The notes beneath the pieces are model-generated. The model saw only the letters and a program-made list of their open reading frames with translations. It had not been told where the DNA came from and did no database searches. Positions 1-64,000 of a stretch of 64,000 nt of DNA are shown here, piece after piece. Position numbers and translations under genes: made by a program. The stretch comes from an uncultured Nitrososphaeraceae archaeon. GTDB lineage: Archaea > Thermoproteota > Nitrososphaeria > Nitrososphaerales > Nitrososphaeraceae. The first letter of the stretch is position 1; each line of letters begins with the position of its first letter. Where the stretch lies: NCBI GenBank assembly GCA_963837175.1, contig CAWIMJ010000050.1, positions 160,001 to 224,000 on the forward strand. Reading direction: 5' to 3'.

Positions 1-439
1 CAGCAGACTGCCAAATTTTTCTAGCAGAAAGCAGGACAGTGGGTATTTTTTGATATTGTCTCGATAGAGTACTAATGTATGCCACCTAAGAAATGGCTGT
101 ATCGTAGAATGACTCAGGTTCAATTTATCAGAGATAATAATCAGGATAATTACTAGTTCTATTCATATCTGTGTTTGATGCTACATCTTATTATGAATAG
201 TCTGTGTATATGTTTTCCTCTTTATTAATATGTATTTGATAGCAATTAATAATGCATTACCACACTAAGGGAATCTAATGTCAAACTCCGTTTGATAGTA
301 TATCTTGACACACCTGTATTGGTGTTAAGTATTGTCTAATGGAATAAGGATTCTAAACAACACATTTCTCTATAGCATCCTATAGTCTATATAGATTATA
401 TAGAAACAAGACATAAGTGTCTTTGTATAACTATTATTA

Positions 440-673
440 ATGGTTTTTTCACCGTTGATAGACGCACCTAATGTTCGCATAGTACGGGTTCAACCACTTT
501 CTGACAAAATAAAAAATCTCCAAATAATATCCTGTGATGTATGTAGCGGGGAAAAAGCATCATATGACGTTTTTATGGAGGGCATAATTACTGGAATACC
601 ATTCTTGAAAAGATACTGCAAAAGTTGTCTTATCCCAGTAGTTAAAGATAATTACCAATTAAATTTGTTATAA
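440..673 (+). CDS. Small putative Zn-binding protein (CxxC...CxxC)
   Basis: 77-aa ATG ORF with CDVC and CKSC; its 3' end overlaps the pit 3' end by 32 nt. Confidence 0.55.
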   Translation: MVFSPLIDAPNVRIVRVQPLSDKIKNLQIISCDVCSGEKASYDVFMEGIITGIPFLKRYCKSCLIPVVKDNYQLNLL

Positions 674-1668
674 CTATTAAAACTAATGCTGACACTGCCG
701 CGCTAGCCGGTATAGTTATTATCCATGCATAAATTAGGTTTTTTCCTACTCCCCATCTAACCGCAGAAAACCTTTTTGTTGCCCCTACTCCCATTATTGC
801 TCCTGAAATAGCATGAGTAGTACTAACAGGAATTCCAAGCCAAGCCATAGATGCCAGGATTGCTCCACCTCCTGTTTCTGCGCAAAATCCTTGGTAAGGT
901 CGCAGGCTCGTTAACCGGAATGCCATCGTTTTCACGATTCTCCATCCACCAAAGAAAGTTCCTAGTGCAATTGCAGCTGCTGCTCCCAATATTACCCATA
1001 AAGGCACGACAAATGATTTTGAATCTATTAGTCCCCCTGCAATAAGCAGAGCTGTGATAATACCCATCGTTTTTTGTCCATCGTTGGCTCCATGTGTAAG
1101 GGAAAAGAAGATTGATGAGCCAATTTGCAATTTGCCAAATATTCTGTTAACTTTTGACGCTTTAGATTGTTGCAAATAATACATAAGAATTATTGCAAAA
1201 CCGAAAGCTACTGCGAAGCCAGCCATAGGCGATACAACCATGAACATTAAAGTTTTTTCAATTCCTGGGAACACTATGGCATTTAATCCACCCGCTATCA
1301 GTGCCGAACCAACAAGACCACCAATAAGAGCATGACTGCTTGAAGAAGGAAGTCCAAAATACCAGGTAATCAAATCCCATACAATTGCTCCTATCAACCC
1401 AGCAAGAATAACGTAAATTGTAGAAAACTCAGGTTGAATGATTCCCTTACCTACCGTCGCCGCTACAGCAGTTCCAAATATAAATGGTCCAGTAAAATTT
1501 GCAATGGCAGCTATACTTACTGCATAAACGGGCTTTAGCACTCTAGTTCCAACGACAGTCGCTATTGCATTTGCTGAATCATGAAATCCATTTACAAAAT
1601 CAAAAAATAGAGCTGCTCGCTATTGATCCCAAAATAATAAGAATCCCGAACTCCTCTGTCATATACAT
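642..1668 (-). CDS. pit: Inorganic phosphate transporter (PiT family), +1 frameshift near 1618
   Basis: Signatures NGFHDSANAIAT (upstream of the listed ORF start), LPSSSSHA, HGANDGQKTMG and PVSTTH. ATG at 1668 follows AGGTG and the DUF47 stop. Span 1027 nt = 3n+1. Confidence 0.9.
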
Positions 1669-1673
1669 CACCT

Positions 1674-2309
1674 TTAACCATACTTTAAGGCTATATCTTC
1701 AACAATGTCTGCAACCTCTTGACATCGATCAAGGGAACCTTCGAGTGTTTCGTAAATATCTTTTAATTTTATAATCTCTATTGCATTGTCTGTTTCAAAT
1801 AACTCTGCAATGGCAGTACGATAGATTTTATCTCCTTCATGTTCATATCTCTTTATGGTACGACAATGTTCAACTAACTCATTAGCGTTCTTTAACTTTC
1901 TAATTCGTGTCATTAAAACATAAATTTCCTGTGATGCTGAAAGCAGTATCTTTGCAAGTTCTAACATATAGGATGTAGGCTGTTGTATCTTGAATAGCAC
2001 AAACCTATCGGCTGTTCCATCAGTATAATTTAGAACTTCATCTATGGAGCTAGCAAGTCTAGAAATATCTTCGCGATCTAATGGAGTTACAAACGTCTGC
2101 GCTAGAATAGTATATAATTTATGAGCGATTTTATCTCCTTCGTGTTCGAGATCCTTTATCTTCGAATTACGTACTGCGACCATTTCATAATCAGTTACTA
2201 GTTCAAATAGAGATGATGTTGCCTTTACTAAATTTGCACCTTGATTTTCTAACACATCAATAATTGTTTTGTCATTTGCGCGTACCCATGAAAGCCAGCC
2301 CCTGGTCAT
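1674..2309 (-). CDS. DUF47 / PhoU-like phosphate transport regulator
   Basis: LEHEGD...TFVTPLDRED and second repeat YEHEGD...LEGSLDRC; directly upstream of pit. Confidence 0.9.
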   Translation of the reverse strand: MTRGWLSWVRANDKTIIDVLENQGANLVKATSSLFELVTDYEMVAVRNSKIKDLEHEGDKIAHKLYTILAQTFVTPLDREDISRLASSIDEVLNYTDGTADRFVLFKIQQPTSYMLELAKILLSASQEIYVLMTRIRKLKNANELVEHCRTIKRYEHEGDKIYRTAIAELFETDNAIEIIKLKDIYETLEGSLDRCQEVADIVEDIALKYG

Positions 2310-2831
2310 ACAATTTGCAGAATTCTACAGGAATATATTACATCCTATACAGGGTAAAGACATAACACTCTATTATTCCTCTTTCCAGGTTAACCAATCT
2401 ATCTATCTTTCGAGTAATGGAGAGGTATTATACTTTAAGCACTATCGGAGAAAAAATATTATTGCCACTACTATTATGTGAATGAAATTTTTCTTAATGA
2501 CAGTCTATATAAAGTTAATTGATTTTTAAATGACCAAAAGCCACAGCATTAAGCTTTAAAATTGAGTTAGAAATAAAGTCATAATACATGCTATTGCTGT
2601 AATTTATAATTTTATTATCTGAACAAAAAACAATAATTCAGAACTCCAACTCGGAGGTTATCAAATAATAATCAAAGGCGTAATCGCTTGTTTAGTCAAA
2701 TGTGATGTGATAATAAATCTAGGCATTAACGTTAATGAAAGAAAAAGCGAGACAAATTTTATATGCAACTAGTGTAAGAAAGGAAACTGTACGGAACAGT
2801 ATTACTTGCTCCAGAATAGCAGATGAAACGA

Positions 2832-3038
2832 CTAAATCTTTGTTTCAGACAGTCCCACACTCTTGTACAACATTCTCACGCATTCAGAGTATGTTCTGTA
2901 TTTGAATTTGATTTCATCTACAGGGATATCTTTGATTAAATGATCCTTTAGTGTATCGATTTTATATTTTTTAGCAATATCGTCGAGAATTGCATTTACC
3001 GTCGAATTTCGATAGGATTCAACAATCAGCTTGCTCAT
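2832..3038 (-). CDS. Hypothetical protein (68 aa)
   Basis: ATG ORF with protein-like composition in an otherwise empty region. Confidence 0.5.
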   Translation of the reverse strand: MSKLIVESYRNSTVNAILDDIAKKYKIDTLKDHLIKDIPVDEIKFKYRTYSECVRMLYKSVGLSETKI

Positions 3039-3619
3039 AACATAGAGTTAGACTACTTTAGTATTTATCAAATTGGTTAGACATCTATTGTATATTAGAT
3101 GTTAATCTTCTAATCCTATTTTATGCAGAAGTAGAGCCATTTACATTGGTATAACTTATTTTATTTATAAGCGAAATTTAGAAAAACGTTCTACAAGTGA
3201 CAGACAACATTACCTCTATAGTAACAGATTAAGACCAGAAGAGTTTTGTTAATTCATTTTTTTATAAAAGCACAAAGTCGTCTACCTCAATATCAGAGAT
3301 GGGTTCATTGAGCAATAGGCTTCAGTCGGTAAGTGTATAACAATTTTTTTCTTTTAGAAAATATATGTCTTGGTGTCTAGAAGGGAAAGAGATCTCCAAA
3401 GTTTTTAAATTATAGATTGACTGTAATCATCTATGAAAATATATATTGCATTATTGAATGAATAGAATATATATTTTGCAATTTAATTTAATTTACAATC
3501 TCTATTGACTAAGCCTTAGGTTTGATAGTTGTGATACCCTTTTTGAGTAACGAATGCGTCTTATCTGCTATCATAACAAAGACCAGAGCAAGCCAAGAGT
3601 TTTTTGATATTATTTTATT

Positions 3620-4646
3620 CTATTTCGAACTTAATGTCTTATTTTTATTACCAAATATTCCACTCCGTCTTTTTGATTCGGATTTTGGTAAAGCAAAAGA
3701 ATGAGGAATAATTGAAACTCTCTCTATCGTTGGAATTTTGGAACGAATTGCTATTTCTATTTCTATTGATAATAATTCTACATCATCTAATGGTTTGTTA
3801 CCGTCAACTTCCATATGTACCTCTGCTTGAGCGACCATTCCTGATGAACGCAAAAGCACTGATCTAACTCTAATGTGTTCATGTTTAAACCTTTCTTCGA
3901 CAAGTCTTTTAACAAGTTCTGTAATCTTCGGGTTCTGCCAAGCATCTACAAGAATTAATGATGATTGTTTGAGTGATATATAGGAGACAGAGAAGATATA
4001 TCCAGCTATTATCATGCCACCAATAGCATCCATTTGTAAAAAGCCAAATTGGCTCGCAATTAATATACTAAAAAAACCAATCACTGAAGCTGATCCATCT
4101 TTTATTGAATTCTTGGCGTCAGTTTTTAACGAGAGCAGATCATACTTGTTTGCAATAAGTCGCATTTGGAATGCCCTGTGTAAAGATATAGCAGGCAGCT
4201 GCTGCCAAAACCACCATTGTCAAAATAGGCTGATTTATCTCTCGTGGATGTACTAATGCATCATAAGAATGGTATAATATAATAAATCCAATGATAACCA
4301 TTCCAATTGCAGCCATCAACGCTGCAAAACTTTCAACCTTGCGGTAACCAAAATGAAATTTTTTGTCTGCAGGACGATGGGCAATACGAAGACCTAATAA
4401 TACAATAAATGAAATCATGGCATCTGATAGCGAGTCGGTGCCATCAGCAGTGGCCACAACACTGCCACTTAAATGTCCCATAATGAGCTCTACAATTCCA
4501 ATACCAATTAAAGTTACAACAGATATTTTGGCAATTTTTTGACCTGCTACAATTCCTTCATTTATAAGATTAGGAGAGGTTTCTTTTGGAGGCTCAGAAT
4601 CAGATCTATTCAGAGTGTTAGAATTTTTGCCGTCTATATCATCCAT
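3620..4646 (-). CDS. Cation diffusion facilitator (FieF-like) transporter, +1 frameshift near 4194
   Basis: N-half has SGSVVATADGTDSLSD and PADKKFHFGYRKVES. C-half has the remaining TM helices and the dimerisation domain. Removing one base gives AAAAISLHRAFQMRLIA. Confidence 0.85.
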
Positions 4647-5342
4647 TTTTATAGCGTAATTGAGATTTATCAAGTATGATATTTAAACTCATTCAATTTT
4701 CATTTTAAATCAAATATAAACACAATAATGAGGACTTTTATATAATAATAATAAAGTATAAAAAATTCTTTTATTATTTTATAACTAGTTAATGATGAAA
4801 GATCACATATTTTATCTTCACCTCAGCAAATAATACTAGTTTTCGATTAACAATATAGAATATGAATAATGCTATGCAACGTGTAGTCTATTTTCGCTTC
4901 TCCTTTGTTTGTTCGGCAGACTCGTTATTATCTCATTATATATAAAATGAATCGATAATTGGCAGTGTGCTCCACATACGCAATTTCAAATGTTGCAAAA
5001 TCATATAATAATTAGATCTTACTATGTATATATGAATCAGACTTAATTTCGTAGAATGTAAACGAGCTAACTTTCAAATGTGGATTTAATGATGCAACTA
5101 ACAACAATAATTACCGAAGCATCAAACGGTAATAGCAGTTGAGATCAAAAACTTGCCGCTTTTATCATTGTTTGTTAGTATTAATATTTTTATAATGATT
5201 ATATATGACCTATCTAGAAGAGTTATTAAAATGTGAATTTGCAATTCACGATGAATCGATATGCGTATGTAAGAACGTATGTGTGTTGACAGGATATAGT
5301 GTAAATTTATCATTTAGTTTTCAAGTCTTACAATTCTCCATT

Positions 5343-5744
5343 TTATTTTTCAGATGCAGCTTTCCTTAGTAGTAAAATTGTAATTTTATTTACTATGCTT
5401 TCAACACTAAGTGGCTTTTTTGCAAATTCGTCAGCACCGTAATCTAAAACTCTGGTTTTATCATTTTCATCTTCTGCAACTACACATATCTTGAGATTAG
5501 AATTGATCTTTTTAATTTTGACAATAAGCATCAAGGCCCTATCGGCGGCTATTTTGCCATTAATGCATATAGCGTCTACTTTACCTTCTAATGCATTCAA
5601 CCTATTTAGGCATTCTTCAGCAGTAAAAGCTTTGTATACGTCAAAACCATTTAATCGAAGTGTAGCGCTAAGAACTGAATTAACATCTTGATCGTCATCA
5701 ACGATTATTACCTTATGGTTATTTTGTTTTGATAATATTTTCAT
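5343..5744 (-). CDS. Single-domain response-regulator receiver, atypical
   Basis: VIIVDDD and GADEFAKKP receiver motifs; the phosphoacceptor position appears to be Asn (DAICING). Confidence 0.85.
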   Translation of the reverse strand: MKILSKQNNHKVIIVDDDQDVNSVLSATLRLNGFDVYKAFTAEECLNRLNALEGKVDAICINGKIAADRALMLIVKIKKINSNLKICVVAEDENDKTRVLDYGADEFAKKPLSVESIVNKITILLLRKAASEK

Positions 5745-6195
5745 TGTTATTGCTATTTTAACTGTTCATTGGGTCAGTTTATATGTTCTTACAATAGTCA
5801 GCTTTTTGCTACCTTTAAGAGAATAATCTAGACCTTATAAAGTACAGCTGATGAATATTTGCGCAGTTATTTATAAAATAATACTAAATTTTGTTCTCTT
5901 TATTCTACAGAATACTTCTACACAGACATTGTGAAAGCTTTTGTAATAACTGTTAAAAAAATTCTTTTACGGCAGAGCATTATTTTTTTAGGGAGAGAGA
6001 CAAATATGCATGACAAATATCTTAATATTAATCAGCTCTAAAAATAGAGAAAATGAATAACCAGTAATTGATCTCCACTATTTGAAGCATCATTGGTGAT
6101 AAATAAACGCCTACTATATTTAATCACACATGATTAACAAAACAAACCCTACCTAAGAATGAAATATTAATAGTTCTTGTTGCACTTTATGCATT

Positions 6196-6579
6196 ATGGG
6201 TAAGATATCTACTACAGTTGTCTTAACAGCACTTGCAGTTGGACTCATTTCTCTATCTATCGAGTCTACAGCAATCTTTGCACAGACTAGCACCGCCATC
6301 TCGATAGTTTCAGGAGCTTCAGCCCCTAACAATCCAAAATTCTATGACCCAACGCCAGCTAATGTAGCAGTTGGTACCACAGTCACATGGACAAACAACG
6401 ATGCTACTTTACACACAGTGTATTCAGGAACAAACGGGGCACCAGATGCCGGCAAAGCATTTCAATCTACATATATGGCTAAAGGGCAAACCTTCGAACA
6501 TAAATTTGATACTGCGGGAACTTTTGACTACTTTTGCACTTTGCATCCCTTCATGCTAGGAAAGGTAGTAGTAAGTTAG
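6196..6579 (+). CDS. Secreted blue (type 1) copper protein, plastocyanin/amicyanin-like
   Basis: Signal peptide; VTWTNND..HTV and YFCTLHPFM supply His/Cys/His/Met ligands. Confidence 0.92.
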   Translation: MGKISTTVVLTALAVGLISLSIESTAIFAQTSTAISIVSGASAPNNPKFYDPTPANVAVGTTVTWTNNDATLHTVYSGTNGAPDAGKAFQSTYMAKGQTFEHKFDTAGTFDYFCTLHPFMLGKVVVS

Positions 6580-6605
6580 ATGTAAACGCACATCATTTTT
6601 AGACA

Positions 6606-6622
6606 CTTTTTTTCCTTTTTTT
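6606..6622 (+). terminator. T-rich archaeal terminator candidate
   Basis: T7-CC-T7 tract about 30 nt after the cupredoxin stop. Confidence 0.45.
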
Positions 6623-7335
6623 ATGATCAGTATTGTAACAATTTTAAGGCTCATATTTTCAATGGGATAATTAAGAAGGTTAAAAGATATCGATTGAATT
6701 ATCTAGCAGCTTTATAGCATCTATTATCAAATTTTTGATCTTGAATTATCTTCATACATATATACGGAAGTAAGATGTTCGCACTTTTACCCTGATGCAG
6801 ATGGAAGCGTTATTAGTCCGTGTAATGTCATAAGAGTAATAGATATTAATTGTGCTTTCGAGACGATCATCAATTATGACAAGAGGTGTGAGTCGAAGAA
6901 GTTATATTTTTTAAGGCATTATGAGATTATGTCTAGATTTAACTAAAAATCCCCTTAATTTGTCTAACTCCAGTGAAGTAGTTGATAATGATCATTCTTT
7001 TCTTCAATGTATAAATAAACTAAACAATTCAAAACAATTACTCTAGGGATTTCAGATATCAAGAGCTGAAGATCTTAATGATGAATGTCAAACAGAATAA
7101 CTTGTATAGACATGGCCATTTCAAAATGTAATAGGATTTCATATTCCAACACAAAAAATGCAAACTTAATTAAATCACCAAAATAATAAGAATCAAATTA
7201 GTTCAGTATCGGTATTTCAAGCAAGAAGTATTACTATCATTAATCTTCTTTTTGATAGTTGTTATTATTGACTAATTAAACAAAAAAATAATAAAAAATA
7301 ATAAAGCCTCTACGACATTCTTACTGTTATCCGAG

Positions 7336-7656
7336 TTATTTTGTTGGTGTTGTCATATTCGGGTCAGTAGTAGTTTGTTCTTTTTGCAAATCTGCCAATC
7401 CCGTAGAATTATCATTCACAGCAGAAGAATTTGTGAGGTATTCAGAATTGCCTTTAGTGAGATTTTCAATGCTACCAGCAGTTTCAGTGCCAGATTGATT
7501 GCCTGTTGGATTCTGGGCTGCTCCAGTGGTATTTCCACCAGTGGCATTAGACGTTGTATTCGATTGTGCTAGTACTGATCCAAGTGATCCTATTGCTACT
7601 AGAGTGATTCCTAAAGCCATAGCTAAAGTAACGGCTATAAACAAGTGTTTCATCAT
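7336..7656 (-). CDS. Secreted low-complexity Thr/Asn/Ser-rich protein
   Basis: Signal peptide (..SVLAQ) followed by about 75 polar residues with 8 N-x-S/T sequons. Confidence 0.8.
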   Translation of the reverse strand: MMKHLFIAVTLAMALGITLVAIGSLGSVLAQSNTTSNATGGNTTGAAQNPTGNQSGTETAGSIENLTKGNSEYLTNSSAVNDNSTGLADLQKEQTTTDPNMTTPTK

Positions 7657-8185
7657 GAATCAGATGTGCTACAATTGACTTAACCCTTTCTGCTTTAAAA
7701 TATGAAGTTTGAATATCCATTCTTGATAAAAAAGAATAATTGACTAAAATGCTAAACTTCTGTAAATTGAGCTTCTAATGTTTGTCCGTCTCAAAAAGCA
7801 CAGGATATAAACACGTTAATATAAGAAAATAAAATAGAGTAAGAGATTAAATCATCACACGGACCTTTTATATATTGACTATCTTCTTAAAATCAGCCTA
7901 AATCCGTAAATACCATATTCTTTAAGTTGAAATATCTTTGATTTCGTTTCAATTATCAGTTTTCAGTGTTGGCAGTGTTGGTTATAAGAGGTGTTCAACA
8001 TCCTTTTAATAAATTTTAAGTGATATTTCAGTTGGACGAATTTCAGTTTTTTCTTCCATAAGTTAATCAGTGTCTTATTATGGCTATTCCTTTACAATAT
8101 CTATCTACAACTTATTATTTGGAAAACCTCGTCTCTTACTGGTTATAGGTGTAACTTTTTTTAATCTTTGTGTACTGTAAACTTT

Positions 8186-8437
8186 ATGGCAAAATCACCA
8201 ACAAAGGATCAAACAACAAAGCTAGAAAACTCTACCTTTAATATCCTAATAGCTCTTGGAAAAGAAGCTCAGTTTATGTATTCAACTATTGATACCTACA
8301 TAAGTGATGCTCAGAAAGACAACAATTCAGAATTGGAAAATACGTGGAATACTATAAAAGAAGATAGAAAAAGACATATGGATATGCTAAGAAAAGCTTT
8401 AGAAAAAGAAGCAAAAGAAGAAAAATTAAGTCAGTAA
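8186..8437 (+). CDS. Small helical, ferritin-like (half-ferritin) protein
   Basis: ATG at 8186; KEA...Y..DA...EDRKRHMDML pattern. Confidence 0.7.
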   Translation: MAKSPTKDQTTKLENSTFNILIALGKEAQFMYSTIDTYISDAQKDNNSELENTWNTIKEDRKRHMDMLRKALEKEAKEEKLSQ

Positions 8438-8743
8438 TGATATAGATACATTAATAAACTAATTGTATGTGGTGTTATTATTACTACAGAATACTTCTTA
8501 TTCTTTGAAATTATTTGTTAAGAATGCAGCTGGACTTAAGGATTATTGTTTTCATTAACAAAGTTACTAGAATAATGAAAATCATGGATGACAGAATATA
8601 TTTTGCACTTACAGACAAATAGAGACATAATAATATTACAATCTAAAAAGAATATTAAACAAGTCTTATTTAAATGCCCCAATATTTGATTGTGGGTTCT
8701 AAGCGGGAAGAAGTCTTATATTATATAAATAGCTAGATTAATT

Positions 8744-9046
8744 GTGCTATTACCAAAACATTGCTCCGTTAGAATAAATGGCAAGGATTGTTATATGTCA
8801 TCCTCTTACATTGTTTCTATAACATCTCTAACGGAAGAATATATGATAGGAGTAGTGTGCAATGATCATAAAAATGGATTAGAAGAACGCCTTAAAGTTA
8901 TGCAATTGACAGGTAATGTTCCCACCGGGAATATAAAAATTCAACCCGTCAAAATTGTATCAACTGATTGTATAAGGGGAACTGATGAAGATTTTTATGA
9001 AATATCTTCAAATCGAGATATTACCAATGTCAGGAAAGGTGTTTAA
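8744..9046 (+). CDS. Hypothetical Cys/His protein
   Basis: C..C..CxxH..C pattern; TATA-like TTATATA about 25 nt upstream of GTG. Confidence 0.65.
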   Translation: MLLPKHCSVRINGKDCYMSSSYIVSITSLTEEYMIGVVCNDHKNGLEERLKVMQLTGNVPTGNIKIQPVKIVSTDCIRGTDEDFYEISSNRDITNVRKGV

Positions 9047-9190
9047 ATTTAAATTAATTCCATAAAAACGATAACAATTATTGAGACACCTAAATGGAGA
9101 ATATTCAACATTTATCAAATAAAAATTAAATTACAAAAGTTAAATTGAAAGTGTCTAATCTTAGTTTTATATTAAAAATAGTTGGGAATC

Positions 9191-10216
9191 TTAATGTAAG
9201 ACATCGTTATCTTGCAGTTTTTTTATATATGGATTTACGAGGTACAATGGTTCTATACCGTTTAATACATTGAGCAAATTTTCAGCTGCTACTTTAGCCA
9301 TTTTAGAGCGGACTTGATACGTCGCACTACCAATGTGTGGTAGAATTATTGCATTCTTCATCATCAATAAGGGACTAGAAATGGATATTGGTTCTTTTTC
9401 ATAGACATCAAGAGCTACCCCTGCGATCCATTTATTTCTTAACGCTTTTATTAGATCCCTTTCATCGATTATTTGACCGCGTGAAGTATTAATTAAGAAT
9501 GCTGTTTTTTTCATTTTTCTCAAATTTGCTTCGTTAAAAAAATGAAAATTATCTTTGTTAAGAGTTGCATGTATTGATAAAAAATCGCTATCTTTTAGAA
9601 GTGTATTAATATCAACATAGTTGACAATAGGATTATTTAATTGATTAGTTATACGATTTCGGTTATGATATAATATTTTCATATTAAACCCCGTAGCTCT
9701 CCTCGCCACCGCGGCACCTATACTGCCTAATCCAAATATTCCTAATGTCATTCCGTTGACATCTGATCCTAAAAATAAGTTGGGCATCCATCCAAATCTC
9801 CATTGTTTTTTTCTAACAAATTTATCTGCTTCGACAACTCTACGTGCTATAGAAAGAATAAGGGCAAATGTTAGATCAGCTGTGGCCTCAGCAAGGATAT
9901 CTGATGTAAACGTAACATATATCCCTCTTCTATTTGCCTCTTCTATATCTATATGATCATAGCCTGTACTATAAGAGCTGATTACTTTAAGATTAGACCC
10001 TGCAGCATCCATAATTTCGCCATCTATTGTATCTGATAGCGTACACAGAATAGCATCCATATTGCGTATATTACTAAGGATCTCTTTTTTTGTAGGTGGA
10101 CTTGGCTTTTTATTCACCACTACATCACATTCTTTTGATAAGATTGAAATTGCTGGCTCCGGGATTGTTCTTGTAAGATAGACTTTTTTTTTCATAGATC
10201 CGTGCTTATACTTCAT
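9191..10216 (-). CDS. D-isomer-specific 2-hydroxyacid dehydrogenase (glyoxylate reductase-like)
   Basis: GIFGLGSIG Rossmann motif, LINTSRG, LDVYEKEP, PHIGSAT; start uncertain (10195-10252). Confidence 0.92.
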   Translation of the reverse strand: MKYKHGSMKKKVYLTRTIPEPAISILSKECDVVVNKKPSPPTKKEILSNIRNMDAILCTLSDTIDGEIMDAAGSNLKVISSYSTGYDHIDIEEANRRGIYVTFTSDILAEATADLTFALILSIARRVVEADKFVRKKQWRFGWMPNLFLGSDVNGMTLGIFGLGSIGAAVARRATGFNMKILYHNRNRITNQLNNPIVNYVDINTLLKDSDFLSIHATLNKDNFHFFNEANLRKMKKTAFLINTSRGQIIDERDLIKALRNKWIAGVALDVYEKEPISISSPLLMMKNAIILPHIGSATYQVRSKMAKVAAENLLNVLNGIEPLYLVNPYIKKLQDNDVLH

Positions 10217-10489
10217 GTTGATAATCGATTTATATACTGTATAGCCATTCACAATCGTTTTTTTGATAGTCTATGCTTTTTTGCATTATTCAGAAAAATC
10301 GTGGTTGCTAGATGGTTTCAGGATCAACTATGAATAGCTCAGACGTATATCTCTCATTTGGTTCAAGTTTTCCGAACTTAATTTACTAACATCAGATTCG
10401 TGCAACAAAGCAATAGTCTACGATCATAGACCATTTTAACATTTGATTTTTGCAACTACATCTATAATGCCGTTAAATTAATTACAGGC

Positions 10490-11206
10490 ATGTGTCCAAG
10501 CAAGGAACTCCCAATAGGCGTAAAAGAAACCGAAAGGGTGTCTTCAGAAAATAATGAATATTCAACATCCGATCAACTTTTTAATAATATCGTAGGATAT
10601 AATGACGTTAAAAAATTATTTAGATTGTCATTATCTTCTGAAAGGCCGGTGCATATTTTGCTAGTTGGCCCGCCTGCGTCTGCTAAGACTCTTTTTATGT
10701 TAGACTGCATTAAGCTAGAAAGATCATTTTTTACTCTAGGTAGCCACAGTACAAAGTCAGGAATGATCGATTATCTTTTCAAACAACGTCCTAGATACCT
10801 ACTTGTAGACGAGATAGAACATATGCCAATGAAAGATCAAACAGCTCTTTTGAGTTTGATGGAAACAGGAATTATAGCTGAAACAAAATATCAAAAGACT
10901 CGCAATACACAAATGAAAACATGGGTCTTTGCAACTAGCAATGGGACAGAACGTATGTTAACTCCATTGCTTTCTAGATTTATAGTACTACATTTTAAGC
11001 AATATAAGTATGAGAACTTCCGTGAAATCGCAGTTCATATACTTGCTCAAGAAGGAATATCATCTGAAATTGCCACTGCGTCTGCTGATGCGGTATGGCT
11101 AAAGATGAGATCCAAAGATATAAGAGATTGTATAAAAATCGGTCGTCTTGCAAAGATGAAGGAGGATGTTGATTGGATTGCAGGAACCTTGAAAAGCTAC
11201 AGATAG
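10490..11206 (+). CDS. Stand-alone AAA+ ATPase (RuvB/MCM-like core)
   Basis: HILLVGPPASAKT Walker A, LLVDEIE Walker B, ATSN sensor 1, PLLSRF arginine finger. Confidence 0.85.
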   Translation: MCPSKELPIGVKETERVSSENNEYSTSDQLFNNIVGYNDVKKLFRLSLSSERPVHILLVGPPASAKTLFMLDCIKLERSFFTLGSHSTKSGMIDYLFKQRPRYLLVDEIEHMPMKDQTALLSLMETGIIAETKYQKTRNTQMKTWVFATSNGTERMLTPLLSRFIVLHFKQYKYENFREIAVHILAQEGISSEIATASADAVWLKMRSKDIRDCIKIGRLAKMKEDVDWIAGTLKSYR

Positions 11207-11888
11207 CAAATGGCTATGTTTTTAATTAATTTAAGACAAATTGCTTCAGTATTAATACGCCACCTATATCAGTACATTTTTTACTTGTTCATGGTTATTT
11301 GAATAAAAATAATATACATCATATGCTTTCGAACCACCGATGTATAGCCTAAGCAGAATATTATATTTTAATTAATACTACAACCTCTTGCGTTCTAATG
11401 ATTAGTCTGTTATTATCAAAAATTGCTAAACTTTTCGGGGCGTTTATCTTATCCTTGATATTGTTTCTGTTTTTCTTGCTCTTTTATTTTCATAATAGTC
11501 ATACGCACAATATGTACACAGATGATCCTCTAAAAATTTCCCAATTTTATTTTCATTAAGGTTCTTCAATGACTTTTGTTATTTTTCATTGTCCGCAGAA
11601 AGTAGCAACTTGAGTTCATTCGAAATTAATGGTAATCAATGGCATTTGCTAAGCATATCATAAAATGAGATGATCATAGATTTATCAAAGCAGTATCTCA
11701 TCTGCTATATCATGAAGCATTCTGTTGTAGAATGCTCCCATTGTTTTCATTGGGTTTGCCGCTTTTTATTCTTCATGATATATATATTTGCTGATGAATA
11801 TTTATAACTCGAATTGCCTTTAATGTGGTATTTCAATACTCTACTAACGCATTGTTTATTTTACTTGAAGATGTCTTCAGAATAGCTT

Positions 11889-12515
11889 ATGGACCCATTG
11901 GATAAAGCAATTCTTGCTTCATTATATGTAAGCACGTTAGAGCCTCAGATATCATCATTTGATAGAATCAAGCATAGATTACCAATAGGAAAGGAATTCT
12001 ACAGATTAAAAGTTCAGCAACTTTCAGAACGTGGCTTTATAGAAAAAAATGATGACTCTAGACTCAGTTTTATTGGAAGAGATGCTTTGAAGGTTGTTTT
12101 AGTTGGTGGCGTATTTGATTTGATTCATCCAGGACATATTCATACATTGAATGCGGCGAAAGCACAAGGCGATGTTCTTGTAGTAGTGGTTGCAAGGACA
12201 TCTACTGCTTTGAATATAAAGAAAGATCGAAGAATATATCATAATGAAGCATTACGAAAGGAGCTTGTATCATCTTTAAATTTAGTAGATCTTGCTGTCA
12301 TAGGAAAGGAGGGAACACTTTATGATACTGTAGAATATATCAAGCCTAATATTATTGCATTAGGTTATGACCAAGCCCATAGTGAAAAAGATATCTCGAA
12401 GAATTGTCAAGATAGAAATCTCAATATTAGAGTTATAAGATTAAATACACCACTTCCAGAAACAAAAAGCTCAAAAATCAAGGATGAACTAGGTGATTTT
12501 TTTTATAGAATTTAA
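11889..12515 (+). CDS. ribL: FAD synthase (cytidylyltransferase-like) with N-terminal extension
   Basis: GGVFDLIHPGH, LGYDQ, SS motifs; convergent with riboflavin kinase. Confidence 0.85.
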   Translation: MDPLDKAILASLYVSTLEPQISSFDRIKHRLPIGKEFYRLKVQQLSERGFIEKNDDSRLSFIGRDALKVVLVGGVFDLIHPGHIHTLNAAKAQGDVLVVVVARTSTALNIKKDRRIYHNEALRKELVSSLNLVDLAVIGKEGTLYDTVEYIKPNIIALGYDQAHSEKDISKNCQDRNLNIRVIRLNTPLPETKSSKIKDELGDFFYRI

Positions 12516-13212
12516 GGTTTTTAGAATCATTGATGTATACTTTAAGGCTAATCGGGTCGCCATTTTGAACTCCAATCGATTGCTTAATAGAACATGGTGC
12601 AATAACTTCTAACATACTATCATCGTAATGCGTCCGTTCTAATAGCAGTACGGCAGCATTCATTAATGCATTATTATTAATAACGGCCAAATAACATTTA
12701 GCCCATCCATAGGTACGAGTATTGTCACTAAAACCTTCGATGAAAATGGAGGGAAATTTACTTAATTCTCGTTTTGCATTCCTAAATACTTGGTCTACAA
12801 GTTTCACATTCAATGTGCCTGGATAGGGGTTGTAACCGAGCTTATTTTTGAATTGTTTACGGTATCCATCCAACGACATATAGTATGCACCTTCGCCCAT
12901 TCCAGAAATAACTTTGCCTTCGAAAGCAAGGGTATCAGGAACAGATTCAACAGCAGACTTTATAATAGATAATAAACTCTCGATTTCAATACAACCTTTA
13001 TCTGTAATTCTAACCCGAAATTTTTGGCCATTTCTAAAACGTTCAACGTATCCTACATCTTCTAGCTCCAAAAGATGTTTGGAGACTGCTTGTTGTGATC
13101 TTTTTATTGCTTTAGCTAGATCAGTTGTAGTGACCTCTACAAAATTATGGCGGCCTCCTAACATTAAAATCTGTATTATAGTGAGTATGTGCTGTAACTT
13201 TAGATCTACCAT
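12478..13212 (-). CDS. ribK: CTP-dependent riboflavin kinase with N-terminal HTH (RbkR type)
   Basis: HTH SQQAVSKHLLELE; SGMGEGAYY, PYPGTLN, LEVIAP. Confidence 0.92.
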   Translation of the reverse strand: MVDLKLQHILTIIQILMLGGRHNFVEVTTTDLAKAIKRSQQAVSKHLLELEDVGYVERFRNGQKFRVRITDKGCIEIESLLSIIKSAVESVPDTLAFEGKVISGMGEGAYYMSLDGYRKQFKNKLGYNPYPGTLNVKLVDQVFRNAKRELSKFPSIFIEGFSDNTRTYGWAKCYLAVINNNALMNAAVLLLERTHYDDSMLEVIAPCSIKQSIGVQNGDPISLKVYINDSKNLKFYKKNHLVHP

Positions 13213-13217
13213 TCTAA

Positions 13218-14477
13218 TTAGTTGGTGATTCCCATGTCATCAAAAGTTCGAACTCTAATGTCAGTAGACTTTTTAATCTCGCCAGTTCTATGGCCAATTA
13301 TATATTCTATTCCCACTTTATCCGCCGCTTCAACTAATCTCTGTGTAACAATGCCGTCAAGTACCAAGAATTTAGCTCCTTCTGTACTATCAAGTTTCTT
13401 CACGACGTCGGATACTGGTATCTTAAGGAGTGTCTTCAATGAACTATCCAATATGATTGCCTCTAGAGTTTCGTTAATCTGAGGATAAACCTCTTTTACA
13501 ACCGAAAGAATCTCGGGCATATCATTATGTGCATTATCATTAGCAATAGCCTCTATCTGCTGTTGTTGGTCGTCTCTGTCAAATTGAGTCTGTTTCTCAT
13601 GCTTCTGTGATTGTCTATGATTTGATTGTCTTTGAGGAAGTGGTTGTGATTGTTGTCCATTAGTAGATACAAAAGGTATAGCTTCTTTTAATATGTCTGC
13701 GATTTCAAGAGGAGTACACTCTTCAACTTCTCTACCAGAAGGAGCTCTTAGGACTTTATCGATTTGTACAAGTCCTTGCAACTCTTTAAGTATTAAATCG
13801 CCAGCTCTATCTCCATCTAAAAATGCAATAACTTTTTTGCCTTCTGTGAGTCTGGTGACTGTCTCATCTATTTTTGCACCCTCAATAGCAATTGCATTAT
13901 CAAAGCCAGCCCGTAAGAGATTAATAACGTCTGCCCTGCCTTCGACTAGTATTATCCAATCAGAATCGAAAACCCCCGTACCACAAGCAAGCTGAGCTTT
14001 ACCAAAAGCAGTAAGTTTACCTGGTTTGGTCGCATCATAAACATCTTTGAGCATTTCTTCGCCTTCACTGATTGTCTTTGTAGCCCATTCTTGCACAATT
14101 TTTTTGGCACGGTCAACAATGACCTTTTTCTTTATTGCTCGAATATCATCAATACCGACCAATGCAAACTTGGCTTGAAATGGTCCTACTTTGTCGATAC
14201 TTTCAATTGCTGCAGCAATCAGTGCTGCAGTTGAAATATCTGTGCTCATAGGAATTAAAGCATCTCCTTTTGCCATGTTTGGTTTTGTATCTACATTGAC
14301 TTCTATTCTACCAACCTTAGAAACTTTCTGCAATTCGTTTAAATTCATTTCGGGTCCCAAAAGACCTTCTGTCTGTCCAAAAATGGCGCCGATGATATCG
14401 GCCTTTTCAACCAATCCATCAACTTCGAATCTTAATTTAACGTGATACTTGACAATACCTGTGCTAGGCAATTTCAT
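13218..14477 (-). CDS. dnaG: Archaeal DnaG (Toprim, exosome-associated)
   Basis: GAIFGQTEGLLG, VEGRADV, FLDGDRAG, DGIVTQRL. Confidence 0.95.
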   Translation of the reverse strand: MKLPSTGIVKYHVKLRFEVDGLVEKADIIGAIFGQTEGLLGPEMNLNELQKVSKVGRIEVNVDTKPNMAKGDALIPMSTDISTAALIAAAIESIDKVGPFQAKFALVGIDDIRAIKKKVIVDRAKKIVQEWATKTISEGEEMLKDVYDATKPGKLTAFGKAQLACGTGVFDSDWIILVEGRADVINLLRAGFDNAIAIEGAKIDETVTRLTEGKKVIAFLDGDRAGDLILKELQGLVQIDKVLRAPSGREVEECTPLEIADILKEAIPFVSTNGQQSQPLPQRQSNHRQSQKHEKQTQFDRDDQQQQIEAIANDNAHNDMPEILSVVKEVYPQINETLEAIILDSSLKTLLKIPVSDVVKKLDSTEGAKFLVLDGIVTQRLVEAADKVGIEYIIGHRTGEIKKSTDIRVRTFDDMGITN

Positions 14478-14609
14478 AACCTCATATTTACTATTAAGTA
14501 AAGTTAAAATGGTCTGGCTTGAATATAAGTGCTTTGACGTATCTTCATAGAATTAACTAAATAATAGTGTCTGAGCATTTGCTACTGAACACGTTAATTA
14601 AGTGTAATT

Positions 14610-15047
14610 TCATATGTAAAAGTAAAGGTCTTTTCGTGAGCCAGTAATTCCTGACAGATGAGGTGCATAAGTTATAAGGTCTTCAACATGTCTAACCTTT
14701 CCATTAGTAATTTTTGCCAAGCTTCTTTTGTAGAATAAAGTGACATTGTTTCCTTTACACTGAAGCCGAGTCACTAACTTGCTGGTTAATTGTTTGCCTT
14801 TTTTGTCCATATCAAGGAGAAGAATAATTTTCTTTCTATTTAGATGGTAATTATCAACAAAATCAGTTATACCTCTAAAATGATGGAATACCGTTACATT
14901 ACCATTAAATCCTACACGACTAAGTGCCGCTACATCTCTCTTTCCTTCGACAACTATGACGGAACCATTCTGCGATTCCTCGTTAAGCATGTCAATATAT
15001 TCCCGTAGATGGTCAATTATGTCGCTGTCTATGGAACGATAACCCAT
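14610..15047 (-). CDS. Stand-alone Toprim domain protein (RNase M5-like)
   Basis: IVVEGKRD and LLLDMDKKG. Confidence 0.85.
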   Translation of the reverse strand: MGYRSIDSDIIDHLREYIDMLNEESQNGSVIVVEGKRDVAALSRVGFNGNVTVFHHFRGITDFVDNYHLNRKKIILLLDMDKKGKQLTSKLVTRLQCKGNNVTLFYKRSLAKITNGKVRHVEDLITYAPHLSGITGSRKDLYFYI

Positions 15048-15390
15048 TGTTGAAATAATAAAGATAACAAGATTTAACTATTATTGTTATTTACTTTTCT
15101 AAGCAATATTATATTACATTTGATAATCAAGATGATCAAATGCACAGGATTTAAATAAATATAAACAATGGATAGAATATTTATAATACCGCTGTAATTT
15201 AGTATTTTTGATTAACAATGTTTTAGCTGATATTTTTTAATCATCCTTTAAAGTAGGGGTTCATTATTTTGCAATTTCTGTTGATTTGCTCGAGGATGTA
15301 CTATTTTGACGAAAGCACTTAATTTCTTTTGAGATTAATAGAAGGCGGACGAATTAAACATTTAATTCTAGTTGGATCCAACAAAGAACA

Positions 15391-15739
15391 ATGACATTAT
15401 CTAGCATGATAATGAATATCGGTGGGTCGGAATGGGCCATCATAATAATTTTAGGTCTTATTTTAGTATTTGGACCTAAGAAATTACCTGAACTCTCCAG
15501 AACTTTCGGAAAAGCATCAGGGGAATTTGAAAAAGCTAAAGAATTATTCAGACTAGAGCAGGAAAATATGAAAAAACATGCTAATCAGAACGAGTATTTT
15601 ATGGGGCCAAAAATCTTAGGACCAGTTACGTCTCAACGAGAAAAGCTCGAGGAAATAGCTGAGATCACTTGATATAGAATATATAGGCAAGACTGATGAT
15701 GAGTTACGTTTTCAGATTACAGAAAAAATACATAGCTAA
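15391..15739 (+). CDS. tatA: Twin-arginine translocase TatA/E subunit, +1 frameshift near 15661
   Basis: IGGSEW-TM-FGPKKLPELSRTFGKA; the tail continues in another frame as RSLDIEYIGKTDDELRFQITEKIHS*. Confidence 0.85.
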
Positions 15740-15886
15740 GTAGTTGTAGAAATTGTATTAAATATATGAAAAGAGCATTTAGTTGATATTTTGAAATTAG
15801 TTACTCCATCTCCTCATTTTAATCTGTTTGTAGTCATTTTCACTAGATATAACACTTAAATATATCACAATTTCCAACCCATTGTA

Positions 15887-17152
15887 ATGTCTACTACTAC
15901 TCCTGCACTAATAAATCCATTTGAGACAGCTTTGAAACAGCTTGCCGAAGCTGCTAAGCTAATTAACCTAGATAGCGGTATGCATGAGGTTATAGCACAT
16001 CCAAAAAGGGTTCTTACTGTTGCTATTCCTACTAAAATGGATAATGGAGAGATCAAAGTCTTTACTGGGTTTAGATCCCAACATAATGATGCTCGTGGAC
16101 CTTTCAAAGGAGGTATCCGATATCATCCCCAAGTGAGTATTGATGAAGTCAAGGCACTTTCGATGTGGATGACTTGGAAATGTGCGATAGCAGATCTCCC
16201 GTATGGAGGAGGTAAGGGAGGTATCATCTGCAATCCAAAGGAGATGTCCGAAGGCGAGCTTGAGCGTATGACGAGACGTTATGCTTATGGAATTTCTGAT
16301 ATTATTGGACCGCATGTAGATATTCCTGCTCCTGATGTTTACACTGGTGGCAAAGAAATGGCTTGGATTATGGATACCTATTCGGCGCTTAAGGGAAATT
16401 TTGTCCAACCAGAAGTTATTACAGGTAAGCCTCTTGCAATTGGTGGTTCTCTTGGCAGGAATGAGGCAACCGGTCGTGGCTTATCTTTTACTATACGAGA
16501 GGCGGCCAAAAAACTACAAATTGATATGAAAACGGCTACAGTAGTTGTACAGGGATTCGGTAATGCAGGTCAGTTTGCTGCTCAGCTTTTGGAAGAGCAA
16601 GGTGCAAAAATTATAGGTGTGTCGGATTCGCAGGGAGGAGTTTATAATAAAAATGGTATCCAAGTAGGGAGTTTGAGGAGACATAAAGAAAAAAAGAATT
16701 CGGTCGTAGGTTTCGCTGGGACCAAATCCATCAGCAATGAAGATTTGCTAGAACAAGAATGTACTATATTGATACCAGCAGCTCTCGAAAGTCAAATTAC
16801 CAAGAAGAATGCGGGAAAAATTAATCCAAAAATAATTGCAGAAGCAGCTAATGGTCCTACTACGATTGAGGCTGATGACATTTTATACCAACATAATATA
16901 TTAGTAATTCCAGATATCCTCGCCAACGGAGGAGGTGTTACAGTTTCCTATTTTGAATGGTTACAGAACCTAAGGAGAGAATATTGGTCTGAGAATGAAG
17001 TAAATGAAAGGCTTGATATAAACATTACAAAGGCGTTCAATGATGTTTATGATGTATATGAGAAATATAAGGTCAATATGCGGAAGGCAAGTACACTATT
17101 AGCTGTAAATAGAGTTGTCGAAGCGACAAAAATTAGAGGATTATGGCCTTAG
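15887..17152 (+). CDS. gdhA: Glutamate dehydrogenase
   Basis: GPFKGGIRYHP, GGGKGG, PAPDV, QGFGNAG, EAANGPTT. Confidence 0.97.
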   Translation: MSTTTPALINPFETALKQLAEAAKLINLDSGMHEVIAHPKRVLTVAIPTKMDNGEIKVFTGFRSQHNDARGPFKGGIRYHPQVSIDEVKALSMWMTWKCAIADLPYGGGKGGIICNPKEMSEGELERMTRRYAYGISDIIGPHVDIPAPDVYTGGKEMAWIMDTYSALKGNFVQPEVITGKPLAIGGSLGRNEATGRGLSFTIREAAKKLQIDMKTATVVVQGFGNAGQFAAQLLEEQGAKIIGVSDSQGGVYNKNGIQVGSLRRHKEKKNSVVGFAGTKSISNEDLLEQECTILIPAALESQITKKNAGKINPKIIAEAANGPTTIEADDILYQHNILVIPDILANGGGVTVSYFEWLQNLRREYWSENEVNERLDINITKAFNDVYDVYEKYKVNMRKASTLLAVNRVVEATKIRGLWP

Positions 17153-17244
17153 TTATCACTATCTAAGTTAAATAACAGAGAGAGAGAAAAGGATTGATGC
17201 TACATAAGGAAGTAAAGGACAATAGTCGATAATCCTTGGCTGGC

Positions 17245-17595
17245 TTATTCAGTAGAGAATGAATGTCCACAAGAACAGCTTTTGGTGACATTAGGATTAT
17301 TGATCTTGAAACCAGAACCCATCAAACTGTCGATATAATCAATATTTGCGCCTTTTAGATAGTTTTGGCTATAGCTATCAATCAATACTTTGACTCCATT
17401 TTGTTCAAGTACTTTATCGTCCTCGTCTGCCTTTTCTTCAAAACCCATACCATAAGACAAACCAGAGCAGCCACCTCCAGATACATAAACTCTAAGAAGC
17501 AAATTATCCTTGCCTTCTTGTTTCATGAATTCAACAACTTTCTCTGCTGCCTTTGATGTAATGGTTACGATTTGACTTTGTTGTGTAGTTTCCAT
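17245..17595 (-). CDS. A-type Fe-S carrier (HesB/IscA/ErpA)
   Basis: GGCSG and CSCGHSF. Confidence 0.95.
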   Translation of the reverse strand: METTQQSQIVTITSKAAEKVVEFMKQEGKDNLLLRVYVSGGGCSGLSYGMGFEEKADEDDKVLEQNGVKVLIDSYSQNYLKGANIDYIDSLMGSGFKINNPNVTKSCSCGHSFSTE

Positions 17596-17692
17596 TGCTA
17601 TATCTACATTTCACAAAAAAGCATAATAAGTTTTTCCCCCAAAAAATACGCAGGAACATAAATATAATAATGAATTTCTAATGCCAAGTTGC

Positions 17693-19815
17693 TTATAATT
17701 GACCTCTAACCGTTGACCATTTTGCTAGACTTCCTGCCGCTGTAATCCAGCTAGTTACAGAGTGGTAGGCAGGGACATTAGAATCTTCTATTTGCTTGGA
17801 TATCTTGTGAGTGAACGGACCTCCCATGGCTCCCACTAGTATAGGTTTTCTCTTTTGCTTTTGGAATGTTGCGAGAACATCAACTATGCTTTCTTCTAGA
17901 GGGTCATCCTGGAATACAAACCAGGGCATAATGATATCGACGTTCTCATCATCCATGAAGGCCTGAATAGCAAATTTATAATCATCAGAATTTGCGGAAC
18001 CTGTAATATCACATGGATTACCAATTACATATGTTGTAGGATAATGCTCTTTAAAGGAGTTTAATGTTTGATCACTGAGTTGTGCAAGTCTGCAATCCGA
18101 GTCTTTCGAACTGGTCAATAGCTCGCTATTATCGGACCAGCACCATTTGTTACCATTGCTACTTTATTACCCTTCGGAATAGGCTGCCATGTTAGAGCTT
18201 TAAGAGAACCAGTAAGTTCTTCATAACTATCCACAGAAATGATTCCCACTTGGTCAAAAGAACCCTTAACAATATTATAAGAACCACCGAGTGAACCCGT
18301 ATGTGAAGCTGCCTGTTTAGCTCCCCTATCCGTCCTACCGTTCTTGAATACTACAATGGGTTTGTTCTTTTCTCTGATTACATTCTTTGCAGTATTAATG
18401 AACTTACGACCATCCCCAAGTCCCTCGACGTACAATCCTATCACTTTTGTTTGAGGATCCTCTGAAAGATACCAGATCATATCCGCTTCATCAACATCGG
18501 ATCTATTTCCATAAGAGATCATCTTGCTCATTCCAAATGCATCAGAAGTTTCCATGAAAGCAATACCTACAGTTCCGCTCTGCGAAAGGAAAGCGACTTC
18601 ACCGTTCCTTGGTCTTAGCATTCTGTGATGGCCTTGGAACGCACAGTCCAATCGATTTTCACCATTAAATATACCTATACAGTTAGGTCCAATAATCCTA
18701 ATCTTTAATTGATTTGATAATTCTTTTATTTGCTGTTCAATATCCGCGCGTTCTCCGCCTAGTTCTTTTCCTCCTCCCGAAATGATGACCATGTTATGAA
18801 TCCCTTTTTTTCCGGAACTCTTAAGAAGATCTGGAACGTATTTGAGATCAACTGTAACAATAACAATATCTATTGGTTCGTTAATCTCATCTAGGCTTTT
18901 ATACGCTTTGATGCCCATTATTTCTGGATATCCTTTAGCATTTACCGGAAATACCTTTCCTTTATAATCATGTTTTACCAAGCTTTCTAATACAGAGTTT
19001 CCCACCTTCCCTATTTCTGGAGAAGCCCCAATTAATGCTACAGATCGCGCATTGAAGAATAGATCCATATGACTTGAATCGGGAAGCGATTTTGAAATTG
19101 CTTCAGGGTTTGGCTTTTCTCTTAGGATCATCTTTGCGTCAACCACATAATAGTCGTTAGGATATACTATGACTGGATTAAAATCAATGCTTTCATAATA
19201 GGCTGCCATATCTGTGCCAAGCCTGCCGATCTTTACAAGTGCATTACTTAGCATTTCTATGTCTATCGGTTCAGCTCCTCTGAAACCCTTCAATATTTGC
19301 TTTCCTCTCAAATCTTCAATCATAGAAGTAGCTTCAGCATTTGTAATAGGAAGAATCCTAAAAACTACATCTTTGAAAATTTCTGTGTAAATGCCACCTA
19401 GACCTACCATGATAACGGGTCCAAATTGAGAATCATTCTGCAAGCCTACAATCAGTTCAATACCCTGTGTAACCATTCTTTCAAGGAGTACACCTTTAAC
19501 TTTGTACTGCTTGGACAGTCTGGTGTATAAATCCTCGAAAGTTTGACGAACCTCTGCTTCTGACTTCAGGCCAACTCGAATTCCACCTACGTCAGTTTTG
19601 TGCAAAATTTGGGGAGAAACTATTTTTGCCACCAAGGGATATCCTAGTTCTTTTGCCTTGTTAACCGCTTCATCTGCATTAGCGACTAAGGCGTATCTGG
19701 GCACCCTTATTTCATATTCAGACAAAATCTCTTTGGCTGATTCTTCTGTTATTACTTTATCTTTACTTGAAATAATGTCGTCAAAAATCCTTTGAACCTT
19801 GGTCTTATCATACAT
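17693..19815 (-). CDS. ADP-forming acyl-CoA synthetase, likely 3-hydroxypropionyl-CoA synthetase of the HP/HB cycle; two +1 insertions (about 18089 and 18124)
   Basis: ATP-grasp domain first (HKTDVGG), then CoA-binding and ligase domains (GPNCIG, SQSG, SHTGSL), the order I recall for Nmar_1309. Repairing both sites gives [23 protein letters not shown]. Confidence 0.88.
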
Positions 19816-20445
19816 TCAATTGTCTACAGGAAATACTTTTCAGCTTCTAATTAACTTTGCGCGGCTATAAATATAGTAGAGAAAATTTTTCTCAATAAGT
19901 AAAAAAAGGATAATATTTGTTTTATCTGTATTAATTTCAAACACTTATTATCTGTTATGTATATTTTTTGACCTATCGCGGCATTTGCTATTTTTGTTCT
20001 TGTTGTTGGCATACCACTTCCTTTATCCTATGAGTAATTTTGTTCTTGTGCAGATGTGTGATAGCGGAAATACTTCCATTCTGTTCATTAGGAGGTTGCC
20101 TAGTATCAAGATTTAATTTTTTATGTACAGATTTATTTCTAACGATAAACAAGACGATTAAATTTTTATTCTTCATTGTACATCAAAATATGAAAATTCG
20201 TTAAACAAATAATACCTACTTATAGATAGTATTTTCATAGCTTCATTTTAATTGCAAAAGCTGATTAGTTGTTATTATGTTATTATTAAAGTGTTAATTA
20301 ATTTATTATAATGGGTATATTTGATCCTTCTATCTATACAGTGATATTCCCTTACTTATTTATAGCAAGTTTTCCCATCTTTGGGATAATATTGGTGACT
20401 AAATGGATATTTAGTGACAGAAAGAAGAAAGAACGTGATATGCAA

Positions 20446-21387
20446 TTAAGGAACAAGGCTCATGTAAATTAGAGTTCGCCAAGATCTTTTTTCAAATACT
20501 TGAGGATTGTGTCCTTTAACATTGACTTTTTTAGAAGCTCGTTTTGTCAAGTACAATGTGAAGGCACCTAGAGCTGTCCAGAATCGTCTATCTGGATTCA
20601 TAGTATATGAATCCAAAGCCCTCTTAGCAGCCCAATGAGCTTTGGGATGATGTTTCATAGTGTAGCCTAAGATCAGCTCTTTAGAGCTGGACAGGATATA
20701 ATGTGCATGTTGATAGACTTCTTCTTTTGAGGTATAATTTGCTTTGACGATTTTTAATTTGCCTCGTTTCATGGATTGCAAAATAGCATCGAGATCTTTC
20801 TCTGATTCCACTGCGTTTATACATCTTCCGATAGTCTGAACAATATGTGAATCACTTCCTGCTATCGATGGTATCTTCTTATGTTTGGCAAATCTCTCTG
20901 CAACAATGTTAGAAAAATGATCTATGTTGTTACTGTTAAAGGATTCAATAAGATCACAAAGTGATGCCATTTCGCGAATACCGTTGGTTACTGCGAAGGG
21001 ATGAGCAGCGCAGGAAACTGCACCTTGTCGTTTGATTTCATCTAATGTCTCTTCGAGAGTCATTCCAGCTTTTACTTCTTTGGTTAGCCCGTATGCTAAA
21101 ACATGTCCTTGATTATCTATTGTAATCTCTTCTGCTGGGTAAATAAGAATATTTTTAAACTTTTCATGGTTTTGCTGATATTCAAGTATCTGAGAATAGC
21201 CATCGAGCGTATTATGATTAGTAACAAAAAGAACTTCTATGCCTTTCTTCAAAGCTATATCTAATTGCTCTTCTATACTCACACCGCAGTCATAGGGGAC
21301 ACGTGCAGATCCATTACGATAATTGGAATACGTATTATGACAATGTAGCTCAATTTTTAGGAATTCAGTCGTGTCTTTGTACCCTAT
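20446..21387 (-). CDS. PHP-domain metallophosphoesterase, non-canonical start
   Basis: In-frame upstream of the listed GTG is IELHCH (HxH); then TNHN, EE, AHP, GSDSH. Confidence 0.85.
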   Translation of the reverse strand: MGYKDTTEFLKIELHCHNTYSNYRNGSARVPYDCGVSIEEQLDIALKKGIEVLFVTNHNTLDGYSQILEYQQNHEKFKNILIYPAEEITIDNQGHVLAYGLTKEVKAGMTLEETLDEIKRQGAVSCAAHPFAVTNGIREMASLCDLIESFNSNNIDHFSNIVAERFAKHKKIPSIAGSDSHIVQTIGRCINAVESEKDLDAILQSMKRGKLKIVKANYTSKEEVYQHAHYILSSSKELILGYTMKHHPKAHWAAKRALDSYTMNPDRRFWTALGAFTLYLTKRASKKVNVKGHNPQVFEKRSWRTLIYMSLVP

Positions 21388-21582
21388 CCGAGTTATAGAT
21401 TAACCAAATATATACTATATTAAGTGAATTGACCTATATAACTGACGATTTGGAAGATTTAGTATGACTAATCGATTATTTTATATCGACGAATGACGGT
21501 TTCCAGAATTATATTTATTGATACATATTTAATAGAATGAACAACAAATTTGTGTATTGTTTATAACTTATATTCATATCCT

Positions 21583-21813
21583 TTAGTAGGAATGATTTTC
21601 AACTTTATGTAAATGTAGGTTTTTCCATGCACTAAATGTCTTACCGCACTTTTCACAAGCATACTGTAGTTTCCTATTGTACTCTGATTTATCTGCAAGC
21701 ATGGATTTATTTTTCTGATTTGAGTATTGGTTTGTAATTCTATGGTATCCAGTCTTCAAGTTGTATCGTACCAGTCGTTTTGGAATTCTAACCAATTGAT
21801 TCTCGCTAAACAT
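21583..21813 (-). CDS. C2H2 zinc-finger protein
   Basis: YACEKCGKTF...LHLHKVENH. Confidence 0.75.
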   Translation of the reverse strand: MFSENQLVRIPKRLVRYNLKTGYHRITNQYSNQKNKSMLADKSEYNRKLQYACEKCGKTFSAWKNLHLHKVENHSY

Positions 21814-21928
21814 ATATCTATATAAGGACGTTTGGTATATAAGATAATTTAATAATTGTTTTCATAGACACGTAGAATCCAGTTGAGCAGTTTGATATTG
21901 ATATTGATATTGGTTATGTATCAAAATC

Positions 21929-22630
21929 TTATTTATGAGCAGATACAATGATGGCACCCCCCATCATTGCTTTATCAAACTCCACTCTCGAAAACTTTTC
22001 GCATAAAAGAGCAAATAATTCAGAGTTACGTGGCCATCGAACATAAGTACCGTAGAGTGTCTTAAATCTTAATCCTGATTTTCCTGCAGCAGCAAAAGCG
22101 AGTACCTTAAGAATATACTTTAGATAAAAAGAAACACCTGCTCTTATAATCAGGTTGTCAGGCTTTCCTATATCAACTATAATTATACGACCCTCTAACT
22201 TTAAAACCCTGTATGCTTCTGCAATCGCTTGCTTTAATTCAATTGAATCCCTTAATGAATAACCATACATTACTACATCGAATACCTCGTTTTGGAAAGG
22301 CAGATATTCAAAAACCCCCGAGGAAGCGTATTGTGGTATGTTATGACTAAAAAAATTTCTTGCCTTTGTCAACATATCAAGGATGGGATCATACATGATA
22401 ACTTTACTGCTGTCCCTTACTTCGTTTAATGCAAGCTTAGTCATATTTCCAAAACCAGAACCAGCATCTAATATCGTCTCTCCTGGAAAAATATGACCCT
22501 TTATCGCTCTTAGACGAAAATCATTGTCTCTACCAAATGAGATTGCCCTGTTAACTTTGTCGTAGTCATGAATTATCATGCGCAATACTTCTATTACTTC
22601 CCTCCAATAAGCAGGACCTAGACCTGACAA
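21929..22630 (-). CDS. UbiE/MenG-like SAM-dependent methyltransferase
   Basis: YDKVNRAISFG, ILDAGSGFG, LPFQNEVFD, EAYRVLK. Confidence 0.88.
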   Translation of the reverse strand: MSGLGPAYWREVIEVLRMIIHDYDKVNRAISFGRDNDFRLRAIKGHIFPGETILDAGSGFGNMTKLALNEVRDSSKVIMYDPILDMLTKARNFFSHNIPQYASSGVFEYLPFQNEVFDVVMYGYSLRDSIELKQAIAEAYRVLKLEGRIIIVDIGKPDNLIIRAGVSFYLKYILKVLAFAAAGKSGLRFKTLYGTYVRWPRNSELFALLCEKFSRVEFDKAMMGGAIIVSAHK

Positions 22631-22986
22631 CTTTGAATGTTTTAATTATCAATTTTCGATCTTATTATCAGTTATTATTAGAATGGATGTCACCGAGTCT
22701 GTTCAATATAATTTATAAGTATGAAATTTTCTCGTTTAAAATTAGTAAGGAATAAGAATAAACCCAACCAGTAATATAAGTTGAAATAAAAATTATTCTT
22801 TAGTAATTAAAAGTATGATTTAGAGTAAGTTTATCACCACAACAGAATTTCACCATTTAACTATTCATTATTATCATGCTCACCCAGTCCAAAAGTACCA
22901 ACGTAAATATGGTGACATTTAAAGCCTTTAGATGGTAAAAAATGGCATATAAGACCAAAGTTTATATCCAGCTACGCTAAATATAC

Positions 22987-23460
22987 ATGTTTAAGATGGT
23001 AGATTTTAAGTCGAAAGACATTGATGCCTCAGTGAGGGTCACAGAAGAACAGAATATTTATGATGCTTTAAAAGAAAACTTTATTAGAACAGTGGATGAA
23101 TGGGCAAAAATTCAACCACAATATTCACAATCAATTTCGAATTTGCAATTAGACTTTATTCAGACAGTAAAGAACACCATCCGGAACGCTATTTCTTCAC
23201 AAAAACTGATAACAGGAGGCTGGAATTTGCCCATGTCTGAGACATATCTAGATCATTTCGCAAAACAGTCAAACGACATCACGAACAACATGATAAGAAC
23301 GGCCGTCATCAACAACCAACTGACAATCACTGCTTTTGATGCAGCAAGAGAAAACTTGAAAATATACAATAGAACAATTGACACGGTTATGGATTTTAAT
23401 AACGACATAGTAAAAACCTGGAATTCGTTTTTCTCTACCCAGCATAACTATTTCAAATGA
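22987..23460 (+). CDS. Hypothetical helical protein (phasin-like?)
   Basis: Amphipathic Q/N-rich helical sequence; function is inference only. Confidence 0.7.
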   Translation: MFKMVDFKSKDIDASVRVTEEQNIYDALKENFIRTVDEWAKIQPQYSQSISNLQLDFIQTVKNTIRNAISSQKLITGGWNLPMSETYLDHFAKQSNDITNNMIRTAVINNQLTITAFDAARENLKIYNRTIDTVMDFNNDIVKTWNSFFSTQHNYFK

Positions 23461-23668
23461 TGTATAATTTTTAGATCGTGTACGTTTAAGGTTTAGCTAT
23501 TACTATTATCATTCTGACTATTCTTTATCACAAGATACAAATAAGAATATTAGACAAGGTGTCTTGTTATTCAGTGTCTATCTATGTTAACCTCATTTAG
23601 AATTATTTCCAAAAATTGATAAATAACTAAGTGTGAGTACTATATAGTGTCAAGCTTAGAATGAATAT

Positions 23669-24331
23669 GTGTGTGAAGACTGTGGCTGCTTGTTAGTACA
23701 TAGCAACTCATTCACACTCGATAGTATGAGAGATGTACATAAACAATTATGTATTATTAAGAGGCAAAAAGCAATGGCTGCAGAATCTACTAAAGCCGTC
23801 GTAGCACCAAAACCAGCATCACTAACAGCAAAGGCTGCTGCCTCGGCCAGCACTCTGCCTTCACCTACACCATCTTCAACAGCCTCTCCTACTGCTTCTA
23901 CTCCTACTCCTACGACTATAGCTGCTTCAACAGTAGAAGGTGGAAGTAGTGGTAGTGGTAACACAACTATTTCTCTTAGCGGTACTGGAACCAACTATTC
24001 TAAGGTAGATGGACCTATAGACGCTGGCTTTAAATCAACGAGACAACAGGCAGGTACATTCCAAGATATTAAGGTATGGGGCCCTTTAGATCCTCCAGGA
24101 CAGCTTGGAATATGGGGAAATGAAGTATGTGTCGATTTTGATATATGCATAGCAGATGGAGCATGTATTGAGGCCTGTCCAGTGAATGTATATGAATGGC
24201 TAGATACTCCAGGACATCCTGCATCGGAAAAGAAACCTTTCATGATTAGAGAAAAGGATTGCATATTTTGTATGGCATGTGAGAATGTATGTCCTCCGCA
24301 AGCAGTTAAAATATTCCAAAAAAGTCAATAA
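23669..24331 (+). CDS. Zn-finger + A/P/S/T linker + dicluster ferredoxin
   Basis: CEDC...HKQLC, low-complexity linker, CIADGAC..CP and CIFCMAC..CP; start uncertain. Confidence 0.85.
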
Positions 24332-24452
24332 TACTTTATTTTCGTATTATTTATTTTTATTTTTTATCTATCTATATCTACCTTATTATCTATCCATCTA
24401 TCCATCCATGAATGTGACAAATATTCTTCCTTAATATATAATGTAACTATTT
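23873..24452 (+). repeat. Copy 1 of ~580-bp direct repeat (ferredoxin domain + 3' UTR)
   Basis: Matches 46130-46700 at offset 22257; identical by eye from 23904 through the stop codon. Confidence 0.95.
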
Positions 24453-24589
24453 GTACAATTTGCAATGGTATTAGCCATCTAGAAATTCAATATTGGTCGC
24501 CTTTGAATCAACCTGCTATGATATGATGTTGAAGGAGATATACAAATATAGCCTCTTGTATATTTGCTTGATTTTAGTAGAAGACATAA

Positions 24590-25072
24590 ATGAAAGAGAA
24601 ATATGATGTGGTAGCAACTGGTGGAACGTTCGACGTCATACATGTTGGTCACTTGGCTTTGCTTTCAAAAGCATTTGAAGTAGGAAAGAAAGTAATTATC
24701 GGAGTTTCTAGTGATGCATTTGCAAGCATCGCTAAAGCTAATAATAAATTAACTCATAATTACGAGCAACGAGTTAATAACCTAAAAGAGAAAATTGAAG
24801 AGAAGTTTGGCAATGTTACTTATGAAATTAGCAAGCTCGATGATGTATATGGACCAACAGTAATTTATGGTCATGTAGAAGCGATCATATCAAGTACTGA
24901 AACAGCTGTAAACGGACACCTGATAAACGAGATACGTTCTAGGAATGGTCTAAAACCTCTTAATATTATCAGTGTTAATATGATACGAGCAGAAGACGGA
25001 AATCCCATTTCTTCTACAAGAATAAGAAAGGGTGAAATTGACTCCTATGGCAAATTGTTAAAGATAAGGTAA
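24590..25072 (+). CDS. coaD: Phosphopantetheine adenylyltransferase (archaeal type)
   Basis: GGTFDVIHVGH, ISSTRIRKGEID. Confidence 0.92.
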   Translation: MKEKYDVVATGGTFDVIHVGHLALLSKAFEVGKKVIIGVSSDAFASIAKANNKLTHNYEQRVNNLKEKIEEKFGNVTYEISKLDDVYGPTVIYGHVEAIISSTETAVNGHLINEIRSRNGLKPLNIISVNMIRAEDGNPISSTRIRKGEIDSYGKLLKIR

Positions 25073-25134
25073 AGAAGTATCAAACATTCTTGATTAATTG
25101 TATTTTATTTAGATTGATACAGTGTATCTGAAGC

Positions 25135-25479
25135 ATGAATACTTATAACGATAATCCATTTGAAATCTCTTTCAGTAGAATTGACACGACGATAAAGAAT
25201 CTCAAGGAAGGGCTAGACCCTGAGAATCTCGCTTATTGGTATAAAAGAATAGAAGAACGAGCAATCGAAATTGCTCCTACTCACTTAAAAGAGAAGATTC
25301 ATTTCCGACAAGACAGGATTCTATGGATGAAATTTAAGATCGATATATCAAAACGGGCAGTGCCTTACATGATACAAGTAATTGAACAATATATTCCAAT
25401 AATGCCCTATTCTACAAGTCTGTATTTTCAAAAGATTCAATATATGCTGACAGATAAAGTGAAAAAAGAACTATGCTAA
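25135..25479 (+). CDS. Hypothetical protein
   Basis: 114-aa ATG ORF downstream of coaD. Confidence 0.7.
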   Translation: MNTYNDNPFEISFSRIDTTIKNLKEGLDPENLAYWYKRIEERAIEIAPTHLKEKIHFRQDRILWMKFKIDISKRAVPYMIQVIEQYIPIMPYSTSLYFQKIQYMLTDKVKKELC

Positions 25480-25564
25480 AAAATTTTAGAAGCAAAGATA
25501 AGAACTTCATAAAGCAGAGAATGAAGGTAGAAGCATAATGATCCTCTCTCAAGTCAAATGCGTA

Positions 25565-25882
25565 TTAGTGTTCCGAAACAATAACTTCAATAACATAGTT
25601 TTCAAATTTACTTTCTATGACTAATTTTTTTTCTTTCACTACTTCTTCTATCATATATTTTAACTTGAGTGCGGTATTGTTGTCTTTAAGTAAGACACTG
25701 TGTGAGGATTTATCTTTTAGAATTAAGACTATCTCATTATTGATAACTGCAGCGACACCTGCGACCATTGAAGTATTATCTTTTTGAGCCGCGATCAGAC
25801 TGGCTAGTTTCTCTGCTTCATATTTATCTTCGCATTGGAATTTTAATGAAAATGTCATGGTAGTTAACCTAAGTCTCTCCAT
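25565..25882 (-). CDS. Hypothetical protein coupled to trpS
   Basis: ORF overlaps the trpS stop. Confidence 0.7.
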   Translation of the reverse strand: MERLRLTTMTFSLKFQCEDKYEAEKLASLIAAQKDNTSMVAGVAAVINNEIVLILKDKSSHSVLLKDNNTALKLKYMIEEVVKEKKLVIESKFENYVIEVIVSEH

Positions 25883-27038
25883 TATACATGAATTCCTGGA
25901 TTACATCTTTTGCATTTTCCCGGCGTTTCTTGAACTCTATTATAAAAGACTTAGACTGTCTGGCCAGATCGCTCTTGCATTCTCCGCAAAGCAAGTTTCC
26001 GCTTCTACATTTTAATAAGCGCTCATCAGATTGTCTTTCTGTATCAAAGAAATAACGTAGGTACCAGAATACTGGACACCCAGCCGGGTTACCTCCCAAT
26101 TTTCTTTGAAGCGCAACGGTAGCTTGTCCTCCTGTGAATGCACTCGAAACCTTTTTTTCTACGATTTCAGGATCATCTGTTGTAAACAACGCTGTCTCAG
26201 GTTTTGAGGAAGACATCTTGCCTGAAATTCCAAGACCAGGTAGAAACTTGCTGTGAATCTGAGCAGGTTTATAATATCCTAGACGTTCTGCTACATCTCG
26301 GGTCATTCTCCAATAAGGATCTTGATCTATCGCTGCTGGGATCAAGACCGGAATTGGTTTTCCTTCTAGAATTGAAGGCAAAAAACATGGAGCAGCTTGT
26401 ATTGATGGAAATCCTATCATGCCTATGTTTGTAGAATTTGAAAAACCAAACACTGCCCTTGCAGTAGACAGTGTAATTCGTTTTGCGACTTCTAGTGCTA
26501 TAGGATATAAATGTTTGATATGTTTTGTATTCACAATTATCTTCGTCTTTCTTCTATCAAAACCAACTGCGATGATATCTAATATGTTCTCATAAGTATA
26601 AGTTTGTGTCTGTTCTAGACTACGGTCCTGGCCATAAAGAAATTTTTCATCGTCTGTTATTTGAAACAGTAATTTAGCATTAAATTTGTCCTGAAGGTAT
26701 TTTGTAAAAATCCATGGTAGTAGGTGACCCATATGTATCATGCCTGAAGGTCCCCTGCCTGTATAAAGATAGAATTGATCACCCTTCTCATACTTGCTCA
26801 AAATCCAGTCAAAGTCCCGATGGGAAAAGAAGTACTGAAGCTTTAACATTGGATGCATTTCTCCAATTAGATCTTTTACTTTCTTTAGTATGTCAGGTGT
26901 AATTATTTGTGTGCCAAACTTTTCTATCAGTTTATTGTAGTCTATTTCGCCTTCTACTTCCCACGGTGTCACCTTGAATTCGTCATGAATATTATTTTTA
27001 GTTTCTTCATTATGACTGCTTTGAATAGGATCCACCAT
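25869..27038 (-). CDS. trpS: Tryptophan--tRNA ligase
   Basis: VTPWEV, YTGRGPS, HMGH, DQDPY, KMSSS. Confidence 0.97.
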   Translation of the reverse strand: MVDPIQSSHNEETKNNIHDEFKVTPWEVEGEIDYNKLIEKFGTQIITPDILKKVKDLIGEMHPMLKLQYFFSHRDFDWILSKYEKGDQFYLYTGRGPSGMIHMGHLLPWIFTKYLQDKFNAKLLFQITDDEKFLYGQDRSLEQTQTYTYENILDIIAVGFDRRKTKIIVNTKHIKHLYPIALEVAKRITLSTARAVFGFSNSTNIGMIGFPSIQAAPCFLPSILEGKPIPVLIPAAIDQDPYWRMTRDVAERLGYYKPAQIHSKFLPGLGISGKMSSSKPETALFTTDDPEIVEKKVSSAFTGGQATVALQRKLGGNPAGCPVFWYLRYFFDTERQSDERLLKCRSGNLLCGECKSDLARQSKSFIIEFKKRRENAKDVIQEFMYNGET

Positions 27039-27102
27039 TACTTTTCAATTCTGACACGACAAGCATTTTAAAGGTTTAAAAAGTCTTCTTCTCCTGACAA
27101 CC

Positions 27103-28647
27103 TTGGCAACAATGAGTAATAGTATCAAACTCCATCCAATTGAGAGATCCCTATTACAGATACTTGCTACCAACCAACAGATATCTACTGAAAGAATTGC
27201 ACATATTTCTAACCTTAGTATTGATCAGGTCAGACGTGGTATAGAATGGTTAAAGTTTAAGAATTTAATATCTTTAACTGATAAATCAATTACTATAATC
27301 ATGTCTGCATCAAATATAGAGAGCACAATAATACAAGAATTACCAGAAAGGATGCTCGTGAAAACAATAAAAGAAAAAGGAAAAAAGAATTTAGAAACAG
27401 GTGAGCATTATATTAGTATAAAAGATCTCAAACAAGATTTTTCATTCGGTAATAATACCAGCGCAGCCTTTCAACACGCTTTAAGAAACAAATGGATCGA
27501 GCAACGAAAAACGTCCAATAGAGAGAAAGAAATAGTTGTGACTCTCTTAGCAAATGATCAGTCAGCAGAAGAAAAATTATTGCAGAAATTGAATAGTCAA
27601 AAAAAAATTACAAAATCAAATCTGAATCCGGAAGAATTACAAGCATTTGATCTGCTTAAAAAACGTCCTGGTTATTTAATAGAAAAAAAGGAGAAGACTG
27701 CTGAAATCTCTCTATCTTCAGAGGGTAAGCAATTGTTATTAACATTGATCCATCAGCCTGCATTAGAAGAACGTAGACTAACTCCGGAAATGATAACTTC
27801 GGCAAGATGGAGAAACATTAAATTCAGTCCGTTAGATGTAGAATCGCCCGTACAATCTTTATATCCAGGTAGAAAACATCCATTAACTGATATAATTGAC
27901 GAAGTGAAGGAAATTTTTGTTGGTATGGGATTTACAGAAATCGATGGTCCCATAATCCAGTCTAGTTTTTGGAACTTTGATGTACTTTTTACTCCGCAGG
28001 ATCACTCTGCGAGGGAAATGCATGATACTTTCTACGTTTCACGAATAAAGGAGAATAGACTTCCTATAGATGATCAAATTAAAAAGATCTCTGAAGCTCA
28101 CAGAAACGGATGGAAATATGAATGGGATATTGAGGAAGCAAAACGAATAGTTCTACGGACACATACTACATGTGTTACTATAAATTATCTTGCAGAAAAC
28201 AAACCTGAAAAATGCAGAATATTTTCCATAGGTAGAGTTTTTAGAAACGAAAAGGTGTCATATAAACATCTGATTGAATTTAATCAAGTAGAAGGAATTG
28301 TTACAGATCCAAATATTACATTGCGAGATTTAATGGGTCTTCAAACTGAATTTTATAAAAGGTTAGGAATCAACAGAATCAAGTTCTGGCCTACTTATTT
28401 TCCATACACTGAACCGTCGCTTCAATCTATGATATATATTGAGTCCTTAGGAAAGTGGGTAGAGTTATTTGGGATGGGAATATTAAGACCTGAAATAACC
28501 TCATCTATTGGGATAAAGAATCCAGTTCTAGCATGGGGAGGAGGATTAGAAAGGATCGCAATGTTACGCTTCGGATTAAATGATGTTCGCGATTTATATC
28601 GTAATGACTTAAAGTGGCTCAGGGGTGTTCCCTTTTGCCTGTTGTAA
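27103..28647 (+). CDS. pheS: Phenylalanine--tRNA ligase alpha subunit
   Basis: WNFDVLF.PQDH.AR, LRTHTT, FRNE, YFPYTEPS, GGLERIAM. Confidence 0.97.
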   Translation: MATMSNSIKLHPIERSLLQILATNQQISTERIAHISNLSIDQVRRGIEWLKFKNLISLTDKSITIIMSASNIESTIIQELPERMLVKTIKEKGKKNLETGEHYISIKDLKQDFSFGNNTSAAFQHALRNKWIEQRKTSNREKEIVVTLLANDQSAEEKLLQKLNSQKKITKSNLNPEELQAFDLLKKRPGYLIEKKEKTAEISLSSEGKQLLLTLIHQPALEERRLTPEMITSARWRNIKFSPLDVESPVQSLYPGRKHPLTDIIDEVKEIFVGMGFTEIDGPIIQSSFWNFDVLFTPQDHSAREMHDTFYVSRIKENRLPIDDQIKKISEAHRNGWKYEWDIEEAKRIVLRTHTTCVTINYLAENKPEKCRIFSIGRVFRNEKVSYKHLIEFNQVEGIVTDPNITLRDLMGLQTEFYKRLGINRIKFWPTYFPYTEPSLQSMIYIESLGKWVELFGMGILRPEITSSIGIKNPVLAWGGGLERIAMLRFGLNDVRDLYRNDLKWLRGVPFCLL

Positions 28648-30296
28648 ACGTCACTACTAGCTTATTAAATAAATTCTTCCCAGGGAAGGATCTTGCTGAG
28701 TTAATAGATTTTCTCCCCTACATAGGACTTGATATAGAAGGAATCGATCAGGAAGTGCTTAGAGTAGAGTACAATCCAAACAGGCCTGATTTTGCTTCAG
28801 CTTATGGAATTGTTCGGGCATTAAAAGGGATATTGGCTTTTGAAACTGGAATTCCAAAATTTCGCTTGTTGATGAATAGCATTTACAAAATCAACGTAGA
28901 GTCGTCGGTAAAAGAGATTAGGCCTATTATTGTATCTTTAGTCGCAAAAAAAGGTGACGTACATGACAATGAGGCAATCAAACAATTAATTTCAATGCAA
29001 GAAGATCTTCATGATGGCATAGGTAGAAGGAGAAAAAAGGCTTCAATCGGAATACATGACTTGGAATCAATAAAATTTCCAATTACATATAAAACTGTAT
29101 CTGATGATTTTTCCTTTGTTCCGCTCGGTGAATTATCGAGTAATACTATTAAGCAGATTTTAAATGAATTTGATATTGGTAGACAATATAGGCATATTTT
29201 GGAGAATTCGAATAGATATCCTATAATTGTAGATGAGGCTAATAATATACTGTCGCTTCCGCCTATCATCAATGGTAATGTAACTAAAGTTACTCCTGAA
29301 ACTAACAATCTCTTTATCGAGATTACCGCGAACAATCAAAAGGCAGCCGACGATATTCTTGCTATATTAGCGATTACATTACACGATATTGGCTTTGAAA
29401 TTCATAGTGTTTCTATTAATAGTTCAGGTGTGATACAAGTTACTCCTAGGATGAATACACTTTCTATTGACGTGAGTGTCGGTTATATTAATAGTATGCT
29501 TGGATTAGAATTAACTAAGAACGACATCGTATGCTTTTTGAAGAAAAGTAGGTTAGATGCCTATCCAGCAGATAAAGATATTATTACCTGTATCATTCCA
29601 AGGTATCGTACAGATATACTTCATGCTATAGATATCGTAGAAGAAGTAGCAATAGGATATGGCATCTATAACTTGAAACCGAGAATGTCCGCTTGGACTT
29701 CAATTGGTCAGAAAAGTTCTCTTTCAATTTATTTTGACATTATAAGACGTACATTAGCCGGATTAAATATGTTAGAAGTTGTGAATTTTAGCCTTGTTAA
29801 TAAAAAATCTCAATACGAACTTATTGGTTTAAAAACACCTGACAATATTTTGTCTGTAGATGCGACAAAAAGTAGGGACCATGAATTACTAAGAGCATCT
29901 ATGATTCCATCACTATTACAATCATTATCTCATAATGTGCACTGGCAATATCCTCAAAGATTATTTGAAATAGGAAAAATTTTCCATCTAGACAATACGA
30001 TTAAAGAAAGTTGGTGCCTAGCCGCTGTTACTGCACATAACAATGCAGATTTTACCGAGATAAAATCGATTATGCAGACATTCTTAAAAATCGCCTTTAA
30101 TAAAGACAAAGAGATTTTTACCCAAGAAAATGCAAATCCTTTTTTTATTGAAGGAAGGTCTGCAAAAGTTGTTTTAGATAAAAAATCTCTTGTTGGAATG
30201 ATTGGAGAGATTACACCTTTGGCTATAGATAATTTCAAAATCAGGGTACCAGTTTCAGCTTTTGAACTAAATCTATCCCAATTACTTGGAATATAG
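28635..30296 (+). CDS. pheT: Phenylalanine--tRNA ligase beta subunit
   Basis: TTG start overlapping pheS; NRPD, SIGIHD, PPIING, RTDILH..DIVEE. Confidence 0.96.
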   Translation: MPVVNVTTSLLNKFFPGKDLAELIDFLPYIGLDIEGIDQEVLRVEYNPNRPDFASAYGIVRALKGILAFETGIPKFRLLMNSIYKINVESSVKEIRPIIVSLVAKKGDVHDNEAIKQLISMQEDLHDGIGRRRKKASIGIHDLESIKFPITYKTVSDDFSFVPLGELSSNTIKQILNEFDIGRQYRHILENSNRYPIIVDEANNILSLPPIINGNVTKVTPETNNLFIEITANNQKAADDILAILAITLHDIGFEIHSVSINSSGVIQVTPRMNTLSIDVSVGYINSMLGLELTKNDIVCFLKKSRLDAYPADKDIITCIIPRYRTDILHAIDIVEEVAIGYGIYNLKPRMSAWTSIGQKSSLSIYFDIIRRTLAGLNMLEVVNFSLVNKKSQYELIGLKTPDNILSVDATKSRDHELLRASMIPSLLQSLSHNVHWQYPQRLFEIGKIFHLDNTIKESWCLAAVTAHNNADFTEIKSIMQTFLKIAFNKDKEIFTQENANPFFIEGRSAKVVLDKKSLVGMIGEITPLAIDNFKIRVPVSAFELNLSQLLGI

Positions 30297-30360
30297 TTTA
30301 TCTTTATATTTGTGAATAAATATTCTGAATAGTGCGTATTATTAGTGGACGAGAGGAATG

Positions 30361-30379
30361 GAAAATAATGATTATTTTC
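30361..30379. promoter_or_regulatory. Perfect 9-1-9 palindrome, candidate operator
   Basis: GAAAATAAT-G-ATTATTTTC. Confidence 0.4.
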
Positions 30380-30413
30380 ATGATTTTCAATTTTTCCCAT
30401 CCACTAGAATATC

Positions 30414-30498
30414 GCACCCCGTTATAGAGAGTACACGCGGAGGAGTACACATGCGTGTATGGCTACCAATGAATACGTGTGGGTCAGAGGCGGGGCAC
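30414..30498. ncRNA. Candidate structured ncRNA (GC-rich island)
   Basis: CCCCG 30417-21 pairs with CGGGG 30491-95; TACACGC 30432-38 pairs with GCGTGTA 30453-59; markedly GC-richer than its flanks. Confidence 0.4.
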
Positions 30499-30769
30499 AT
30501 TTATTATATAGATTTTCTGATTATACCTGCGAAAGGTCAATATCATAATTTTTAATGGACTATGAGTATAATATGTAATAATAACAGCTATCGATATATG
30601 TATAATTATCCTATTGACCCATATAAAGAACAGAATTTCTCTAATTCCTACTAGGCAGGTAAATTTTGCCACCCAAATCCCATTTGATCTGGAAAATCAC
30701 ATTTACCTCCTACAAACATTCTTTTGCACTAATTAATTATGCAGATATACAATCCTTATTGCTGATACA

Positions 30770-30919
30770 ATGAAGTATATATCGGCGATTGATGTGATTG
30801 GTAAATGTGATCAATGTGGACTGGAAAATGTTGAAATTACAGTAAAAAAGTCGAATCGAAATAAGGAGCTCAAACTTTGTAATCAATGCAAACCAACAGA
30901 TGGTGCATACGGATATTAG
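30770..30919 (+). CDS. 49-aa Zn-ribbon microprotein (not in ORF track)
   Basis: MKYISAIDVIGKCDQCGLENVEITVKKSNRNKELKLCNQCKPTDGAYGY*. Confidence 0.65.
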   Translation: MKYISAIDVIGKCDQCGLENVEITVKKSNRNKELKLCNQCKPTDGAYGY

Positions 30920-31461
30920 ATAATTATACATGGAGAAAATAATTTATTATAGAAGGAAACTCATTTCTCTCATTATGGTTGTTTAAAGTCACAAATATAT
31001 TCCACATTTTCATCCTTAGACTGATTGGAGTCTGGATTTATTTATTGCAATATTAGTATCAATCATATACTTTAAAATATCCTTCATTTTAGAATAAAAT
31101 ATTAGTGTATTGATATTTTGTTTCAATAATAATATATTTTCGTATAACGGTCAACTTAAACACTTAAACTGAATTTTTCCTTTTCATATTCATATTAATG
31201 ACATCGCTTAATATCTGGTAAATAATGGATAGTAGAGAATAATCAACGAGAGAGGTCTATGGTTTAAGTAGAAAACAATTTTGTAAATTTATAATTTTCT
31301 TCACGAACCTTCAGAAATACTCAAAATATAAGCAATTATAAAATGAAACTACTTTATCCAAAAAGAAATTCGATTAAATAAAAGAATGGTATTGAGAGAT
31401 AATTCATATCTAAAATTTCCTCGATGTCTTCAGATAATCTAATCACAACTGATTTACGAAT

Positions 31462-32360
31462 TTAATTTAGATTGAGTTGCCCTTTTAAATTCTTATACCT
31501 GTTTCTAAGTCACTTCAGTCACACCTGCTGCATCAGCAATGTCTGATTGAGTTCTGCTTTCTCCCCTATTCAAACAAGAAAGATAAATTACTGATGCGGC
31601 AAGTCCCATAGGATCTTTACCTGCTGAAATACCACTTGTAGTGACGCTATGCATGATATCCATTGCTTGAGGTTTTGTCTTCTCGCTTAGATTAGCCTTG
31701 TTTGCCACTCTAACAATACACTTAACAGGGTCAATCATAGGAATTTTATAATTAAGTTCGAGAATCAGAAGTCTATAAGTTCTTGCGATATCCTTGCGTT
31801 TGATATTGCTTATAGAGGTGATATCTTTAGGTGTTCTTGAGATACCCAATCTCTCTGCACGCAATATATATAGAATCTGCTAGTACTGAAGAAACGGTTC
31901 TACCTCGAACTAATCCATGCTCATGAGCTTTTCGGTATATCTATGCGGTTTTTTCTATCATGACATCTGACAATCCGAGCTTATCATTTAATCTTTCAAG
32001 CTCGCTGAATGCTTGTCTGAGATTTCTGTATGTAGGTGTATATGCCTGTGTTCTAAGTCCCATGCTCTTAATCTGTCCATTGCAGACCGCATAGAAATAT
32101 CAATTCTGTTTCCGCTAGCATCTTTATCTGCTCTACCTACCACCGTAGAAACCCATGTCATGCCTAGCCAATGAGCTAGGAATTCCTGTTCTACTTCTAT
32201 CATTACTATCATCTGCGTTAAAAGCTCGCCACTCTGGTCTACTTTCTTGAATCTTATCCAGCATCACTATTCCGCAATTCCTACAAATCACCTCACCAGA
32301 TTCGGGATCTGTGACCATCTCTCCATCATTACATATAGAACATATGAGTGAAGTTTGCAT
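31462..32360 (-). pseudogene. tfb: Transcription initiation factor IIB pseudogene
   Basis: Zn ribbon, PEWRAF, RTG, GKDPMGLAA and VTEVT spread over several frames; about 4 frameshifts plus an in-frame TAG near 31941. Confidence 0.92.
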
Positions 32361-32674
32361 TTTTCAGAAAGTACTTTATAGAAAATTAACTGTCATATAA
32401 AGCTGATAGCATCAGATTATTTGAACATTTGGAATCGGATTATATAAATTCGATATAAAGCTCAAATAATCCCACTCATATATGATATAGTATTTAACGA
32501 TCTATAAAATGTGCCATATGATTACATTGAATGAATTAATGACTTGATTAGATGGTGAACATATCCAAGAGCACCCGCAGCCGCCATAAATGAATATCAT
32601 AAAGTTCCATTTTTGAAATTTACGAGTAGGCTATATTGACAAGGCTTATCTAATCTTATTCTATTATCTTTGCC

Positions 32675-34126
32675 ATGCCTTTCGAAAGCCTAGGTGAGTA
32701 TGTTGAGGCACTAGATAAAAGTGGACAGCTAAAACGAGTAAAAAAAAGGGTAAGTCCGCATTTAGAAATTGCAGAAATTATGCGGAGACTAATGTATGCT
32801 GGTAATCAACCAGCAGTATTATTTGAAGATGTGCAAGGATATGACATACCTGTTCTCGGTAACGCTTTCGGAACTATAACACGATTACAAACAGCGTTGG
32901 AAATAGAAAACTTTCAAGAAATAGGTGAAAGAATTATGGACCTTACAAAATTGAAAATGCCTGCAGGAATGCTAAACAAACTCAGAATGCTACCAAAGCT
33001 GTCGGAGATAGCTCAATATGGTCCAAAAAGCGTAGAATCAGGACCAGTTATGGAAGTCACACAAACCGATAACATGAACCTAAATTCGATACCTATCCTA
33101 AAATCTTTTCCTGGCGATGCGGGCAGATTTATTACATTTGGATTAACGGTTACGAAGCATCCTGAAACAGGAATTCGAAATATTGGTGTGTATAGAATTC
33201 AGGTTATAAATGATATAAAAGCAATAATGCACTGGCAAATTCACAAGCGCGGAGCACAGCACTATGAAATATCGAAGGAGCAAATGAAAAGCATGGAAGT
33301 GGCGATAGTAATAGGCGCCGATCCAGCTACAATTTTCAGTGCAGTCGCGCCAGTCCCAGAAGGTATGGACAAGTTTCTATTTGCGGGTATAACTAGGAAG
33401 AGAGGAATACGACTTGTCAGATGTAAGAGTATTGACATGGAAGTTCCTGCAAATGCAGAAATTGTGCTGGAAGGATACATAGATCCAAACGATATTCGCA
33501 TGGAAGGTCCATTTGGAGATCATACAGGGTATTATACACCTCCAGAAGCCTATCCTACATTTACTCTTACTGGTATTATGCGAAGAAATAAGCCCATTTA
33601 TCTGACAACGGTTGTTGGCAAGCCTATTTTAGAGGACGCATATATAGGAAAAGTTATTGAGCGATCATTCTTGCCACTTATTCAGATGTTCCAGCCAGAG
33701 GTAGTAGATTTTTCTATGCCTCCAGCAGGATGGTTCCAAGGTCTTGCTGTGATTTCAATCAAGAAACGTTATCCTGGGCAAGCTCGAAAAGTTATGATGG
33801 GTTTATGGGGTATGGGTCAGCTATCTCTTACTAAGATATTTGCTGTTGTGGATCACGATATAAACGTGCATGACATGAACGAAGTCATATGGGCTATTAC
33901 CACAAGAGCAGATCCTAAGAGAGATACTATTATAATTGATAATACGCCAACTGATACTTTAGATCCAGCTTCTCCATTAGTTAACCTTGGTTCAAAGATG
34001 GGGATAGATGCAACCACAAAATGGAAAGAAGAAGGATATCTCAGAGAAATCCAGCAACTGGCTACAGTAGACGAGCAGACAAAGACAACTGTTGATAATA
34101 ACTGGAGAGAATACGGACTAACTTAA
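32675..34126 (+). CDS. UbiD-family (menaquinone pathway) decarboxylase
   Basis: RNIGVYR, EIVLEG, EGPFGDHTGYY, KMGIDAT. Confidence 0.93.
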   Translation: MPFESLGEYVEALDKSGQLKRVKKRVSPHLEIAEIMRRLMYAGNQPAVLFEDVQGYDIPVLGNAFGTITRLQTALEIENFQEIGERIMDLTKLKMPAGMLNKLRMLPKLSEIAQYGPKSVESGPVMEVTQTDNMNLNSIPILKSFPGDAGRFITFGLTVTKHPETGIRNIGVYRIQVINDIKAIMHWQIHKRGAQHYEISKEQMKSMEVAIVIGADPATIFSAVAPVPEGMDKFLFAGITRKRGIRLVRCKSIDMEVPANAEIVLEGYIDPNDIRMEGPFGDHTGYYTPPEAYPTFTLTGIMRRNKPIYLTTVVGKPILEDAYIGKVIERSFLPLIQMFQPEVVDFSMPPAGWFQGLAVISIKKRYPGQARKVMMGLWGMGQLSLTKIFAVVDHDINVHDMNEVIWAITTRADPKRDTIIIDNTPTDTLDPASPLVNLGSKMGIDATTKWKEEGYLREIQQLATVDEQTKTTVDNNWREYGLT

Positions 34127-34280
34127 TTAGGTGATTTATATTATTTTGGCAGTTTGCTACATTCAGACTAACGATAAATTAGATTATGATAGATAGATAA
34201 GTATTATATCCTTAATAATCTGTATTTATGTGTAATGAATAGGACTAATAAAATGTATATATTTACATTTACATTAATAG

Positions 34281-34318
34281 TAAGACTTTAAATTATAAGA
34301 CTTTAAATAATGATTATT
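34281..34318 (+). promoter_or_regulatory. DPSL promoter: duplicated TATA-containing 13-mer plus overlapping palindrome
   Basis: TAAGACTTTAAAT at 34281 and 34296; AATAAT-G-ATTATT at 34306-34318; TTTAAATA ends about 26 nt before ATG. Confidence 0.5.
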
Positions 34319-34334
34319 ATTATTATATCTAACT

Positions 34335-34931
34335 ATGAACGACAGTCTAAACAAAGAATCCGTTCCAAAAATTGTCGCATTAGAAGTTCTTGAGAAAAAT
34401 GGAGTTAATATAGAAAAACTCAAGGAATCGATTACAAAAGGAGTCGGTGCAGAATTCACAACATACTACTATTATACTATACTAAGAATGCATTGTACAG
34501 GATTAGAAGGCGAAGGAATTAAGGAGATAGTAGAAGATGCAAGAATTGAAGATAGAAACCATTTTGAAGCCATGGTTCCGAGACTTTACGAATTGGGAGG
34601 TGGTTTACCTAGAGATATTAGGAAATTTGCAGACCAAGCGGGTTGTCCTGATGCCTATCTTCCAGATAATTGGGAAGACATTAAATCGATACTAAAAGTT
34701 TTGTTAGAGGCCGAGCAGTGTGCGATTAGATCGTGGGGAGAAGTATGTGATATGACTGCGGGAAAAGACCCACGGACATATGATATTGCACAAAGGATCA
34801 TGCAAGAAGAAGTTGAGCATGAAGCATGGTTTATTGAACTTCTATCCAAAAGACCTTCAGGCCACTTTAGAAGAAGATTTGTAGGTCAATCGCCCCATAC
34901 GGGATCACAAGGCAGTCTAATACATCTTTGA
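34335..34931 (+). CDS. DPS-like (DPSL) ferritin-superfamily protein
   Basis: [42 protein letters not shown]. Confidence 0.93.
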
Positions 34932-34987
34932 GCAAAATACATAATTTATAAAAGGTTTTTTTCCTTTTCATTAATATCGATAGATTC

Positions 34988-35350
34988 ATGCTTTATCGAA
35001 TTTGTAGCAGTAATGATTTAAAGGATAACTCTATGATTGTTTTCAACATTAACGGGAGTGATGTGCTTGTAGGAAGGAGAAATGGAAAATTATTTTCATG
35101 CAATAATTCATGTCCACATAGGGGAGCATCTCTTTCAAAAGGGTACTTCAATGGTGATAATATTGTTTGCTATATGCACGGATACGAATACAATGTATTT
35201 ACAGGAAAGTTAGCACACATGAAATCATGGAAAAAAGATGAATCATGGATGGAGCAAAGCTTTGAATGGAGAAAATCAAATGATTTGACTTTATATCCAA
35301 TAATAGAAAAAGATGGAATAATCTATTTAGAATTCACACAAGGCAATTGA
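34988..35350 (+). CDS. Rieske [2Fe-2S] ferredoxin
   Basis: CPH...CYMH. Confidence 0.9.
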   Translation: MLYRICSSNDLKDNSMIVFNINGSDVLVGRRNGKLFSCNNSCPHRGASLSKGYFNGDNIVCYMHGYEYNVFTGKLAHMKSWKKDESWMEQSFEWRKSNDLTLYPIIEKDGIIYLEFTQGN

Positions 35351-36294
35351 TAGCCTGTCTCCTAAAAAGCTGGAAAGACAACTTCAATAATTCTTGAACG
35401 TTTATTAACAATATATATTGTTGAACACAGTAAAACATTACCATTTTTCCTCAAAAACAATATAGCCTATAAACTATCAACATAGTTGAAGGCGGTCTCG
35501 TGACAACACTCAACACTTAACTTTTATTGATGTTTAAAGATAGATAACACAGACGGACCGAATTGGTCGAGATTTTTGAACCCATTTGAGCCTAAGTGGT
35601 TCCTTTTGAAACCACCACAACTCTGCCCGTTATGTATTAGTTCATATCCAAATATCCATTCATTACGTTACAATCATTAAAAATGAATTTAATATATTTA
35701 CTTATTTGACCTATGATATAATTTATCATACTATAACTTCACATTAATAGCTGGCTCTGTATTCATGCATGCATCTCCTTAAATAAGGATAATGCTGGCA
35801 AATCATCCTTACTGCATTATAAATCCATTATCTTTATCATTTGTTGTGGCAGTAATCTTTTCAATAACCTAGAAAATAGATGCTCATACACGAAAACTAA
35901 GTATATTTGTTATAATGTATGGGCGACATTTATAATAAGATGAATCTCGCTCCAGCTCATTGAGGTTGTATTTCATAGACTTCGTTAAAGTTTGTTGTAG
36001 ATTATTTGTATTATTCTTCTTCTTATGTAGGAAGCACGTAAGGCAAGTTACTAGGTTTTGAGAAAGTTAGTAGAATAATAAAGATGCCTATCTATAAACT
36101 TCTAATTAGATGTTCAGATATTTGATAATCTTTATGCTTACTAACTAATAGTTCAAATGTCATTTACTTCCAATAAAACCTTTATTTTAAAAATGAAGTA
36201 TTTGTGGACAAGCTGGGCAAATTACATGCAGCAAAGAATGGTGTTTTTTTCATATTAGCATTAGACTTAAGCTCCTGTATTAATATGGAAAAAG

Positions 36295-36798
36295 TTAGAG
36301 ATAGCTTGTTTCTTTATAATTCACTAATCCTCCAGATTCAACTATCTTGGCAATCAAAGGAGGAAATGCCTTCATGACGTAAGTCTCATTTTTTGATAAA
36401 TTAGTAATTCTATTCTGACTAATATCAATATCGAGATAATCATTATCTGCAATTCTCTTGATTATTTCTTCTTCAACCTCTATAGGTAGTAAGTAACCAC
36501 CATCTACAGCATTTCTATAAAATATCCTTGCAAAAGATGGTGCCAAAATTGCCTTTATACCAGTGCCGGAAAGAGCAATCGGTGCATGCTCTCTACTAGA
36601 ACCACAACCAAAATTACTGCCGCAAACGAGAAAATCCCCATTTGATACTTTCTCAGGGAATTTGGAGTCTATTCCTTCCATAGCATGTTTGGCCAATTCT
36701 TTGTGATCATGGATTTTAAGATAAGGACCAGGAATAATGACGTCTGTATCTATATTTGCTCTGTCATATTTATGAACTATTCCTCTCATAGTAATCAA
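36295..36798 (-). CDS. leuD: 3-isopropylmalate dehydratase/homoaconitase small subunit
   Basis: NIDTDVIIP, NFGCGSSREHA, SFARIFYRN. Confidence 0.9.
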   Translation of the reverse strand: MITMRGIVHKYDRANIDTDVIIPGPYLKIHDHKELAKHAMEGIDSKFPEKVSNGDFLVCGSNFGCGSSREHAPIALSGTGIKAILAPSFARIFYRNAVDGGYLLPIEVEEEIIKRIADNDYLDIDISQNRITNLSKNETYVMKAFPPLIAKIVESGGLVNYKETSYL

Positions 36799-38075
36799 TT
36801 CCTCGCATCACGTGGATCTGTAATTTTACCTGTTATCGCTGATGCTGCTACTACAAGTGGCGATGCAAGATATGTTTTTGATTCTACATTTCCCATTCTT
36901 CCTGGAAAGTTTCGGTTCGTTGTACTCACACATATTTCATCCTTACCTAATACTCCCATGTGAGCTCCACAACATGCTCCACAAGTTGGCGGTCCAATAA
37001 CAGCTCCTGCTTCCATGAAAATACTAATTAATCCCTCTTTTATGGCTTTCATATAAATTGATTGAGCTGCTGGCAGTACTTCAGTTCTTACTTTTACTTT
37101 CTTACCTTTAAGCAATTTAGCTGCCAATCGAAGGTCTTCAAGTTTTGCGCCTGTACATGATCCTATGTATGCCTTGTCTATTTCGGTACCTTGCAATTCT
37201 CTTGCGACGCTGATATTTCCAGGAGAAAATGGCTTTGCTACAATTGGTTCTAATTTGTCAATCTCGTAAGTATATAGCTCAGAAAACTCTGCATCAGAAT
37301 CTCCCAGTATTGCAAAATAAGAAGAATCTGTTCTCTCACGAATGTATTCATCGGTTATTGAATCAGGCTCAATAATGCCATTCTTGGCGCCGGCTTCTGT
37401 GGTCATATTAGTGAGCGTTAGACGCTCTTCCATTCCTAGCTGTCTTATTACCTCCCCGGAAAACTGCATTGTCTTATAATTCGCACCATCCGTTCCAATA
37501 TCACCTATTATCTTTAGTATGATGTCCTTAGCCATTATGTATTCAGGTTTTTTCCCTGTTAATTTGAACATCATAGTCTGTGGTATTTTAAACCAAATTT
37601 GTCCGTTCATTAGAACATATGCAATATCTGTATGACCTAAACCAGCAGCAAATGCTCCCATTGCTCCTGTAGTATTTGTATGGGAATCTCCTCCCACATA
37701 AACCTCCCCGGGCAGCACCATTGCTTCTTCGTGTGAGAGAGTATGACAAATGCCATACTGTCCTAAGCCGTATTTAAAATGCTTTTTTATTCCAAATTTC
37801 TCACTCCAATTAGAAAGTTCGAGAAGATTTTCAGCAGAAATTCTGTCCGGAGGAGGAACGAAATGATCTTCTGTTATCCAGACTCTGTCAGGATCCCAAA
37901 TGCGCTCAAGTTTTTTTCCCATTTTTTCCCACTGACTGAATACTTTTATAACTCCAGGACCTGAAACATCATGCAACATGACTTTATCTATTTTAGCAAA
38001 AACTACATCGCCTGGCGAGATATGATCTTTTCCCGCCGCTCGTGCAATAATCTTTTCAGTAATTGTCATACCCAA
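36795..38075 (-). CDS. leuC: 3-isopropylmalate dehydratase/homoaconitase large subunit
   Basis: GICH, DSHT, IGSCT, CGACCG, STTNRNFPGRMG. Confidence 0.92.
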   Translation of the reverse strand: MGMTITEKIIARAAGKDHISPGDVVFAKIDKVMLHDVSGPGVIKVFSQWEKMGKKLERIWDPDRVWITEDHFVPPPDRISAENLLELSNWSEKFGIKKHFKYGLGQYGICHTLSHEEAMVLPGEVYVGGDSHTNTTGAMGAFAAGLGHTDIAYVLMNGQIWFKIPQTMMFKLTGKKPEYIMAKDIILKIIGDIGTDGANYKTMQFSGEVIRQLGMEERLTLTNMTTEAGAKNGIIEPDSITDEYIRERTDSSYFAILGDSDAEFSELYTYEIDKLEPIVAKPFSPGNISVARELQGTEIDKAYIGSCTGAKLEDLRLAAKLLKGKKVKVRTEVLPAAQSIYMKAIKEGLISIFMEAGAVIGPPTCGACCGAHMGVLGKDEICVSTTNRNFPGRMGNVESKTYLASPLVVAASAITGKITDPRDARN

Positions 38076-38169
38076 AACTGATCCCTACATCTATGAATCG
38101 AGTCAAATCACAGATTAATACTTTATGTGTGAAGTAAAACACAAGAGTGTGTGATGAATATTAGATTTA

Positions 38170-38916
38170 TTGGAAATTCTACCTTTATCATTATCATTAA
38201 AGACAGGCAAATTCAATCTTTTTAAAAGCCTCAACTCTCCAAACTTTAAATTCAGAGATAATGACATTCTTATAATTTCAAGCAAGTATGTCTCTATGAG
38301 TGAAGGCTCTATAAGAAGGCTAGATAGTGTCAAGGTAACCGGAAGAGCACTAGAACTTGCATCTAAATATCATATGAATGCAAAGCTTGTCGAGCTTGTT
38401 ATCCGTGAATCTGATTATATATTAAAAGGCATACCTGGCTTTTTGCTTGCAATCAAAGAAGGGATTATAGCCCCAAATGCGGGTATTGACAAGTCAAATA
38501 TACCTTCAGGATTTGTGATTTTGTATCCTCGCCAACCTTTTAAAACAGCAGAAAATTTGCGCCAAAAATTCTTTCTACATTTGGACATTAAAGTTATGGT
38601 TATTATTGCAGATAGCCGATTAATGCCAACTAGAATTGGCACTACAGGTATTGCAATAGCGTGTGCAGGTTTCGAACCTGTTGAAGATCAGAGAGGGAAG
38701 GTGGATTTATTTGGAAATGTCCTTAAGGTAACTCTTAAGGCAGTCGCAGACAGCCTTGCAACGATCGGTGTTTCAGTAATGGGCGAAAGCAATGAATCCA
38801 TACCTGCCATAATTATACGAAATACAAAAGTAATTGCTACAGATAGGAAACTTTCATGGCATGATATGGCAGTAGATGCTGTAGAAGACATCTATATCAG
38901 GGGTATGCAATATTAA
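38170..38916 (+). CDS. cofE: Coenzyme F420-0:L-glutamate ligase
   Basis: ISSKYVS, PNAGIDKSN, DS..MPTRIG, DLFG. Confidence 0.9.
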   Translation: MEILPLSLSLKTGKFNLFKSLNSPNFKFRDNDILIISSKYVSMSEGSIRRLDSVKVTGRALELASKYHMNAKLVELVIRESDYILKGIPGFLLAIKEGIIAPNAGIDKSNIPSGFVILYPRQPFKTAENLRQKFFLHLDIKVMVIIADSRLMPTRIGTTGIAIACAGFEPVEDQRGKVDLFGNVLKVTLKAVADSLATIGVSVMGESNESIPAIIIRNTKVIATDRKLSWHDMAVDAVEDIYIRGMQY

Positions 38917-38978
38917 AATTGATTTTATAATATAACAGAATTAGTTATTTAGACATACAGTTTTAATAATGCTATTTA

Positions 38979-39572
38979 GTGAACAAGATTGCCAGAAAAT
39001 ATATGTCCGAGTTCTTGACTAGCTATCCTAGACGCATAAGTGTTGTAAAAGGATTGCATGATTTTATACGTCATGAAGAAATTGAATTAGACCATTTAAG
39101 TTTAATGGTGAAGATAAAGAAAGAGGAGATAACCAAAACTCTCATCACAGAGGGATTTCGACGAGTCAAATTTGAGAACAAAAAGCCAATGCAGATCGGT
39201 AGTGGCTTTACAAAGAGACTTAGCAAGCCATGGGAAATGCATGTGCGATTGTTGGATTTGCAGCAGGGTTTGATCGCAATACAAGCGGAGGTAGAAGTTT
39301 CCCGTAAATACATACAACATATTAGATCCGTAAGAGCTCCGGTGATATATGAATTAGAATCGATATTGACCAAACATAGCATTGAATATAAAATATGGAA
39401 TGCCAAGGTAAGGGACTATATATCTAATATCATTGATAACCACCAGATAAAACTTAATGCTCCGACGTTACCTGCCATGCCATGGAAACCTATGATCGGT
39501 TTTGGACTAAGTTTGGCTATAATTTATGCATTAAAATTTGTTGGCATTTTGAAAAATACACAGCTCCTATGA
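38979..39572 (+). CDS. Hypothetical protein with C-terminal membrane anchor
   Basis: PWEMHVR..EVEVSR..IQH; hydrophobic C-terminus. Confidence 0.75.
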   Translation: MNKIARKYMSEFLTSYPRRISVVKGLHDFIRHEEIELDHLSLMVKIKKEEITKTLITEGFRRVKFENKKPMQIGSGFTKRLSKPWEMHVRLLDLQQGLIAIQAEVEVSRKYIQHIRSVRAPVIYELESILTKHSIEYKIWNAKVRDYISNIIDNHQIKLNAPTLPAMPWKPMIGFGLSLAIIYALKFVGILKNTQLL

Positions 39573-40502
39573 CCATTATATTTAGAGATAGATATTCATG
39601 GGTCTGAGTATTACCGAGTTGGAATGGAATTTGCAATAAAAATTTCTATAAATATATTAAAAGATATATTATTTTTAGATTTATATGACATATTGCTCAA
39701 AAGCTTCTTTAATTAACAACAGTCAGTAGAAGTAGCCAATCTGAAGATGGTGCGTTTAGTGGATTGTCATGATTGATGTCATCACAACAATTATAGTTCT
39801 ATTCTATTTTGGCCATCGTACATTTATTTTGCCTAGGTACATCAAATTAGTGTCATTAACAATGTAAGAAGACCTTATACTATGAATTATAAGTTAGAAT
39901 TATCCGCATGATTATTATTTATTCTTAGTCCTATCATGTTACTTTTTCTGTAAGTGTATATTATATTTATTGTTACTCTCATCTTTCTAAGCGGGTCAAC
40001 TACAATTCTACATTTTATCCTAATATTGAATGTTTGTAAAGAAAGATTATCGTAGCTATGGTAAGCGAAATGTTCGATATATCTAATAGTTTAAAGTGAC
40101 TGCAGTAACTGCAAAGTGGCTGCAGGCAGGACTGTCAAGGATATTCAGAGGAAATTCTTAAAAAGTAAAATATAACAGTAGTAATGTAATTGTCGTTGCC
40201 AATCTTCAACAAGGGATTTGATCTTCTCCGTACTTCGAAAAAGCTTGACGAATAGGCAAGCTTCAGAAGGTGCAATAATTTCATTACAATATGAGGATAA
40301 TTTGTTCTTTATGGAAAAAATTTGGGTATAAATATTATTATCAAAGCTACTCTTATCCAATTGGTCAACAGCTTTTTCATTAATTAAAAAAATTATAGCA
40401 ATCATGCAAAAAAGGCTCCATAAACGTATGAAGTTCTATGAAAACGGGAAGGAATAAAGGGTAGACGTCAGAGCTAATATTTCAAACCATCTTTAAACAA
40501 TA

Positions 40503-41099
40503 CTAAATATGTTGAAGTATCCAACCTGCCGGTAAAAGCTTGTGTTTAATTTTCTCATCTCCTATCGAAGTTGCATATCTCCAAACTTCTACCTTTTCAT
40601 TAACAGAAGAAAATTGGGCCTTTATCTTCGTTAAAGCTTTGATTTCTTCGTGTAGACTATTCCTGTCATATGGGGAAGAGAATTTGTGACAGAATTGACA
40701 TTTGTTATCTAATTTAACTGTTTTATTATTCTCTTCGAGGATAGGATAAGCACGGCATGCTAATGGACGATTCTCATATATTTTGCATCTAAATCCGCCA
40801 TGAGGTGACTTCTGTGGGTTATCCATTTCTAGAAAAGGACATAGGTTACCATCAACATTCTTACCCATCATTTGATAAGCAACTATTCTTTTTGGGCCAT
40901 CGCCTTTACGATTCTTGCCGATTCCTAACCTGGGAATTATATTAACTTTCACCTCTGTAATTCTTATTTGATCCATAATTCTAGATTTCTCTTCGGGAAG
41001 GATTAAAACTCCAATCTTGCCATATTCTAGCGAGGGATAGTACTCTCGATAAATACAACAATCAGAACAAGTCTCAATACAAGAAAACTTTCTAAGCAT
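40503..41099 (-). CDS. YkgJ-family cysteine-cluster protein
   Basis: CxxxCxxCC, CPFL, CKIYENRPLACRAYP. Confidence 0.9.
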   Translation of the reverse strand: MLRKFSCIETCSDCCIYREYYPSLEYGKIGVLILPEEKSRIMDQIRITEVKVNIIPRLGIGKNRKGDGPKRIVAYQMMGKNVDGNLCPFLEMDNPQKSPHGGFRCKIYENRPLACRAYPILEENNKTVKLDNKCQFCHKFSSPYDRNSLHEEIKALTKIKAQFSSVNEKVEVWRYATSIGDEKIKHKLLPAGWILQHI

Positions 41100-41673
41100 T
41101 AGAAACCAGTGCTGATTGAATACCTTTATGCTCGATGCTATCTGATGCTAGATCAAAATATTGCAAAAATTTAATATCATAAACAGATTTTGATCTTTTT
41201 AATAATTCAAGACTAAATCCATTGTCTGCTTTCCCTTTATTTTTGTTTTCTTTATAGATGGCAAAACGCAAAACAACCTGCTTCTCATAGCCACGCTTGA
41301 ATCTGTTGTAATTTTCTGATCTGTGAAAATCCTTTACAAAACCGATGTTTTCACCTTTATTATTGGAACTCACATAAAGAATAAACCAATACTTGTCATT
41401 GTATTCAACGAATCTGAGCTTAATTTCATCATCAGGCCACCATTCTATTGTTTTCTTCCATAATTTGAATGCATATCTTTTGTCCTTGAATAAAGGCAAA
41501 ACATTCATGTATATGTCATGATAACGATATCCAACACCGATAATGTTGTTGAACCATAATATAGGCTGGTTTATTTCATCTGAATTTGAAGAAAGTATTC
41601 CATCATTATTCAATTTTCGGTTGAATCTAGTATTTAGAACAATAAGATGATTATAAAGATGTACCGATTTCAA
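41092..41673 (-). CDS. Hypothetical protein
   Basis: 193-aa ORF overlapping the YkgJ start by 8 nt. Confidence 0.7.
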   Translation of the reverse strand: MKSVHLYNHLIVLNTRFNRKLNNDGILSSNSDEINQPILWFNNIIGVGYRYHDIYMNVLPLFKDKRYAFKLWKKTIEWWPDDEIKLRFVEYNDKYWFILYVSSNNKGENIGFVKDFHRSENYNRFKRGYEKQVVLRFAIYKENKNKGKADNGFSLELLKRSKSVYDIKFLQYFDLASDSIEHKGIQSALVSNA

Positions 41674-42291
41674 GAAAACTCTAACTATGTCTTATACTGA
41701 TCTATACTATCCTCTGCTGATTATCTAAAAATATATAATGATTTCATTACATGAATTTTTTGATAGATCTCTATCTCGTCTTGCATGATTCTTCTTCCTA
41801 TTCATAAGCAAACTGTGTTTTAGAAACGATTTTGATTATGGTTTCTATTTCAGGAAGAGATAACGAAGGTAATTATATTTTTACAACAATTTGTGGTTGG
41901 TATAAATAAATAAGCAATTAGCACAGAGGCATACCGTTATCTACTCACTTTATTCATTCAGCTAATTTTCTTCATCGCCATTAATCGCAGAAAAATTATT
42001 TATATTAAATTTTAGATGAAGTTCAACTATGCTTTCTCAAATTAGCAAGCATTATAGGTTTAATGAAAATGATGTAATCACGCATTAGGTATTCTAATAT
42101 TTTTCTAAAGAAAATTCTATTATGGACTGCTAACTTTTATTTGTTCTTTAATTTCTGTTTTCCTGCCTGCTCCTAATCATTTTTACAGTTTTAGTAAATA
42201 AGTGCTAACATGAACTTACGTAAGGTTATGAATTAGAAGGAAGGTAGTATATGAGCTTGGTATATCATCAAAGTAATAATGAGCATTGAAG

Positions 42292-42465
42292 TTACGCTTC
42301 TCTCTCTACGGCTTCTATATGACATTCATGTCCCCGATGTTCTTTATCTACCATCATGGCTTCTTGATTGGATATAGGGAATCGTTCTTGATCAAGATAT
42401 GACTTTCCTTCTTTTTCCAGAATAACTTTCTTACAACTATCACAGATTAGCTGCAATACTATCAT
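42292..42465 (-). CDS. 57-aa CxxC/HxxH microprotein (not in ORF track)
   Basis: MIVLQLICDSCKKVILEKEGKSYLDQERFPISNQEAMMVDKEHRGHECHIEAVEREA*; TATA-like element upstream. Confidence 0.75.
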   Translation of the reverse strand: MIVLQLICDSCKKVILEKEGKSYLDQERFPISNQEAMMVDKEHRGHECHIEAVEREA

Positions 42466-43247
42466 TTTTTATACAATAGGTCTAACAATATATATAGATA
42501 AGATTACTGTTAAATAGACGAATTAAGACAATAGCGCTAACCGACGAATATTCACGTCATGTACTGCCGTTTCTATTTGATTTTCCAGAACATTTAGCCG
42601 AGATAAATGGAGTCATACTGTTCAAGCAATACCTTATTAATCTATAAGTCTTGTTACTATACCATTAGAAGAAAATTTTGAATAATTTTTAACTTAATTT
42701 GAGACAAGTGCTGCCTATTTCTATATCTTTAAAAATTGTTTGTATTTCTTCTATCAGATACACCAAAAATAATTTATTTTTCGCAGCGAAAAATAAATTA
42801 AAATATCAATGAGAATATAAGTCAAGATGTAGATTCCCAGGAGATTGTAGTATTGAACCTTAATTAAGATCTCATAGAAATAAATCCTTGCTTACATAAA
42901 GTCCAATAACTACTTATACTTTATCTTTTTCGACTGAAGCAGGCACTAATGAGTAGTGTCAGGAACATCATGATTACGAATAGATTTGCTACTTAAGAGT
43001 ATCAGTATTATTTCAAAATGGCTAAGACTGTGTTAATTTAATGTCTTCATATATGGCTTAGTATCTGTAGGATACAAATTATATTTTGTTATTTTAGTTG
43101 ATAGTGCAGTATTTCTAAAAGACTTGAACAAAAAAACACAAGAAAATAAATCTAGCGAATATAAAATCAAATATCAATTCTAAATATCTCTACATCATTC
43201 CGGTTAGAATAAGATAATGAATTGTAAACCGACTATTTATTATTCTT

Positions 43248-43550
43248 TTATCTTCCAAATATTCCTTCAAAAGTGTTACGTATGTTTCCAAGCATCCCTT
43301 TCCGATTTTCTTTTTTTTCTACTAATTTAAAACATTGTTGACAAAGAGCGCGTAAATTTACAGGTCGGTTATCTTTTAATGATCCATTAATGTGCTCAAA
43401 ATGTGGATGTATATCACCCCTGAATTTTGTTGAACATTTCTGGCAACGGTAATGTGCTCTTTCTAACACTGTCTGCTTTATACTAAGCGTTAGACGTTCG
43501 TATCGACGTTTATCAACATTATTAGTTGAACTTCCACCAAAAAACGACAC
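43248..43550 (-). CDS. Small HNH-like protein, degenerate
   Basis: RCQKC...FEHING...DNRPVNLRALCQQCF. Confidence 0.8.
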   Translation of the reverse strand: MSFFGGSSTNNVDKRRYERLTLSIKQTVLERAHYRCQKCSTKFRGDIHPHFEHINGSLKDNRPVNLRALCQQCFKLVEKKENRKGMLGNIRNTFEGIFGR

Positions 43551-43776
43551 ATTGGTCGATTAGTATCCCTTTAACTTATTTCTTGCGGAACAATATTTAA
43601 TTTAGAAAAAGAATTTCAAATACCAAATAATAATTTAACAGACTTATGATAGCATATTTTGATGAAACAATTAATCAGTAGCTTTATCATATCTTTTTGA
43701 TGAATCGCGGTGAATGTTCAAGTTTCGATCCGAAAACACAAAGCACTTAAATTATCAGCGATTGGGCATAGTGTAA

Positions 43777-43877
43777 GGGCCGGTAGTTTAGTCCGGTAGA
43801 ATACCTGCCTTGCATGCTATGACTATGTCAGGCAAAGGAAACGTAGGTGGTCGTGGGTTCGAATCCCACCCGGTCCA
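43777..43877 (+). tRNA. tRNA-Ala(TGC) with 27-nt intron
   Basis: GGGCCGG/CCGGTCC acceptor stem with G3:U70; anticodon TGC at 43811-13; TTCGAAT T-loop; intron about 43814-43840. Confidence 0.95.
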
Positions 43878-44312
43878 TCATAATCTTTTTTTGATTGTAT
43901 GAGCCGTATATCAACTCATTTGTAGCTGAGTCAAAAGATTAATCTCATAATTGATGGTTACGAATATACTATCTGGTAATAATAAACAACTTCCATACTC
44001 TTTATATTCGTAATATGTCATATTAGCACTCATTATTAGTCATTATCTTTGAAAAGCTTTCTTTTTATGCTCACAGTATAATTTTTATCTTGGTAGATGG
44101 GAAAGACAATAAACGCGTTAGTTCATACAAGAATTACAAAGATGATATATCAATATTACAATATATTTTCAATTAGAGTTTGGGTCTGCTGAAATGAGAT
44201 AAACAATTGAATGAGAATCAATCTAGCATCATAGAAAGAACAGTTATTTATATCCTCTTTTTGTAAAGAACTTAAACAGATATTTTAAGTAGTAGATAAA
44301 GGATGTACGCAT

Positions 44313-45164
44313 ATGTCAAGTTTCAAGTACGCACATCCTGAAGTTTTATGTGAAACCGATTGGTTGGCAGATAATTTAAAGAACTCCGACATTAGAATTC
44401 TAGAGGTTGATTATGATGTAGAAAATGCGTATAAACAGGGTCATATACCAGGTGCTCATATGGTCCGCTGGAAGAAGGATATTAATGATCCAACCAGACG
44501 TGACATAATTAACAAGCAACAATTTGAGACACTAATGTCAGGAATAGGTGCTACACCAGAGACTGAACTCATACTCTATGGAGACTTTAACAATTGGTTC
44601 GCTGCATTTGCTTTATGGGTCTTTCATTATTATGGTCATAGAAAAATCAAGATCATGAATGGAGGCAGAAGAAAATGGGAGATGGAAAATAGAGAGTATA
44701 CAAAGGAAGAGCCTATTGCAAAATCTTCAAAATATGTCGCACAGCCGCCTGATGAAGGAATTAGGGCATATTTGCCTGATGTAAAGAGGGCAATTGAGAG
44801 AGTCGAAACCGTACTAGTGGATGTAAGATCAGCAAAAGAATTTTCCGGCGAAATTACAGCCCCACCGGAATATCCTATGGAACATGCACAAAGAGGTGGT
44901 CATATTCCAAAGGCTCAAAACATACCATGGGCACAGGCAATAAGAGAGGATGGCACATTCAAAAACGTAGATGATCTCAAAGCACTATATGAAGGAAAAG
45001 GTATAACTCCGGACAAACATGTGATTTGCTATTGCAGAATAGGAGAAAGGTCTTCTCACAGTTGGTTCGTCTTAAAATATCTTTTAGGATACCCATCTGT
45101 CCGCAATTACGATGGTTCTTGGACTGAATGGGGTAATATGATCGGTAATCCGATAGAAAAATAA
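44313..45164 (+). CDS. Tandem-domain rhodanese / thiosulfate sulfurtransferase
   Basis: GHIPGA, CRIGERS active loop, YDGSWTEW. Confidence 0.95.
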   Translation: MSSFKYAHPEVLCETDWLADNLKNSDIRILEVDYDVENAYKQGHIPGAHMVRWKKDINDPTRRDIINKQQFETLMSGIGATPETELILYGDFNNWFAAFALWVFHYYGHRKIKIMNGGRRKWEMENREYTKEEPIAKSSKYVAQPPDEGIRAYLPDVKRAIERVETVLVDVRSAKEFSGEITAPPEYPMEHAQRGGHIPKAQNIPWAQAIREDGTFKNVDDLKALYEGKGITPDKHVICYCRIGERSSHSWFVLKYLLGYPSVRNYDGSWTEWGNMIGNPIEK

Positions 45165-45187
45165 GTGATAATTTCCAAAATATCCCA

Positions 45188-45502
45188 ATGAACCGCGAAC
45201 ATGATCTATTAAAAAGAGGGCAATTTTATTTCATTTATGACCGTGATGATGACGCCACCATTATATTGGAAGATAAAACAAAAAGAGGCTTGGAAGTAAG
45301 GGAACGCAGTATAGATGAAAAATATGGTGTTGAGGCAGAAAAGGGTATGATTTATGATATGGATGGTGTTGGACACATCATCTCGATTAGATGGTACTTT
45401 CCACGAGCTAAATATCAATTAGAACATATAATAAAGATTGCCGAAGAAATGGACGCAAAATATAAGGCTATTAGAGAGATAACTTGTCCTGACGATGAAT
45501 AA
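45188..45502 (+). CDS. Hypothetical protein
   Basis: 104-aa ORF between rhodanese and ferredoxin; ends TCPDDE. Confidence 0.8.
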   Translation: MNREHDLLKRGQFYFIYDRDDDATIILEDKTKRGLEVRERSIDEKYGVEAEKGMIYDMDGVGHIISIRWYFPRAKYQLEHIIKIAEEMDAKYKAIREITCPDDE

Positions 45503-45541
45503 ACGAAAGCCTTTTAGCCCTTATTTATTTAAAGATTTACA

Positions 45542-46588
45542 ATGTCTTCGCTACTAAAGGATAGAGTATGGGCTATGATTTCTGAAGTTGCAAAAAGGGG
45601 TATCTATCCTCTCCATGGATCGAGACTTGGTGTGTACAGAATACCAATTGATCTTAATGAAAGCGCTGAGATTTCCAGTATTATGACTGATTTAAAAAAT
45701 TCCGGTTTTATTGTAGATGCATATGCAGATAGAATTTATGTAACTTACAAATGGAACGAAAAGGGTACAGATCCTGTTAGTCAGAAAGAACTCTCTACAG
45801 ACTTACATATTACAGTAGAAATAGTTACTGGTGAAGTAGTTGATATAATCTATCAAATAAAGCCTTTAGAATTCTTCGGCGATCTATACTGGGTTAGAAA
45901 TTATAGACAAAAGGCGGATCAAAATGCGAAAATGGTAATTGATACTATAATTACAAACACAAAAATTGGTGGTAGATTAATTGCTCATTATCAGAAGACC
46001 CAAAAGCTTTCCCTTGAAGAAGCCATAAAGAAAGTAGAAGAACTGACTCCCTTAGCAAAGAATCCTAAATTAAGGGCAACTACTTCTGCCTCTCCTTCTC
46101 TTTCACAACAAGCCACCCTGAAATCTCCCTCTTCAACAGCCTCTCCTACTCCTCCTACTTCTACTCCTACGACTATAGCTGCTTCAACAGTAGAAGGTGG
46201 AAGTAGTGGTAGTGGTAACACAACTATTTCTCTTAGCGGTACTGGAACCAACTATTCTAAGGTAGATGGACCTATAGACGCTGGCTTTAAATCAACGAGA
46301 CAACAGGCAGGTACATTCCAAGATATTAAGGTATGGGGCCCTTTAGATCCTCCAGGACAGCTTGGAATATGGGGAAATGAAGTATGTGTCGATTTTGATA
46401 TATGCATAGCAGATGGAGCATGTATTGAGGCCTGTCCAGTGAATGTATATGAATGGCTAGATACTCCAGGACATCCTGCATCGGAAAAGAAACCTTTCAT
46501 GATTAGAGAAAAGGATTGCATATTTTGTATGGCATGTGAGAATGTATGTCCTCCGCAAGCAGTTAAAATATTCCAAAAAAGTCAATAA
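45542..46588 (+). CDS. Unknown N-terminal domain + S/T/P linker + dicluster ferredoxin
   Basis: About 175-aa globular N-domain; C-terminal CIADGAC and CIFCMAC motifs. Confidence 0.9.
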
Positions 46589-46700
46589 TACTTTATTTTC
46601 GTATTATTTATTTTTATTTTTTATCTATCTATATCTACCTTATTATCATCCATCCATGAATGTGACAAATATTCTTCCTTAATATATAATGTAACTATTT
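46130..46700 (+). repeat. Copy 2 of ferredoxin direct repeat
   Basis: Matches 23873-24452 except a few linker changes and a 9-nt indel in a TATC/CATC tract. Confidence 0.95.
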
Positions 46701-46794
46701 AGTAATGTTTATGGGTGTGGATCTTACAGATTCACTTTCTTACGGTGACTATAAATACTTTGCACACTAATCTCCGCACCAAGGATAGAATACA

Positions 46795-48957
46795 ATGAGT
46801 GGAATAGGCGCAATTCTTTATTCTTCATTCATTATCATCGCTTGGTTAGTGACCATTTATACGCTTAACTTTTTCTATCTCTCTTATTACTCCCAGCACA
46901 ATTTAAAACATCAAAAAGAAATGAAAAAAAAAATGCAGCCTCTAAATGATGATTCTCTCCCCTTGATAACTATTCAACTTCCTATTTATAACGAAAAGTA
47001 TGTTGCCGTACGCTTAATTGATGCTGTATGTAGAATCGATTATCCAAAAGAAAAGTTGCAAATTCAGGTACTGGATGATTCAGATGATGATACTGATAAA
47101 ATAATTAAATTAACAGTGGATCATTATACATTCAAAGGCTTTGATATAATCTATTTGCATAGAACGGTGAGATCAGGATACAAAGCTGGTGCGTTGAAAG
47201 CAGGTATGAAGATTGCGAAAGGTGAATTTATTGCTATTTTTGATGCGGATTTTATTCCTCCTAATTGGTTTCTGAAAAAAGCAATAGGATCCTTTTCAGA
47301 TTCTAAAGTAGGATTAGTCCAATGCAGATGGGGACACATTAACGAAAATTATTCGTCACTTACCGAAGCACAAGCAATTTCACTTGACTTGCATTTCTTG
47401 ATCGAACAAAAAGCAAAAAGTTTGACTCATTTGTTTATGAACTTTAATGGAACTGCAGGAATCTGGAGGGCTTCTTGTATTAATGATGCTGGAGGTTGGC
47501 ATACAAACACCATTGTAGAAGATCTTGACCTCAGTTATCGGGCCCAGCTTAGAGGTTGGAAGTGCTTCTTTCTAGAGGATCTCGTTATAGATGCAGAGCT
47601 TCCAGTGCAGATCAATGCAGCGAAGCGACAGCAGTTTAGATGGGCAAAAGGTTCCATGCAAGTTGCTAGGAAGCTATTAACTAATGTCGCGTTAGATAGA
47701 CAGATACCTATAGACACCAAGATTCAGGCATTCATACAACTTACTAGACACATTGTTCATCCATTGTTCTTAACTCAATTTATTATTTTTCCTATGTTAC
47801 TTGCATTAGATTATAAATTATATGCTGTAAGTTGGTTTCCCATTACCGGTATTCTAATCTATATTGTTATGGGCCCCGGCGCATACATATATATTATAAG
47901 GAAAATTTGGGGTGATAAATGGAAAGTGAAGGCTCGCCAATACTTTTATTTGATTTTTTTTGCAACAGGAATATCTGTTAACAATACAGTAGCCATTTTA
48001 GAAGCATTGTTGATAAGTAAAAATGAATTCTTACGTACTCCTAAATTTGGAATTATTAAAAAGGACGATGACTGGAAAAATAAATCATATGTGTTACCTT
48101 TTACTAAAACTACTTTATTAGAGATATTTTTTGGGGTCTATGGTACTATTGCGATATTTATTTCTATTTTTTCAGGAAATCCATTATTTGTGCCTGTTCT
48201 CTTTCTTCAAACAATTGGTTTTATTTACATTGCTTACTTAAGCATATCCCACTCTTCATTTAATTACAATAAATCAAATAAAAGATTACAAACTCACAAT
48301 CCGCAGGATCTTTTCATATCAAAGCAATCGTCAAAAATTGTTGATGAGAAAAGTGTCGAATTTACAGAAATGGAAAATACTAAAGTATATATTAACACAA
48401 TAAAAAAAACGAAACACGGCAAGTCAATTATTGAAAATGCTATGACACCTAAATATAATAAACTTATGCTATTCTGTATGTTGGGTTTTTTAGCCTTTGG
48501 TGTAACAGTAGCCTTTTATGGATATGAAACTACGATTTATCCAATGGACAAAGCAGTAGGATATTTATCCCGAGCAGAAGCTGCTCAGTCACCAGAAGCA
48601 GTGGCAGATTACATAAAGCCAGTAAAATATTTGCTTCCAAAGGAGGGAAATCCAGTATGGGTATTTCCAAATCCACGAACAGATTTTGACGCAATTCAAA
48701 ACGAGCTTGATGCAATGCTTTCACGTGCCAATTCAATTTCTTCACTGGAATTAGATAGCGCTGCTTATAATACAGGATTGGCAGATCTGCGCAATTCGAT
48801 TAAAATAATTGAATCTAATTTGATTGAAGCGACTCCTTATCTTTATGTTAGCTCCGTTAATATAGTCCTAAGTGCGATATGGATTGCAATTATTCTTTTT
48901 ATTTTTGCCATCATGAAGAGAGGAAGAGCAAAATTCAAGGAATATGAAAACACATAA
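46795..48957 (+). CDS. GT2 cellulose-synthase-like glycosyltransferase with extra C-terminal membrane-anchored domain
   Basis: QLPIYNE, KAGAL, FDADF, VEDLD, QQFRW; multiple TM helices. Confidence 0.92.
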   Translation: MSGIGAILYSSFIIIAWLVTIYTLNFFYLSYYSQHNLKHQKEMKKKMQPLNDDSLPLITIQLPIYNEKYVAVRLIDAVCRIDYPKEKLQIQVLDDSDDDTDKIIKLTVDHYTFKGFDIIYLHRTVRSGYKAGALKAGMKIAKGEFIAIFDADFIPPNWFLKKAIGSFSDSKVGLVQCRWGHINENYSSLTEAQAISLDLHFLIEQKAKSLTHLFMNFNGTAGIWRASCINDAGGWHTNTIVEDLDLSYRAQLRGWKCFFLEDLVIDAELPVQINAAKRQQFRWAKGSMQVARKLLTNVALDRQIPIDTKIQAFIQLTRHIVHPLFLTQFIIFPMLLALDYKLYAVSWFPITGILIYIVMGPGAYIYIIRKIWGDKWKVKARQYFYLIFFATGISVNNTVAILEALLISKNEFLRTPKFGIIKKDDDWKNKSYVLPFTKTTLLEIFFGVYGTIAIFISIFSGNPLFVPVLFLQTIGFIYIAYLSISHSSFNYNKSNKRLQTHNPQDLFISKQSSKIVDEKSVEFTEMENTKVYINTIKKTKHGKSIIENAMTPKYNKLMLFCMLGFLAFGVTVAFYGYETTIYPMDKAVGYLSRAEAAQSPEAVADYIKPVKYLLPKEGNPVWVFPNPRTDFDAIQNELDAMLSRANSISSLELDSAAYNTGLADLRNSIKIIESNLIEATPYLYVSSVNIVLSAIWIAIILFIFAIMKRGRAKFKEYENT

Positions 48958-49285
48958 GAGGTCTCTTGCTATTAGGAGAGTTACACTTGTATCACTCCGT
49001 CATAGAATGGTGTAATTGTAACCTATAATACAATAGATATAAGACACTCTAGTTATTGTTCTTTTATCGGTACAACTAACTAGTAAAGTAGAAAAAGATC
49101 TTTGATATCAAAAGGATTTGGTCAGTTACCCTAGTGCTTTCATCATAATTTCAGAAGGAGTAATCATCATCCCATATTATTGTAGATTATATCATTATTC
49201 ATTCTTTCGGGGTCCAACTACTTTAACAAAACATGTGGAAAGGTATTACGCTTAGATTTATATAATAATTTTTGAATTTTATCAC

Positions 49286-49927
49286 ATGTCAGCAGAGCAA
49301 CAAATTGTCGAACGAATAACTTCTGCGGGAACAGCAGGGATAAAAAAAATAGACCTGCGTAAAGAATTTCAAGATATGGAAATTGATGTTGTCATAGAAG
49401 GCCTTGTAACGTCTGGAGATATATTGGTTGATAAGAAAGGTACAGCATACTACTGTTGGCATAAAGATCATTATCTTCAAAATCTGTTAAATACAGACCC
49501 AAAATTTCGATTAATTTATGAGAGCATTATGCATCTTGAGATGTCTGTTAATAAAACATCTGATGGTCTAGCGAAAACCCTCGAAACACTCTACAATAAT
49601 GTTAAGAATTCTCAAAAATCTCCTGCAACAAAAAATCTAGATGGCATATCACATGTAAATATTAATGACGAACCAACCATGAAATTAGACAGATTCAGAA
49701 ATGAATTTGATTTAGCTATTGGAAATAATTCTAGTTCAATTGGTTGGGTAGAACTGTCAAAAGTCCGAAACGAGTTATGCAAAAAGTATAATATATCAAA
49801 TGAAGATTTCTATAGTTTTGTTGAACAATTAACAAATCTATACCACGATAAATATGAATTATCCACAGGTGGATATGAGGGATTGACTGTTAGAGGCCTA
49901 CTTCATGGATTTGTGAGGTGTATATAG
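49286..49927 (+). CDS. Hypothetical wHTH-coiled coil-wHTH protein
   Basis: N- and C-terminal helix-helix-helix-beta-hairpin patterns separated by a heptad helix. Confidence 0.8.
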   Translation: MSAEQQIVERITSAGTAGIKKIDLRKEFQDMEIDVVIEGLVTSGDILVDKKGTAYYCWHKDHYLQNLLNTDPKFRLIYESIMHLEMSVNKTSDGLAKTLETLYNNVKNSQKSPATKNLDGISHVNINDEPTMKLDRFRNEFDLAIGNNSSSIGWVELSKVRNELCKKYNISNEDFYSFVEQLTNLYHDKYELSTGGYEGLTVRGLLHGFVRCI

Positions 49928-51562
49928 GTGTATCCGTATGGTCTCACACAAAATCCATATCCTAGTAGTCCTACTCCGACGCTTATAGATGCTCAAGTTT
50001 TAGGCGGAAGAAGGCATAAGGAAGCAAAGAAGGCTGTGTTATCATGCATTGAGGATTTGAATTCTAAAGTTAGTGATATCGCAACTGACAGAGACTTTCG
50101 TTTAGTTACTCTTATTCAAGATGTTGGATCTGGCAAGACACACTTAGCCTTGCATATTAGAGCATTAAAGGAGATTTGCAATAATGCTGTTATATCATAC
50201 GTTGATCTGTCCCAAGTGTTTCCGCGTGACATGGATAATATATATGCTGCACTGTTAAGCGGTTTTGATAAAGAATATATCGATAGCCTGAGAAAAGCCA
50301 TTGTTTATTATCTTAGAGACAAGGCAGAACGGAATAACAAGCAAGCAAAGAAAATTTTCAAACTTGGATTTATTGATTTTCTCACTAAGAAAAATTTCTC
50401 TATTAAGGCACAACAGATTTTAGATGGGAGAATGGTTCCAGATTACTTTGCGATAGATCAGGTGTTAACAACAGAATTCTCAGTAGTTGAGGCCTCGGTT
50501 ATGAAATTAATAATAGAAGGTAAATTTGGAGATCATGCAGGGAATATCAAAAGCATGGAACATATTATTACCAAGATATCAGCAATCGCTAACCTAAATC
50601 TAAAATTTTTAAAGAAATTGACTATCCTTCAAATTGATGAATTTGACTCTGATAAAAAGTCACTAGAAGTTGTTAAGGCAATCATTAATTCCCACTTGCC
50701 ATCAACTGTATTGATGTTGATTTTAACACCTTCTTCATATGACGAGATACGAAAAGAAGATAATGCTACTTTCGATAGGTTAGAAAAGGCAAACTACAAA
50801 ATCGATTTAGCAGGTTCAAACACATTGGAAGAGATACTGGATATCATTCTAGAATATGTAAGATATTACGATCTTCAAAAAAGTTTTAAATTAGAAGATG
50901 AAACCGATCTTTCCGCAAAGATTAAAGTAATTTATGATGAATTCCCTGATTTTAGAAACGTTAGATCAATGACTAATATTTTATACAACGCAACCGAAAA
51001 TGCTGCAAAAAGAGACGCTCCAATTATTGACGAAAAAGCAATAGATGATACAATCAAAAGCACACATCCAGGGCTGCGAATTAGAGGAAGTATAATGGGT
51101 GTGCCACTTTCTGATTTTATAAAAATCAGAAACAGCTCTAATGATATTCAAATGCTGGAATCTAACGTTCGTGATGCAGTAAAAAACCTCCTAAACCATG
51201 CGCATGACATGGGAAGTGTAGCTAAATTTGAATCTACTAACGGAGTAGATACTGGAATTGATGTAATTTATAACGACCCAGCTGGAACTAAAGTGGCTGT
51301 TGCTGTTGTAATAAACAAAGATCATACAAAGAGTTTTGATCAGATATCTAATACGGTAAAATCTATTGGTTTTGCGGATAAACTTCTAGTTTTAACTAAT
51401 GCAAAAACTGATAGTGGAACTGACGGAATGACAGTGGTTAACATCGACAGATGCAAAATGACAGACCTAATTTACTTTAGTAGTAAATACAAAAATAACG
51501 AAATATTACATGATGACTTGCAACGTGCTTTACTGCTAGCAAAATCAATTAAACTTTGTTGA
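49928..51562 (+). CDS. AAA+-type P-loop NTPase with C-terminal degenerate nuclease-like domain
   Basis: QDVGSGKT Walker A, ILQIDEFD Walker B, FDRL, NVR; C-terminal IDVIY..KVAVAV..ADKLLVLT. Confidence 0.85.
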   Translation: MYPYGLTQNPYPSSPTPTLIDAQVLGGRRHKEAKKAVLSCIEDLNSKVSDIATDRDFRLVTLIQDVGSGKTHLALHIRALKEICNNAVISYVDLSQVFPRDMDNIYAALLSGFDKEYIDSLRKAIVYYLRDKAERNNKQAKKIFKLGFIDFLTKKNFSIKAQQILDGRMVPDYFAIDQVLTTEFSVVEASVMKLIIEGKFGDHAGNIKSMEHIITKISAIANLNLKFLKKLTILQIDEFDSDKKSLEVVKAIINSHLPSTVLMLILTPSSYDEIRKEDNATFDRLEKANYKIDLAGSNTLEEILDIILEYVRYYDLQKSFKLEDETDLSAKIKVIYDEFPDFRNVRSMTNILYNATENAAKRDAPIIDEKAIDDTIKSTHPGLRIRGSIMGVPLSDFIKIRNSSNDIQMLESNVRDAVKNLLNHAHDMGSVAKFESTNGVDTGIDVIYNDPAGTKVAVAVVINKDHTKSFDQISNTVKSIGFADKLLVLTNAKTDSGTDGMTVVNIDRCKMTDLIYFSSKYKNNEILHDDLQRALLLAKSIKLC

Positions 51563-51599
51563 TCATATAATTATAACGTGGCATTACTTTTTAGGTCTA

Positions 51600-52240
51600 C
51601 CTTCGCTTAATAACATAGTGTGTAATCATTCTGTTATGCAGATCAATAAACATATTAACCAATTGAGGATGTGCTCTGGATAGCAGGAGCTCCTTTAATT
51701 TTTACAATGGAAATAATCATCAAAACTTTCTGTTCTATCATTAACATACTGAATGTTATCAATGAGACTTTATTCCATAAGGTAAATGAATATGATGTTT
51801 AGTTTGAGGAATTTACTGGCTTGAGGATACTAGTATCATCACCATCCTCAGCAGAAACAGGATTTTTTCCATTTTTCTTTCATACTAATGATCGTATAAA
51901 ATGCTCTGCAATAGGTATACTCCCTTCATATGATATCTACGTATTCCAAGAATTGTCTTGTCTGTTGGTTCAGTTGCAGTCCATAACCAAACGATACCTC
52001 TATTATTTTAATGAGTAATCGGAGTTTTATCATCAACTATAAATTCATAAATTCTTCTTTTCCTATGGAATGTCTTTTCTGGCTTGTAGCGCTGTTGAAT
52101 TCATTTCCAAATGGAAACATAGTTTCTTCTTAGCTATGGAGATAAATGCTGGGATGTCTTTCTTAGAGATGCACCACCTGAAAAATACAACTGTAATGAA
52201 TAGAAGATATACTTTGAAGATATTTACTTCTCTTATCCTT
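51600..52240 (-). mobile_element. IS6-family transposase relic
   Basis: Broken frames give LYFSG.SLRKTS, RRNYVSIW, FIVD, GKNPVS.DG, YPQA.KFLKL, DRTESFDDYF.C. Confidence 0.8.
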
Positions 52241-52276
52241 GCTCTTGAGAAATAGAATATCTTTAGCTATAGGTTT

Positions 52277-52609
52277 ATGTTAATTGAAGAGCCCTTTTTT
52301 AGACGCCAAACTTTTTTAAGAGAGAAATACGATCGTTGCGTTGTGGGTAAGAAAGGAAGAAACGATAAATTTAAGGAAAACTTCGGAAATCCCTATTATG
52401 AGGTGTTTCGGTGCAATATATGTGGGGAGAATGCAGACTTTGTGGTCCAACTCGAACTTGTAAAGGAAAGGAGCAATTACAATATTGTAGAATCAGTAAA
52501 CCAAATGCCTTTTTATTTGTGCGAGACTCACGAATATCTTTATAAGAAAATGCAAAGCAATATAGAGCTAAAAAATTACTTCCTTGAAACCCTTAGACAA
52601 AATCAATAG
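52277..52609 (+). CDS. Hypothetical Zn-finger protein
   Basis: CNIC...LCETH. Confidence 0.7.
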   Translation: MLIEEPFFRRQTFLREKYDRCVVGKKGRNDKFKENFGNPYYEVFRCNICGENADFVVQLELVKERSNYNIVESVNQMPFYLCETHEYLYKKMQSNIELKNYFLETLRQNQ

Positions 52610-52643
52610 CAGCTCTGCAGGATAATTGCACTACATAAATAGT

Positions 52644-53096
52644 ATGGGAAAAAATAGATCATTTAAGACTCTTGAGGACTTTCTAAATAATTTGCATAAA
52701 GAAGGGATCTCTCTGATGGATTTCAATGGCCAAAAGATCCCTTGTATCCTTATAAATCCAACTAGATTTCAAGAACTAGTAGGAACGGTTTATGGGAAAA
52801 AATTAGCAGTCGATACTTTGCTAAATGTATTCCATGATAGCCAAGATGTTTTTGTAGATGTTACACTGAATTTCCTGGATATAGGTATTGAAGAAAATTA
52901 TCTTCTATATGCAAACGATATATTAGAATTCTTTGAATCTTTAACGAAAACAGGAATAATTGGCATAGTTCCAGCTGATTCTTATCTTAGAAATAATTCA
53001 AATATCTTTATGATACAGCTTCCTAAAAAGGAGGCAGCAGAAAAAGCACTTGGAATAATCAAAGCTAATGCTAAAAACACAAGGAAATACATTTGA
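52644..53096 (+). CDS. Hypothetical protein
   Basis: ATG at 52644, 150 aa, co-oriented with the previous gene. Confidence 0.75.
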   Translation: MGKNRSFKTLEDFLNNLHKEGISLMDFNGQKIPCILINPTRFQELVGTVYGKKLAVDTLLNVFHDSQDVFVDVTLNFLDIGIEENYLLYANDILEFFESLTKTGIIGIVPADSYLRNNSNIFMIQLPKKEAAEKALGIIKANAKNTRKYI

Positions 53097-53225
53097 TGAG
53101 AATCGTTATGTATCATAATTGATGCAATCTAATCCTTATGTACTCCAATGGTGGATTACACGAATGGCAGAAACGCAGAGATCAAGCAGAGATAACGTCA
53201 TATTGTCATGATGTCATAAATACAT

Positions 53226-53438
53226 ATGGTGAAAAATATTTCTGTCGAAGATCATAATAAAAGCAAAAAAAATGACGGCAAGATTGATAATAATAATATA
53301 ATACCAGCTGAAATTGATATCCATTTTCATATGTATGGTAAGCATGCATGGGAAGTTGAATATGGTGACAGATGTCCTATTTGCGAAAAAAGGATAGATG
53401 AATTCGGTTATTGTGCATGCGGTAGTCAAGGAGAGTAA
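53226..53438 (+). CDS. Small Zn-ribbon protein
   Basis: CPIC..RIDEFGYCACG. Confidence 0.75.
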   Translation: MVKNISVEDHNKSKKNDGKIDNNNIIPAEIDIHFHMYGKHAWEVEYGDRCPICEKRIDEFGYCACGSQGE

Positions 53439-53688
53439 GTTATTAGATGATTTAACCAATGCTATTCCAAGATCGAGACAAATAATAGAAAACTAAAAAT
53501 AAGATCTATTATTATAATAACACGAACAACTATATATTTGTATTCACCTTATGCCTAGGTTTTAATTATACTTAATTTTTAGATACAAAAATTCAAACAC
53601 TGTTATTTATTGAATCACAAAAAAGCGAGGTTTTGAATTCTCTGACCAATCATAAATCATAAACCTTTAAACCAACAGTAGGGAGAAA

Positions 53689-53763
53689 TGCGACGGCCGG
53701 GATTTGAACCCGGGTTACCAGATTGGCAATCTGATGTCCTAGACCAAACTGGACGACCGTCGC
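53689..53763 (-). tRNA. tRNA-Gly(GCC)
   Basis: GCGACGG/CCGTCGC acceptor stem, TT-GCC-AA loop, TTCAAAT T-loop. Confidence 0.96.
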
Positions 53764-54066
53764 ATTATTAATCCATCAATTAGTTGATGGCATTTTCATG
53801 GTCTTATTTTTGCTTTAATAAACTCTTCGAGGCGTTTACCATATGCTTAATAAATGGCGGGTATTAGAACAGTTGATTTCGTTTCGTATACAACCATTTT
53901 ATTCTGTTATCGCAATGCCATACATCACCTATAAAACAATCGTACATTATCTGTCCTAAATCAGGTATTGCAAAAATCTTATTATCTTTAGCTCTTATCT
54001 AAATCTCATGAATAATTCTATTAAATAATAATAAATATCCTGGCACAACATAGATAGACATATTAT

Positions 54067-55026
54067 TTGAAAACATTTGTATTTCCAGATTCGTCAATAT
54101 CGTCTATCCTTGCTCGACAGTATGGTTATAATGAGTGGTTAATTAACAGATTTATTCAATTCGTGCCAGATGTGAAGTGTTTTTTAGAAAAGCTGGAAAT
54201 GAATCCTCAGTTATATATAAGAACAAATACTCTAAAAATCGACACTAAAGATCTTACAGAAAGACTTGCATCTAAAGGCATTGAATTAGAAAATACAATA
54301 TTAGATGATGTTTTATCTGTTAAAAAGCAAACTTTTCGAATTGGGTCAACTACCGAATATTTACTTGGTTATTATTATATACAGGATCTTAGCTCCTGTT
54401 TGGCGGTTGACGCTTTGGATGTCAGACAAAATCAAACAGTGTTAGATATGGCTTCTGCTCCTGGAGGAAAAACCACCTATATGGCTCAGAGAATGAAAAA
54501 TACTGGCATTATTATCGCATTAGAAACTAATCCTAGAAGAATAAGAGCGTTACAATTTAATCTCCTGCGATGTGGTGTAATAAATACCTGCGTTTTAAAA
54601 ATGGATGCTAAGGGAGTAACAGATTTAAACATGCAATTTGACCGTGTGCTACTAGACGCCCCATGCAGTTGTGAAGGTGTAATTGCAAAGGATAAGTCAC
54701 GAAAAATAAATCATAGACCAGAAGATATCGAATTTTGTGCAGCCCGTCAATCAGCTTTGATAGAACCAGCTATTAGAGTCGTCAAACCTGGTGGATTATT
54801 AGTATATTCAACTTGTTCTTTTGCTCCCGAGGAAAATGAAATAATTGTAAATCATCTTTTAGAGAAGTTGGATGTTGAAATAGAGCCAATAAGATATGGA
54901 AGCGAGGGTTTGACTAGGTTTGGATTACTTCATTTCAACCCCTCTTTGAAAAACACAAGACGATTTTATCCACATATCCATGATACTGTAGGATTCTATA
55001 TTGCAAAATTACGAGTTCATAATTAG
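54067..55026 (+). CDS. NOL1/NOP2/Sun RNA m5C methyltransferase
   Basis: IQDLSS, DMASAPGGKT, LLDAPCS, VYSTCS..PEENE. Confidence 0.95.
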   Translation: MKTFVFPDSSISSILARQYGYNEWLINRFIQFVPDVKCFLEKLEMNPQLYIRTNTLKIDTKDLTERLASKGIELENTILDDVLSVKKQTFRIGSTTEYLLGYYYIQDLSSCLAVDALDVRQNQTVLDMASAPGGKTTYMAQRMKNTGIIIALETNPRRIRALQFNLLRCGVINTCVLKMDAKGVTDLNMQFDRVLLDAPCSCEGVIAKDKSRKINHRPEDIEFCAARQSALIEPAIRVVKPGGLLVYSTCSFAPEENEIIVNHLLEKLDVEIEPIRYGSEGLTRFGLLHFNPSLKNTRRFYPHIHDTVGFYIAKLRVHN

Positions 55027-55031
55027 ATGAC

Positions 55032-55571
55032 ATGTACAGAAAACTCACAAGACAAGAGCTAACAACATTAAAAAGAGCATTTGACAAATGGGGAGTTTTT
55101 GATTTCTTTAAAGATAGATCTATTTTAATAAATGAGATAAAAACTTTCAATATTCGCGAAGTTCACTTTTTGTCAAATGAGATGGAAAAGATAGCTCTGT
55201 GGAAGCAACCGTCATATGCTGGCTTACTGATTGGCGAGTTAAAAAAAAGCTTTTCACTTTCAATGCAAGGAGCAGATCTTATTTCTAAAGTTTCTAAACA
55301 ATTTCCATATATAATCGTCAATGAAACTGCAGAAAAATCTATCTTATATGGGAAAAATGTGTACAGTAAGTCAATTATATCCACTTCGGGCGCAATAAAC
55401 GAAAATCAAGTTGTGATTATTTTAAACCAGAAACAAGAGGCAATAGCTATAGGTAAAACAAGATTTGGTATTAACTTTTTATTGCAAAATGATAAAATTG
55501 CAGTTACTACTATGACTGACGCTGGCTTATATTTACGCAGCGAAGGAAATAAAAGCGGAAAAAGGAAATAG
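55032..55571 (+). CDS. Nip7-like PUA-domain ribosome biogenesis protein
   Basis: AEKSILYGKNV...DAGLYLR; follows the Nop2 homolog. Confidence 0.85.
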   Translation: MYRKLTRQELTTLKRAFDKWGVFDFFKDRSILINEIKTFNIREVHFLSNEMEKIALWKQPSYAGLLIGELKKSFSLSMQGADLISKVSKQFPYIIVNETAEKSILYGKNVYSKSIISTSGAINENQVVIILNQKQEAIAIGKTRFGINFLLQNDKIAVTTMTDAGLYLRSEGNKSGKRK

Positions 55572-55773
55572 AGTAGAAATTATATTAATATTTTTGTAGC
55601 TAAAAAGGAGTAATAAATGTTAGTTAAGCCTCTAAAGATTGCTCTTCAATAAACTAATTAATATATATAAATATATTTATATGTTATTTATCTGTTTAGT
55701 GTATAGCTCAATTCCCCTGAAATACACTACGATATTTGCTTTGACTTCTTATAGATTGTTATAGTTGATTGGT

Positions 55774-56125
55774 TTACAAGTTTGATGAATTTTTTGTATA
55801 ACACTACTTTCAGTCCTGCTTCTACCTTTTTGTGCTTTGAATTTCTTTGAAAGGAGATCTTCTTCACCTATACTCTTTTTAGTGAGGAAAAGACAATCTC
55901 TGTAATCTATCTATCTTCTTTTACCTGTATCCTTTAACTGCTTTCCATACATCCATCATATCTTAGTTTCTTCTTGATAAGCAAGACTTGATCTCTTCTT
56001 AATGGACAGCCCTTGGATGGATCTGGTAGATGCATTCTTCCTTCCTTTCCTTCCTTCCTTCCTTTCTAATACCATTAATAGCTGGTTCAGCATTTATGTT
56101 ATCTAGTATATTGAAGTTTTGGAAT
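55774..56125 (-). mobile_element. IS5-family transposase C-terminal relic
   Basis: Broken frames give NFNILDNINAEPAI, RKNASTRS.GCPLRR, EIVFSSLKRV, EDLLSKKFKAQKVEAGLKVVLY. Confidence 0.78.
56036..56066. repeat. (CTTC/GGAA)n microsatellite inside the IS5 relic
   Basis: cttccttcctttccttccttccttcctttc. Confidence 0.85.
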
Positions 56126-56650
56126 TAATCTTCCTTAAAGAATATTTCCTTCTAATAATTAATTTACGAGTTTTAATATTAATAATAGCATAACAAACCA
56201 ATGAAAAAGTATCTGTCACTCAAATTCAATTTAGACATGGATGTACAATATAAATACAAACATGAATGTTAGAAGATGTTTGAAGTGTAGTCATTAAGGC
56301 TGATGACGATAGAATCGAATTTAAAGAAAGAAATGTTTGATATACGCAAATATTGCAAATCGCAGACAGTGTTAGACTGAGCGTATTATATAACAATAAA
56401 TTAAGCTATGCAAAACATTTCCAACTCATAATAATATTAAAGATTGTATACTATTCATGTTAACTACATATTGTAGCAGATAAGATTAATACAGTACTTG
56501 AAAACCCGTAATAATTAATATTGTAATTATCAACAACAACGTATGTCCCTTTAATCTTGAACTGCAATTATTTATATTATATAAAACCCTTATTTCTAGA
56601 GAACAAAAATTAGTTGACATTTTCAAACCTAATATGAATGGCGCATAAAC

Positions 56651-57583
56651 ATGGAAATTAAGATAGTCACGTCAGTAGCCCCTTATGTTGCAAATAACGC
56701 ATCCCAGGCTGTTGAATTAGCACATGAAGATGGCTTTTCAGGTATTGAACTCAATGAAGATCATTTGCATTGCCTAGTCAGAAGAAAACCAAACTGCCTT
56801 AGACTGATCAAAGATTATAGTACAGATAAACATATGAGTAATTCTATACACAAGACACTTCATAGACCGAGTATTGATTCTAAAAATAAAAATGAGAGGA
56901 ACCATGCAGTTGAATATACATTTAAAACAATAGATTATTTGGAATTGGCAGGGATTTCTAGGTTGGTCTTACACAGTTTTTGTGATTTGCCCTCGTTCTT
57001 TCGATTAAGATCTGAACACGCCAATAGACTAGGATATTACGTTGGAGGTAATGCAGTCAAAATTTACGGAATTCTTGCTCCCGCTTTAAAGGCATATAGA
57101 AAGATAAGACGAGAAAGTTTAAAAGAAAATTTTATGAGTTCGCTTTTTGAAATATCAAAGTATGCTTCAGAGAAAAAAGTAAATGGCAAATCTCTAGAAA
57201 TTGTTTTTGAAGAGCATTTCTCTGATGCGATGGATTATGATTCTATTTCATATGGCAGAGGGAATTTAATCAATGTGATTAGAGGCATTGATACTGCCCA
57301 TCACTTGATTAGAACAGGGAAAAACTCTGACCTTTCAGAAATAGCAGAGCAAATTCACTTTCACGCAGTTGATACAAATGGCGTATTAGATGATCATAGA
57401 ACCCTTGGTAAAGGCAAGGTAAACTTAGAAGGCGCTCTATCTAATATTATAGAAAAAAAATTGACAAATGTTGCAGTACCTGGAAGATGGCACCAGAAAG
57501 AGTGCATTAAAATCCAAGGAAGTATTAAAAACACTAGTAAAGTATTCAGAGAAAAAATTGTACAATTCGTAATAAGTTCATAA
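56651..57583 (+). CDS. Xylose-isomerase-like TIM barrel protein, probable +1 frameshift near 57479
   Basis: GFSGIEL, VFEE, IDTAH, HFHAVD..DDH..LGKG; alternate-frame tail VLEDGTRKSALKSKEVLKTL fits the fold better. Confidence 0.8.
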   Translation: MEIKIVTSVAPYVANNASQAVELAHEDGFSGIELNEDHLHCLVRRKPNCLRLIKDYSTDKHMSNSIHKTLHRPSIDSKNKNERNHAVEYTFKTIDYLELAGISRLVLHSFCDLPSFFRLRSEHANRLGYYVGGNAVKIYGILAPALKAYRKIRRESLKENFMSSLFEISKYASEKKVNGKSLEIVFEEHFSDAMDYDSISYGRGNLINVIRGIDTAHHLIRTGKNSDLSEIAEQIHFHAVDTNGVLDDHRTLGKGKVNLEGALSNIIEKKLTNVAVPGRWHQKECIKIQGSIKNTSKVFREKIVQFVISS

Positions 57584-57882
57584 TGTCATTGCTTACATCA
57601 AAGTAATACAATTACATTTTAGCTGATTAATATAGGATTGCTCTATATCCTAAGCAGCAGGTTCTTGAATATTTAATTTTTGTCAAACTTCCTGAAGGAT
57701 TATGGATACAATTGCAGAATCAATTTGTCATATTCGTAGCTATACTAGCCTAAACAATAATAATGAAGTATTTTTCTATATCCAATACAATAACTTATTG
57801 CGTTCTTTTTTTGAAGATTATTATCTAGACTAGTGCAGCAAACTAAAATTATTGTAATTAATATTAAACTAGAGATTTTTCA

Positions 57883-58503
57883 TTATGTTAATAGAATAAG
57901 AGTTGAATAGCCTCTGCTTTCAGTTGCATACTCTCCTGTGGTCTCTTCAATAACTACTGTTATGGAAATAAGATCATATTTTTTGCATTCACTGGCATCG
58001 AGGACAATGATATCATCAAGTATGTCTGCGCACTTTAAACTCTCATTACTAATTGAAAAATTCAAAGTAGAACTAGAATTGATTAATAATAGCTGATCTT
58101 TTCTGTAATTACTTATTCGAATGAGTTTTCCCTCTCTGGGGATCGCTTTAATATTCACCTTGACTTTGCCCATAGGATGGGAGGTATAGCGTATCATATT
58201 GTTAACAAAAACTTCAAACTTGAAAGGATAACCTGCAGTATTCTCTGCCATTTTGCTAACCCCGTCATTCATAATTATATCAATTTTTTTGATAGTATCA
58301 CCATATTTAACAATCCACTGATTTGTGGTTCTAACAATACTATCTATAATACCTTTTCTTGTCTTATTTTCTTCTTGAAGTAATTCATATCTGTCTACCC
58401 AATCCTTGTAATCCCTGCTAATATCACTTATAAATTCTGTACATGTATTCTGGTAATCTTCTATACTGCTAGCTCTTTCAGAATCTGTGTCCGAAGCAAA
58501 CAT
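57883..58503 (-). CDS. Hypothetical protein
   Basis: 206-aa ATG ORF; helical N-half, beta-rich C-half. Confidence 0.75.
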   Translation of the reverse strand: MFASDTDSERASSIEDYQNTCTEFISDISRDYKDWVDRYELLQEENKTRKGIIDSIVRTTNQWIVKYGDTIKKIDIIMNDGVSKMAENTAGYPFKFEVFVNNMIRYTSHPMGKVKVNIKAIPREGKLIRISNYRKDQLLLINSSSTLNFSISNESLKCADILDDIIVLDASECKKYDLISITVVIEETTGEYATESRGYSTLILLT

Positions 58504-58576
58504 AAAATGAACTTCTAGAAACTGGCATAAAAAGATGAATTATAGATTAGTAAATATATAATTCTAATAATAGCTA

Positions 58577-59056
58577 GTGCACAGAATGGTACTCCTATCC
58601 AAATTAATTGAAGAATTAAGAGATAATATTGATCACAATAAAAACCTTTTAAAAATGATTTTAAAGAAGAATCCCAATTTGCTGTACCAAAAAATCAATG
58701 AGATCTCGCTTTTTACAGGATCAAGATATAATGTAAATTTGCAATTACATTTTCCAGATTCAAAAAAAATTTCTGATATTGAATCTTATGGAGAAGAAAA
58801 TATAGGAATAGTAATAGATAAATTCCGTAGGAGATTTCCTATTAATCGCGAGAATATAAAATTGAAAGCAATAGAATTAATGGGAGATATCGAAGCTAAG
58901 GATGCCTATATGTATGAAGGTAAGGAAGGAGTCAAGATTATATTTGAAAAAGGTAGGATAGAGGTACTGCCTGGCTCTTGTCATTTCTGGTGTAAAATAG
59001 ATGAACGCGTAAAGTGCTACGGCGACTGGTTAATGAGTAATGTTTATCTTCAATAG
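58577..59056 (+). CDS. Hypothetical protein
   Basis: 159-aa ORF, divergent from the previous gene. Confidence 0.75.
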   Translation: MHRMVLLSKLIEELRDNIDHNKNLLKMILKKNPNLLYQKINEISLFTGSRYNVNLQLHFPDSKKISDIESYGEENIGIVIDKFRRRFPINRENIKLKAIELMGDIEAKDAYMYEGKEGVKIIFEKGRIEVLPGSCHFWCKIDERVKCYGDWLMSNVYLQ

Positions 59057-59107
59057 AATGCAGATGAGCAGGCATAATACAGGCTTAAATTGTAGCTGAA
59101 TATTATA

Positions 59108-59800
59108 TTATAATTTCATACCAACCAGTCCATATTTATACAAAATTTCACCTTCGGAGTTGTAAACTTCTGCCTTCACAGGCAAAGGCACTTCAGGAGT
59201 TAGCCAAATTTTACTTGTTTTTGAACCTATTTTATATCCAATAACGAAGGCTTCAAAATTTCCAGCACCTGTCTTAATATTTTCTTTATCTATGACTTTT
59301 ATAGGTACTGATGACACACCTACTAAAATCGTATCCCAAGGGGCACCTATAACCAAGTATTTTGGTTCTCTGGCGATATCTCTTATTGACAAAATCGAGT
59401 TCTCTATGAGTTTAAAATATTGCTTAAATTCATCTTTTACTGAATTCTTTTGAATTAATTGCTGTTTTGAAAGAAAAACAGTAGCATCTTTGGTTGATGT
59501 ACCATTGATTACGTGGAAATTTGTTTTCCAATAATCACTAGTATATTTAGAAAATTTGATTGATATATGCGCATCGACAAGTGAATTAATGGAATCAGTT
59601 GTTGTCAAAGTGTAATTTAATTCTGTTCCATCATTGATCTTTTGACCAATTCTCCAAAGATCCGCATCAGTCGGCGGATTAGTAATGGAGGCACCTGGTG
59701 CTGAAAAACCGCCCCCTCTAGCAATAATAATTACACTTACTGCTATACCAACTAGAGAGAAAATTCCTGTCATTAAAAAAACCATTTGTCTAGGAGACAC
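59108..59800 (-). CDS. Membrane-anchored exported protein (paralog of the 59961-61046 N-domain)
   Basis: N-terminal TM; W.IG...G..L.Y and SKIW..EVPLPVKA shared with the neighbour. Confidence 0.8.
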   Translation of the reverse strand: MSPRQMVFLMTGIFSLVGIAVSVIIIARGGGFSAPGASITNPPTDADLWRIGQKINDGTELNYTLTTTDSINSLVDAHISIKFSKYTSDYWKTNFHVINGTSTKDATVFLSKQQLIQKNSVKDEFKQYFKLIENSILSIRDIAREPKYLVIGAPWDTILVGVSSVPIKVIDKENIKTGAGNFEAFVIGYKIGSKTSKIWLTPEVPLPVKAEVYNSEGEILYKYGLVGMKL

Positions 59801-59960
59801 TTATCTTGACTGAGAATTGTGGATTATTTAAGCGTAAAGAAAAAAGAATTTTAGACATCTATCCTTGTCTCTTACAGATAATACTAACCTGTTGGCGTTA
59901 CTATAAGGATCGATATTCCAATGATTGTTGCCGTTATTGTCGCTGCGGGCTTATTTGATA

Positions 59961-61046
59961 TTAAGGCGCTACGCCAATATCAAAATCGGCATTTTCTACA
60001 AATCCTCCTAGATTGCGACTTTCAACACTGTTTATAGAAACTTCAACTTTGGCAGGACCAGTACTGTTGAATTTGATCGGTTGAACTGCGCCAGTACCAG
60101 TCTCGGCGAACAGATTCTTAAGATCTAAGAGTGCAGTGCCATTCGAATTTGATATCTTGAAATCGTAACTGACCCCACTAAGTGGAAATTGAGTGTCATC
60201 TAGAAATTCAATATTAAATCTGGTTTCATTTCCAACACGTATTGCTTCCGGTTCCCAGTTCAGCCGAATATAATACGTTCCACGTGGTGTACGTTCTGTC
60301 AAGGGGGGTTTGACTACAAGACTTTCTCCTGCTGGCTTGGGTGGTTCACCTTGCCCAGTTGCTAACAAATTGAATTCAAATTGAACGCGCGGACTTCCTG
60401 TTGTTACATCTACAAATGTTTTTGCTTTTACAGGATATGGGAATTCGTTAAGAATCCATATATCGCTATCTACTGACTTATGATATCTTATTATAGTAGT
60501 GTCTATTGGTTTTGGAAACGAAGGTAGGGTTATCTTTGCTGTACCAGAGGGTTTGATTTCTGAACCTCCTATCGATCCGATTTTGCCCCATGAAGCTGAG
60601 CTTAATGATTGACCAGGAAAAGGAACATAGGCTGACAGCCATTTTAATGAATTAGTGTATGCGCTTCTATATTTTGTCATTTCAGGGGGGATTTCAGATG
60701 TTCCCAGAGCAGTTAAATCTAGAGCACTTAGTTTAAAGGTACCGGAAATAACTCTACCTTCGTCGACTACGAATACGGGAGCAATCCAATTACCTTTATC
60801 ATCCTTTTCTTTGAAATAAATTGTCATATCGAATGGTCGACCATTGTTAGTATCGAGCTCTCGAATATTGTACTTTACATACATACCTTTTTTTGCTCCT
60901 TCTCCTACATACCAGTTGTTATCAGCCGCATATGCATTTTTTACTTTGAAATTCGTTGCTATGTATATCGCAGAGGAAATAAGCAGAGCTCCTATAATGA
61001 GGCGATTTAAATTATTGCTAATTTCAGATCTACTGCCAGTTGCCAT
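59961..61046 (-). CDS. Secreted two-domain protein with C-terminal Ig-like domain
   Basis: Signal peptide ending AYA; WYVGEG..., DIWI..EFPYPVKA; beta-sandwich C-domain. Confidence 0.85.
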   Translation of the reverse strand: MATGSRSEISNNLNRLIIGALLISSAIYIATNFKVKNAYAADNNWYVGEGAKKGMYVKYNIRELDTNNGRPFDMTIYFKEKDDKGNWIAPVFVVDEGRVISGTFKLSALDLTALGTSEIPPEMTKYRSAYTNSLKWLSAYVPFPGQSLSSASWGKIGSIGGSEIKPSGTAKITLPSFPKPIDTTIIRYHKSVDSDIWILNEFPYPVKAKTFVDVTTGSPRVQFEFNLLATGQGEPPKPAGESLVVKPPLTERTPRGTYYIRLNWEPEAIRVGNETRFNIEFLDDTQFPLSGVSYDFKISNSNGTALLDLKNLFAETGTGAVQPIKFNSTGPAKVEVSINSVESRNLGGFVENADFDIGVAP

Positions 61047-61158
61047 AATTATAATAGAATATATGGAATTGATAAATGTTTACAGCTTGGCAACAATAAT
61101 GCCTGAGAGACAGTGTATCTGCAAACAAATAAGTAAGAGATCAAGATAATACATTATC

Positions 61159-61323
61159 GTGTGTAACTGTCCAAAAGTCCACTTTTATGAGGTTGATTTT
61201 AAATTGGCAGGTATGCGAGTTATGCCCACTCATAAGAATTGCGGAGATTCTCTAAACGAAGACCAGTCTTCGAAATTCGAAAAAGAATTAATAAAATACT
61301 GGGGTTTTGAAGAAAAAGGTTGA
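61159..61323 (+). CDS. 54-aa CxC/HxxC microprotein (not in ORF track)
   Basis: MCNCPKVHFYEVDFKLAGMRVMPTHKNCGDSLNEDQSSKFEKELIKYWGFEEKG* from GTG. Confidence 0.7.
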   Translation: MCNCPKVHFYEVDFKLAGMRVMPTHKNCGDSLNEDQSSKFEKELIKYWGFEEKG

Positions 61324-61449
61324 TTCGTGAGCGACGCTACATCTCTTTATAAATAAAATTGATAAATAGTTTAAATTCATGCCTTATATGCGGTTTGCAG
61401 CCGAGTCAACTTTATTAATGACTACGGTAAATCCCGTTCAGGTGATTGG

Positions 61450-61704
61450 ATGAGCAAAATGCTAAATGTAAACATTGATACTGCCGGGGTAGATCAAAAC
61501 GAAGCGAAAGAATGGGTTAACGAAATGGCAAACGTTTATGCCGACATGGAAATTGAAGATGTTAATGTCTCTGGAAATAAAATTTCGTTCAAAGCAGGAA
61601 TGCAAGGAATGGATGATACAGACCCAGATGACGTCAAGATGAAAATTGAAGAATATCTGACCATGAACGAAGCATTCGAGGCTAAAAACGTCTCTGTCAA
61701 ATAA
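61450..61704 (+). CDS. Small acidic hypothetical protein
   Basis: GGTGA Shine-Dalgarno at 61441; T-rich tract downstream. Confidence 0.85.
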   Translation: MSKMLNVNIDTAGVDQNEAKEWVNEMANVYADMEIEDVNVSGNKISFKAGMQGMDDTDPDDVKMKIEEYLTMNEAFEAKNVSVK

Positions 61705-61824
61705 CCACAGGAAAACATTTAATTTTTTTGTCATTTTATGTCCAAAGAACATTGCTAACGAATCATGATTAGTCATTACACAGATTTAAATACGACATAA
61801 ACGAGGTATCTGTGGTTATTAGTT

Positions 61825-62079
61825 ATGACGTGTAAAGGTATATGCGTTCGTCACAAGGCACAAAAGCCGGTAGGATCTGGCCGATATGCTAGTGGACAAA
61901 AGCGCTGTCAGATTTGTGAAATTTTCATTAAATGGGATGGATTATGGTGTCCGTGCTGCGGATATAGATTGAGAACAAAACCACGCAATCTAAAATATAA
62001 GGCAAAATTAAGAGCAAGGAATAAAAAATTAGAGCCTATTACTCCTACTGTAATAGTACCGATAATTTTTTCAAGATAG
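61825..62079 (+). CDS. Basic Cys-rich Zn-finger protein
   Basis: CKGIC, CQIC, CPCCG; TTTAAATA upstream. Confidence 0.85.
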   Translation: MTCKGICVRHKAQKPVGSGRYASGQKRCQICEIFIKWDGLWCPCCGYRLRTKPRNLKYKAKLRARNKKLEPITPTVIVPIIFSR

Positions 62080-62947
62080 TTTTACTTGTGTTTACAAGGT
62101 TGCCCTGCAACCTTTCGAGTTGCTGCATGTCTTTTGTCAAGTCCATAGATATCTGTATCAACTTTATATAGGTACTCAAGAATCGGTCATCTTTGTCTGT
62201 TAAACATCTGTACCCCATTTTACCAAGATAATAGTAACAATCCGATACCATACCTTTTTTGAGCAAATGATTCACTTTTATTCTGATCAATTCTTTGTCA
62301 TATTCCATAGAATTTAATTCGCATATACCTTCGATACTTCTCGATATCGTAGATCTAGTAGCTCGTTCTAAGCCTATACATTCCAAGCCTATCTTTATGC
62401 CATCAGCCATATCTTGGTGCTCTGTAGTTATTGTTCTTATCTGGTTTAATTCATGTATGGGCATTGGTTTAATTTCCGATAATGCAAGTATACCCTCCAG
62501 AAGGTCATAGGCAGCTATTTTCAGCCACATTCCTGCTAATACTGAATTCTTCTGAATACTTTTTGTAATTTTATCATGATAAAATAAGGAGTTAATTATT
62601 GATTTTTTTCCAAATCCTCTTAGCACTTTTAGATAATGTTCCACACTATAGATCTTGTTGATCGATAATGATGATAGACTTAACCCATTGTAGCCTTGTA
62701 TTATAATCATATTATATAGATTCAGCATATTTAATGTCGATATTTTTTTTTGAGCAATCAATTCTAGCCCATGATCACCTAGCTGAAAAAATCTATTGCT
62801 CTCAGAATTTCTATTAAAAATAGCGATATCATATTCACAACAATCAAATGACATTTCAGGATTAGTTGCCCGGCATCCGATAAGCCCGACAGGATACCGA
62901 ATATTGTTGTTTATATAATCAACAAGAGCACTAGGTATGCGTTTCAA
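62045..62947 (-). CDS. Hypothetical protein, degenerate nucleotidyltransferase-like N-terminus
   Basis: LIGCRA...CEYDIAIF resembles the GS.A..D.D motif; helical C-domain. Confidence 0.75.
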   Translation of the reverse strand: MKRIPSALVDYINNNIRYPVGLIGCRATNPEMSFDCCEYDIAIFNRNSESNRFFQLGDHGLELIAQKKISTLNMLNLYNMIIIQGYNGLSLSSLSINKIYSVEHYLKVLRGFGKKSIINSLFYHDKITKSIQKNSVLAGMWLKIAAYDLLEGILALSEIKPMPIHELNQIRTITTEHQDMADGIKIGLECIGLERATRSTISRSIEGICELNSMEYDKELIRIKVNHLLKKGMVSDCYYYLGKMGYRCLTDKDDRFLSTYIKLIQISMDLTKDMQQLERLQGNLVNTSKTILKKLSVLLQ

Positions 62948-63116
62948 TATTATAAAAGGCTAATATGAACAGTTATTGACAAACATTGTAAGGAAGAGTT
63001 TACAAATAACTTAGAATAATTTCGAATACATCTAACTTTGCGATACTTACAAGGGGTTTGAATACAAGATAAGTTTTATAAAGTTTTATATGAAGAACGA
63101 AATTGATTGTGCTTGA

Positions 63117-63192
63117 GCTCCGGTGGTGTAGTCCGGTTAAGCATTTCGCCCTCTCAAGGCGACGATCCCGGGTTCAAATCCCGGCCGGAGCA
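63117..63192 (+). tRNA. tRNA-Glu(CTC)
   Basis: GCTCCGG/CCGGAGC acceptor stem, TCGCC-CT-CTC-AA-GGCGA, TTCAAAT. Confidence 0.96.
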
Positions 63193-63754
63193 TTTAATTT
63201 CATTCTGCAGGATTCGGTAGTCCGGTAATTCTCTTCATCTGTTCTGGCCTACCAACCAGAATAATAGGGGGACTATCAATATCGTCATTATCCTACAGTC
63301 ATACTTAAATACATACGGAGTGATAAAATTGTTCTCTATTCGAGTTTTCTAGGGAGATATAAATAACCATAAGTTAATGAACTATTATGTAAGAATAAGT
63401 AAGTGATAGCAAAATTATAGATTATAATTATTCCCTTCGATCTTTTAGTAAAAATAGTACTACTATTGTTAAGAGGTGGATGTTGATTATAGATCTTTTT
63501 CTAAAATTGCTCCGCTATTGGTACTTTCATCTATAAATTCAATTGTAGATCGACCACTAAGAATTGATGATGTCAGTCCTATATGTTTGGACATGCTGCT
63601 ACTAAATTCACTTGTAAACAATAAAATGCACTCGATTATATACAGGACCTAGTTTTCTAGTGTTTGACAATTACAATTCAGTTTGTCAGGCTCTAGTGCT
63701 AAAAAAAGCACAGCTTATGCATGTCATTTATTAAGGAATCATAAATGATAATAA

Positions 63755-63901
63755 TTATTCTATAATATGGGCGCTATGATAACCTGATTTGCATTTAGGA
63801 CACATTGAATGAACACCAATACATTCTATACAATAGTCGCTTGCTAACAGGAATTCAGATTCTTCTCCTGTGTAAAAACAGCTTTCACAAAATCTTCTCA
63901 T
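63755..63901 (-). CDS. 48-aa triple-CxxC microprotein (not in ORF track)
   Basis: MRRFCESCFYTGEESEFLLASDYCIECIGVHSMCPKCKSGYHSAHIIE*. Confidence 0.65.
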   Translation of the reverse strand: MRRFCESCFYTGEESEFLLASDYCIECIGVHSMCPKCKSGYHSAHIIE

Positions 63902-64000
63902 TCGTAAATCCAATTAGTCAGATAAATTCAGACCATTATTAATCTTTTTCAGAGATATGTGTGGGTTATGCGTAGAGTACTTGGATGAAAGACTAATCCG

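Follow-up and report, generated by a model that had tools for sequence, protein, structure and literature searches.

The window analysed here is a 64,000-nucleotide stretch of DNA from an uncultured Nitrososphaeraceae archaeon. ORF calling places two adjoining genes on its forward strand: gene B, which starts with ATG and encodes 213 aa, and gene A, which starts with GTG and encodes 544 aa. The pair, the domains of gene B and the signals around both genes are as follows.

49257-49265, plus strand: TATA-like box TTTATATAA, read from the sequence, about 25 nt before the ATG of gene B
49286-49927, plus strand: gene B
49292-49462, plus strand: N-terminal winged helix of gene B, residues 3-59 (AF2 model)
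49463-49615, plus strand: long helix of gene B, residues 60-110 (AF2 model)
49685-49903, plus strand: C-terminal winged helix of gene B, residues 134-206 (AF2 model)
49915-49920, plus strand: Shine-Dalgarno-like site GAGGTG, read from the sequence, inside the end of gene B and 7 nt before the GTG of gene A
49928-51562, plus strand: gene A

The TAG of gene B (49925-49927) runs into the GTG of gene A (49928-49930) with no gap, and GAGGTG is a putative ribosome site for gene A. This arrangement, given in a preliminary description of the locus, was borne out by both the ORFs and the sequence. The two genes share one reading frame in the window, where the TAG alone separates them. A B-A fusion through read-through of this in-frame TAG was considered and rejected, because in most other genomes the genes lie in different frames with an overlap of 4 or 10 nt. 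Given the usual archaeal spacing between TATA box and start, the TATA-like box is a putative promoter of gene B, and its position would imply a leaderless or very short-leader mRNA. No notable repeats were found in the spacer upstream of gene B. A scan for bacterial-type promoters and terminators, which is not applicable to archaea, returned 15 against 16.8 expected, that is, chance level.

Domains of the two proteins

Gene A is well supported as an AAA+ ATPase of the ORC/Cdc6 clade (initiator/STAND-like) that ends in a degenerate Mrr-like domain. Its AF2 model has a pLDDT of 88.1, and the best structural matches are Orc1/Cdc6 and Cdc6 in ORC complexes, with fold-match rows that cover residues 1-384 only. 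The motifs and domains are listed below.

Gene A residues 9-12, plus strand: NPYP (motif position)
50117-50140, plus strand: Walker A QDVGSGKT, residues 64-71 (sequence, alignment A1)
50231-50611, plus strand: helical insertion, residues 102-228 (AF2 secondary structure, charge, alignment)
50624-50647, plus strand: Walker B ILQIDEFD, residues 233-240, with D237 and E238 invariant or nearly so
50771-50782, plus strand: FDRL, residues 282-285, with R284 invariant in the 17-row wide alignment
50957-50965, plus strand: NVR, residues 344-346, with R346 at the start of lid helix 345-361
51095-51559, plus strand: C-terminal alpha/beta domain, residues 390-544 (secondary-structure order, Pfam match of a homologue, motif table, hhalign)
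Gene A residues 443-448, plus strand: GIDVIY (motif position)
Gene A residues 456-464, plus strand: VAVAVVINK (motif position)
Gene A residues 484-491, plus strand: DKLLVLTN (motif position)

Judged from the alignments, the catalytic residues of the ATPase (K70/T71, D237/E238, R284 and R346) are intact; G69, K70, T71, D237, E238 and R284 are invariant over 17 rows reaching 18% identity. The first position of Walker A is Gln throughout the 24 rows of the Nitrososphaerales clade, with P0131 (Gly) as the single exception, and it is Gly in relatives outside this clade. R284 is the probable arginine finger, since it closes helix 279-286 and precedes strand 290-293, and R346 is the probable sensor 2. 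Nine helices with a pI of 9.2 make up the insertion, which follows strand 2 (87-93) and precedes the Walker B strand (231-237). It occupies the site of the initiator-specific helical insert of ORC/Cdc6/DnaA-type AAA+ proteins, and in the alignment it is absent from short relatives of 444-458 aa.

The best Pfam match of gene A is AAA_22 (E 0.019, 15.7 bits against a cut-off of 27); there was no significant match in Pfam or PADLOC and no relevant one in NCBIfam. Both window proteins match none of the families of PADLOC-DB 2.0 at E up to 1. A profile search of solved-structure sequences with gene A gave P-loop matches only (RecA, myosin). The matches listed in a wider word-indexed search with the broad alignment A3 were close relatives only, all named hypothetical; source names among the listings read 'hypothetical protein' and once 'ATP-binding protein'.

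The C-terminal domain follows the order alpha-beta-beta-beta-alpha-beta in the AF2 model. The first catalytic Asp is kept as D445 (51260-51262), and the (D/E)xK position reads A459-V460-V461 (51302-51310). Gene A of the window itself has no Pfam match over this domain; its link to known families runs via a full-length homologue, L036, which passes Mrr_cat (PF04471; E 8e-6, 26.4 bits, cut-off 21), just reaches Mrr_cat_2 (22.0 bits, cut-off 22) and weakly matches NA-iREase1 (PF22722). A domain-only hhalign comparison of the clade of the window with distant relatives including L036 gave 96.1% probability (E 3.4e-9, 145 columns). By these profile comparisons the domain is homologous to the Mrr-type PD-(D/E)xK domain. 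Its best score in the ESM Atlas was 0.79, with no named family.

Across 39 aligned rows, the D...(D/E)xK motif is kept in eight and appears as NxK in two; none of the 24 rows from the Nitrososphaerales clade retains it. This clade forms one branch with an SH-aLRT of 100 in a quick tree whose root is arbitrary and in which several branches are long. The pattern suggests that the Mrr-type domain lost (D/E)xK on the stem of the Nitrososphaerales clade.

The AF2 model of gene B (pLDDT 79.6) consists of a winged helix, a long helix, a low-confidence linker (residues 112-130) and a second winged helix. Alignment A2 shows a near-invariant wing, YELSxGGxEGxxVRGxxHGxxR, in the C-terminal winged helix. 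Relatives range from 162 to 419 aa, and the long helix between the domains varies in length. With a pI of 5.7 the protein is acidic overall, and its recognition helices lack basic character; the winged helices may bind protein rather than DNA. Foldseek returned 8iue_P (E 2.4e-4) and ScpB (E 0.016), and the winged-helix matches from VIA-align were generic, with Z at the level that the tool calls common. Pfam, NCBIfam and PADLOC families gave no significant match for gene B, and a profile search of solved-structure sequences gave coiled-coil noise only. In the ESM Atlas, the best score of the C-terminal winged helix was 0.90, probably from its own cluster, with no named family.

These results agree with the domain calls of the preliminary description. 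It had read gene A as an AAA+ ATPase, which the fold searches bear out, with a large helical insert that appears as nine helices in the model and a restriction-endonuclease-like tail lacking D/E-x-K, in line with the motif table, the Mrr_cat match of L036 and the domain hhalign. Every gene A motif that it gave, from NPYP to DKLLVLTN, was at its claimed place, and the two winged-helix-like ends that it joined by a coil in gene B correspond to the order of elements in the AF2 model.

Complex prediction scored A-B at 0.55, against 0.00 for the best of three controls. This is a weak pass: the mark is reached by 58 of 80 solved complexes and by two of 110 mismatched pairs, and scores of at most 0.60 that passed came from seven of the 80 solved complexes and both mismatches. 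Runs agreed in at least 94% of contacts, with a partner pLDDT of at least 74. The prediction gives weak support for an A-B contact.

Distribution and genomic context

Of 36 sampled genomes from the same family, 35 have gene A and 35 gene B, mostly with one match each; the single genome without the pair is 72% complete. The pair also occurs in some sister families, among them f13 with 11 of 56 sampled genomes. It was found in none of the 23 genomes of genus g40 and none of the seven of g42 (sister family f13), genomes that are 99% complete, nor in the sampled genomes of a further 15 families of the order. Some ammonia oxidisers can do without the pair. Within the phylum, the ATPase profile matched in 41 of 401 sampled genomes, and over its full length only in the same order plus one further genome, G321. 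Source names indicate an orthologue, about 67% identical, in cultured Nitrososphaera strains.

At 37 of the 41 loci (38 genomes) with a gene A homologue, the gene immediately upstream on the same strand is the partner, at a B-A spacing of -29 to +6 nt by longest ORFs. Of the other four loci, one is truncated by a contig end, and the divergent ATPase L020 has no partner nearby that was found with the A2 profile. The remaining two, L034 and L039, have an upstream ORF that this profile missed; that of L034 is 57% identical to the partner at L040. Profiles A2 and A4 of the partner align with each other over the C-terminal winged helix (90.8% probability, E 1.2e-6), and very distant relatives of about 600 aa likewise have a partner directly upstream. 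Because both genes are conserved and adjacent in many genomes, the pair is more than a chance neighbourhood.

Downstream of gene A the window holds three further features.

51563-52276, minus strand: degraded IS6-family (IS240-type DDE) element, between gene A and the conserved downstream genes
52277-52609, plus strand: c4, small Cys-rich protein of 110 aa, downstream neighbour in 7 of 21 loci, no Pfam family
52626-53096, plus strand: c2, protein of 156 aa, downstream neighbour at 15 of 21 loci, present in 34 of 36 same-family genomes, no Pfam family

Gene order is conserved as GT2 glycosyltransferase, B, A, c4, c2, and c4 and c2 are possible accessories of the pair. At 10 of 21 loci the GT2 gene immediately precedes the pair on the same strand; the more distant loci lack this linkage. 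Within about 13 kb lie genes for an aconitase-family protein, an F420 ligase, a rhodanese, a ferredoxin, the GT2, an RsmB-type methyltransferase, a NIP7-like PUA protein and tRNA-Gly. No defence or mobile genes were found in this range apart from one decayed IS. This element, placed immediately downstream as an IS6 relic in the preliminary description, has 42 other copies in the genome at 65-94% identity over the matched parts (65-74% for the long ones). Several copies overlap DDE_Tnp_IS240 (PF13610) matches on the opposite strand; the window copy itself has no PF13610 match at E up to 1. The relic is lineage-specific, being absent from sister genomes, in which c4 directly follows gene A.

The ATPase tree, a quick one with an arbitrary root, roughly follows the family labels. 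We conclude that the B-A pair is a vertically inherited two-gene module of the Nitrososphaerales, which include soil and freshwater ammonia oxidisers. The preliminary description had proposed a neighbourhood survey and a PADLOC search; the former found the linkage of the two genes conserved (37 of 41 loci) in a housekeeping context, and the latter returned no match for either protein.

The stretch was also detected in 24 soil metatranscriptome runs of 23 studies, 18 of which hold half or more of its words. In three of four runs examined, contigs bridge the B-A junction (X1, 49303-50863; X2, 49795-50895; X3, 49299-50618), to be read in the light of the fact that RNA libraries can contain DNA. 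Contigs of four runs begin at 49299-49309 and end at 51576-51686, with no cover over 48885-49238 or 51717-52247; these ends are at most a weak hint of transcript ends.

Comparison with known systems

With Orc1/Cdc6, gene A shares the initiator-clade AAA+ base and lid and the helical insert after strand 2. The archaeal Orc1/Cdc6 proteins of solved structure (2qby_B, 1w5s_A, 1fnn) end in a winged helix, whereas gene A ends in the Mrr-like domain; its insert of about 125 aa replaces a short helix pair, and the winged helices are on the separate partner instead of its own C-terminus. Gene A of the window has no match to Cdc6_C (PF09079), a family that is not among the 25 listed for 29 members, and no Pfam Cdc6 or ORC model passes for it. 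The only PF09079 match of the genome, the canonical Orc1/Cdc6, is on contig C43, separate from that of the window. Homology also connects the C-terminus of gene A to Mrr-type PD-(D/E)xK nucleases (PF04471, PF13156) and to the inactive sensor domains of NTPases (NA-iREase1). It departs from Mrr-type nucleases in having A-V-V in place of (D/E)xK, so that the catalytic D...(D/E)xK is incomplete, and in being fused to an ORC-like AAA+ part, not to a DNA-recognition domain.

The BREX ATPases BrxC and BrxD are AAA+ proteins of the ORC/Cdc6 clade too. BrxC has 1200-1300 residues according to PMC12839542, against only 544 in gene A, and no PglZ, methyltransferase or other BREX gene was found nearby. 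Neither protein has a PADLOC or Pfam match to McrB or McrC, and the McrB partner McrC is a nuclease, whereas gene B is a double winged-helix protein. MuB and TnsC, of the AAA_22 type, are transposase-linked; gene A is vertically inherited and has an extra insert and a nuclease-derived domain, and no conserved transposase stands beside the pair in 21 neighbourhoods, as it would for TnsC, MuB or TniB. An arCOG-defined family of fused AAA+, helix-turn-helix and PD-(D/E)xK-superfamily nuclease has the same three building blocks. The present pair differs in that its winged helices belong to a second, co-encoded protein, its Mrr-like nuclease domain is inactive, and both genes belong to the core and not to an island. 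Among distant relatives of gene A, the related Pfam ATPase_2 (PF01637) is matched below threshold (at best E 8.9e-6 and 26.1 bits; cut-off 33.2). Like gene B, tandem winged-helix adaptors (RNA polymerase III RPC34/RPC6, ScpB, Cdt1) have two winged helices, but there is no sequence similarity; the domains of gene B are set apart by the long variable helix, and the matches stay at the generic winged-helix level.

The preliminary description held that the pair matches none of Orc1/Cdc6, SegAB, CdvABC, McrBC and BREX. No family model passes for the window proteins, and the AAA+ part belongs to the Orc1/Cdc6 clade. We found no published description of the pair in article texts, and the supplementary tables of the BREX paper might list related ATPases.

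Possible cellular role

The architecture of the pair is well supported, and its cellular role is what we infer from it. With a probability of roughly one half, we propose that B-A is an ATP-driven, DNA-associated switch that arose from a restriction-like ancestor and now serves the host chromosome. Maintenance, organisation or replication-linked control would then be its most likely task, rather than that of a mobile defence gene. Upon ATP binding, gene A would oligomerise on DNA via its arginine finger and grip the DNA through the basic insert, enlarged where initiator proteins touch DNA, and through the non-cutting Mrr-like domain. Gene B would bridge or target this assembly, its very conserved C-terminal winged helix most likely docking on the ATPase, and ATP hydrolysis would reset the assembly. 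The module would most likely descend from a restriction-like AAA+ nuclease. DNA binding, oligomerisation and A-B contact are in this scheme predicted properties.

An unlikely alternative is that the pair is still an immune or surveillance system, in which foreign or modified DNA is sensed by the dead Mrr-like domain together with the winged helices, the AAA+ part assembles on that DNA, and the damage comes from an effector encoded elsewhere, perhaps by c4 and c2. PMC12839542 describes ORC/Cdc6-clade ATPases and inactive nuclease domains as common in defence systems, and both it and PMC12065111 describe inactive restriction-nuclease domains paired with NTPases as immunity sensors. Distant relatives keep an intact D...(D/E)xK, one of them passing Mrr_cat, and weakly match the PADLOC models mad8 (E 1.6e-7 to 3.5e-3), BrxD and PtuA in the AAA region only. 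One relative with the intact motif, L038, adjoins an ORF that looks like an N-terminal integrase fragment, and several genera of the order appear without the pair. Against this stand the absence of a PADLOC match for the window proteins and of defence or mobile genes nearby save the decayed IS, the rough agreement of the ATPase tree with family labels, and the lack of an identified effector domain in the Nitrososphaerales clade. Among the three roles offered by the preliminary description, whose domain calls hold, mobile defence is the least supported, because the pair is present in 35 of 36 same-family genomes, is mostly single-copy, has conserved order and housekeeping neighbours, and lacks a PADLOC match.

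The best structural matches of gene A and the vertical inheritance of the pair would also suit a lineage-specific second replication or partition factor. A would then load or mark in the manner of Cdc6, and B would be a double winged-helix adaptor like Cdt1 or WhiP, at the origin or elsewhere on the chromosome. We regard this as distinctly unlikely: the winged-helix matches are generic, with Z at a common level, the canonical Orc1/Cdc6 is on another contig with no replication gene linked to the pair, and the pair cannot be a general requirement, since it was not found in the 23 sampled g40 genomes.

That the pair does not act on DNA at all is very unlikely in our estimate. Its ATPase, of the ExeA or STAND-switch type, would then serve regulation or assembly, with proteins or the cell envelope as its target and a tie to the neighbouring glycosyltransferase, which is directly upstream in about half of the 21 loci but missing in more distant ones. 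The acidic partner and the merely generic best Pfam similarity (AAA_22, AAA_16, NACHT-like models) fit such a role, as does an N-terminal Y-x-Y-G-L-x-x-N-P-F motif of gene A, which we take to resemble that of ExeA-type AAA_22 ATPases; yet the C-terminal domain derives from a DNA nuclease, and the nearest folds without exception belong to DNA-loading or DNA-bound AAA+ proteins. That the pair is what remains of a domesticated transposon target-selection module (TnsC/MuB/TniB type) is scarcely credible, as none of the 41 loci has a linked transposase, inheritance is vertical, and in sister genomes c4 directly follows A without the IS relic.

A more specific version of the host-chromosome switch is one that we put forward only as a doubtful conjecture. 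In it, the ancestor of the Nitrososphaerales captured a restriction-type AAA+ nuclease and disarmed it, and the module became a lineage-specific chromosome factor of Cdc6-like ATPase and Cdt1-like double winged-helix adaptor. This factor would mark the host chromosome or load something onto it, for instance as a second licensing, partition or compaction step, and would have been kept by terrestrial and lost by streamlined marine ammonia oxidisers.

In many soils the dominant ammonia oxidisers are Nitrososphaeraceae, whose DNA transactions are to our knowledge almost unstudied. The pair is conserved in nearly every sampled genome of the family, has an intact ATPase site and occurs in soil RNA libraries, all with no Pfam, NCBIfam or PADLOC family. 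It appears to be a case of disarming, in which a restriction-like AAA+ nuclease lost its catalytic residues and was kept as a vertically inherited gene, and it illustrates how evolution can recombine ORC-like ATPases with winged-helix partners. Its function is directly testable, as cultured Nitrososphaera strains carry the orthologue. If immune, the pair would be an unusually fixed defence gene; if it acts on the chromosome, it would be a new player in archaeal chromosome biology.

Gene pair and its surroundings

The ATPase gene (gene A) is preceded by its partner (gene B) and followed by an insertion sequence relic and two further genes (c4 and c2).

49286–49927, forward strand: gene B, open reading frame with ATG start, 213 aa
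49915–49920, forward strand: GAGGTG
49925–49927, forward strand: TAG stop codon of gene B, the GTG of gene A starting next at 49928
49928–51562, forward strand: gene A, open reading frame with GTG start, 544 aa
51563–52276, reverse strand: decayed IS6/IS240-type element
52277–52609: c4, small Cys-rich protein of 110 aa, no Pfam family
52626–53096: c2, 156 aa, no Pfam family

The preliminary description had the two genes abutting without a gap, and the open reading frames and junction sequence bear this out. Both genes share one reading frame with a single TAG between them (window 49925–49930), a layout also found for the closest relative, in genome G003. In most genomes the two genes instead overlap by 4 or 10 nt and lie in different frames, so their sharing a frame here appears incidental. 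The stretch is present in 24 soil metatranscriptome runs from 23 studies, and 18 of the 24 hold at least half of the sampled words. Contigs from three of the four runs examined span the B–A junction (X1, 49303–50863; X2, 49795–50895; X3, 49299–50618), although such bridging contigs do not prove a single transcript, and RNA libraries may contain DNA.

An IS6 relic downstream of the pair had also been proposed correctly: 42 further diverged copies lie elsewhere in the genome, several of them over DDE_Tnp_IS240 matches. The copies are 65–94% identical (the long ones 65–74%), and many of the genome's 29 PF13610 matches contain internal stops, all of which points to an old, large IS6 expansion. As c4 directly follows gene A in sister genomes, the element was inserted between A and c4. 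Apart from this relic, no defence or mobile genes were found within ~13 kb of the pair in the window; this region encodes an aconitase-family protein, F420 ligase, rhodanese, ferredoxin, a GT2 glycosyltransferase, an RsmB-type methyltransferase, a NIP7-like PUA protein and tRNA-Gly. A 348-aa protein (45542–46588) carries a 2x[4Fe-4S] ferredoxin domain at its C-terminus, preceded by a long low-complexity region rich in Ser, Thr and Pro and by an uncharacterised domain at the N-terminus. Within the family a conserved order runs GT2 glycosyltransferase (10/21 loci), B, A, c4 (7/21) and c2 (15/21); c2 occurs in 34 of the 36 same-family genomes and is adjacent in most of them. Two other families instead have a gene for a HAD-like hydrolase after A. 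The genes c4 and c2 could belong to the module as accessory parts, or their position could be plain synteny.

Predicted architecture of the two proteins

No Pfam family passed for gene A (best AAA_22, E 0.019, below cut-off), gene B had no meaningful Pfam match, and NCBIfam matched neither. Profile searches against solved-structure sequences returned P-loop and coiled-coil noise only. A phmmer search of 1.84 billion representative proteins gave just 87 matches at E ≤0.001, about 15 of them full length; the sequence family is therefore narrow. Members are named, where a name is given, 'hypothetical protein' and once 'ATP-binding protein', from Nitrososphaeraceae, Nitrososphaera, Nitrosocosmicus, Nitrosopumilaceae or Thermoproteota. 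All motifs quoted for gene A in the preliminary description were located in the protein.

Motifs of the gene A protein
Residues 9–12: NPYP
Residues 64–71: QDVGSGKT
Residues 233–240: ILQIDEFD
Residues 282–285: FDRL
Residues 344–346: NVR
Residues 443–448: GIDVIY
Residues 456–464: VAVAVVINK
Residues 484–491: DKLLVLTN

The AF2 model of gene A (29-row alignment) reached a pLDDT of 88.1 and a pTM of 0.78. It was compared with 48,161 representative chains by VIA-align, in which matches cover residues 1–384.

VIA-align scores for gene A residues 1–384
Archaeal Orc1/Cdc6 2qby_B: 19.0 (rmsd 3.5 Å, 258 aligned)
Archaeal Orc1/Cdc6 1w5s_A: 18.9
Eukaryotic Cdc6/ORC subunits: 17–18
MuB: 16.8
BrxC: 15.8
TnsC: 15.7
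DnaA: 15.1

Foldseek, the fold search that had been suggested, agreed, returning HslU, ORC/Cdc6 and BrxC at E 8e-6 to 5e-4. In the model the P-loop follows strand 57–63, Walker B D237/E238 terminate strand 231–237, R284 terminates helix 279–286 and R346 opens a lid helix; this predicted strand order and the motifs fit an active AAA+ ATPase. G69, K70, T71, D237, E238 and R284 are invariant in an alignment reaching down to 18% identity. The replacement of the first Walker A Gly, noted earlier for this protein, proved to be a trait of the Nitrososphaerales clade, with Gln in 23 of 24 rows (P0131 has Gly), whereas outside the clade relatives carry the usual Gly. The large helical insert was likewise recovered, as nine helices at residues 102–228 (pI 9.2) between strand 2 (87–93) and the Walker B strand; it is missing from short relatives of 444–458 aa. 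According to PMC12839542, the helical insert of ORC/Cdc6-clade ATPases sits at the matching position.

The C-terminus of gene A is modelled as helix 407–427, strands 433–436, 446–449 and 455–461, helix 466–478 and strand 485–490, followed by one more strand and two helices. This predicted order is that of the PD-(D/E)xK core. A distant full-length homologue, L036 (614 aa), scores above the cut-off of Pfam Mrr_cat (26.4 bits against 21; E 8e-6), barely reaches that of Mrr_cat_2 and matches NA-iREase1 weakly; homologue P0180 has a weak AHJR-like match. Profiles of the C-terminal domain alone connect the Nitrososphaerales clade with the distant clade (probability 96.1%, E 3.4e-9), and the two remaining pairings gave 98.8% and 99.4%. 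The Asp before strand 2 (D445) is retained in most of the 39 aligned rows. On strand 3, (D/E)xK is present in eight (P0141, L037, L036, L038, P0204, P0207, P0168 and P0180) and reads NxK in two; the other 29, among them every one of the 24 Nitrososphaerales rows, have lost it. At this position gene A of the window has A459-V460-V461. In a quick maximum-likelihood tree, with an arbitrary root and several long branches, this clade forms one branch (SH-aLRT 100) with a long stem, and all motif-bearing rows lie outside it. The wider Mrr family has D...(D/E)xK as its catalytic signature, so the simplest reading is that the motif was lost on the clade stem. The Mrr_cat match, the domain profiles and the motif table thus uphold the proposed restriction-endonuclease-like tail without D/E-x-K, and sequence and model support a 'dead nuclease'.

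The AF2 model of gene B (23 rows, pLDDT 79.6) recovers the two winged-helix-like ends that had been proposed, with a long helix and a linker between them.

Residues 3–59: N-terminal winged helix
Residues 60–110: long single helix
Residues 112–130: linker, low confidence
Residues 134–206: C-terminal winged helix

The C-terminal winged helix is the best-conserved part (19 invariant columns, residues 141–211), and its fold matches are SAMD1 (8.7), Rpa2 (8.4), the MCM C-terminus (8.4) and Cdt1 (8.1). Foldseek weakly matched tandem winged-helix proteins, namely RPC34/RPC6 (E 2.4e-4), TFIIIC and ScpB. The middle is highly variable, the protein measuring 176 aa in one family and 405–419 aa, with a long coiled-coil-like stretch, in another (f9). 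The f9 partners (L018:5323–6540 and L023:6639–7898) carry ~200 extra coiled-coil-like residues between the winged helices, which draw apolipoprotein-type Pfam matches; the spacer can therefore vary about fourfold.

Complex prediction for A and B, each with its own alignment, gave 0.55 compared with 0.00 for the best of three controls. This exceeds the controls, but the tool grades it only as 'weak support': 58 of 80 solved complexes attained the support mark, as did 2 of 110 mismatched pairs, and scores ≤0.60 account for just 7 of the 80 and for both of those mismatches. Contact agreement between runs was at least 94% and partner pLDDT at least 74.

Distribution and linkage

Among 61 genomes, the organism's own and others from its genus, family and order, A was found in 42 and B in 41. 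Each is present in 35 of 36 same-family genomes, mostly as a single match; the one miss is a genome 72% complete. Both occur in families f4, f9 and f13, A without B in f12, and neither in the 15 other families of the order in this sample. Across 401 genomes of the phylum the ATPase profile matched in 41, full-length matches being restricted to this order and G321. Of 56 f13 genomes, 11 carry the gene (g30 7/7, g52 3/3, g46 1/1); it was not found in g40 (0/23) or g42 (0/7), whose genomes are ~99% complete. Further matches came from proteins of ~600 aa in another lineage (family f25, 15/17) and from a few others; these involve the N-terminal part of the profile and sometimes the C-terminal part too.

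The suggested neighbourhood survey showed conserved linkage: 37 of 41 loci with an A homologue (38 genomes) have a B homologue as the immediate upstream gene in the same orientation, spaced −29 to +6 nt (longest ORFs). One exception is a contig end with a B fragment. At L020:3681–5351 (f12) a divergent ATPase (28% identity, canonical Walker A, NVK replacing ExK) has upstream genes on the opposite strand, and no partner was detected nearby. At L034 and L039 (f25) an upstream ORF was missed by the partner profile A2; that of L034 (169 aa) is 57% identical to a partner which A2 detected. The distant-partner profile matches the partner profile over the C-terminal winged helix (probability 90.8%, E 1.2e-6), and the linkage therefore extends to very distant relatives.

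Genome G138 has a long relative (~616 aa, contig C22) and, at L038:4733–7292, a short pair made up of a 458-aa relative, whose D...DVK motif is intact, and a separate 201-aa partner. Judging translations by eye, the L038 pair lies between arginyl-tRNA synthetase-like and triosephosphate isomerase-like genes, and an adjoining 106-aa ORF resembles an integrase N-terminal fragment. Two copies of the pair occur in G021 (5-Mb assembly, 81% complete; contigs C35 and C48), both ATPase genes being fragmented by frame changes and a TAG in each; these may reflect a mixed assembly or real pseudogenes.

Possible role and relation to known systems

Well supported is the architecture of an ORC/Cdc6-clade AAA+ ATPase whose active site is intact, whose basic insert is enlarged and whose Mrr-like domain is disarmed, co-encoded with a winged helix-helix-winged helix partner. 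The preliminary description had proposed a DNA-acting machine for defence, chromosome or replication functions. The distribution across lineages speaks against a mobile defence gene and in favour of a host function, lost in some lineages. We therefore favour, at roughly even odds, a DNA-associated switch that would oligomerise, depend on ATP and descend from a restriction-like ancestor; DNA binding, oligomerisation, A–B contact and a cellular role are what we infer for it.

The pair might instead be a fixed immune sensor; PADLOC, a check proposed earlier, matched no defence model in either protein. A Cdc6/Cdt1-like replication or partition factor is a further candidate; the pair is no member of Orc1/Cdc6, because the Cdc6 winged helix is absent and no model passed. 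A role without DNA involvement is also conceivable: gene B is acidic (pI 5.7), and its winged helices may thus bind protein rather than DNA. A transposon remnant is the least likely of these readings.

As had been expected for McrBC and BREX as well as Orc1/Cdc6, none is the pair's identity, and a Tn7/Mu-type system was likewise rejected. Unlike an active Mrr enzyme, gene A has lost (D/E)xK in its domain. No description of the pair was found in the literature covered, which included PMC12839542, PMC12065111 and PMC4158269. Its building blocks and their general combination are already known; the novelty lies in this particular split of the architecture, in its being disarmed and in its having become fixed in almost every genome sampled from a major family of soil nitrifiers.
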